NCBI GenBank assembly: GCA_002269645.1
Contig: NIVC01000556.1
Coordinates: 201,126-265,125, forward strand
Direction: 5' to 3'
DNA: 64,000 nucleotides
Source of the DNA: Macrostomum lignano
Taxonomy: Eukaryota
In this document: positions 1-64,000 of the stretch, one piece after another
Position numbering within the stretch: the first letter of the stretch is position 1
Layout of the letters: each line of letters begins with the position of its first letter
Made by a program: the position numbers and the translations under genes
Notes under the pieces: generated by a model
The model's database searches: none
What the model saw: only the letters and a program-made list of their open reading frames with translations
Told to the model about the DNA's origin: nothing

Positions 1-2340
1 TCAAAACTTCACGAGTTCAAAGATTCAAAAGCTCAAAACTTCACTAGTTCAAAGATTCAAAAGCTCAAACCTCCACGAGTTCGAAGGTTCACAAGCTCAA
101 AACTTCACGAGTTCAAAGATTCACAAGATCAAAACTTCACGAGTTCAAAGATTCACAAGATCAAAACTTCACGAGTTCAAAGATTCACAAGATCAAAACT
201 TCACGAGTTCAAAGATTCACAAGATCAAAACTTCACGAGTTCAAAGATTCACAAGATCAAAACTTCACGAGTTCAAAGATTCACAAGATCAAAACTTCAC
301 GAGTTCGAAGATTTACAAGCTTAAACCTCCACGAGTTCGAAGATTTACAAGCTCAAACCTCCACGAGTTCAAAGATTCACAAGCTCAAAACTTCACGAGT
401 TCAAAGATTTACAAGCTCGAAACTTCACGAGTTCGAAGATTTACAAGCTTAAACCTCCACGAGTTTGAATATTTACAAGCTCAAAACTCCACGAGTTCGA
501 AGATTTACAAGCTCAAACCTCCACGAGTTCAAAGATTCACAAGCTCAAAACTTCACGAGTTCAAAGATTTACAAGCTCAACCCTCCACGAGTTCGAAGAT
601 TCAAAAGCTCAAACCTCCACGAGTTCGAAGGTTCACAAGCTCAAACCTCCACGAGTTCAAAGATTCACAAGATCAAAACTTCACGAGTTCAAAGATTTAC
701 AAGCTCAAACCTCCACGAGTTCGAAGATTTACAAGCTTAAACCTCCACGAGTTCGAAGATTTACAAGCTTAAACCTCCACGAGTTCGAAGATTCTCAAGC
801 TCAAAACTTCACGAGTTCGAAGATTCTCAAGCTCAAAACTTCACGAGTTCAAAGATTCACAAGATCAAAACTTCACGAGTTCAAAGATTCACAAGATCAA
901 AACTTCACGAGTTCAAAGATTCACAAGATCAAAACTTCACGAGTTCAAAGATTCACAAGATCAAAACTTCACGAGTTCAAAGATTCACAAGATCAAAACT
1001 TCACGAGTTCAAAGATTCACAAGATCAAAACTTCACGAGTTCGAAGATTTACAAGCTTAAACCTCCACGAGTTCGAAGATTTACAAGCTCAAACCTCCAC
1101 GAGTTCAAAGATTCACAAGCTCAAAACTTCACGAGTTCAAAGATTTACAAGCTCGAAACTTCACGAGTTCGAAGATTTACAAGCTTAAACCTCCACGAGT
1201 TTGAATATTTACAAGCTCAAAACTCCACGAGTTCGAAGATTTACAAGCTCAAACCTCCACGAGTTCAAAGATTCACAAGCTCAAAACTTCACGAGTTCAA
1301 AGATTTACAAGCTCAACCCTCCTCGAGTTCGAAGATTCAAAAGCTCAAACCTCCACGAGTTCGAAGGTTCACAAGCTCAAACCTCCACGAGTTCAAAGAT
1401 TCACAAGATCAAAACTTCACGAGTTCAAAGATTCACAAGATCAAACCTCCACGAGTTCAAAGATTCACAAGCTCAAACCTCCACGAGTTCAAAGATTCAC
1501 AAGATCAAAACTTCACGAGTTCAAAGATTTACAAGCTCAAACCTCCACGAGTTCGAAGATTTACAAGCTTAAACCTCCACGAGTTCGAAGATTTACAAGC
1601 TTAAACCTCCACGAGTTCGAAGATTCTCAAGCTCAAAACTTCACGAGTTCGAAGATTCTCAAGCTCAAAACTTCACGAGTTCAAAGATTCACAAGCTCGA
1701 AACTTCACGAGTTCGAAGATTCACAAGCTCGAAACTTCACGAGTTCGAAGATTTACAAGCTCAAAACTTCACGAGTTCGAAGATTCACAAGCTCAAACCT
1801 CCACGAGTTCGAAGATTTACAAGCTTAAACCTCCACGAGTTCGAAGATTCTCAAGCTCAAAACTTCACGAGTTCGAAGATTTACAAGCTTAAACCTCCAC
1901 GAGTTCGAAGATTTACAAGCTTAAACCTCCACGAGTTCGAAGATTTACAAGCTTAAACCTCCACGAGTTCGAAGATTTACAAGCTTAAACCTCCACGAGT
2001 TCGAAGATTTACAAGCTTAAACCTCCACGAGTTCGAAGATTTACAAGCTTAAACCTCCACGAGTTCGAAGATTTACAAGCTTAAACCTCCACGAGTTCGA
2101 AGATTTACAAGCTTAAACCTCCACGAGTTCGAAGATTTACAAGCTTAAACCTCCACGAGTTCGAAGATTTACAAGCTCAAACCTCCACGAGTTCGAAGAT
2201 TTACAAGCTTAAACCTCCACGAGTTCGAAGATTTACAAGCTCAAAACTTCACGAGTTCGAAGATTTACAAGCTCAAAACTTCACGAGTTCGAAGATTCAC
2301 AAGCTCAAAACTTCACGAGTTCGAAGATTGACAAGCTCAA
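1..2340. repeat. 32-bp tandem satellite (intronic)
   Basis: Unit TCAAAACTTCACGAGTTCAAAGATTCACAAGA recurs at 129, 161 and onward (period 32), about 73 copies. There are no spacers. A variant block recurs at a 736-bp offset (465 vs 1201). Confidence 0.97.
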
Positions 2341-2412
2341 AACTCGAAACTCGAAGTTTGAAATTATTGAAACTAAACAAAAGCCAATTATATCTGTATT
2401 ATACAGTCTCAC

Positions 2413-5400
2413 CTGCCACTAACAGCCTGCACTGGAGGCGGCGCAGCGGCCGTAGTTGCCACAGGTGCAGCACCGCCCATGTTGCTAGTGTCAACACCCA
2501 ACGCCTGCAGCTCTTTCTGTTCAGTGGGAAATATGAATAAGTCTATTTTAAGCGAGCAATAGAAAAAATTCACATCTGGATGATACACACTGCTTGAAAA
2601 AATTCTCTGAATTACCAAATACCTGAATGTTAGCATCACCTGTACTGTCAGTACGAATTTGCAAATTTACCTTGTGTATTCCGCCTCTAAATATGTGTGC
2701 ATCAAATGAATAAAGGAAAAAATGGGTTCGAGCAATGGAGAGAAAAATCACGGAAATTATTTATTAATACAACACTGGCACCAGAATGGGGCTGCTATTT
2801 AGTTTAATTAAGGACTCTGCTCACTGCTCTCTGCTCAGAAATTTAATTAGGGAAAAGAAAAAATTAGACTGATTAAGTATATAGTACGAAGACTATGGAT
2901 TAGGGAGAGTAGGCGGGACTAGAAAGAGAGACAGGGGAGATTAGGGAAAGTCGGGAGATTAAGGAGAGCGGAGATTAGGGAGTGAGGGGAGATTAGGGAA
3001 AGTAGGGAGATTAAGGAGAGCGGAGATAAGGGAGAGAGGGGAGATTAGGGAGTGAGGGGAGATTAGGGAGAAAGGGGAGTTTAGGGAGAGAGGCGAGATT
3101 AAGGAAAGTAGGGAGATTAGGAAGAATAGGGAGAAAAGTTGAGTGTCCAGATTAGGGGATTAGAGGATTAGATGAGATTAGAAAGATCATCTAAGGGAGA
3201 ATGGGAAGAGTGGAAACAGATAGAGCAAAGTGCTGTAAAAATGAGTGGCATATTACATCATCATAAACTGTATTAAAAGGAAAAAACATATCCGTAAACA
3301 AGAACCCTCTCAGCGTGTACGAACCGGTCTAACATCCACATCTGTAGTACACGCACTAATCTCATTGACATTATTTGTCGCGCTTGTCACGTTAAAAAAT
3401 GGCGACAGCGATAAACGAATTCTCGGACAGCAACGATTTAGTGGGAAGGAAGAATTACTACTATTGCTACTAGTAGTACTATGGTCCGCTAGCGTCTGAT
3501 GCTGCATCTGTGCGGAATGGTTTATACGCTAGTATTAATAGAAGTTGTGGCACTTATACAGAAATATTCATAGAGAAATGTCGTTTGGACTAATTAGTAC
3601 TACGGTAAACAAAACACGATGGTACGTTTAGTTCGAAATTTGAGGCAGAATTTCTCAACTTTATATACAACAGTGTGTACAGTCAGGGCTGTTGTACACC
3701 ATATGTGAGCGTGTGTATGAGTGCACAGATACGCAGAACAACACAGACTTCAACAATGCCATGCCAATAAAGTTTGAAAAAAAACCAGATTCACCAGAAC
3801 TTACCAGAATATCCACCCTCTCTCGATTGAGGGTCTCAACCTGCTCGGACGCCTGCTGCATCTGCTGCTGCACCATGGCGATGTCGCCTAGTTTTGGATT
3901 CTGCTGATAAGTTTGCAGCAGTTTGTGCATCGCGTCCAAGCCTTTGGTTGCTTTCTCAAGTTCTTCGTCTTTCTGTTTGAGCTGCTCCACAAGCCGGCGC
4001 TTCTGCTGGGCCGGGGCCGACTGGAGAGGGGTGATGAGATTGAAATTTTTAGGGAGATGAAAGGATTGCACGGAGAGACGAGGGATTGTAGATAGAAACG
4101 AGGGTGTTATGGGGAGAGACAAAGGGATTGTAGGAAGAGACAAATGGATTGTAGGGAGAGACAAAGGGACTGTAGTTAGAAACAAAGGAACTGTAGGGAG
4201 AGACACAGTATGAAGGACGAGAAGACTGTAGGGAGGACTGTGGGGCCAGACAAATTGATTGTAGGGAGAGACGAACATACATGCGCAACCTCCAAAATTC
4301 GGTCGGCCGTGCGACTTAGTTTTTACAAAAATGCGACGTAGTTTTTGGCCAAAAATGCGAATTACATGTAAAAGAAGCTCTAAAGCAAAAGTAACGCAAA
4401 TTTTACCGTTTACCTTTTGGGTAAACGGCAGGAGTAACTATGGCTTTTTTTTTTAGGCAAAATGCTTCGGCATCTACTTAGTACTTGGGTATTTATTCAG
4501 GTGGGCATTTTTGCGACTTACCTTGGTTGGCCGCCAAATCGGTCGGCCGACTGTTACGCATGTATGGAGACGAAGGGATTGCAGGGAGAGATGAAGGGAT
4601 TGCAGGGAGAGACGAAGTGATTGTAGGGAGAGACAAAGAGATTGTAGGGAGAAACGAAGGGATTGCAGGGAGAGACGAAGGGATTGTAGGGAGAGACGAA
4701 GGGATTGCAGGGAGAGACGAAGGGATTGTACAGAGGGAGACGAAGGGATTGTAGGTAGAAACGAAGGGATTGCAGGGAGAGACGAAGGGATTGTAGGGAG
4801 AGACGAAGGGATTGCAGGGAGAGACGAAGGGATTGTAGAGAGGGAGACGAAGGGATTGTAGGTAGAGACGAAGGGATTACAGGGACTCGGGAGAGACGAA
4901 GGGATTGCAGGGAGAGACGAAGGGATTGTAGGGAGAGACGAAGGGATTGTAGAGAGGGAGACGAAGGGATTGTAGGTGGAGACGAAGGGACTGCAGGGAG
5001 AGACGAAGGGATTGTAGGGAGAGACAGAGATTGTAGGGAGAGACGAAGGGATTGTAGGGAGAGACAAATGGATTGTAGGGAGAAACGAAGGGATTGTAGA
5101 GAGAGAGGGAGAGACGAAGGGATTGTAGGGAGAAAGAGATTGCAGGGAGAGACGAAGGATTGTAGGCAGATCTAAGGCACTGTTGTAAGGCAAGAAAGGA
5201 CACTAAGCTGATAGGTTTACCAGAGTAAATATAATAAACGCCAATTAAACGGACAGACCTTTTTATTAAGCGTGCCGAATTTATTCTTCTTTCCTGGCGC
5301 CGCCGCCTGCTGCTGCTGCTGCTGCTGGCTAATGCTGTCATTAGATCCGAGATCTTCGAATACCACATCGTCTGGCACAGGATTGCCAGAAGCGGTTACT

Positions 5401-5898
5401 CTCATGAATTCGTTAATATCATATTCGGCGTTAACATTGTCGGCTTTCTGGCGAAGAGTTTGACAACATTTTGTTCGAATATTAAGGGCTTGAAGCTCGC
5501 TATCGCCCCATAGCTGAAAGTGCTGCTTGCAGATGGCGGCAACGCGCTTCTCCTGCTCCTCTAGGGTGGCCAGCTGCTCCGGCAGGTGCTCCATGTAGTG
5601 CCGACTTTGGGCTGTGTTATAATCCGATAGCTCCTTGGCGTAGCTCTGCTTGCGCTCTTCGAACATGCTCTGCTTATGCAGGAACACCTGCTGGAAGCGC
5701 TCCTCTTCGTTCTTAGTGATGTCTTTGTTGTCCTGGCGGAGAATTAAGGAGACAGCTCGTGATTGCATGCCGGTTACTGCCGGCTCATAGACAGACAGAC
5801 AGACACCCAGACAGGCAGGCAGACAGACTAAGACAGACAGCCAGATAGACAGACTGACTGACAGACAGACACACAGACAGACAGACGGACACATACAT

Positions 5899-5935
<37 letters not shown>

Positions 5936-6071
5936 TAGACAGACAGATAGACAGGCAGACAGACAGATAGACAGGCAGACAGACAGACAGATAGACAGGC
6001 AGGCAGGCAGACAGGCAGGCAGACAGACAGACAGACAGTCAGGCAGACAGTCAGGCAGACAGACAGTCAGG

Positions 6072-6106
<35 letters not shown>

Positions 6107-9100
6107 AGACACAGACGGGATACTGCAGAAAGGCAGACAGACAAAGGTCAGAAACAACAAAGCTCATATACACGGACCTCAATAACTCGAAACAACTGTA
6201 AAATATTGATACACTGAACAAAAAAAATATTAGAAGAGCACCTTATTAGCAATGTAGTCCTCCCGAGCCTTCTTCATCTCGACAAACGATCTTTGGTACT
6301 GACTCCTGACGCCTTCTAATTGGTTCCGATTGCGCTCCAAGTCTTTCACCAGGCCGGCGACTTTCTTCTCAGTCTGCTGCGACTGGCGTTGCGCTTCTCT
6401 TAGCGCGTCCTTGACCTCTTTGGATGATTTCAATAGTTCATCGCGCAGGGTGTCGTGCTGATTGGCAGACGATACGAGTTCGGCAAGCATCTCGTCGAAC
6501 GAGGTCTGCACGCTGAATCTGTGTCGCATTAATGAATAGAAGATACGATGGAATTTTCCACTACTGGTCAAGCTGAGAATCCAGTCTAAATCAATGGAAT
6601 TTTCCACTACTGGTCAAGCTGAGAATCCAGTTTAAATCAATGGAATTTTCCACTACTGGTCAAGCTGAGAATCCAGTCTAAATCAATGGAATTTTCCACT
6701 ACTGGTCAAGCTGAGAATCCAGTCTAAATCAATGGAATTTTCCACTACTGGTCAAGCTGAGAATCCAGTCTAAATCAATGGAATTTTCCACTACTGGTCA
6801 AGCTGAGAATCCAGTCTAAATCAATGGAATTTTCCACTACTGGTCAAGCTAAGAATCCAGTCTAAATCAATGGAATTTTCCACTACTGGTCAAGCTGAGA
6901 ATCCAGTCTAAATCAATGGAATTTTCCACTACTGGTCAAGCTGAGAATCCAGTCTAAATCAATGGAATTTTCCACTACTGGTCAAGCTGAGAATCCAGTC
7001 TAAATCAATGGAATTTTCCACTACTGGTCAAGCTGAGAATCCAGTCTAAATCAATGGAATTTTCCACTACTGGTCAAGCTAAGAATCCAGTCTAAATCAA
7101 TGGAATGTTCCACTACTGGTCAAGCTGGGAATCAATTATAAAACTAGATAGGAATAAGAAGCATAACAACTTACTTAATCTTTTCCTTTTTGTCATATTC
7201 CTTTGTTCTAAACTCTTTGCAAAGTTTTCTAAAATTAAAAATAGAGAAGCACTGAATTTTTATAAAAACATAACAAAATGGCAATAACATTATTTGTTAA
7301 ATAAAATAGGTACTTACCTTAAATCTTTTGCATATTTTTCTTCAATTTTACCTCTTCTCTCCAGGAAGTCTGAGTACTGCTTTAGAAAATCTTGATTGTA
7401 CTTAGTGAAGTTGTACAATTGTGGGTTGAATGTGTCCTAAAATAGAAATAGCCTTGTTAATCAATAGAACTCTCTAGCATTTATGTGAAAGATTGAAATC
7501 TAGAAAAAAAATAATGTATAAATTTAGGACAAGTAGTATTTTAAGACTTATAGAAATTACACTAAACCATACATACATAAAACTTTATTTTTTAATATAA
7601 ATGTGACTTACCTAAGAAAAAACCTTAAAGCAAAAATTAATGCAATTTTGGATAAACAGCAGGAGTAACTATAGGTGTCTTATAAAGGCTAAATACCTTA
7701 TCAAATGTACTGTCTATATTCCTTTGGGTAGGCACTTTTGCGACTGCAACAAATCAAATTAAACTTCATATTCCAAAAAGACTTGCTTGCTCTTTTCCCT
7801 AGAATGAAGCCCTATATCTTGAAATTTGTACAAGGTATATATTTTAGCAATTCCCCCATGAGCATTAACATCTCAACAACTCTTATTGTGAGCTACAAGA
7901 TTTCAGAAATTTATTTTATGAACCTTGAGCAATAGTTTCAACAATTCTCTCTTTCCTTATAAGCTTCAACATCTTACTTATTCTCCATAAGCACATTTTG
8001 TTTGAATCATAACCCTAAACCTACCAAGAGCTATAGCATTTTAGCAATCCCTTATGAGCATTGAAATCTTAAATTTTTTAAGAACAATTATTTAAATTTG
8101 AATTTAGAACTCTATGTTTGTTTTTTATAAAGACAAAATTAGCAATAATAAAAAGACTTCGAATATGATTTACTAGTTAGATGATAAAGCATTTTTGTAA
8201 CTAAAAGGTATCATAGTTACTTTGCCATTTCCCTTTTAATTTTTGTATACATTTAGAACATACATGCGCAACAGTCGTCCGAGTCAGCCGATCCAGCTGA
8301 CTGATTTGGCAGCCAACCAAGGAAGTCGCAAAAATGCCCACCCAAAAAATACCCACATAGTAGTACTAAGTAGCTGACGAGGCATTTTTGCCTGATAAGA
8401 CAGTCAAGTTACTCCCGCTGTTTACCCAAAGTTGCGTTAATTTTGCAATTTTGCATTTTAGGTTTTTTTACATGTAAGTCGCATTTTTGGTCAAAAACTA
8501 TGTCGCATTTTTGTTAAAACTAAGTTGCACGGCCAACCAAATTTTGGACGTTGCGCATGTATGATTTAGAAACACATTCAGATAATTTTGATTCAGATTT
8601 AAATTTTTTGTACATTTGGATTTGGTTTAGAAGCTTGCAAAAATCTAAATTTGGTACCTGTATAACTTTTGCCAACACATTTTCAGACAGATCTTCCGAC
8701 ACTTTTTATGACACTTAAAATGTCGCAAAAAGTGTCAAAAAAAGTGTTTTAACAGTTGACTTTTGCCGAAACATTTTCAGACAGACCTTCCAACACTTTT
8801 TATGACACTTAAAATGTTGCAAAAAGTGTCGAAACAGTTAACATTTGCTGACACATATTTTCCAACACTTAAATTAATGCTGCAAAGTGTCTGAAAAGTG
8901 TCGTACAGTTAACTTCTGCCGACACATCTTTCAACACTTAAAATGTCACTTTTTAGAGCTAGGTGATATAGATATAGCTCGTACTATTCATGTAAGCTTA
9001 CATGTATCTTTGTTAAGTATGCATTACGCAGCAGCCTGCAGTACATGATAGATTCATTCAAATTAATCTTCAGTCAAATAAATATAGTAGATCAAACCAT

Positions 9101-9658
9101 TAAATGTAAGTTTGTGATTTGAGAAACATTTCCCTGTTTCCCTGTTTAAAAGACCCCTTATGGGAGCAAGATACAAGAACTGTTTCTTCAACTGCTTCAA
9201 ATTTTTGTTACAACACTTTTTTCTAACACTTTTTGCAACATTTTAAATGTCGTAAAACAGTGTCGGAAAATCTGTCTGAAGATGTTTTGGCAAAAGTTAA
9301 CTGTTACAACACTTTTTCCGACACTTTTTGCAACACTTTAAGAGTCCTAAAAAAGTGTAGGAAGATCTGTCTGAAAATGTGTTGGCAAAAGTTATACAGG
9401 TAAATTTTGGTTTATCACTAACCTTAACCATATAATTTTGCATTTTGGTGCCAACAAAAAACTTAGGGCAATACAAAGTTGAAGTGATATCTATTAAATG
9501 CTGATATAGTAGCCTAAAAGAAGATTTATTTTTTTTAAATTAAACTAATAATGTTTCTACTAAGAAAAAGATTTAAAAAATTTATAAAAATAAAGAATCA
9601 TATACTGTATGCCTTTGAAAATACTTACCCAGAGTTTATGATCCCACACAGAAGGCAT
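2413..9658 (-). CDS. FNBP1L: F-BAR + HR1 protein of the FNBP1/CIP4/Toca-1 family (3' part, presumably with the SH3 domain, lies left of the window)
   Basis: Phase-consistent GT-AG exons on minus: 9658-9629 (MPSVWDHKLW), 7436-7318 (DTFNPQLY...ERRGKIEEKYAKDL, F-BAR/FCH ERxxIExxYAKxL motif), 7228-7175, 6518-6242, 5732-5259, 4020-3805 (HR1: QQKRRLVEQLKQ...YQQNPKLGD), 2516-2413. The domain order matches the family. Confidence 0.85.
2890..3190. repeat. Degenerate GA-rich GGGAGATTAGGGA repeat
   Basis: Imperfect repeats of gggagattaggg(a/g) visible directly in an FNBP1L intron. Confidence 0.7.
4030..5170. repeat. 21-bp minisatellite AGGGAGAGACGAAGGGATTGT (intronic)
   Basis: Tandem units visible directly. 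They generate the spurious SLQSLRL/SPYNPFV ORFs. A MITE interrupts the array at 4276-4566. Confidence 0.92.
4276..4566 (+). mobile_element. hAT-type MITE, family 1 (CATACATGCG TIR), copy 1
   Basis: Begins CATACATGCG and ends CGCATGTATG. The 8-bp flank GAGACGAA occurs on both sides (4268-4275, 4567-4574). Internal sequence is homologous to the copies at 8259 and 25482. Confidence 0.85.
5780..6145. repeat. (GACA)n microsatellite (intronic)
   Basis: Visible directly. Source of the spurious LSVC ORFs. Confidence 0.95.
6548..7130. repeat. 46-bp tandem repeat, about 13 copies (intronic)
   Basis: ATGGAATTTTCCACTACTGGTCAAGCTGAGAATCCAGTCTAAATCA starts at 6548 and 6594 (period 46). Copies are near-identical. 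Confidence 0.95.
7567..7745 (+). mobile_element. Degenerate partial copy of MITE family 1
   Basis: Segments such as AAAGCAAAAATTAATGCAATTTTGGATAAACAGCAGGAGTAACTAT and GGGTAGGCACTTTTGCGACT match the interior of the 4276 and 25482 copies. No right TIR found. Confidence 0.55.
8259..8563 (-). mobile_element. hAT-type MITE, family 1, copy 2 (inverted)
   Basis: 14-bp TIR CATACATGCGCAAC/GTTGCGCATGTATG with a perfect 8-bp TSD ATTTAGAA (8251-8258, 8564-8571). Confidence 0.9.
8655..9402. mobile_element. Foldback/MITE with long (~250-bp) internally repetitive inverted arms
   Basis: Left arm TACCTGTATAACTTT...CAACACATTTTCAGACAGATCTTCC is mirrored by the right arm GGAAGATCTGTCTGAAAATGTGTTGGCAAAAGTTATACAGGTA. 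Flanks AAATTTGG/AATTTTGG give a 7/8 TSD, or alternatively a TA TSD. Confidence 0.8.
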
Positions 9659-12070
9659 CTCACTTTTTAAACAATAGGCCTAGCTTAAAGTTAAGATACA
9701 AAATACCACCTAAGTAGGCTTAAAAAATTAGCCTACCACTACTATCTGGGCCTACAACACAAGCAATTTATGGCTCTTTCTAAATTAATCCTACTAGACT
9801 TGAGTTTTTCAGTGTTTGCTAGACCACTTTTTGATTGATAAGCCTAAAATACTAAAACAAGAGTCAATAGGCTATTCCTGTTTATTAGAATAAAGCCAAA
9901 ACGGTTTCCTATTAGACTAGCTTATCTAGAACTGATACCGCCAAAAAGAATAGAATCAGTTGTAGACTTAGGCTTGTCTACAACTTAAAGTACTATAGAA
10001 AAAGTTCTACCACGGCGAACAATTACACAGGTACAAACGCCAAGCTGAACGTCCGTGTTCCTAAACTCAAATAGGTTCTAAATTTTAATTTGAATCTATC
10101 GGCGCGGTGAACACAGTCAGAATTTTTTAGACCTAAATTTAGTATGGAAAAGATAATCACTTATTATACGTTAGCTCTTTATCATAAAAATAAAAAAAAT
10201 TCACACAAACAGTGACTTAATTAATAAGAAACATTTATGATGTAAACGGTCAGTAATAAATTTTCTTTTATTATAATCAAGTAAAGACACATTTAAAGAT
10301 TAGAAAAAAAATTTAAAGTTCCCCTTTTGAATTTATGGTACCGCGAACTTCATGAAATCTTTTAATGTATTCCTCGGTGCCTTTCATTTTTCTGTATATA
10401 TATATATATCCTCTGTTCAAAATCAGTGTGACTGTCGCCTTAAATGACTAAAAGTGAAATCCACCACTAAGTATTTTTCAGAATTTGTCCGTTTGCAACG
10501 TTCCTAAGGAAACGCTTGAATTTTTTAGCAATTTGTAAAAATAAAGACCAACCTCCTTTTATTTGATGAATTTTATTCTAGTTTACATTAAGTATATTTT
10601 TGTGTAACAGGCAGCTCTCAGAACAGCTTACCAAAGGAAAGCAACTACGTACAGATGACGTTTTAAAAAAACTGCGGATTGTAACGGTTTAATCAAATTA
10701 TATTCAATTTAGAGCTAAAAAACTATTTCGTAAGCTGTAACTGTTAAAAGTTTTAAAAATTTACTTATATTTGATATTTTTACTAACACTAGCTTTGTCT
10801 ATTATTGATTTTTGCTTCACCGCTACAATTTGATTTATTCTCTATTTATTACAAAAAATATTCCCGGCCTGACCCCGGATTCTTTCCTTCAAACAGATAA
10901 TTCAAACAAAAAAGAATTCTAGATAAATAAAGGTAAATATCAACATGAAGTACTATTTGAGTTGCCGATGCATTTCGTCCATTTGCATTAGGACATCGTC
11001 AGGGTCTTTTTATTTAAGAAACAATTTGAACGAATATTCAGTATATATCAGAATAGATAGTTGAGAGTAACAAGAGTAGTTGAATTGAGTTTTTAATTGA
11101 TGGTTTAAAACTTGTACATAGTAATCAATTTTTTTGATACAGTATTGGTTGGGTAAAGTGCATATCAGTTTCAAGCCAGTCCGGTCATTGACAAATCAGC
11201 TAAAAAATTCTGAGTTGACGGCTAGCCCCACCCATCGCAAGTTGGTTATTTAACGTGGGCTGTTTGGTCTTAATGTACAGGGCTTCTAATAGGCAGAGCA
11301 TGTGATCTCTATTACAAAATTCAATAGCCTTTATCATTTCGTGTGGTTCAGCCTCACAACAAGAATTGCAGGTTAGCAGGTGAAAAAGAATTCATTTTTT
11401 GGGATGCAATCCTTACTCTAACACTATATTCAGCTTTAACATTTTATAAGCAGAAACTTTTTGTACTAAAGAAAAAACATTGGCATTGCATTGGCACAAA
11501 TACAAACATCTACAAGATTAAACATGCCATGGGCCCCCTCGCCCCTAAAGTTTCTAAAGTTTCATTTAGATATTTCAGGATTAAAATACATAACTTTTAT
11601 AGTCTGGTAGCCCAGGGGTGCACTATAGTATTGGATAGGCCTATGTTGTATGATTGAGCAGGATTTCCATATCCAAAATAGGCCACCCCAATTATATATG
11701 TTGTGTAACTGTATTTTACTACGTGATATTATTAAGAATTATAGGGCCTACTACATTCTACTTATTATATTATTAGACTACTACATACTAGAGTGGATTA
11801 CTACATTATACAATTTGTAATTTAATCATAGGCATCGCCATCATTATGTTTTTAAAAGTGGGAAGCCAAGCAGGTACCTTTAATGCCTATGTCATATGCT
11901 TCCCCTCCCCCCTCCCACTTTAAAAGTGGGGCCTGGGGGGTCCAATCTAATCTGTAGTTTTAGTCTTCACCTCTTGTAAGATATAAGCAGCAAATAATTT
12001 ATTGAATAAAAAAGTATAACAATTTTAGAACTATTTGGAGAATAAAGTGAATAAAAAATAGGATAGGTAC

Positions 12071-12471
12071 TAGAGGTCGGACAGGATTGAAATATTCGGG
12101 CGGGATCGGGATCGGGAATAATTTTTTTCTCGGGATCGGGATCGGGATCGGGATTTCGGGAATCGGGATCAGGTCTTTTAGTGTATTGTCCATGTAAAGT
12201 TAAACAAAATTGAGAAAAGATTGTCAAGATCAAGAAGTAAAACACAACGAATTTGATATGAAGTTTTGTAACCAACAAAGTAAATAATGTAACGAGTACA
12301 AGTTAAAGCAAAATACCTTCAAGTAATCACTAATTCTATAAACTATTTAATCAAAAGACCTGTTCCCGAATCTCGAGTTTTTTAGGGTCGGGATTCTTGT
12401 CCCGCGGGAATTCAATTTTCCTCGGGATCCCGAGATTTCGGGATCGGGATCGGGATCCCGTCCGACCTCTA
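12071..12471. mobile_element. hAT-type MITE, family 2 (TAGAGGTCGGAC TIR)
   Basis: 12-bp TIR, subterminal (CGGGAT)n arrays, and a perfect 8-bp TSD ATAGGTAC (12063-12070, 12472-12479). Confidence 0.9.
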
Positions 12472-12818
12472 ATAGGTACTTTGATGCCCCTTTCCCCTGG
12501 CCTGTTCCAGTGCCTATGACTTCAATGAATACATAATATATTTACATTTCTTATATTTAGTCTCATTTTTATACAAAACTTTTACTCATTACTATCAGTA
12601 TTTAGTCAGCATTGGTATCTATAGGTCTATTTTATAATTTTTTTACTAATTTTATGAAGTTATATTAATGTATTCTAATGAGATCTATAAAATTTCAGAA
12701 GATATGTCTCAATAAGTGATTTATTCAATATTTAATTTATAGAAATAAAAAACAAATATATTCTGTTTGACTGTTTCTTCAGAGTATCTGATTATTAAAC
12801 TAAACTGGTTGTCTATCA

Positions 12819-15800
12819 ATGGGATGTGGAGCATCAAAGCCAAGTAAGTCAAAACATCAATTCTAAATAATAGTAGGGACTTTCAAAACAATTTTGCTAG
12901 AAATTAGCACCACTTTATTCTATGCATCATTATAGGCCTGTCCTGAGTTTTTGTCTAAATTCTCAATTAGATCTTACTAGACTAGATCTTGAAAAAACTT
13001 GATCTTATCTTGCTCAGATTGACTTTGCTTGAAACCATTTAATTCTTATTCAAATTGCCCCTATTCAATTATTCTTAGCTCTAAGAACTTGAGCTAAATT
13101 CTCAAGATTCTCAACCTTAAGACCTAGCCCATATACAGTATTAGAGAAAACAAGCTAATCTATGAGGTTTTATTGAGAAATTAATCAAGTCCTATCTTTC
13201 CTATATAGTAAAACTTTTAGTCTTGCCTCACTTGATTTTAATCTCAAAGGCCAAACTCTTAACTTTGAGATTTTTCACCCAATTTCTTGTCTTGTCTAAC
13301 CTTATAAATTATGTATTATAAATAAAAAAACTAAAATTGTGATTTTCCTAACACAGGGCCAAACCGCACAGGCCACTCAAATAATGGAGGCCATCAACAG
13401 CAGCAATCATCAAGACCAGCCAATGGTCAGCCGCAGCAGCAGCAGCATTACCCTTCGCAGCAGTACCCTCCACAGCAGTACCCGCCACAGCAGTACCCTC
13501 CACAGCAATACCCGCCGCAGTACCCACCTCCACCGCCACCAAATCATCAGCAGATGCCGCCGCCCCCTCCATACTCAACTCAGCCAATGATGCCGCCAAT
13601 GGCCTACCCGCAACAGCATCATCAAATGCATCAGCAGCCGCATCCGCAGCAGCAGATTATCATACACCAGCGGGGTCACCGAAGGCGCGGTCACAATAAC
13701 GACATGGCTTTAATGGCTGGGGCAGCCATGGTTGGCGGCGTAGGCGGTAAGTGTTTTGCTGAATTATCAGTGCACCATATGAATTAGTTTAGCCTTACTT
13801 ATCTTAGGTTAGCGAGCGAAAGTGTATGTGACTATCTGAGCTAAACTACACGGCAGCACCGCAGTGGACTGTCGGCCATTTTACTGCCAACAATTTTAGG
13901 CTATTGTAGGTGTAGATTTGGGCATAGGAATAAAGATTTAGGATAGGGTTTGAGTGAGAGTTGTGTTAGGGTAAGGTTTTAAGTCCGGATTATGTTCATA
14001 TCATATAGTATGAGTTCATTTCCCGTCATATAAGTTCATTTCCCGTCATATAAGTTCATTTCCTCTTGGATGAGTTCGTTTACCCTCAGATGAGTTCATT
14101 TCCTGTCTAGATGAGTTCAATTCCTCTCAGATGAGTTTAGTTCCTCCTAGATGAGCGTATTTCCTCTCAGATGAGTTCATTTCCTCTTAGATGAGTTCAT
14201 TTCCTCTCAGATGAGTTCATTTCCTCTTAGATGAGTTCATTTCCTCTCAGATGAGTTCATTTCCTCTTATTGTAGATGAGTTCATTTCCTCTCAGATGAG
14301 TTCATTTCCTCTTAGATGAGTTCATTTCCTCTCAGATGAGTTCATTTCCTCTTAGACGAGTTCATTTCCTCTCAGATGAGTTCATTTCCTCTTAGATGAG
14401 TTCATTTCCTCTCAGATGAGTTCATTTCCTCTTATTGTAGATGAGTTCATTTCCTCTCAGATGAGTTCATTTCCTCTTAGATGAGTTCATTTCCTCTCAG
14501 ATGAGTTCATTTCCTCTTAGACGAGTTCATTTCCTCTCAGATGAGTTCATTTCCTCTTAGATGAGTTCATTTCCTCTCAGATGAGTTCATTTCCTCTTAG
14601 ACGAGTTCATTTCCTCTCAGATGAGTTCATTTCCTCTTAGATGAGTTCATTTCCTCTCAGATGAGTTCATTTCATTTTAGATGAGTTCATTTCCTCTCAG
14701 ATGAGTTCATTTCATTTTAGATGAGTTCAGTTCCTCTCAGATGAGTTCAATTTCTCTCAGATGAGTTCAGTTCCTTTTAGATGAGTTCATTTCCTCTTAG
14801 ATGAGTTCATTTCCTCTTAGATGAGTTCATTTCCTCTCAGATGAGTTCATTTCCTCTTAGACGAGTTCATTTCCTCTCAGATGAGTTCATTTCCTCTTAG
14901 ATGAGTTCATTTCCTCTCAGATGAGTTCATTTCATTTTAGATGAGTTCATTTCCTCTCAGATGAGTTCATTTCATTTTAGATGAGTTCATTTCCTCTCAG
15001 ATGAGTTCATTTCATTTTAGATGAGTTCAGTTCCTCTCAGATGAGTTCAATTTCTCTCAGATGAGTTCAGTTCCTTTTAGATGAGTTCATTTCCTCGTAG
15101 ATGAGTTCATTTCCTCTTAGATGAGTTCAATTTCTCTCAGATGAGTTCAGTTCCTTTTAGACGAGTTCATTTCCTCTCAGATGAGTTCATTTCCTCTTAG
15201 ATGAGTTCATTTCCTCTTAGATGAGTTCATTTCCTCTTAGATGAGTTCATTTCCTCTCAGATGAGTTCATTTCCTCTCAGATGAGTTCATTTCCTCTCAG
15301 ATGAGTTCATTTCCTCTCAGATGAGTTCAATTTCTCTCAGATGAGTTCAGTTCCTTTTAGATGAGTTCATTTCCTCGTAGATGAGTTCATTTCCTCTCAG
15401 ATGAGTTCAGTTCCTCTCAGATGAGTTCATTTCCTCTCAGATGAGTTCATTTCCTCTCAGATGAGTTCAATTTCTCTCAGATGAGTTCAGTTCCTTTTAG
15501 ATGAGTTCATTTCCTCGTAGATGAGTTCATTTCCTCTCAGATGAGTTCAGTTCCTTTTAGATGAGTTCATTTCCTCTAAGATAAGTTCATTTCCTCTCAG
15601 ATGAGTTCATTTGCTCTCAGATGAGTTCATTTCCTCTCAGATGAGTTCATCTGAGTTCATTTCCTCTTGGATGAGTTTAATTCCTCTCAGATGAGTTCAT
15701 TTCCTCTCAGATGAGTTAAATTCCTCTCGGATGAGTTAAATTCCTCTCGGATGAGTTCATTTCCTCTCGGATGAGTTCATTTCCTTTTAGATGAGTTCAG

Positions 15801-16021
15801 TTCCTTTTAGATGAGTTCATTTTCTCCTAGATAAGTCATCTTCACATCAGAGGAGCATACTGAAGCCAGTCTACCTGTAGGTACTTACAGAACAACTTAT
15901 TACAGAATATTCAATCAAATTCTCACGAATTTCAGGCCTAGCAATGGCCGGCATGATGCACAGAGGCTTCGGCAGCTGGAGCAGCTTCAGCAGTTTCAGC
16001 TCCTGCGGCTCTTGGGACTGA
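12819..16021 (+). CDS. 166-aa Pro/Gln/Tyr-rich small protein with N-terminal MGCGASK acylation motif and Gly/Ala-rich hydrophobic C-terminus
   Basis: Three phase-consistent exons: 12819-12843 (MGCGASKP, gtaag donor), 13357-13746 (QYPP repeats...GAAMVGGVG, gtaag donor), 15936-16021 (LAMAGMMHRGFGSWSSFSSFSSCGSWD*). Total 501 nt. The exons are GC-rich islands in AT-rich DNA. Confidence 0.7.
14030..15830. repeat. 20-bp minisatellite AGATGAGTTCATTTCCTCTC (intronic)
   Basis: About 88 tandem units with few variants, inside intron 2 of the 166-aa gene. Confidence 0.97.
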
Positions 16022-16274
16022 ATTGCTATATCAATGATTTTTTGTTAAAATTTAGTCGGGATCAGTAAAAGCAGATCTAATAGTCAGTTTTGTAGTTATA
16101 ACAAACTTGCCTTACTCTCAACAGCTTAATGTAATAGAAACAAGTCAAGTGTTGTATTGATTGTGCGCAAAGTTATTTTATAAGCTACCTAAGTTGGATT
16201 TTACTAGCAGAATAGTATATTTGTTCATTTTTATATACAGTTTATATTGGTGACATTAGCAATAAGGTTTCAGG

Positions 16275-16777
16275 CAGGGGCGTCGCCAACGGCGGGGGTC
16301 AGGTTGGACATCTCCTCCCCCCCGTAAAACATCTGGGGGACATGCCAATGCTTCGTCCTCCCACCCACCTTGTGACCCGTTATGGAGAGCAAACTTTTGC
16401 TGCAGGGCGACAAAACAGTGCTTGCGGCGCTAAAATGAGTGCTTGCGGCGCTAAAATGAGTGCCTGCGGCGCTAAAATCAGTGCCTTCGGCGCTAAAATC
16501 AGTGCCTGCGGCGCTAAAATGAGTGCTTGCGGCGCTGAAATGAGTGCCTTCGGCGCTAAAATGAGTGCCTGTGGCGCTAAAATCAGTGCCTGTGGTGCTA
16601 AAATGAGTGCCTGCGGCGCTAAAATCAGTGCCTCCAGCACTGAATTGAGTGCTGACAACACCGATTCTGACAATAATGTACATGTAAGAATTTAGTCATG
16701 TACATGTACATGTACGAGCTATAATTATTGGCTTTGTCCCCCAGCCCCCCACCATAAAATCCATGGCGACGCCCCTG
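16275..16777. mobile_element. hAT-type MITE, family 3 (CAGGGGCGTCGCCA TIR) carrying an internal 21-bp tandem array
   Basis: 14-bp TIR (16275-16288, 16764-16777) and a perfect 8-bp TSD GTTTCAGG (16267-16274, 16778-16785). Internal repeat GTGCCTGCGGCGCTAAAATGA at about 16420-16630. Confidence 0.9.
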
Positions 16778-19700
16778 GTTTCAGGACAAAGTCGTCCTGA
16801 AATTTTACCAAAATTCATTGGAGTTAACATGCATAAAATAATTAGAAAGGCGTCGTTGTCCAATTTATTACAAAAGATCAACAGACCGGTAACTAACGAA
16901 TTATTATTGCATCGCTGTTGTTCATTGCGTCAATTGCTATACTTTTTATCTCCGAGCACCTGCAGCTGTACCCCTATATAAAAGATTTATTTCTGCACGG
17001 CTGCACCACAAAGTGTTTTTATTCTGCAAGTGAGTCATTTTGCCTCAATTTACCCTATATTTTGTTTTGGGTAAAATTGTGAATTTTTCCTACACTGTAT
17101 TTCAAGCAAGACTTATCAGCGCCGAAACTTACAATATAAAAGTGTGTGTTGTTTTAGATTTAATTATTAGTTGATTGAATTATGCATGTAGCTATGTGTA
17201 TTATTAAGTTATAGATTTCTCTAAATTAACTATTGACTTACCTCAACTGTTTATGTTCACAATAGTTTACAGTTAAACAGAAGATTAATAACTATTGGTT
17301 GAAACCAGTCTGTCCTAGTCTATGGTCTTTTTTGAAACTATTATAATAAAGACAAATAATTTTTGTTTTTTTTTGTTTAAAACCAAGCACTACATAGTAT
17401 ACTTTTCTGTCATAGTTTAAGATAAAAGAATGATACAAATTCTACACAAAACCTCGAATTGTTTTTTTCTTTGCAACTGATCAAGTCTGTAAATATTAGG
17501 TTACATGTACATGTATATCCGTCCAAACTCGTTCTTTTTTAAAGTTATTTAATTATTTTTTGTTTTTCTGAGCCGCCCAGATTAAATGTTTCATTCCCTA
17601 CAGACAGTAAGCGCCACTGTAATATTCTTTCGCGATTGTTATTGTTATACTCTTTTCTCTTTTTATTTCGCTATTTTCAGCTTTTGATTTCGTTTTCATG
17701 TACACTAATTGTTTTCTAGCTGATCACTGGTTGTGATAAAAAATTATGTAACTTCTTTGTGACACATGTAAATCCTAAGCTCGCATTATTTATGTTTATG
17801 GATCCGGTCGTAAAATATGTGTTTATCCTGATTCTTACTACCTGTATTTAACTTCTATTTATTTTAAACAGCTCCATACATATCCTATTAAAACTGATAA
17901 ATGAATCCACATTCCTTCTAGTTTATTGATCTTTTTTATCAGATATTGATCGTTAATCTTTAAAGCTTAATTGATACTCGTATCTTTTATGTGCGGACTG
18001 CACTGACCAAAGCTATAAAATATTTTTCTTGTTACTATTCTTTAATATCTTGTGTTTGTAATTGACTTTTCGTTTTTTATGGCAAACGCATATTTTTATA
18101 ACTGTCGATATGCATAACAGATCAGATCTATATTTTGTTATCGTGTCAATATTTAGTTCTTATATATACACAAAACTGTAATACAGATCCTGCAAATGAG
18201 GTTTTTGCCAGAAGATTTGCCGCTTTTGTTCTTTTTTGTAATTGCATGTCTTATCCACATAATATTTTAAACGGAATTATTGCAAATGTCCTGGGAGATC
18301 CAGGTCTTTCTTTTAGAAACCAATTATAGCAGCCAATAGACGGAGCATTCTATATTATTAGCACTCTACTCGTCATGCCAAAAAATATAACTACATGTAA
18401 GTTGCGGTATACATGTATACATAAAAGCCCAGAAAGAAACACTGCGCATGTATTCTAAATTCCTAAACAGAAGAAATGTTTCGTAAGGATCATAGAAAAC
18501 CAACAATAAATTTACATATACATGCACAATGTAAAGTAACGCGACTCGCAGTCACAATCACAAAAAAATACAGCCTGCAGTCCAGGACGGCCAAAGATAT
18601 CAGGCGCGCGCATATATTCGAGCTGAACCATAGCCGGAAAACATCGCATACAATTACCCGTAATTATATCTTCTTGTAAAAGAAATGTAGGACGCAACTT
18701 ACATAAAGTTCCAAACAGTTAAATCTGTTTGTGTCACGTGCATGTGTTCGGTTGAATTCTGGCCTAAGAAATATGCAGTCCAATTGGTATACATGTACCA
18801 AAAAGTTAAATAATTTACATGATATGTAACTGCACTATTAGCAAGGTCAAATCTAAAAATAATTAATCATGTAGAGAATTTTAATTAAAATTTTACAATT
18901 TAGTAATATCGATCTGCTAAAATGTATGATCTTACCCGCCTGTCGCGGGTAATTTAAACTGACACTTTTTACTTTGTGCGAAATTTTAAAGACCATTAAA
19001 ACAAATAAAATAGTTTTCTTAAATTCATCGCCTTATTAAAAATAGGATAATCTTTATGCACATTTTTCTGTGAAAATATACGCGTAAAGATGGTATAAAG
19101 CTGAGAAAACTCTTAACAGACTTTTTAACGTTACTCCGTAACGAAATAACATTTCCGACTGCTTTTAACAGCATTTGATTTCCATATTTGGGTCTTTATG
19201 TTCCAACCTGACGTATTTGTTTTTTTCACAAATCTTTCAAATTTTGATAGGCCTATTTAATATTAATGCATGTTTAATGTCGCGAATTACGACTAGTCAT
19301 ATACTTAGACAGGGCTAAAATGTCTCGTACTCAGCCTTAGTTTTTTAATTTCTATTTATGGCTTGTAGGCCTAAGCTTAGGCGGAATTAGGAATAGGTCA
19401 GCTATAATAACTTAAGGATACTTTCCTCCCCTACCAATGCCGAACCGAACTATAAGCTAGGCCCAAACCAAACAAACACATGCTTAATTCAATAGTAATA
19501 ATGTATACAGTATAGAGTCATAGACTATAGTATAGATTATAGATATAGAGCAAGATATCTAGAGCTAACTGTACAGCGCCAGCGGTACTATGCATAGGCC
19601 CCCCCCTATATATTAGCCATAGTTCTAATTATATATTTGGCCTAGGGCCTAGGCCTAGTGTATGCCAGGTCCAGTAGGGGAAAGTATAGGACTTAGACAC

Positions 19701-20092
19701 TTAGTTTGTATGCCAGAAATAAATAATGTTTTTGTTTTCATACCAAATTTATATGCTTTTAATTTATTTTAAGATATGTATCTTTTTAGTTTTGCTTTTC
19801 ATTTGAAATCTATTCTATTAATTGTTCATGCAGACTAACAAAAAAGTAAAAAATTATGCTCTTTTGTGATATCAGCATGTATAACTTAGACTAGACTCTA
19901 GATAATAGTATATATTTATTATTTACATAGGAAATTTCTAATATAAAAGATGACTTGGAGTATATTATTAGTAGTAAAGCCTATACAAACTTAGCAATGC
20001 TAAATATAGCATAAATATAATAGGCCTAAGCATAAGCCTAGCCTAGCATAGTTAATATACAAAGCTAGGTAGGCACTTAATGTGCCTATAAC

Positions 20093-21920
20093 AGTTTTTA
20101 TTCCTGTTATCTTCTGCTTACAAATTAGAATGACTTTCAAACACACCTGGCCTTTGAAGGCCCTATTATAAGTGTGAGGCTCACATCTTTGAACTAAATT
20201 TTTCTCTGTGCCAAAAATTTATTCAAGGTGGTATATTTCATAGTCAAGCAAGCAAACTGGTTTAGTTGACAAAATGAAGAGCAATGCATAGTTTGAGTAG
20301 GGCAGGGTTATCGCTTGAGCAGTTTTCTCTGTCCCATTATTAGGCAACCATATCACCCTCCCTCCAAAGCATTGCTACAAGTCTATTGTCATATATTTGC
20401 AGGCTACTAGCTTAGCCTTCAAACCTTAGCTTTGTTATCTGCTCTTTAGTGAAGAGCTGGTCTGGCTGGATAGTACTAGTTAAGAGTTAAGATGAGGAGG
20501 CCATTGTTTTTTTCACTTCAATGTAAGCACAATTCCAATGCTTACATATCTTCCCCTTTTTGGAGACTGACACTTGTGTTAGTCTGACATAAAAGTGTTG
20601 CTTCTTCTTGATGTGACTTCATCCTTGTAATAAGCAGCTTTATACTTGAACTTGTCACTTGTTTTTCTGGCTGAGCTAGTTAGTCAGCTGATTGGTTGTG
20701 CATTGTTGTTGAGTCAGTTTGGGCTAGTTGTGTTTGCTAGAAGTTACAAACTAGCAAGTCCCTTCTATTCAAAGTACAGTTTGTATTTGTGTTTTTCATG
20801 GGGCTCTTTCCCCCGAAGTAGTTGTTCATAGTTTACTCAATTTTCAATTTGTGGATATCTTGAAATACAATTGCTGTAGAACTCTATTAGGCTTGCTTGG
20901 TTGCATGTCTAGTTTTGCATCAGGCAATGTTACTAATTGAGTTTAAATTTTTACTTGTTCAATTGATCTGTTTTGTATGCCAAGTTGTAAGCCAAAAATT
21001 TGAAGAAATGGCTGTCAGATATTGTGTTTGATCTAAAGTTTCGCCTTGACTAACTAAACACTACGCATATAGAAAATAAATAGGTTTTGCACTGATATGT
21101 CTTGGAAGGCCATTTAACACATTAAGTAGAGTGGCCGCTGCACATTTATAATTGCTTGATGCGTCACAGTTGCATCTTAATGTTGTTAAGCATACCAAAT
21201 CAATAATTGTCTCTTGGCTCTCTGGAGAATCTCAGTTGGTTAAGGACATTAATTACATTGGGCCTCCAATTTCTGATGATGTTAAAACATGTTGCAGCTT
21301 GGTCTTCTGGCTTGCTTGATGAGATGACTCGTTGACTTCACACAACCTTGATCAAGCATGTTCTTTTTGACCTATGGTAGGATTATGCTATCTAGCAGTG
21401 GAGAAGGCTTGTTGCATTTAACCTAGTCAAGTTGGCGGGACTAGGTGACTCACTCTCAGGGAACCAGATATAAGAGTTTTTATTCCTGTTATCTTCTGCT
21501 CACAAGTCAGAGACTTTCAAACTCATTTGGCCTCTGAGGGCCCTGTTATAAGTATAAGGCTCACATCTCCAAATCTTTCTCTGTGCCACAAATTTATTCA
21601 AGGCAGTAGTGTATTTTATAGTCAAGCAAGCAAACTGGTTTAGTTGACAAAATAAAGAGCAATGCATAGTTTGAGCAAGGCAAGGTTATCAATTGAGCAG
21701 TTTTCCTTGTCCCATTATTGTTAGGCAACCATATCACCCTCCCCCAAAGCATTGCTACGAGTCTATTGTGTCACGCATTTGCAGGCTGCTGGCTTGGCCT
21801 TCGAACCAGCTTTGTTATCTGCCCTTTAGTATAGAGCTGGTCTGGCTAGATAGCACCAGTCGAGACAAGGAGGCCGTTGTTTTTTTGCTTCGATGTAAGC
21901 ACAATTCCAGTGTTTACAGT
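20093..21920 (+). repeat. Diverged ~450-bp direct repeat pair (20093-20550 and 21475-21920)
   Basis: Collinear matches such as TTTTATTCCTGTTATCTTCTGCT, AGTCAAGCAAGCAAACTGGTTTAGTTGACAAAAT and ATGTAAGCACAATTCCA, at an offset of about 1380 bp. Confidence 0.8.
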
Positions 21921-22899
21921 GCCTTCTTAGCATATAGAGATAACCAAGATAGCAGTTAAGACCAAGTTCTAAGTTCCAATCAATGTACCTACTACATAAT
22001 ACACAATTAAAGTTTCTATATGCATAATTAGAATACATGTAGCTAAATTTTGATCAAAAAATATTTCTCAAAAATTATTGTAAAACTAAATTAAAAAATT
22101 GCATTGAACTTTTTAGAGTTAAAAATAAAAATAAAAAATAAAATAAACTAGTTCTTTATACTTTAGTGAAATGTAAACAAATTTCTATTTACTTATTTTT
22201 GCAAAAATAAAAAAATCATAAGCTTACAATTTAGTTTGTTATTTTTTGTTTTTTGTCTTTGTGTATTCTTGTATACAATATAAACCCATTGGAATCTAAT
22301 ATACTAAAAATGAAAACTTCCTATATACTAAAAATGAGTTGTGTGTCTCTGTGAGATAGATTTCAGAAAATGGCTCAACCAATTTTCTTCAAACTTGTAC
22401 CATTTGATCAGAAATTTTCCTAGGATGGTGCATGCATCTTGGCTAAGAAATAGCTCAATGTTAAAGGGATTAAATATTCAAAAAAACATGCTTTTTTTGC
22501 AAAGGTCAAGAAAAATTTTTGACTTGAAATGCATTGTAAGAATGCTAAAGAAAAATCGACTGACTGAATTTCAATTATAATAAAGATTGCATCACAAAAA
22601 GTTGAAAACAGTTTCGAAAAAATGCACATATGACTTGATTGAGATTGTGTAACCTTATTGCTATCTTGAATTGAGACTGATATTGGCTGACTGAGAAATT
22701 GATTGTGTCATAAATTTTTACTCTAATTGACTTGCTGTAAGAATTGAATTATAAGGGCCACAATTCACGTTCTCCAATTGAAAAGAGATAGCCTAGATGC
22801 AAACAGACTGGACTGCTAATGTAGCGACCTGGGTTCAAATCTTAGTAGTGCAAAATAATTTTTTATTAAAACACCTTAAAAAACAAAATGCTAAACATA

Positions 22900-23590
22900 A
22901 AAAAGCACAATGTCAAACATAAAAGTGGCACCATGTCAAACATTATAGAGCCACCATGTCAAACATAAAAGAGCCACCATATTAGATATGAAAGAGCTAC
23001 CCTGTAAGACATAAAAGAGCCACCATATTAAACATAAAAGAGCTACCATGTTAAACATAAAAGAGCCACCATGTCAAACATAACAAAGACACCATTTCAA
23101 ATGTAAAAGGGCCGCCATGGCAAACATTAAAGAGCTACCATGTCAAACATTAAAGAGCTACCATGTCAAACATAGAAGAGACACCGTTTCAAACATAAAA
23201 AGAAGTGTCATGCTAAACAAAATGAAGCCACTATAAAGCTAAGGAAATTGTTGCACTAGCTACTTGTTCTCTGGTGGATGCTTGCTATTTAAGGATGGAT
23301 ACTTGCTATTAGGAGGATTCCCAAGAGCCACCATGTCAAACATTAAAGAGCCACCATGCCAAACATAAAAGAGCCACCTTGTTAGATATAAAAGAGCCAC
23401 CATGTCAGACATTAAAGAGCCACCATGTCAAACAAAAGAGCCACCAATCCCACAAATCCAAACATAAAAGAGCCACCATGTCAAACATTAAAGAGCCACC
23501 ATGTTAAACATTAAAGAACCACCTTGTCAGATATAAAAGAGGCACCATGTCAGACATTAAAGAGCCACCACGTCAAAAATTAAAGAGCCC
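22900..23590. repeat. Degenerate 23-bp minisatellite AAACATAAAAGAGCCACCATGTC
   Basis: Tandem units visible directly. Confidence 0.85.
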
Positions 23591-23594
23591 CCTG

Positions 23595-24660
23595 ATATGC
23601 TTGCTATTGGGGGATACTTGCTATCTGGGGGATACTTGCTATCAGGGGGATGCTTGCTATCAGAGGGATGCTTGCAACTAGGGTAACTTGCTATTGGGAG
23701 ATGCTTGCTCTTGGGGGGGGGGGTGGAGTGTACTTGCTATCTGAGAGGGGGTTGCTAGATATCTATAAGGTCTCTTTGTATCCAGATTATGCTTGCTATC
23801 TGGGGGATTCTTGCTATCTAAGGTTGCTTGCTATTGGGAATATGCTTGCTATCTGGGGTCTGGGGGTTGCTTGCTATCAGGAGGATGCTTGCTATTGGGG
23901 GGGGGGGTTGCTTGCTATTGGGGGGGGGGTGCTTGCTATCAGAGGGATGCTTGCTATGTGAGGGATGCTTGATATCTGAGGGATGCTTGATATCTGAGGG
24001 ATGCTTGCTATTGGGGGGATGCTTGCTATCAGAAGGATGCTTGCAACTAGGGTAACTTGCTATTGGGAGATTCTTGCTCTTGGGGGGGGGGGTGGAGTGT
24101 ACTTGCTATCTGAGAGGGGGTTGCTAGATATCTATAAGGTCTCTTTGTATCCAGGTTATGCTTGCTATCTGGGGGATTCTTGCTATCTGGGGGATGCTTG
24201 CTATCTAAGGTTGCTTGCTATTGGGAATATGCTTGCTATCTGGGGGATGCTTACTATCTGGGGTCTGGGGATTGCTTGCTATCAGGAGGATGCTTGCTAT
24301 TGGGGGGATGCTTGCTATCTGGGAGATGCTTGCTATCTAGGGGATGCTTGCTATCTGGGGTCTGGGGGTTCCTTGCTATTGGTGGGATGCTTGCTATCTG
24401 GGAGATCTTTGCTATCTGGGGTCTGGGGGTTGCTTGCTATCGGGGGGATGCTTGCTATCTGGGGGATGCTTGCTATCTGGGGTCTGGAGGTTGCTTGCTA
24501 TCAGGGGGATGCTTGCTATCTGGGGGATGCTTGCTATCTGGGGTCTGGAGGTTGCTTGCTATTGGGGGGATGCTTGCTATCTGGGGGATGCTTGCTATCT
24601 AGGGGATGCTTATAGTCTGGAGAATGCTCTGCTTGAATGCTGTCTGGGAATGCTTGCAAT
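23595..24660. repeat. ~18-bp minisatellite ATGCTTGCTATCTGGGGG
   Basis: Tandem units visible directly, with an internal higher-order duplication (23650-23900 vs 24020-24290). Source of the spurious MLAIWG/CLLSGG ORFs. Confidence 0.9.
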
Positions 24661-25481
24661 CTTGGGATGTTTTGTTTTTAGATGGAATGTCTGTTGTTTT
24701 TTATGAAGGCTTTATTTTGCTGTCTATTTGTTATTTGTAAAGAACAAGGATTTTATCCAGATGTCCCCCATCGGGGACAAAGATTGCTAGTATAGGAGCT
24801 AAGGAAGAAAATTTTATTCTGCTATATACTAGGCCTAGTTACTAGTATATAATTCTAACACTAGCAGCCTTCAATCTTGAATTTTGATATTTCACCTTGA
24901 AATTAAAAAAGTAGGTGCAGTTTAGATGCAGTCTCTCAATCTATTTTCCTTTTAAAAGCCTCATTTGCATTGCTTTAAAATAAGATCTTGTCTTTTCTCC
25001 TATTAATAGCAATAGCAAATATATATCAGAATATATATAGATATAAAAAATATATGGTCTTATACATAGCCATTTCCCTAGCTATAGTGAAATACTAGTC
25101 TAGTATATAGTACAAAAAATTAAATTCAAACTAGCTCTTGAACTTGGTTTTAGAAAATAATAGGCCTAGGGTCAATTTTTTGCTAATTTGAGCTAAAATT
25201 ATTATTATATATACAAAAATATAAGTTTTTAGCTTTTTATCTAATGTGATTAGTTCTTCATTGAAATGGAAAGATTTATTGGCCAAAGTTTGATACCAAT
25301 AGAAATAGGTGATGAATAACATATTGTTTTATCTAATTTATAGCCCTAATATTATTCAATATACAAGGGAATTACAAAAGTAAACATACTGTTTACTATA
25401 AACAGTATGTTTTTTTCATAAATTAAAGTTTCATCTACATTCTCTTTCAAGGTTATTTTATTAAAGCATTAAATTTCATGG

Positions 25482-25768
25482 CATACATGCGCAACCTCCA
25501 AAATTTGATCAGCTGTGCAATTTAGTTTTAACAAAAAATGTAGTTTTAGGCCAAGAAATGTGACTTACATGTAAAAGACACCCTAAAGCAAAATAAATGC
25601 AACTTTGGGTAGAAAGCAGGAGTAACTATGATTGTCTTTTTAGGGCAAAATGTCTCATTATCTACTTCTAGTACTATTTGGATATTTATTTGGGTGGGCA
25701 TTTTTGCAACTGACCTTGGTTGGCTGCCAAATCAATTGGCCAGACTGGCCGACTATTGTGCATGTATG
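25482..25768 (+). mobile_element. hAT-type MITE, family 1, copy 3 (older)
   Basis: CATACATGCGCAAC...TGTGCATGTATG termini. Flanks TTTCATGG/TTTCACAG match at 6 of 8 positions. Confidence 0.8.
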
Positions 25769-26171
25769 TTTCACAGCATACTATATTATGTACCTGCCAA
25801 AAGTTGAGTACTAGAAAAGTATATTCAAGAAATTTAATACAATTTCAATTTTTACACTTTTTGTTGATGTAGACAAAATGGTATGTGCTTATGTTTGGTA
25901 TCAAAAATTATTTTAGGTTTGCTTGATGAATGGTATTCAAGTCAGCTAATAAGTGAATAACTTATTGAATCAATATTTTTTGCTTTTTTTTGCTTTAATA
26001 GAAAGGTGCATGCATGCATTTAGGCCATAGACAAAAGTCATAGACAAAAGCCATAGGCTTCTTAAATCATGTTATGTTAGAAAATTCTTGGTTACAGTTT
26101 TGCAATGCTCATAACTTTGGGAGGCACATGGTATTGCTATGAAATTTTATGCTTCAAAAATGAAAGAGAGA

Positions 26172-26496
26172 AGGGGGGGCCACAGCCCATCAGTAGTGCA
26201 GCTGCTCTGGTGTGCCAGCAACTCAGGCTCGATTCCAAGTGCAGTCACATTAATTTGGGGCTAAATTGGAATCTCGGCTTGGCTCTGCTCATACAATTAA
26301 TGGCCTTGAGAGCCAACCCCCCCCCCCCCAAGGCGCAGTGAAGTGTACATGCCTAACAATAAATAAAGTTAGGGCCGCTGTGCACTCCTGTGTGAGCGTG
26401 TCCTGCGTACATATCCGCACGCTTGTATGCCTGCTCAGGGGAGTTGGCGGAATGGGCAGTAATGCCTCTCGCCGGTTGTGTGCCTATGTCGCTTAA
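26172..26496 (+). mobile_element. tRNA-derived SINE family A copy, interrupted by piggyBac (continues at 29052-29075)
   Basis: B-box-like GGCTCGATTCC at about 26226. The body is shared with copies at about 35490, 39585, 43410 and 52855. Confidence 0.7.
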
Positions 26497-29051
26497 CCGC
26501 CAGCAGTCTGATGGTAAGCAGTGCTTACCACGCTGACACTCCAATCCAAGCCTAAACTTTCGCGAGTGAGGAAAGTCTCTATAAGTCTATGGCTGGCCAC
26601 AGGCCGTTCTGGTCGGCTATGGTAAGCAGAGCTTGCCATACCAGGGTAGAATTGAAGTTAGGAAAATCAGATTGAGCAGCTCTTCAAAACTGTCTGTCTG
26701 TCTGTCTGTCTATTCAGCCATTAGGGGTCATGGACAAATATTTATTCAAAAAGGAACTAGCTTTACTTTTATCCTTCCAAATAAAAAATTTGTCATTTGC
26801 CTTTTATACCGCAGTTGGTTGAAATCTGCTACAGATTATTCACGGTCTGGAAACAACTCGACTGAAGAAAAAATCAAACGAAAAATATTTTAACAAAGTA
26901 AAACAAAAGTAAGCAGATCGTACAGATCGTACATTTAGATGCAAAAGTACTCCAAAACGCAAAAAATAACATTGTGATATGTGTTAGACAACTTTAAACT
27001 TTAAATAAACATAATAACTCAGTAAACTTACAAACTACATTAAAATAATACTGACTTGCATTATATTTTGACTAAGTTCCATTATATTTTGACTAAGTTC
27101 GAGTAAACAGTTGCCTTCAAATAGATTCATTAAGGCAGACTTAGTCCAAATCGCAGTCGAAGATCAGGCATGCCACTGCTGAAAGCAGGCTTCCAAGCAG
27201 AGCCCCGGTTCCCCTGGACACTCAGGGCAGCAGTAGATCGTGCGTTTGCTGCTTCCAGCTCTGTAGCAGACACGACAGCGCTTTGTTGGTCTTGGCTGAC
27301 TGTCCCGCGCCACAATCTTCGTTGGAAAGTGCGGACTGACTGGGCCACCTGGAGCGGCCTGGATGCCAGCGGCCGGGCGCTTCCTGCTCGTTCCGGTACG
27401 CTCCACCAGCTCCCGAATGCTGGCCTCAAGAAACTTGGCGAACGTCTTCTCTCCACCGCACCGGCTGTACACAATCCAAGCGTTGCGAATCATTTGAAGA
27501 AAAAGATGCAAGCCGAGCTTCAAAAACCACTTTGTAGTTTTCCTCCCTGGCAGATGAGGCTGTAGATGACTGTCCATTCTGTCAACACCACCCATGCACC
27601 GATTGTAGGTGAGAACTGACCTGCTCTTCTGCACCACTGTTTCTGCTCCTCCACGAACCACGCGTCTGGTTTGAACCCTCTCAGCCGCCTCTTTCGTGTT
27701 CAGCAAATACAGAGTCTTCAGGCCACTCTCCTTTCGTTCAACGATCTTGACAGCCAGCACCCCGTCTTTGCGCATGAAGGCGACGTCGTTAGGTGGAACG
27801 TGCAGCTGTCTAAGCTCAATCGGCACACCTCGGTCGGCCCGGACGGTACAAGTCAGGTGCGTTCCTTGAGTCAGCAGGTACTCTGACAGCCGATAGGAAC
27901 CGAACCATTTATCGACAAAGATGCGGTAGCCTTGGTGCAACAAGTTGTAGCAGAGCTCAACAACAATCTTCTCGCTGAAGGACAGATTGTCTCCCTGCAA
28001 CTGTTCATCGAACCGGCGGTTCTCCTCTGGGGTCGAGTGAACGCGGAAGTTGTACAGGTAGCCTGATTTGGCCTCACATGCACAATATAGCTTTATTCCG
28101 TACTTAGCCCGCTTCGTTGGAATATATTGCTTAAAGCGCAGGCGACCTTTGTACAGCACCAAAGACTCATCCACGCTCACATCCTCCTCGGGCCTGTACA
28201 CATTAATACAAGCCTCTTTCAAAGCCTGCAGCAACGGACGGATCTTAAAGAGAGGATCGTTGACAATCGGATCCTCAGCGCAATCGTAGAAACGGAGCAG
28301 ACCAAGTAGCTGCTTGAAGCGGTCCCTAGAGAGAGCTTGAGGTGCTTGAAAGTACGGCGTACTGTAGTAACTGTCTGTGCTCCAGTACTCGTTCATTTCG
28401 GCCTTTTTATTGGAACCCATGTAAAGGCACATTCCTAACACTTTCTTTACTTCATTCGCACTGCAATCTCTCCATTGCGCAAAACTCCGAGGCAGGTCGT
28501 CGACATTGACAGAGTGGATCGCCGCCCAGGCTCTTCGATTAGTCCATTTTGCCAGTTCTTCGAAAAGGCTATTGGACAAAAAAAGACCGAGAAAAAAGGA
28601 CGTTGCCTGCTCAACATCACCAGGTACGCAAATTCCTGGATTCAGTCCAGGTGTCCCTAGAAACTCGTGCACATTCGCTTGCACGTCATGCCCAGCAACT
28701 ACAGAATGCCAAGACAGCTCTTCCGTCTCTTCGGCAGTGCTGTGGCCGTCCGACTCACCATAATCGTCCTCTGACATGATGTCTTCTTCTTCATCGGACG
28801 TCATTAAGTCCGAATCGGAAAAACTTTCAAATTCTTCCATGAGTGCAGCCATAATCTTCAGCTGTAAAACTTTCTATGTTAGTTTATGGAGACTTAGTTT
28901 TGGGCCTTATTCATAGTCAATGTCTTTTTATCAGACTGGAATGACCACAGACTTAGCAAACCATTCTGCTGAAAGGAATAGTCTATGGTAAGCGCTGCTT
29001 ACCATCCGACCGGAACGGAGATGAATAAAATCCTCTTCAGTTCGGAAGAGG
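26497..29051 (-). mobile_element. Full-length piggyBac DNA transposon (2555 bp)
   Basis: TTAA at 26493-26496 and 29052-29055, with CC...GG termini. A palindromic internal repeat TGGTAAGC-nnn-GCTTACCA occurs near both ends. An empty-site homolog at about 35500-35545 confirms the boundaries. Confidence 0.9.
27164..28852 (-). CDS. piggyBac transposase (PGBD4-like), intact 562 aa
   Basis: Acidic N-terminus, DDD triad (VDESLVLYKG, FVDKWF, GGVDRMD), YIPTKRAKYGIK motif, and C-terminal cysteine-rich domain CRVC...CPEC...LCLEACFQQWH. Confidence 0.95.
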   Translation of the reverse strand: MAALMEEFESFSDSDLMTSDEEEDIMSEDDYGESDGHSTAEETEELSWHSVVAGHDVQANVHEFLGTPGLNPGICVPGDVEQATSFFLGLFLSNSLFEELAKWTNRRAWAAIHSVNVDDLPRSFAQWRDCSANEVKKVLGMCLYMGSNKKAEMNEYWSTDSYYSTPYFQAPQALSRDRFKQLLGLLRFYDCAEDPIVNDPLFKIRPLLQALKEACINVYRPEEDVSVDESLVLYKGRLRFKQYIPTKRAKYGIKLYCACEAKSGYLYNFRVHSTPEENRRFDEQLQGDNLSFSEKIVVELCYNLLHQGYRIFVDKWFGSYRLSEYLLTQGTHLTCTVRADRGVPIELRQLHVPPNDVAFMRKDGVLAVKIVERKESGLKTLYLLNTKEAAERVQTRRVVRGGAETVVQKSRSVLTYNRCMGGVDRMDSHLQPHLPGRKTTKWFLKLGLHLFLQMIRNAWIVYSRCGGEKTFAKFLEASIRELVERTGTSRKRPAAGIQAAPGGPVSPHFPTKIVARDSQPRPTKRCRVCYRAGSSKRTIYCCPECPGEPGLCLEACFQQWHA

Positions 29052-29652
29052 TTAAAGTGCACCAGGGTGCACACAACCCCCCTACCTATAATAAAAAATG
29101 TCAAAGAGAAAAATCCTGCTGTCCACTGCGAACATAGTCCAGAAACGTTTGCAACACCCCTTGTAATTATTCCCTATCTATATTGCTGTCAAACTCTCTG
29201 GCCAACAAATCATTTCATTCTAATGAAGAACCCAAAGCCACTGTGTTGGAATATTTTTGCTAGGATGTTAGAATTTTTAGACAAGAATTGAGTAGCTTGT
29301 TGAGTGTTGTCAGATTATTTGAGGCTAATGGAGATTATTTAAGGTACTGAGTGCTCTGACTTTGTTGCACCTTGTATTTTTCATTATGCTAAAATACTTT
29401 GATCTTGGAAAGATGATTCTTATTAATAATTGATCATTGTTGAATTTGTTGCATATAGGCATATATTTTCAGAATGTTGAAAATGTGTACTAAATTTAAT
29501 AAAATCTTGAATATGACATTAAAACTTTAGATATGAATAGTAAATATGAAATGAAACATTACTATCAGATCAAGTGGACTATTCCACATTGCAACCATCT
29601 TTCATGTTTAACTTTGATTTCTAATATTGAGTGTCGCAGCCTCTCTGTCTAG

Positions 29653-32614
<2,962 letters not shown>

Positions 32615-35489
32615 ACAGCAAAATTTTGTCACGGTTACCACGGATACTAAAATAACTAGATAAGCCAGTCGCAAAAAATGCACTCGTCTACTTTTTTTCA
32701 TTAGCAAGATTAGCGTTTTTTAGTCCTAAAATATTTAATGTTTTTTTAAGGTACAAGAATCAGCTGGCTTTCTATTTTAGAAGCAGATCTCTCTCCTTAC
32801 TGCTCTCTCATTGGCTGAGCTAGAGCTAGATTGGGCCTGTCCCCCATAGGCTGGGTTTCGTCTGTCTGACGTTCAGTTGTTTATTTTCAACCTAATATGC
32901 TCCTGTCGCCACATGGGAAAGAAAATTTGAGCTACCAAATTAAATTTTAGTTACACTGCAGACAAACTACTGAAATAAAGTAGACGCTCCACTTTTTACC
33001 ATTTTTTACGAGTGACATATCTAGTTTTTCCAGTATCTACGATTATTGCTAACAACTGCAGACATTGACTCATTCTTTTTTGATCATCATGAAATCTATA
33101 GACTACTTAGTAAGTCTTTGTAATTCAAGTAGTTCTGTCAAAATATTAAAACTAAAATAAACTTTATTAAAATGCTAAAAATGCTGTAAATTTATCTTTT
33201 AGACACTTGACAATTAACAAGTGTTTGTTTAAACGCATACAGAATCTCACAGTAATAGTATGCTTAACGTATTGGTAAATAATAATGATATGCTGTTTGT
33301 AATGATTTTAGGAGGTTATAAATTAGTAGTTTGTTATTATCCGCAGGTCGCAGCTCCATTTCTAGTTATATAATTTGTTTTATTTGTTAATTTGATGCTT
33401 GTTTAGTTGTTATAATTTTTGCACAGAAAAATACACAACCAAGAGACAGAACAATGTTATATCTGTTATATAAATAAGTTGTTGATGCCTAATTATCACA
33501 AATGTGTCTTAAATGTGTACAAATATGAATAATAATATTGTTTATTTAGCAGCACATGTTTTCAAACTATTATTAGTTATATAAGTAGTACTTTCTTTTA
33601 TTTGTAAATTGCTACTTTTAACATTTTACACACTATTATTTATTTCCACATTATGCTACTGTTATTAGTACCGAAAGGCCTTATCCGTCTATTTGTGCTT
33701 TAGCCTATGGTATATCCTAATTTTCTATAACAATTTATCGCGCTGCTAAATCAATGCCAATTAAATCTGTGTGCATATCAGTTCTTTTGCGCGTCATTTT
33801 GATAGTTATGGTTTTTTATGTTCAATTAATTTTATTGCATGTGTTTGTGTGCCTTCTTGAGCCATTGTACATCAGTTGTTTACTTTGTGGATTGCGGGAT
33901 CAACGCAAATAGTGGAAATTAATATATTACTTACCTAATATTGATTGTCAATAGCTAATGGATCAGATAAATTTATATTTAGGGATTAGTTATTGCCAAT
34001 AAAAATTTCAATTCTTAAGGTTTCGTTTGCCTATGTTACGGTTAGTAGTCACTGCAGCAAAAATGTATAATAATAACAATTGATTTCCTCTCTGCCTTAA
34101 TCTTTGTTGCTCATAATTTTTTCAGTTGCTGTCAAAACTGAAATTTCAGCTTTGTTGACTCGTCAGTGTGTTTGCTGTTAAATAAAAAAGTAATTATCTT
34201 TACTGCTGACGTAAACGCACTACTACTTAATGTACTACTACTATTATTATTATTTATATTGTTTTTTGGCGCTACACCTTCTGTTCTACTTGCGCGTACA
34301 TATGACACATGCACATTTTGTATTTTATATATATTATATATTCATATATACAAAAAAACCAGTTTGTTTGACATTTTACGGTACAAACTATGACGACGCT
34401 TATATATTAATATACATATACACGTTTAATATTATGTGTAGTAGACGTATTAAACATTGCTAAGATTGCAATTTGCCTCTTGGTTACTTATTTTTCGTCA
34501 CAGGTTTTTTGGGCAAATAGATAATGAGATTAGCTGAAATTCTGAAAACTTCGAATCTTATTGACGCAGACCGAAATTCATGAAAACACCTGTGCAATCC
34601 TTGGGCTCTGGCGCTGAAAGGGTTCAGCCACCAGGCCTCGTCCCCTAGACTTTGTGTGCGCCTCTGGTTGGTGCGGTAGCTGACGTCGTGGTCAAGATCC
34701 AATTATCTAGACAGCGAGCCCGGGTTGTCTGAAGCTACTCGCCAGAGAACAACAATACGTGCATGTAAATCTACTAATGTTCAAACGGATCTTCCACATG
34801 TAGCTGTGTTCAATGAATGCTGTTTATAGAGCTAGCGTATCATTAACTTTAGCTTTGACTAGGCTTAACAAGAAAGCCAAATGTGGTTTGCATTTTTACT
34901 CATGTAAAAGCCTTGCTAGCCTTGCATATATACGATCATGAATAAACAGCCTGGAGTGTTTTTAGGCAGTCATTTTGCTGGCAGTCAAATTGCGGCAGTC
35001 AATTGTCGTAGATCCAATGAGCTTAAGTTGACAGGCCATTTGCATTTAAGAAACAGACTGAGAAGGAAGACATATTAGTTTGTCCTTGTGTTAATAATTT
35101 GTTTTGATAGTTTGAAATTTTTTCTGGATCTAAGGAATTAAATTATATCATTTTGTTATAATTTCAGGCGGGATTCACTACGAGTAGCAAAAATTAGAAT
35201 GCGAGATTAGATTCCTGGATCTCATTTTTAAGGTCTTCTGTAACAATGTAAGCGATCTTTTGTGTGCACTAGTAATACATGCCGTGTAGTCTCTCCGATC
35301 TATTTGACTAACAAAATTTACTGGAATCGGTTAAAAGCATGAATTTAACTGCTTCCGTATGTTTTGTTAACCACTGTTTGTTGTTGGACAGAAGAGAAAG
35401 GTTGGAGTTTCGCTGATGCATGTTTTACGAGCTAAATTGACTTTTGCTCCTGGCTCTGATGCTCTCTGCATGTTCTTCATTGGAGGCAG

Positions 35490-35685
35490 GGCCAGGGCCT
35501 GTGTGCACCTTGGCGCGCTTTAAGCAGCATTGTCACACAACCGGCGAGAGGCATTGCTGCCCATTCCGCCGACAGCGGCTCTAACTTTATTTATCGTTAG
35601 GCATGTACACTTCACTGTGCCTTGGGGGTTGGCCCTCAAAGGCGTTAATTGCACGAGCAGAGCCAAAGCCCCTGTCTCTTGGTTG
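35490..35685 (-). mobile_element. SINE family A copy (3' body), containing the empty piggyBac TTAA site
   Basis: The reverse complement matches 26290-26496 plus 29052-29075. It is truncated by the adjacent minisatellite. Confidence 0.7.
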
Positions 35686-36705
35686 GCGCCCAGTTGTATC
35701 TTGGTTGGCGCCCCCTGTCTCTTGGTTTGCGCCCCCCGTCTCTTGGTTTGGCGCCCCCCTGTCTCTTGGTGGGCGCCCCTGTCTCTTGGTGGGCGCCCCT
35801 GTCTCTTGGTTTGCGCCCCCCGTCTCTTGGTTTGGCGCCCCCCTGTCTCTTGGTTGGCGCCCCCTGTCTCTTGGTTTGCGCCCCCCGTCTCTTGGTTTGG
35901 CGCCCCCCTGTCTCTTGGTTTGCGCCCCCCGTCTCTTGGTTTTGCGCCCCCCTGTCTCTTGGTGGGCGCCCCTGTCTCTTGGTGGGCGCCCCTGTCTCTT
36001 GGTTTGCGCCCCCCGTCTCTTGGTTTGGCGCCCCCCGTCTCTTGGTGGGCGCCCCTGTCTCTTGGTGGGCGCCCCTGTCTCTTGGTTTGCGCCCCCCGTC
36101 TCTTGGTTTGGCGCCCCCCTGTCTCTTGGTTGGCGCCCCCTGTCTCTTGGTTTGCGCCCCCCGTCTCTTGGTTTGGCGCCCCCCTGTCTCTTGGTTTGCG
36201 CCCCCCGTCTCTTGGTTTTGCGCCCCCCTGTCTCTTGGTGGGCGCCCCTGTCTCTTGGTGGGCGCCCCTGTCTCTTGGTGGGCGCCCCCCGTCTCTTGGT
36301 TTGGCGCCCCCCGTCTCTTGGTTTGGCGCCCCCCTGTCTCTTGGTGGGCGCCCCTGTCTCTTGGTTTGCGCCCCCCGTCTCTTGGTTTGGCGCCCCCCGT
36401 CTCTTGGTTTGGCGCCCCCCTGTCTCTTGGTTTGCGCCCTCCGTCTCTTGGTTTGGCGCCCCCCTGTCTCTTGGTGGGCGCCCCTGTCTCTTGGTGGGCG
36501 CCCCCCGTCTCTTGGTTTGGCGCCCCCCTGTCTCTTGGTGGGCGCCCCTGTCTCTTGGTTTGCGCCCCCCGTCTCTTGGTTTGGCGCCCCCCTGTCTCTT
36601 GGTTTGCGCCCTCCGTCTCTTGGTTTGGCGCCCCCCTGTCTCTTGGTGGGCGCCCCTGTCTCTTGGTGGGCGCCCCTGTCTCTTGGTGGTCGCCCCTGTC
36701 TCTTA
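35672..36705. repeat. GC-rich ~20-22-bp minisatellite TGTCTCTTGGT(T/G)(T/G)GCGCCCCCC
   Basis: About 50 tandem units. They generate several spurious 370-410-aa ORFs. Confidence 0.95.
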
Positions 36706-36982
36706 GGCTGCGTCATGGTTGCCAGAGGTTTCTCCTGACATTCGTCGAAGCCATGCATGCAGTTTCTATCTGTTTACATGCTTTTATTTCATTTGGCAAA
36801 TAATGCAACACCCTGCAATATTAAACGCAGCTAAAGTAGCCTATTGGAGAAGAGAACATTCGCCAATCAGAAAAAGCATGCCTACAGGTATTAAGTCATT
36901 AATCCCACTATATATAGAAACGTCTACGCCGATAAACGAGAGAGCGCTCAGCTTTAAATCCCTACCAATTGCTGGTATAGTA

Positions 36983-38147
36983 ATGCAGCTTCTAACACTA
37001 CTCACCTGCGTGGTATCAATAGTTGCCATCTCGGCCACCAACTGCCCACCCAAGAAGGCTTTCGTTGTTGCCCACCGTGCCAGCGGACAGGGCCCGGCGG
37101 AGTTCGCCAAGCACGAACTGGTCGCTACCCGACCCCAATGCTCACTGATGTGCGCTCGCATACTCGACTGCTATGGCTTCTATTGGAGTCCGAATGCGTG
37201 CCATCTGTTCAACGTCACCGCATTCTTTAGGCGGGTTCTGTGGCAATCAGTCTTTCCACCGAGCGATGTGTACACGCGAAAACTGCGTGAGTATACATGT
37301 ATACCGAGCATTGCGTGATTGTAATGGATTGAACACAGTCCGGTTGAAGTTGATTCTCCTTCCAGGAAGGGGGTTGTAGCCTAGTGGTCAGAGCGTCGGA
37401 CTCACGACTTGAATTGGTCGGGGTTCGATTCCCGATCCCACTGATACAATTTGCGTCCCTAAGTAAGACGTTTAACTCTGAACTGCTTCAGTTCACCCAG
37501 CTGTAAAATGGGTGCCAGCATTGGCTGGGGTAATTGAGGCTGTGTGGCGACTCCCCAGTCCTTGGACTGAACAGCCGTACGCAGCAATGCGCCGCGCAAT
37601 ACATGTATATATAACCGACAGCGGCTGAGCTGTCGGTTGCAAATCTGCTGACCGGTTGCATAATATTATCATTAATTAATCTTTTATATTAACGGACAAA
37701 TATGCTGCTGAGTGTAAGACATTGCGTAAATTTTCAGCGACATTACCCTTGAGAGCTTCAACATGTAGGCAGAGTTCTACAAGGAGGAGGCAAAGAGGCG
37801 ATTGCTTACGAGCCATTGATGGCAATACAAACCAGAATTACTTTAAAAAATCCTGCTCCCACACAAGAGAAAGCAATAGCGAATGGTGGGAAGCTGAGCT
37901 GCCCAGAGCAGCTCTCGTCTCCACCGTCACCATCTACAACAGGCAGGACTGCTGCGCTGACCGACTCAACAGGTTCACACTGCAGGTGGACGGCATCGAG
38001 TGCAACAATGTGAAACTATCGACTTCGTTCTCAGTGTCCAACTTCACCTGCGCTGGCTATGGCAGCAGAGTTCGAGTTTCTATTTTTCATGCTAAATTAC
38101 CAGTCACCATTTGCGAATTTATGGCCTATGGATTTTATTTTCCGTAA
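36983..38147 (+). CDS. Secreted PAN/apple + F-type lectin (fucolectin) protein, 237 aa
   Basis: Exon 36983-37286: signal peptide MQLLTLLTCVVSIVAISA plus PAN-like C-x3-C...CYGFYW...CHL. Exon 37738-38147: RAIDGNTN, SCSHT, WW, NRQDCCADR. The fucose-binding motif H-x26-R-x-D-x4-R counts out exactly. Confidence 0.85.
37372..37600 (+). mobile_element. tRNA-derived SINE family B, copy 1 (lectin intron)
   Basis: A-box TAGCCTAGTGG and B-box GGTTCGATTCC, followed by a non-tRNA body (CTTCAGTTCACCCAGCTGTAAAATGGG). A homolog lies at 52949. Confidence 0.8.
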
Positions 38148-39584
38148 CTATGAAAGGCTTGAAATGTACTTTACATTTAGTACGACATGAATTTTATTTT
38201 ATTATAGTTGACGACATACTCGTCGTTTAATGTCGAAAATTTCTCTGCGATTCTTACACACCTTGAAAATAAATAATCTGCTGCTTAAAACTGAACTTAA
38301 AGAAATACCCCTGGCCACTTGAATTTCACTTTGCCTTTTCAACATAAAACCACCTATGAACCTGTAGTAATATAGCGCTTGATGCGATTGCAAATTATCG
38401 TAATAGTGATGTACATTGTAATTCCGGGAAGCATGTATTCCGGATTTTTTATGCATGCGTGTTTTGTTAAAATGTGCAAAAATATATCGCCTCTCGCGTA
38501 CATTCTGGAAACTTTTTACTCAGCTCTCCCTATATACCCAGAAGAGACATTAATGTTGTAGAAACTTGTACACATCCAAAATTTTATAAACAAAGGCACA
38601 TTAAATTTAACATTACACAATTAGCTATACTCTTTTTACTACTATATATACTGCTGCCGAGCACTTTTTATCCGACTTTGCTTACAATTTGCTTAATAGT
38701 ATAACTCGATGTTCTACGCAAAACGATAAAAATAAATCAACTTCATAAATCAAGTTGAGTATCCTCCTCGCAATTCTGATTCGATAAAAAACGGTTGAAG
38801 GTGTTTTCTTGGATGTCCCTTTCTTTCGTCGATTTTCTTTCAATTTTGCTGCACTAAATCACCGAAGATGTGAAAGTTTATTTGTCTTCTAATATTAAAT
38901 ATTTTTATTGAGTTTAAGGCATCCTAAACTACGATAATTTACAAAAAAATTGAAAAACTAGCCATAAGAACCTGTTTTTCGTGTAGTTAGAAGTTTCTAC
39001 GTGGAAGAAAATGTCGTGAATAGTGTCAGTTAAACAAAATATTAATAAATTCGGCTTTAGTCTTAATGCTAAGTTTGTATAGATGTTAAATTGTTAAATG
39101 TAAATGCAAGTTGTATTTTGATGTTTTAATAAATATGGCTCCAGTTCTAATTTTAAACGCGAACTTGTAAATAACATTCTGAGCTTTCTAAAATGTAAAT
39201 ACGAGCATAAAAATGTTAAAATTCTACAATGCCATATAACAGACATGGGGCGTAATTGACATTCAGACGATACATGTATTGAAGATGCCGCATCTGCATA
39301 TTTTCACACAAGGCAGCACTGCAAAAAAACCACGGCAATTATAATGGATGGGCAAACACCTACATGTAGAATCAGACCCATTTATTTTTAAATACTGTAG
39401 TACTATAGGAGGACCATGAGCTAGATGTTGTCCAACTTGTCCGTGTGGAGAGGCTGAACAAGCGCGCCTATGATATTAACGTGTGTGCATGCAAAATAAC
39501 TATTTAGTAAGAGTATAAATTCGTTTTATTTTCACCAAGAGATACTCCAAAATTCCTCAATGTTAGTATGTAACTCTCGACCCA

Positions 39585-39775
39585 CAGCGGCCCTAACTTT
39601 ATTTATCGCTAGGCATGTACACTTCACTGTGTCTCATGGGGGTTGGCCAAGAGCCAAGCCGAGATTGCAATTTAGCCACAAAAATTAGCGACTGCACTTG
39701 GAATCGAGCCTAAGGCCGCTGGCGCCGCGCCGCGCCAGACCACGATCACTAGGCTACGGCCCACTAGATTTGCCA
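39585..39775 (-). mobile_element. SINE family A copy with tRNA-like head
   Basis: Reverse strand reads GGGCCGTAGCCTAGTGATCG...GGCTCGATTCCAAGTGCAGTC, then the body shared with 26172. Confidence 0.75.
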
Positions 39776-40290
39776 CGTTGAGCGTAAAGTAAAGCTCAAA
39801 CAAGCCAGACCACGATCACTAGGCTACGGCCCACTAGATTTGCCACGTTGAGCGTAAAGTAAAGCTCAAACAAGCCAGACCATGATCACTAGGCTACGGC
39901 CCACTATATTTGCCACATTGAGCGTAAAGTAAAGCTCAAACAAGCCAGACCATGATCACTAGGCTACGGCCCACTAGATTTGCCACATTGAGCGTAAAGT
40001 AAAGCTCAAACAAGCCAGACCATGATCACTAGGCTACGGCCCACTAGATTTGCCACATTGAGCGTAAAGTAAAGCTCAAACAAGCCAGACCATGATCACT
40101 AGGCTACGGCCCACTAGATTTGCCACATTGAGCGTAAAGTAAAGCTCAAACAAGCCAGACCATGATCACTAGGCTACGGCCCACTAGATTTGCCACATTG
40201 AGCGTAAAGTAAAGCTCAAACAAGCCAGACCATGATCACTAGGCTACGGCCCACTAGATTTGCCACATTGAGCGTAAAGTAAAGCTCAAA
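39733..40290. repeat. 70-bp tandem repeat, about 8 copies, including the SINE A 5' head
   Basis: AGCGTAAAGT at 39781 and 39851 gives period 70. Copies are near-identical. Confidence 0.95.
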
Positions 40291-40832
40291 GAAGATTCAA
40301 ATTTCCAATGACGATTTCTCAAACTATATAGTCACGTTGGGTAAACTAGGAAATGTAAAAACAGGCTTGCTTAAGTCTTTTGAGCAATGCTGAATAGAGA
40401 AAAATCTAGAAAATTATAAGCCTGTAAAAGTCAACACGAGATTTAATAATTTTATTCAGTTAGAAAAACTCGAAGCATTCATTGCAGTTAATTTTATATA
40501 GAATCAGCTAAAACCAATGGCATGATCGCTTGCATTCTGTTCAACTTTGGCACATTTATACAGATTTGTATTATCACAGAAATATAAGAATCTGTAGCTA
40601 ATTAATAATCTAAGTGTAAGTGTAAGCGTAATCTAAACGCATTTGAAGGCTGTATTTTGGAGTGCGTACTTTACTTGGGTACCCCCTACTAAGCCCAAGT
40701 TCTCACTCGCGGGGGGGGGCGCTGACCCCCCCCCCTCCTGACCTTCGGTGGATGGCTTATATTGTCCCCCATTGCAGTTAGCTCTGTACGATGCCATCCA
40801 TTTACTAGCCACACAAAAGCCAAGCCTCAGCT

Positions 40833-43800
40833 TCATTCATCATCCCCAGCAGCCAAAAGCTGCATCGCATCCTCTGGAGACACATTTCTTCCCGTGAGCA
40901 CAACGCACAGACCCCCCACTGGAGGCTGCTCCAGCCGGTCAAATAGCAGAGCCGCTAGTCCAGCGCAGGCGCTCGGCTCCACAATCAGGCCGAGGTTGCG
41001 CGCCAGCTGGCGCTGACAGGCGCCAATTTCGGCGTCGCTAACTAGCAGCGAGCGAGCGCCAAAATGGCGCAAATGTCGGTAGGCGTTGGCGCCGGCGTAG
41101 GGTGGCGCCAGGCCGCCAGCTATGGATCGCGCCTGCGGCATCAAGGCTGGCCGATCCTGGATGAGAGGTCGGGTTCCATTGTGCACTGACACAGGCTGCT
41201 CACAACCTTGACCCAGAATGCTCACACACTTGACCCAGGCTGCTCACACACTGATGACACAGACTGCTCACAACCTTGAACCAGACTTCTCACAACATTG
41301 ACCCAGACTGCTCACACCCTTAATACAGACTGCTCATACCCTTGAACTAGACTGCTCATACCCTTGACCCAGACTACTCACAACCTTGACCCAGACTACT
41401 CACAACCTTGACCCAGACTACTCACAACCTTGACCCAGACTACTCACAACCTTGACCCATACTACTCACACCCTTGACCCAGACTGCTCACACACCCTTA
41501 ACCAAGACTGCTCACACACCCTTAACCAAGACTGCTCACACACCCTTGACCAAGACCGCTCACACACCCTTAACCAAGACTGCTCACACACCCTTAACCA
41601 AGACTGCTCACACACCCTTAACCAAGACTGCTCACACCCTTAACCAAGACTGCTCACACACCCTTAACCAAGACTGCTCACACACCCTTAACCAAGACTG
41701 TTCACACACCCTTAACTAAGACTGCTCACACACCCTTAACCAAGACTGTTCACACACCCTTAACTAAGACTGCTCACACACTTGACCCAGACTGCACACA
41801 CTTTTGACACAGATTGCTTACACCCACCTCAACCTCCATGTCAGCCACCCCAACCTCCATCTCACCCACCTTACCTCCTTGTCACCCACCACAACCTTCA
41901 TCTCACCTACCCCAGCCTCCATGTCAGCCACCCCAACCTCCATGTCAGCCACCCCAACCTCCATGTCAGCCACCCCAACCTCTATCTCACCCATCCCAAC
42001 CTCCATGTCACCCACCCCAACCTCCATTTCACCCACCCCAACCTCCATGTCACCCACTCCAACTTCTATATTACCCACCTCAACCTCCATGTCAGCCACC
42101 CCAACCTCCATCTCACCCACCTTACCTCCTTGTCACCCACCACAACCTTCATCTCACCTACCCCAGCCTCCATGTCAGCCACCCCAACCTCCATGTCAGC
42201 CACCCCAACCTCCATGTCACCAACCCCAACCTCTATCTCACCCATCCCAACCTCCATGTCACCCACCCCAACCTCCATTTCACCCACCCCAACCTCCATG
42301 TCACCCACTCCAACTTCTATATTACCCACCCCAACCTCAATGTCACCCACACCAACTTCCATATCACCCACCCCAACCTCCATGTCACCCACTCCAACTT
42401 CTATATTACCCACCCCAACCTCAATGTCACCCACACCAACTTCCATATCACCCACCCCAACCTCCATGTCACCCACTCCAACTTCTATATTACCCACCCC
42501 AACCTCAATGTCACCCACACCAACTTCCATATCACCCACCCCAACCTCCATGTCACCCACCCCAACCTCCATGTCACCCACCCCAACCTCCATGTCACCC
42601 ACCCCAACCTCCATGTCACCCACTCCAACTTCTATATTACCCACCCCAACCTCAATGTCACCCACACCAACTTCCATATCACCCACCCCAACCTCCATGT
42701 CACCCACCCCAACCTCCATGTCACCCACCCCAACTTCAATGTCACCCACCCCAACCTCAATGTCACCCACACCAACTTCCATGTCACCCACCCCAACCTC
42801 AATGTCACCCACACCAACTTCCATATCACCTACCCCAACCTCCATGTCACCCACCCCATTCCCCAACCTGTTCAAAGCTCAGCCGCATAGTACAAGCTGT
42901 TTCAGGCTCCACAGCGTACACGACAGGAGATCGCGGTTCTTCATCAGCCGAGCGGCCATTTTCATGCAGCCGAGATTTCGAGGACAAAGCTAAGGCGGCC
43001 GCAACCCCAGCTGAGAGGCCGCCGCCACCGCAGCCAAGTAGAACAGTGTCAACCTTGAACGAATTTGTTTAAATCGATTTAAAAACAGGAGTACATGTAA
43101 TTTGCGCTCACTGCCATTGTCAGTAGACAAAAAAGGACATGCTAGACTGCATATATAGACTTCTAAGCAATTCTTATCCAACCCGTACCTGAGACAGCTG
43201 TTCCAGCAGTTCGAGACCCAAACTGGCGTGTCCGGCAATCAGTGGCCGATCATCGAACGGGTGCAGGAACTGGTAGCCTTCGTTGGCCACCTTGGCGTCA
43301 ACGCGTGACTGCAGCTCGGAACTGGGGCAGGTCTCCACTAGGACGCCTTGGCTCTGGTAAGGAGATAGATATGATAATAATTCCAGTCTGCCTCCTGAGC
43401 ATGAATACTTAAAAGCGCGCCAATACTGCACTGCACAGGGTGTTCAGCGGCCCTGACTTTCTAATCGTCAGGCATGTGCACTCTCTGTGCCTTGGGGGCT
43501 GGCCCTCCTGGGCTGTCAATCGCAGACAGAAAGACAGACAAAACAAAAAGACAGACACCCAGACACTAAGACAACAGACAGACAGACAGACGGACACACA
43601 GACAGACAGACACTAAGACAGACAGGCAGACAGACACTACGACAGACACTAAGACAGACAGGCAGACAGACACTACGACAGACAGACAGACAGACAGACA
43701 CTACGACAGACAGACAGACAGACATTACGACAGACAGATAGACAGACACTACGACAGACAGACAGACAGACACTACGACAGACAGACAGACAGACACTAA

Positions 43801-44414
43801 GACAGACAGGCAGACCGACAGACAGACAGACACACAGACAGACACTACGACAGACAGACAGACACTAAGACAGACAGGCAGACCGACACAACGACAGACA
43901 GACAGACAGACAGACAGAGACAGAAAGACAGACAGACAGACAGACAGACAGGCAGGCAGACAGACACACAGAAAGACAGACAGGCAGACAGACACTACGA
44001 CAGACAGGCAGACAGACACAGCAGGCTCACCCGGATGTGATCAACCCGGTGCCGCGGAGCAGAGTCTGGCATCAGCACCAGGCCGTGAAGGCGCCGAGCT
44101 TGGCAGACGGCAGCAAAGGAGCGGCCGTAGTTGCCAGCCGACATTGTCACCAGCTTGGGGCCGCTGCCGGCGCCAGTCAACCCGGCGAGCTGCACGGCCA
44201 GACCCCGCGGTTTAAACGAGCCGGTCAGCTGGGCGCACTCCAGCTTCAGGTGCAAACGGTAGCCAACATCGGCGGGCAGGCCCAGCAGTTGCGGATCAAC
44301 GTCAGTTAAAATTGGGGTACGACGGATTAAACCGGAGCTTTGAACTGTTGCGTAGGCGTCTGACAGGTCATTTAAGGTCAATAGTGGAGCATCTGGGTTG
44401 TAGGCGGCAGCCAT
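40833..44414 (-). CDS. PLP-dependent serine/threonine dehydratase (fold type II), about 352 aa
   Basis: Phase-0 exons 44414-44031, 43353-43189, 43053-42868 and 41156-40833. Motifs: RRTP, KLECAQLTGSFKPRG (PLP lysine), SAGNYG, HPFDD, GCGGGGL, VEP, SIAGGL, EPSACAGLAAL, TGRN. Confidence 0.9.
41200..41810. repeat. 22-24-bp minisatellite CCTTAACCAAGACTGCTCACACAC (intronic)
   Basis: Tandem units visible directly. Confidence 0.9.
41815..42860. repeat. 21-bp minisatellite CCACCCCAACCTCCATGTCAC (intronic)
   Basis: Tandem units visible directly. Source of the spurious mucin-like TSMSPTP ORFs. Confidence 0.93.
43520..44020. repeat. (GACA)n-derived microsatellite (intronic)
   Basis: Visible directly. 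It is preceded by a partial SINE A fragment at about 43410-43515. Confidence 0.93.
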
Positions 44415-44574
44415 AATTCATTGATTTTTCTGTTGCCTGATAATGGTCGCTTTCTTAACTAGAAAATTCAAAATCAATACATTTTGCATGCGGTCCAAGC
44501 GGTGCCGGTGTACTTTAAAAGTACTTTGTGGCTACATGTTGATTGTGGGGATATTCTTCTTGTTGTTTTATGGT

Positions 44575-45095
44575 GATTTCTGTTGTGGTTTAAGGGCGAT
44601 TTCTGTTGTGGTTTGAGGGCGATTTCTGTTGTGGTTTAAGGGCGATTTCTGTTGTGGTTTGAGGGCGATTTCTGTTGTGGTTTGAGGGCGATTTCTGTTG
44701 TGGTTTAAGGGCGATTTCTGTTGTGGTTTGAGGGCGATTTCTGTTGTGGTTTGAGGGCGATTTCTGTTGTGTTTTGAGGGCGATTTCTTTTGTGGTTTGA
44801 GGGTGATTTCTGCTGTGGTTTGGGGGCGATTTCTGTTGTCGTTTGAAGGCGATTTCTGTAGTGCTTTGAGGGCGATTTCTGTTGTGGTTTAAGGGCGATT
44901 TCTGTTGTGGTTTGTGGGCGATTTCTGTTGTGGTTTGAGGGCGATTTCTGTTGTGGTTTAAGGGCGATTTCTGTTGTGGTTTGAGGGCGATTTCTGTTGT
45001 GGTTTGAGGGCGATTTCTGTTGTGGTTTAAGGGCGATTTCTGTTGTGGTTTGAGGGCGATTTCTGTTGTGGTTTGAGGGCGATTTCTGTTGTGTT
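44575..45095. repeat. 23-bp minisatellite GTGGTTTGAGGGCGATTTCTGTT
   Basis: About 22 tandem units upstream of the dehydratase start. Confidence 0.95.
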
Positions 45096-45589
45096 TGTTT
45101 TTGAGTTTTCATGTAATTAGAAGTCGAATTTCAACTAAATATAAGAAAAGTTTGAGCTTCACTGTTAATAATTTTATCAATAATCAAGTGAATATATTAG
45201 TAAAATATATTAATATACTGCTATAGTAATATATATAGCATTTTTTAATAAGAACATTGATGCTTAAAGCAGATAAGTTGCGTGCAGATGCTTAATCTTA
45301 ATTGTAGATCTTGTATTTAAAGTTAATTAGAAGACATCGCTTCAAAAAACATGGAATTACATAAATACAGCTATCTAGACTGTTTCGAATGAAATATTGA
45401 ATATTCTGTGTGAATTTTTAATGACTGTAGACAGATGAATTGACCGCTGAAATAGCTGCGACAACAAAAAAGTGTCTAGTATCTACTTTACTACTTACTA
45501 GCCTATCGTTTAAGTAGATAATATACGTCCGAAAATAAAATGCAAAAAACTAAAAAAAAATCTACCAAGATTCCAAACTGTCAAGGTAC

Positions 45590-45750
45590 TCAGGTGTCTG
45601 GATACATAGATACATAGATTTCTAGATACCCAGGTGGCTAGATACCTAGGTGCCTCGATACCCAGGTGCCTAGATACCCAGGTGGCTAGATACCCAGGTG
45701 CCTAGATACCTGGACGTCTAGATACCCAGGTGCCTAGATACCTGGATGTG
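45590..45750. repeat. 16-bp minisatellite TAGATACCCAGGTGCC
   Basis: About 9 tandem units. Confidence 0.85.
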
Positions 45751-45971
45751 TCTATAAGAGAAATAAAAATTTAGTAAGTAATAGCAAGCGATACAATTGT
45801 CATTTAATCGCTAATCAAGTTAAAAAACGAATTTTGTATAAATTGAGTGAAGTTTTCACCATAAGATTGATTGTCCGTCCGACGATGGGAATAACCAACC
45901 TTTGTCCTTGGTCGTTATAAATAAAATATACTAAATAAAGTGGCAGCCTGAGTGCAAAATGGAAGTGGCTT

Positions 45972-46236
45972 TTAAGCAGCCGATTCAGTCTGATTTAAAT
46001 TTTCCACGCGTCTGATGAGATCCGTTGGTGCCTCGCCGAGTTTCAGGAACACCAGACGACTGCTTCTGTGATGCAATGCATTCAATTCCTTGCAGTATTC
46101 TTTTAATCTGTTTCCGAACTCCAGCATGTTCTCAGTCTGAAATTTATTGGTTTCAAGACAGATTCGATCATTTTAAATTGAGGAGACACTTGGGTACAAT
46201 GGTTGACAGACAGACAGACAGTCAGACAGACATACT

Positions 46237-46286
<50 letters not shown>

Positions 46287-46289
46287 TAC

Positions 46290-46338
<49 letters not shown>

Positions 46339-47190
46339 GACAGACAGACAGACAGACAGGCAGACAGACAGACAGACAGACACACAGACAGACACACAGA
46401 CACAAAGCCGTCCTGACTCACGATATTCGGCATGGCAACCAGCACATCAGGCCGCAGAGCTGCCCGGCGCCGCTTCAGCAAGCCTCTTACAGCCGACCGC
46501 AGAGGCCGATAGTTCACCAAGCGAGGCGAAGCAAAAATTAAAATCCGTCTATAATGATTATTATCGCACTGGACAGACCGCCTATCCGTGACCACTCTGA
46601 AATGATCGCCATCTGGCTGACTGAGCCAACTGGATGGAAAATAGTCCTGACTGTCCTCAGGACAGCAAACGATTAGATAAGCCGGTTGATTCCCCCGATT
46701 TTGCTGCTGCTGCTGCTGCTGCTGCGGAAGCAGACTGGAATAAGTACCTTCATCGGCTTCTTCTTCTTCACTTTCTGCTGGAGCCGGTGGAAGCTGCCTG
46801 CCATGCTGTTGCTGCTGCTGCTGCTGCTGCTGCTGTTGTTGTTGTTGTTGTTGATGACGGCCCAGCTGGGTCACCTGGTCATTGGGCCTACGGGAACGGT
46901 CTGACTGCAACATGGCACAGCCAGCCGTCTTTGTCCCGCTCACCATAGGACAGGGGCCTTGCACCACCGCGTCGCCGCGTGAGTGTGCAGAGGGCATGTC
47001 GGCGAGCCTGCCACCAGGTCCACCAGGGTCTACCCCAGCAGAGGGGCCGTTATTCCAGCTTTCGTGTCCGTGGCCAGCGGACCTTCCACCCCACGCCTGA
47101 CAGTCCAGCACTGGCGGCCAGCCCCGATGGGGTCTAGCCAGTGTCTGGAGCTGCTCGGAGGCCTGCTGGATGTGAGGCTGCTGCTGCTGC

Positions 47191-47244
<54 letters not shown>

Positions 47245-47277
47245 TGCTGTGGCTGCTGCTGTTGCTGCTGTTGCTGC

Positions 47278-47321
<44 letters not shown>

Positions 47322-50300
47322 CTGGGACACTGATAGATTAACACCGTAACTAAGATTGGCCATTTGAAAGGAGCCCGGATTCAGCTGAGCATCCGAGCCC
47401 AGACTGTGTCGGTCGTTGTCGTTCAAATTGTTTCGATCGCGACGATTATTGCCATTGTTGTTGCTATGGTAGCGGCCTCTTTCACCATTGGCCTCGATAC
47501 TTCTGTTGGTTGTAGTGAAGTTTCGGGATGTAGTAGTGAAGTTTCGGGATCGTAGTGAAGTTTCGGGATTGTAGTGAAGTTTCGGGATTGTAGTGAAGTT
47601 TCGGGATTGTAGTGAAGTTTCGGGATTGTAGTAGTGATGTTTCGGGATTGTACAATAGTAGTGAAGTTTCGGGATTGTAGTAGTGATGTTTCGGGATTGT
47701 ACAATAGTAGTGAAGCTTCGGGATTGTAGTGAAGTTTCGGGATTGTAGTGAAGCTTCGGATTGTAGTGAAGCTTCGGGATTGTAGTGAAGCTTCGGGATT
47801 GTAGTGAAGCTTCGGGATTGTAGTGAAGTTTCGGGATGTAGTAGTGAAGTTTCGGGATTGTAGTGAAGTTTCGGGATTGTAGTGAAGTTTCGGGATTGTA
47901 GTGAAGTTTCGGGATTGTAGTGAAGTTTCGGGATTGTAGTGAAGTTTCGGGATTGTAGTGAAGCTTCGGGATTGTAGTGAAGCTTCTGGATTGTAGTGAA
48001 GCTTCGGGATTGTAGTGAAGCTTCGGGATTTAAGTGGAAGTTTCGGATATGAAGTGAATTAACTCACTCTCTACTAACTGCAGACCAACATCGCCTTTTC
48101 CCTGTCCTCCAACAGTAGGCGATGAGGAATAAAACGATCAGAGATGCTAACACTACACCGACAACCACGCCGACAATGGCACCGTTAGAAGTCGGTACCG
48201 GAGAGGCTTCTGCTGCCTGACAGGGGCAACCAGCCAGACTTTGCTTAGCGGCCACCTAAAATATTAATTTACAAGAACAGGTAAAATCTTTAGTTTTTGT
48301 TGTGGTAATTTAGTAAACTAGTAATCTCTAGTAATTAAAAATACGATTTGCTTCTTCATCTAGACACAGGTACAACTTTTTCCACAATCCGAAAATTGGG
48401 ATTTATAATTTGGGATTTAAATACTGTGGGGAATCATATAATTTGGGATTTGAATATTGTTGGGATTCATATAATTTGGGATTTGAATATTGTTGGGATT
48501 CATATAATTTGGGATTTGAATATTGTTGGAATTCATATAATTTGGGATTTGAATATTGTTGGGATTTATAATTTGGGATTATGAATACGGTAGACAGTTC
48601 CAACAATGACCGCATGAAATTCCATACCTCGGGAGATTCAGTAGTCTTCGTTTTCTTTGGATAACTTAAAAACAATTTTTGCAAACTTGGCACGCACAGG
48701 CAGGTGACTGGTGTTGCCAGGCTGTTGCCATGCAGTTTGAGCTCTTTCAGATGCTTCAGATAAGCAAGCCGCTCCGGTTGAATAGCCGTCAGTTTGTTTT
48801 TTTGTAAGTCCAGAATTCTGTCGGGAAAGGAAAAATAGAAAATTGAGGATAACAGGGAATTCAGATTAGTTATTACAGGGGAATTCAGACAGGTTATGAG
48901 TATGACAGGGGAATTCAGATTAGTAACGACAGAGGAATTCAGACAGGTTGCGACAGGGGAATTCAGGCAGGTTGCGACAGGGGAATTCAGGCAGGTTGCG
49001 ACAGGGGAATTCAGACAGGTTATGACAGGGGAATTCAGACAGGTTATGACAGGGGAATTCAGACAGGTTATGACAGGGGAATTCAGACAGGTTATTACAG
49101 GGGAATTCAGACAGATTATGACAGGAGAATCCAGACTGGTTCTGACAGGGGAATTCAGACAGGTTATGACAGGGGAATCCAGGCTGGTTATAACAGGGGA
49201 ATCCAGTACTCACTCTAGCATATTCGGCAGATTGTTGGGAATCTCAGTAAATTCGTTGCCCCTCAAACTCAAGGTCATGAGTTGGTTTGGCAGCGGTGTT
49301 AGACCGCCACTGTTGGTCAATCCGCAGACTTCCAATCGCAGATGTCTGAGCCCTGACAGACTCGAAAAACAGCCTATAGTTGGTCCACTGTCATCCGACA
49401 TCAATTTGAGATCAATTATATTTGACAGCTCCAATGAGGCTAGAGTTTTGGTCCAGGCAAATTTAGACATATCGGAGCACATCAGCTTGGCGCCCTGGCT
49501 GAATCTTTGCAGACTGAGCGAGCTTAGTTGTCGAAGCGATTTGGTGGCCGCCAGAGCGGTATAGAAATGCATTGATAATCTGGAGTTGAGTTTGTAGAAT
49601 TAAAGTTCAACATGAACTTGCTGTATTAAAAATGCGACTCTTGTCTATTATAATTGAAGGGGAATTACGTAGCTAATGGGATGAATGGGAAAGTAGTGTA
49701 TGGGATAAGTGGGGAATTAGAGTATAGGATAAATAGGATATTAGTATATGGGATAAATGGGGAATAAGTGTATGTGATAAATAGGGAATTAGTGTATGGG
49801 ATAAATAGAGAATTAAGTGTATCGGATAAGTGAGGAATCAGAGTATGGGATAAGTGGGGAATTAGTGTATGGGATAAATGGGGAATTAGTGTGTGGAATA
49901 AATAGTGAATTAGTCTACTAGGATATAACAGCAGGAAATAAGTCTATTAGGAGAGAATTTGGTATTAGTATATTAGGATATAAATTATAATAGTGTAGTA
50001 AGCCGCTAGTTTAGCTGTTAGGCGTCCAGCCGTTTTCCTTGCCCACAGCTTTCTACTTTCAGTTCAGTAGAGCAAAGAAGAATACATAAGCTATTTTATA
50101 AAAAAAGGCAGCTGAAACGACTGATAAGTTTAGAAACCCAACGAGCTTGCAGGCGCAAACAACTTGCTAATTGGTTCAGCAATAATGTACATTGGCCAGT
50201 CCAGTGAAATGTACATGGCAGCTTTAGGCTGGAATTCCAAGAAAGGCAATAAAAATTTGGGCGGAGCGGGGGTTGGAGGGTTTAAGCTGGGGTTAAGAGC

Positions 50301-51320
50301 CAATAAATGAGCCTTGGCTTGAAAAATACATTAAAATGCTTTGGTTCAACTTACTACTGAACTGAAAGTAGCTTACACGCATATTGTGCTGAGTGGGCCC
50401 ATCTAGTATATGTGCCAAATCCTAACAGATGCTAACACCGCCCTCCCCCCGACACCTTATTCGTTACTCTGAAAAGTAATGAGAGGAAAATAAATGTCCA
50501 ATAAATTGTAATCAGTTACTTACCTAGTAGATTTTTTCAAATTTGCTGGCAAACTAATGTGTAAACTAGTCAAGCTAGCAGCTACAGAATTCAGCTCAAT
50601 AGAATCCAATGGCAAAGTTTTACAAGTCAATGCTTGCAGCTTAGCTGGTAGACAGGCCGATTTAATTTTTTTTAATTTAGAGTTGGAGCTCAATGTTAAT
50701 GATTTTAATTCAGCTGAAGTGCTAGCAACGAACTCTGGCAGGCTGCAGTCTTGCAATAGATTAGCAGCCAGAGTGAGCTTAGTAACATGCTTCGGCAGTC
50801 TAATATTCGGTATTCGAACTAGTTTATTAGACGATATGTGCAAAGATTGCAAGTTCGGTAGAGAATCGACAATAGCATCAGGCGGTAGCCCAGCATCTGT
50901 CAGAGCGTTATTATCCAGGATTAGACTTGTAAGTCCGCTAAGACCTTCAAATGAATCTTTAGCTATTGACGTTATTCCGCAGCCAATCAGCATCAACTTG
51001 AATAGGCCATCAATAGACCGGCCAGCGAAGGCTCTCGGCTGCAAAGCGCCCAGCCCGTCTACCGGGCAGCCGCACAGTCGAGCGTGACGACACGACGAGG
51101 GGAAAGTGACTAATGGTTGAGGCTTAGTCTCAGACGATGATGAAGAAGACTCAACAGATGAAGGATTGGCTGGTCTACAGAGACAGGTTGAACTGCCAGT
51201 GGGGTGGATGCACGTGCCAGGCGAAATAATTGATAGATCGTCAGGACAGGCGCTTTGACTGCTGATGCCACTGGCTAAGATTGCCAGGGCCATTACTGTA
51301 AGACTTGATATGGCCGGCAT
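45972..51320 (-). CDS. LRR type I membrane receptor, about 928 aa (signal peptide, LRRs, TM, polyQ linker, possible divergent TIR/SEFIR-like C-terminal domain)
   Basis: Six phase-consistent exons: 51320-50524, 49579-49214, 48817-48628, 48255-48068, 47502-46422, 46136-45972. LRRs include [42 protein letters not shown] and [14 protein letters not shown] cap; [25 protein letters not shown] followed by RTGKRR. Confidence 0.8.
46200..46405. repeat. (GACA)n microsatellite filling the last intron of the LRR gene
   Basis: Visible directly. Confidence 0.95.
47510..48050. repeat. ~19-bp minisatellite GGGATTGTAGTGAAGTTTC (intronic)
   Basis: Tandem units visible directly. Confidence 0.92.
48395..48580. 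repeat. 33-bp minisatellite (intronic)
   Basis: ATTTGGGATTTGAATATTGTTGGGATTCATATA repeated about 5 times. Confidence 0.9.
48850..49200. repeat. 24-bp minisatellite GACAGGGGAATTCAGACAGGTTAT (intronic)
   Basis: About 14 tandem units. Confidence 0.9.
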
Positions 51321-51359
51321 TGTAGGCTGGAGAATTTCAATGAAGTAAGTAATAAGCTG

Positions 51360-51745
51360 TTTTTAGGCGATTCTATGGGCGATTTTTAATAAGGCGATTC
51401 TATGGGGCGATGCGATGGGCGATTTTATAGGCTATTGTTAAAAAGCGAGTCTATGGGGCGATTCTATGGGCGATTTTAAAAAAATAAGGCGATTCTATTG
51501 GAGACTTTTAATAAGGCGATTCTACGGGCGATTATGATATAAAGCGATTCTAAGGGGGATTTTATGGGCGGTTTTAAAAATAAGGCGATTCTATGGGCGA
51601 TTTTAAAAATAAGGCGATACTATCGGCGATTTTAAAAAGCGATTCCAAGGTTCGATTTAAAAAAGGGATTCTATGAGCAATTTTTAATAAGGCGATTCTA
51701 TGGGCGATTTTAAGATTGGGCGATTTTATGGGGCGATTTTTAAAG
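51360..51745. repeat. Degenerate GGCGATT(C/T)TATGG repeat array upstream of the LRR gene
   Basis: About 20 recurrences of GCGATT with variable A/T spacers. Confidence 0.7.
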
Positions 51746-52074
51746 GGTGAATTAAAAAAGGCAGTTTATTATCGATAAAGGTGATTTTAAATCTATTCTT
51801 ATTCAAGCCTACTAGCTAGTAAAAAAAGAAAGTTTAAACAAGAACAATTAGCTTGATTATCATATCAAAAGTTCACAGTTAAAAACTTTTCTTGGTTTAC
51901 TTACACAAGATTACATTCTAAGTAGAGGATACCAGTACCGAAATTGGTATTAAATGCACAAAAACTCATAAAATGATCCAAATTTAATGCGATACTATTC
52001 AGTATGTATGAAACTTGTTTTAAAATAACAAATTTTCTTTACTAATCTGCTACCAGTAGTCTAAATAGAATAAT

Positions 52075-53384
52075 CTAGCCGTCCCGATTTCGTCGACTCC
52101 ACCAGGCTTTTAATCGACCAATCAGAGACGACAGAAACGATGCTCGATTACTATTGGCTGGCGGGCGCCACAGACCCAAACGACGTCTTTTGGCTTCATT
52201 CTCGGCCACTTCCAGTCTATCCAACAGGGCCTTCCAATGCTGACTGTTGCTGTTCTCTATCTCAGAATATTCAGCATCGAGATGGCAACGCTGAGCTAAG
52301 CCGCTAGCAACCAGCTGTTCAGCGATGCACCGATAACTCAACGGATGCCAAGACATTAATCGCCATTGAAAAATTGCGCACAGACCAACTGTATCGTTGC
52401 TAACCAACTGTAACACTCGAACTCGAACTATTCGATTAGTGAGTCGATTTTGCAACCAATTTAAACCTTCAGGCGTCAGCTTGTTCAAGCCGGCTAGTCT
52501 GAGTTTCAACAAGTCTGAAGAACTGTCCTGCTTGCGATTGCGTAACAATATAGGCAGAGTAAACAGTACAGGCTCGTGCTTAGCAACTAATTCAACCGGC
52601 ACTGGATCTGTTGAACAGTCACAGCGTTGGACTCGGACACGAAATGCCCATTGGCCGGAGCGAACCTCGGCTGGCAGGCTCGCAAGGCTGCGCCATCTGA
52701 CTAGCCAGTACCGACGCCTGGCTAGCGTGAGCAAGCCGATGACGCCCAGACCAGCTGGCACTTTCTGTGCAGCACAGAATTGGGTGAGCACTTGAATGTG
52801 AGTTGCATATTTCTTTTTTTATCTACCTAATATACGTTTATTATATTCCAGTTTAGCCTCCAAATTAATGCGACTGCACTTGGAATCGAACCTGGGCTGC
52901 TGGCACATCAGAGCACTGCACTAGACCACCAGGCTACAGCCCCTCATATGTAGCCTAGTGGTTTGGATGTTGGACTCACGACTGAAAGGTCAGGAGTTTG
53001 AGTCTCGACCCACTCGGAACAATTTGTGTCCTTAAACAAGACACTTAACTCTGCATTGCTTCAGTTCACCCAGCTACATATTTTACAGCTGGGTAAACTG
53101 AAGGTGTCAGCATTAGCTAGGGTAATTGAGGGTGTGTGTGGCAACCCCCTAGTCCTTGGATTGAACAGCCATATTTTTAATATCTAGAGGTTAGATTTGA
53201 TCCCAAATCCACTATACTATAAATGAGTTGTTTGTATCTAGGTATTTATATTTATAATACTAGAATAGTTAATGAATAGTATTAGATACATTATTCCTGA
53301 CTAGTTTAAAAACATTCAACTTACAGAAATCCATGAAATATTGTTGTCAATGGTAGTATAGATATCATCTATCCAAGAACGCAT
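52075..53384 (-). CDS. C3orf33: C3orf33-like protein (staphylococcal-nuclease-like fold, N-terminal hydrophobic anchor), about 249 aa
   Basis: Exon 53384-53325 (MRSWIDDIYTTIDNNISWIS, gtaag donor) and exon 52764-52075. HEPVLFTLP, LRLAGL, GLNWLQ, EQLVASGLA and AENEAKRRRLGLW recall C3orf33/SNase C-terminal motifs. Confidence 0.72.
52855..52943 (-). mobile_element. SINE family A 5' fragment (tRNA-like head)
   Basis: Reverse strand reads GGGGCTGTAGCCTGGTGGTCTAG...CCCAGGTTCGATTCCAAGTGCAGTC. Confidence 0.75.
52949..53170 (+). mobile_element. SINE family B, copy 2
   Basis: Collinear with 37372-37600. It carries a local foldback inversion at 53059-53103. Confidence 0.8.
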
Positions 53385-53749
53385 GATAGATAATGCCCTG
53401 AATAAATTAGATGCTGATATCTGAAAATACAAAAATGCAAAAGCAATATCTAATTAGAAAACTATATTGTAAAAGTATTTCAAATATAGTTATTACAAGC
53501 TGTTGAAACCCGCGGATTTTGAACCCGGGGAATTCCAATACCCGGAACTACTTTTGCATGTATTCTGAAATCTAAGGCCATACACAAACAAAAACTTGTT
53601 AATAGTTAGTAGGATAGAGGTAGACATAAAATGGAGCACATTCGTGTAAAATTAGGGTTTGAGACATTGTTGGCTGGGGTACTGCGCAGAATGTCAGGCA
53701 ATGTCTGTCTGACTCTAAAACATGTATTGCTAAACTCTGGCCTCTCCCT

Positions 53750-54209
53750 GACTCTCCCTACGTCCCTTGGATCCTTTAAAATTTCTATCGTCTCTTTGTT
53801 TCCTCTTATCTCTCTCGTCCCTCGTCTCTCCTCTCTCCTCTCTCCTCTCTCCCCTCTTCTCTCGTATCTTCCCTCATCTCTCTTCTCCTTCATCTCTCTT
53901 ATCTCATCTCTTGTCTCTTCTTTTCTCTCTCCTCTCTACTTTTTCGTTTCCTCTCCTCTCCTCTCTCCTCTCTCCCCCTCTCCTCTCTCCCCCTCTCCTC
54001 TCTCCTCTCACCCCCTCTTCTCTCTTATCTTCCTTCTCCTTTCTATTCTTTTCTCTCTTCTCTTAACTCTCTCCTCTATTCTCTCATCTCTCCCCTCTTC
54101 TCTCGTCTCTTCCCTCACCTCTTTTCTCTCTCGTCTTTGCTCTCTCATCTTTCCTTTTTCTTCTTTTATCTTTTCTCTCTTATCTCTTCTCATTTCTCTC
54201 TGCTCCACC

Positions 54210-54302
<93 letters not shown>

Positions 54303-64000: not shown

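What the first reader, a model, noticed from the sequence alone, without database searches (positions are those of the whole stretch)
45972..51320. LRR-TM-polyQ receptor ending in a possible divergent TIR/SEFIR fold (Toll-like architecture)
Seen: six exons splice in frame into about 928 aa with signal peptide, about a dozen LRRs, a Cys cap, one TM, a long polyQ linker and a ~140-aa C-terminal domain. That domain alternates hydrophobic strands and helices: [10 protein letters not shown] / FRVVTDRR / [12 protein letters not shown] / DVLVAM / RLVFLKL. Inference: this order recalls TIR betaA-betaE (YDxFISY, FxxxxDxRD, SRRxIxxxSPxF), but the BB-loop Pro and the WCxxE motif are missing. Canonical TLRs are generally reported as lacking in flatworms, so if the host is a flatworm this could be an overlooked TLR-like receptor. 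The ORF track alone does not reveal it.
Basis: partly seen in the sequence, partly recalled or inferred. Interest (0 to 1): 0.72.

Follow-up and report, generated by a model that had tools for sequence, protein, structure and literature searches.

The report
Orphan-tailed LRR membrane receptor, not a TLR
The six-exon gene for a leucine-rich-repeat membrane protein with a glutamine-rich tail is really there, but its C-terminal module failed the TIR/SEFIR tests that a genuine TIR control passed, so it is best read as a lineage-restricted receptor-like protein with an orphan tail and not as a hidden Toll-like receptor.

Summary
Observation confirmed. On the minus strand, six exons with GT..AG borders join in frame into 928 aa: signal peptide, two Cys clusters, 13 LRRs, a CxC...CxC cap, one TM helix, three polyQ tracts and a 142-aa C-terminal module.

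Interpretation partly supported. The LRR-TM architecture holds; the TIR/SEFIR reading does not.
- Pfam, PADLOC, NCBIfam and PDB sequence searches found nothing for the module.
- An exhaustive HMMER scan of 1.84 billion representative proteins gave only one hit, a translated tandem repeat.
- A single-sequence AlphaFold model (pLDDT 54) gave no TIR/SEFIR among the 50 listed Foldseek matches (best E=1.5).
- A true TIR folded the same way, at the same confidence (pLDDT 57), recovered MyD88, L6/L7, RRS1 and other TIR structures.
- My own 14-sequence TIR HMM gave 3.8 bits on one strand-like segment (p about 0.005 against real protein windows). This fell to 0.2 bits with a broader profile, while the control TIR scored 12-32 bits.
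- Box 2, box 3 and the βE/αE elements are absent.

A neighbouring Smad gene places the host as sister to trematodes plus cestodes. The exon 4-5 junction is unproven without RNA evidence. Residual chance of a relic TIR: about 10%.

The parts
50524..51320 (-). Exon 1 (aa 1-266, phase-2 end). It holds the start ATG, the signal-like segment (51320-51252), Cys cluster 1 (51248-51177), a Ser-rich linker (51161-51129), Cys cluster 2 (51092-51066) and the first seven or so LRRs.
   Evidence: Pfam LRR_8 E=7.8e-21. Donor GTAAGT.
49214..49579 (-). Exon 2 (aa 266-388): irregular and canonical LRRs 7-11.
   Evidence: Acceptor ...CTCCAG, donor GTGAGT.
48628..48817 (-). Exon 3 (aa 388-451): LRRs 12-13 and the first CxC of the C-terminal cap.
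   Evidence: Acceptor ...CGACAG, donor GTATGG.
48068..48255 (-). Exon 4 (aa 452-514): the second CxC of the cap, the TM helix (48180-48109) and the RTGKRR stop-transfer (48108-48091). An in-frame TGA overlaps the donor, so an unspliced transcript would end at ...AVSRE.
   Evidence: Kyte-Doolittle peak 3.2 at residue 478.
46422..47502 (-). Exon 5 (aa 514-874): N/R-rich juxtamembrane stretch, polyQ1 (47324-47178), a Gly/Pro-rich region with no family match, polyQ2 (46856-46803), an acidic run (46775-46749), polyQ3 (46727-46698) and the first 88 aa of the C-terminal module (46685-46422).
   Evidence: Only the annotated frame is open between the acceptor and M559. Codon score is best of six frames.
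45972..46136 (-). Exon 6 (aa 875-928 plus TAA): the last 54 aa of the C-terminal module.
   Evidence: Acceptor ...ATTTCAG. It is the only stop-free frame and has the best codon score.
45975..46685 (-). C-terminal orphan module (aa 787-928; spans intron 5). It is predicted to be mixed strand and helix. It has no detectable sequence homologue and no TIR/SEFIR match.
46137..46421 (-). Intron 5, made up almost entirely of a (GACA)n microsatellite (46205-46402).
47503..48067 (-). Intron 4, made up entirely of a 19-bp minisatellite (47510-48058). This is the junction that links the LRR/TM half to the polyQ/C-terminal half, and it is unverified.

Best explanation
This is a lineage-restricted type-I membrane protein of the 'LRR-only, TLR-like / adhesion-type' kind.

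Shown from the sequence:
- A secreted-type N-terminus.
- A Cys-capped solenoid of 13 leucine-rich repeats facing outward.
- One transmembrane helix.
- A 428-aa cytoplasmic tail. Most of it is low-complexity (N/R-rich, three polyQ tracts, a Gly/Pro-rich stretch, an acidic run). It ends in a 142-aa Arg-rich module predicted to contain strands and helices.

Inferred mechanism:
- The LRR solenoid binds an extracellular ligand or a partner on another cell.
- The Q-rich tail acts as a flexible, possibly self-associating spacer.
- The terminal module is a taxon-specific docking domain for cytoplasmic partners.

The terminal module is not a demonstrable TIR or SEFIR domain. If the protein feeds into immune signalling at all, it would more plausibly do so in trans. 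The precedent is the Hydra LRR-only plus TIR-only receptor pair cited in PMC8609888 and PMC7958881.
For: Gene model and architecture. Coding frame support for the last two exons.

No homologue of the module:
- Word-indexed search of 5.8 billion proteins found none.
- Exhaustive phmmer of 1.84 billion representatives gave a single hit, which is a translated tandem repeat.
- The JGI metagenome scan found none, and there is no paralogue in the window.
- The ectodomain finds only generic LRR proteins (FLRT-like, LGR4; best E=1.4e-9, 27% identity). The only hit carrying a TIR domain is the bacterial LRR-Roc-TIR protein P0005, which matched through its LRRs; no Toll-like receptor is among them.

TIR/SEFIR tests negative:
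- Pfam, PADLOC, NCBIfam and PDB phmmer found nothing. The TLR2 TIR used as a control found 41 PDB TIR sequences.
- hhalign gave probability 1.15% and 0.33%.
- Foldseek's best match was E=1.5, probability 0.14, with no TIR/SEFIR in the 50 listed matches. The control TIR, at equal pLDDT/pTM (57.1/0.54 against 54.2/0.54), recovered about 20 TIR structures in its top 50.
- The control TIR scored 12-32 bits against every TIR panel, where this module scored -1.5 to 3.8 bits.

Literature: flatworms lack TLRs but do have LRR-only TLR-like proteins (PMC8609888; PMC7958881).
Against: - A pre-specified HMM of 14 metazoan TIRs gave 3.8 bits (E=0.0027 for one sequence). The empirical p was 0.0013 against shuffles and 0.005 against 1022 real protein windows. 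The alignment put [11 protein letters not shown] on the TIR βD strand.
- Smith-Waterman against TLR1 extends this colinearly over 68 residues (p=0.07), and against TLR2 p=0.013. A very faint TIR-like echo therefore cannot be excluded.
- The AlphaFold model is low-confidence, so the fold is unknown.
- A truly divergent TIR might also fail the Foldseek control test.
- There is no RNA evidence for the exon 4-5 junction.
- No function has been tested.
Confidence: 0.6

Rival explanations
1. Relic or extremely divergent TIR. The tail module descends from a TLR TIR domain that has lost αA, the BB-loop Pro, box 3 and βE/αE. On this reading the gene is an overlooked TLR-derived receptor in a flatworm.
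For: - The LRR-TM-globular tail architecture fits.
- The 14-TIR HMM gave 3.8 bits, with p about 0.005 against real protein windows.
- The Smith-Waterman alignment to TLR1 is colinear from the BB-loop to βD.
- The relaxed hhalign alignment is colinear from βA to αD.
- Flatworm proteins evolve fast.
Against: - The signal drops to 0.2 bits (p=0.046) with a broader profile, and to p=0.02-0.15 with sub-panels.
- hhalign probability is about 1%.
- The TLR2 and TLR1 alignments use incompatible registers.
- Box 2 and box 3 are absent.
- In the best register, the most strongly predicted strand (RRILIFAS) falls in an insertion, and the domain ends before βE.
- Foldseek found no TIR, whereas the control did.
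- No homologue exists in any other proteome, including those of trematodes and cestodes.
Confidence: 0.1
2. Two genes joined by the model. Exons 1-4 encode an LRR-TM protein with a 14-aa tail, ending at the TGA that overlaps the exon 4 donor. Exons 5-6 form a separate Q-rich soluble protein starting at M559.
For: - The exon 4 reading frame hits TGA exactly at the donor.
- Intron 4 is entirely a 19-bp minisatellite, and its acceptor has a weak pyrimidine tract.
- An in-frame ATG (MANLSYG...) lies 45 codons after the acceptor.
- A matching phase has a one-in-three chance of arising by accident.
Against: - The phase matches.
- The 45 codons between the acceptor and M559 are open only in the joined frame.
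- Donor GTGAGT and acceptor CAG match the gene's other introns.
- All the other introns are also filled with minisatellites, so that feature is not special to intron 4.
Confidence: 0.17
3. SEFIR (IL-17 receptor/Act1-type) domain on an LRR receptor.
Against: - No Pfam SEFIR match.
- A small SEFIR HMM, built from three sequences recalled from memory and not verified, produced no alignment at all.
- No SEFIR structure appears among the listed Foldseek matches.
- The βB-βC spacing is about 10 aa, against about 25 aa in SEFIR (my knowledge of the family).
Confidence: 0.02
4. The 3' exons are not a functional domain. They could be a decaying or recently arisen coding tail next to expanding repeats, with chance open frames.
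For: - No homologue anywhere.
- The region is flanked by polyQ tracts and a (GACA)n repeat.
- The AlphaFold confidence is low.
- The neighbouring Smad gene shows an apparent 1-nt frameshift, so assembly errors or decay do occur in this window.
Against: - Both pieces are open only in the annotated frame, which also has the best codon score.
- The splice sites are strong.
- pTM is 0.54, equal to that of the genuine TIR control.
Confidence: 0.08

Closest known systems
Toll-like receptors (LRR-TM-TIR)
   Same: Type-I topology, a Cys-capped LRR ectodomain, a single TM helix, and a compact module at the cytoplasmic C-terminus.
   Different: - No TIR by profile, by motif or by fold search.
- Only 13 LRRs.
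- No Pfam LRRNT/LRRCT match.
- About 285 aa of low-complexity, polyQ-rich linker lies between the TM helix and the module. In TLRs the TIR follows the TM helix closely (my knowledge of the family).
- The ectodomain's best matches are FLRT and LGR4, not TLRs.
LRR-only 'TLR-like' membrane proteins (Hydra HyLRR type; vertebrate CD180/RP105)
   Same: LRR ectodomain plus TM helix without a TIR domain. This class is reported to be present in flatworms, which lack TLRs (PMC8609888). It can signal in trans with TIR-only proteins (PMC7958881).
   Different: Those proteins have short tails. This one carries a 428-aa tail with polyQ tracts and an orphan terminal module. No orthology was shown.
Neuronal/adhesion LRR-TM proteins (FLRT, LRRTM, Slitrk, Drosophila Capricious/Tartan)
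   Same: Type-I LRR proteins with family-specific cytoplasmic tails that have no known domain. The best database hit is a vertebrate FLRT-like protein (P0002, E=1.4e-9).
   Different: Only 27% identity, and only over generic LRRs. There is no FN3 domain. The tails are unrelated. The ectodomain has no N-glycosylation sequons.
IL-17 receptor / Act1 SEFIR domain
   Same: A cytoplasmic α/β signalling module of the STIR superfamily that lacks the TIR BB loop.
   Different: No profile or fold match. IL-17 receptors have FnIII-like ectodomains, not LRRs (my knowledge of the family).

Membership tests
Toll-like receptor | Extracellular LRR domain (at least one LRR) | tested here: met
   Pfam LRR_8 7.8e-21, LRR_4 4.8e-12, LRR_1 2.3e-8. 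13 repeats counted.
Toll-like receptor | Single transmembrane helix, type-I orientation | tested here: met
   One hydrophobic peak at residues 477-500, followed by RTGKRR. N-terminal signal-like segment.
Toll-like receptor | Intracellular TIR domain recognised by a TIR profile (PF01582 / PF13676) | tested here: not met
   - No Pfam hit for three different constructs. The control TIR gave TIR_2 5.4e-16 and TIR 2.1e-8.
- My own TIR HMMs gave -1.5 to 3.8 bits, against 12-32 bits for the control.
- hhalign probability 1.15%.
TIR domain | Box 1 (F/Y)DAF(I/V)SY, box 2 RDxxPG with the BB-loop Pro, box 3 FW | tested here: not met
   AYLIVCC is only a vague box-1 look-alike. A pattern scan found no box 2-like and no FW motif in the tail.
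TIR domain | Flavodoxin-like five-strand parallel sheet with five helices (βA-αA ... βE-αE) | tested here: inconclusive
   - The AlphaFold single-sequence model has pLDDT 54.
- It shows no helix between the first three strand-like segments.
- Foldseek listed no TIR match, while an equal-confidence model of a true TIR did recover TIRs.
- The evidence leans negative, but the model is too poor to settle the fold.
SEFIR domain (IL-17R/Act1) | Match to the SEFIR profile (PF08357) | tested here: not met
   No Pfam hit. A three-sequence SEFIR HMM (sequences from memory, unverified) gave no alignment.
LRR-only TLR-like / generic LRR type-I membrane protein | Signal peptide + LRR ectodomain + TM helix, no TIR | tested here: met
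   This is a descriptive class, not a monophyletic family.
LRR-only TLR-like / generic LRR type-I membrane protein | Transcript actually joins the LRR/TM exons to the tail exons | not testable with these tools
   There is no RNA data. The genome is absent from the protein and contig collections.

The most novel reading that the evidence does not exclude
The tail module is a relic of a TLR TIR domain, truncated after βD and without a BB loop, or else a functionally equivalent new signalling fold that replaced the TIR. Either way, a flatworm lineage thought to have lost TLRs would still have a cis-linked LRR-to-cytoplasmic-module receptor.
Probability: 0.1. Interest if true: 0.75.

Novelty: new member of a known kind. 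Interest (0 to 1): 0.27.

Why it matters
Flatworms are reported to lack TLRs, and how they sense microbes is an open question (PMC8609888, PMC7958881). A cryptic TLR would therefore be notable.

The evidence here argues against that reading. What remains is a taxon-restricted LRR receptor-like gene whose tail module has no detectable relative among 1.84 billion representative proteins. That gives it modest interest as a candidate lineage-specific receptor or adhesion molecule.

It is also a useful caution. A strand/helix pattern read by eye can mimic the TIR order without any statistical support.

Tried and rejected
- **Exact-protein look-ups.** I looked up the exon 1 ORF, the piggyBac ORF and the capsid-like ORF to identify the genome. 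None is on record.
- **Metagenome scan.** The scan with the module matched 204 patterns, but none encodes a relative.
- **Representative-protein hit P0001** (E=1e-13). It is a translated tandem repeat, so I rejected it as spurious.
- **Other libraries.** PADLOC, NCBIfam and PHROGs gave nothing. Rfam gave nothing at gathering thresholds over the window.
- **Other folds.** Weak Foldseek matches to CpaE receiver-like, XPF/ERCC1/Mus81 and RNase H domains suggested alternatives, such as a β-β-β-α-β-α-β-α RNase-H-like order. All have probability 0.14 or lower and TM about 0.3 or lower, and I saw no catalytic motif in the sequence, so I did not pursue them.
- **Short motifs in the tail.** These include a TRAF6-like PAESEE at 755 and an ITIM-like VNYRPL at 843. 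They are too short to carry weight.
It was not reproduced. Smith-Waterman and hhalign place RILIFAS, DVLVAM and RLVFLKL either at βB/βC/βD or, in the case of RILIFAS, inside an insertion. TLR2 aligns to a different, incompatible part of the module.
Full report
**1.

Translating the minus strand of 45900-51400 shows six open segments. They join through canonical sites.
- Exons: 51320-50524, 49579-49214, 48817-48628, 48255-48068, 47502-46422 and 46136-45972.
- Donors: GTAAGT, GTGAGT, GTATGG, GTGAGT, GTGAGT. Every acceptor ends in AG.
- The phases are compatible.

Each of the five introns contains a tandem repeat of its own. Introns 2, 4 and 5 consist almost entirely of repeat.

**2. Anatomy of the protein**

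From:
- Signal-like hydrophobic N-terminus (residues 1-23).
- Cys cluster 25-48, a Ser-rich linker, then Cys cluster 77-85.
- 13 LRRs between residues 106 and 432 (Pfam LRR_8 7.8e-21, LRR_4 4.8e-12, LRR_1 2.3e-8).
- A C427xC429...C461xC463 cap. It does not match the Pfam LRRNT/LRRCT models.
- One TM helix (477-500), followed by RTGKRR.
- An N/R-rich stretch, polyQ 574-622, a Gly/Pro-rich stretch, polyQ 730-747, an acidic run at 757-765 and polyQ 773-782.
- A 142-aa Arg-rich terminal module (787-928) that is split by intron 5.

The ectodomain has no N-x-S/T sequon at all. Shuffles of the same sequence give 3.8 on average, with P(0)=0.013.

**3. Are the last two exons coding?**

For the module part of exon 5 and for exon 6, the annotated frame is the only one of six without stops. 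It also scores best under a codon model trained on the Smad, PALP and F5/8-C exons of the window, with or without exons 1-4 of this gene. Exons 1-3 behave the same way.

The 45 codons between the exon 5 acceptor and the first internal Met are open only in the joined frame. This supports the model but does not prove it.

The exon 4 frame reaches TGA exactly at the donor. A two-gene alternative therefore remains possible: an LRR-TM protein with a 14-aa tail, plus a separate Q-rich protein starting at M559. I give this 0.17.

**4. Relatives**

The module has none that I could detect.
- The word-indexed search of 5.8 billion proteins found nothing at E<=1.
- The exhaustive phmmer scan of 1.84 billion representatives returned one hit, a translated tandem repeat.
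- The JGI metagenome scan found nothing, and the window holds no paralogue.
- The ectodomain plus TM helix finds only generic LRR proteins. The best is a vertebrate FLRT-like protein at E=1.4e-9 and 27% identity, followed by LGR4 and plant receptor-like proteins (RLPs). No TLR is among them.

The genome itself is not in the collections.

For the host, the neighbouring Smad1/5-type gene has its best named matches in cestodes and trematodes (73-78% identity). In an NJ tree over 353 ungapped columns, the window is sister to trematodes plus cestodes. The host is therefore probably a flatworm outside those two classes. This rests on one gene and is weak evidence.

**5. Is the module a TIR or a SEFIR? 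Sequence tests**

- Pfam at E<=10 gave nothing for the 182-aa tail, for the exon 5 part alone, or for the rest of the tail.
- PADLOC and NCBIfam gave nothing.
- PDB phmmer gave only apolipoprotein-like noise at E about 0.4.

Controls:
- The TLR2 TIR found 41 PDB TIR sequences, reaching as far as MyD88, SIGIRR, TIRAP and Hydra TRR2.
- The bacterial TIR of P0005 hit Pfam TIR_2 at 5.4e-16.

HMMER's filters hide matches above E of about 0.1. I therefore ran a targeted test with those filters switched off.
- I built an HMM from 14 metazoan TIRs. Nine were verified against PDB. Five came from memory and are unverified.
- The module scored 3.8 bits, E=0.0027 for one sequence. The alignment covered only query 109-142, on the end of αC and the βD strand.
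- Empirical p was 0.0013 against 3000 shuffles. It was 0.005 against 1022 real 147-aa windows cut from non-TIR ORFs of 45 bacterial loci.

The signal is not robust.
- Adding 28 bacterial TIRs lowered it to 0.2 bits (p=0.046).
- Sub-panels gave 0.9, 1.1, -1.1 and -1.5 bits (p=0.02 to 0.15).
- The distant bacterial control TIR scored 12-32 bits with every panel.
- hhalign gave probability 1.15% (P=0.046) against the 14 TIRs, and 0.33% against a three-TIR alignment.
- Smith-Waterman against TLR2 aligns query 17-59 to βC-βD (p=0.013). Against TLR1 it aligns query 63-130 to the BB-loop through βD (p=0.07). These two registers are incompatible.
- No box 2 and no box 3 motif is present.
- A small SEFIR HMM gave no alignment at all.

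**6. Is the module a TIR or a SEFIR? Fold test with a control**

The single-sequence AlphaFold model of the module has pLDDT 54.2 and pTM 0.54.
- Strands: 8-14, 50-57 and 86-88.
- Helices: 65-76, 97-113 and 130-146.
- Residues 18-43 are essentially unmodelled.

Foldseek against PDB gave 76 matches at E<=10. The best was E=1.5 with probability 0.14 (a CpaE receiver-like domain). No TIR or SEFIR appears among the 50 listed.

A weak model could explain that result. I therefore folded a genuine TIR (P0005, which has no solved structure of its own) in the same way.
- It came out at the same confidence: pLDDT 57.1, pTM 0.54.
- Foldseek still returned MyD88, L6/L7, RRS1, AbTir, ThsB, Roq1 and SPARTA TIR domains, among others. 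That is about 20 of the top 50. The best TIR match was E=0.017 with probability 0.85, and there were 1053 matches at E<=10.

The negative result for the module is therefore informative. It is not decisive, because a TIR with no residual sequence signal might also fail this pipeline.

**7. Verdict**

The LRR / TM / polyQ receptor-like architecture is real. The TIR/SEFIR identity of the tail fails every membership test that a true TIR passes.

What remains is one faint, panel-dependent similarity around a single strand. I put a relic TIR at about 0.10 and SEFIR at about 0.02.

The best description is an LRR-only, TLR-like or adhesion-type membrane protein with a lineage-specific tail. Surveys of flatworms report this class as present while TLRs proper are absent (PMC8609888; PMC7958881).

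The proposed mechanism is inference, not shown:
- The solenoid binds a ligand or a partner on another cell.
- The Q-rich spacer is flexible or self-associating.
- The terminal module docks cytoplasmic partners.
- Any Toll-pathway link would be in trans.

**8. Novelty and interest**

This is a new member of a known kind, with an orphan terminal module. Interest is low to moderate (0.27). It would rise sharply only if orthologue-based profiles or a structure revealed a TIR-derived fold.

Noticed in passing
window 46137-50523 (introns 1-5 of the gene): Every intron carries its own tandem repeat: 24-bp units at 49676-49914 and 48855-49206, a 33-bp unit at 48396-48587, a 19-bp unit at 47510-48058, and (GACA)n at 46205-46402. 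Introns 2, 4 and 5 are almost nothing but repeat. The first Smad intron and the intergenic spacers show the same habit.
   Followed up: partly
window 56897-63570: A cluster of intact ORFs on both strands that look viral or Polinton-like. A 428-aa ORF (57784-59070, minus strand) has a weak double-jelly-roll capsid match (Pfam DJR-like, E=7e-5, below the family cut-off). A 220-aa ORF (61150-61812) has a Walker-B-like LIVFDD motif, which I read by eye. PHROGs gave no hits.
   Followed up: partly
window 27164-28852 (-): An intact 562-aa piggyBac-type transposase ORF (Pfam DDE_Tnp_1_7 6.6e-70, plus the zinc finger). It is not on record in the contig collection.
   Followed up: partly
window 29662-32614 (+), site near 30602-30629: A Smad1/5-type gene (MH1, Q-rich linker, MH2 ending in SSVS). 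The reading frame appears to shift by one base in a C-run between ...PVLPPVLVP and RYSEYP.... This could be a homopolymer assembly error or a real frameshift.
   Followed up: partly
window 51252-48180 (ectodomain, aa 24-476): The 456-aa ectodomain segment tested (aa 23-478) has no N-x-S/T glycosylation sequon, despite 20 Asn and 21% Ser+Thr. Shuffles give 3.8 on average, with P(0)=0.013. This is unusual for an extracellular LRR domain.
   Followed up: yes
window 35520-36803: A GC-rich (55%) tandem repeat that stays open for about 370-410 codons in four reading frames, one on the minus strand and three on the plus strand. These are repeat-derived pseudo-ORFs.
   Followed up: no
window 40833-44414 (-) and 41782-43072: A PLP-dependent (PALP, serine/threonine dehydratase-like) gene lies directly downstream on the same strand. 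One of its introns holds a long repeat that reads as PTSMSPT.../HPNLHVT... in several frames.
   Followed up: no
window 52075-52791 (-): A 238-aa ORF about 750 bp upstream of the receptor's ATG, on the same strand. It has no Pfam match and is probably the neighbouring gene's last exon or a single-exon gene.
   Followed up: no
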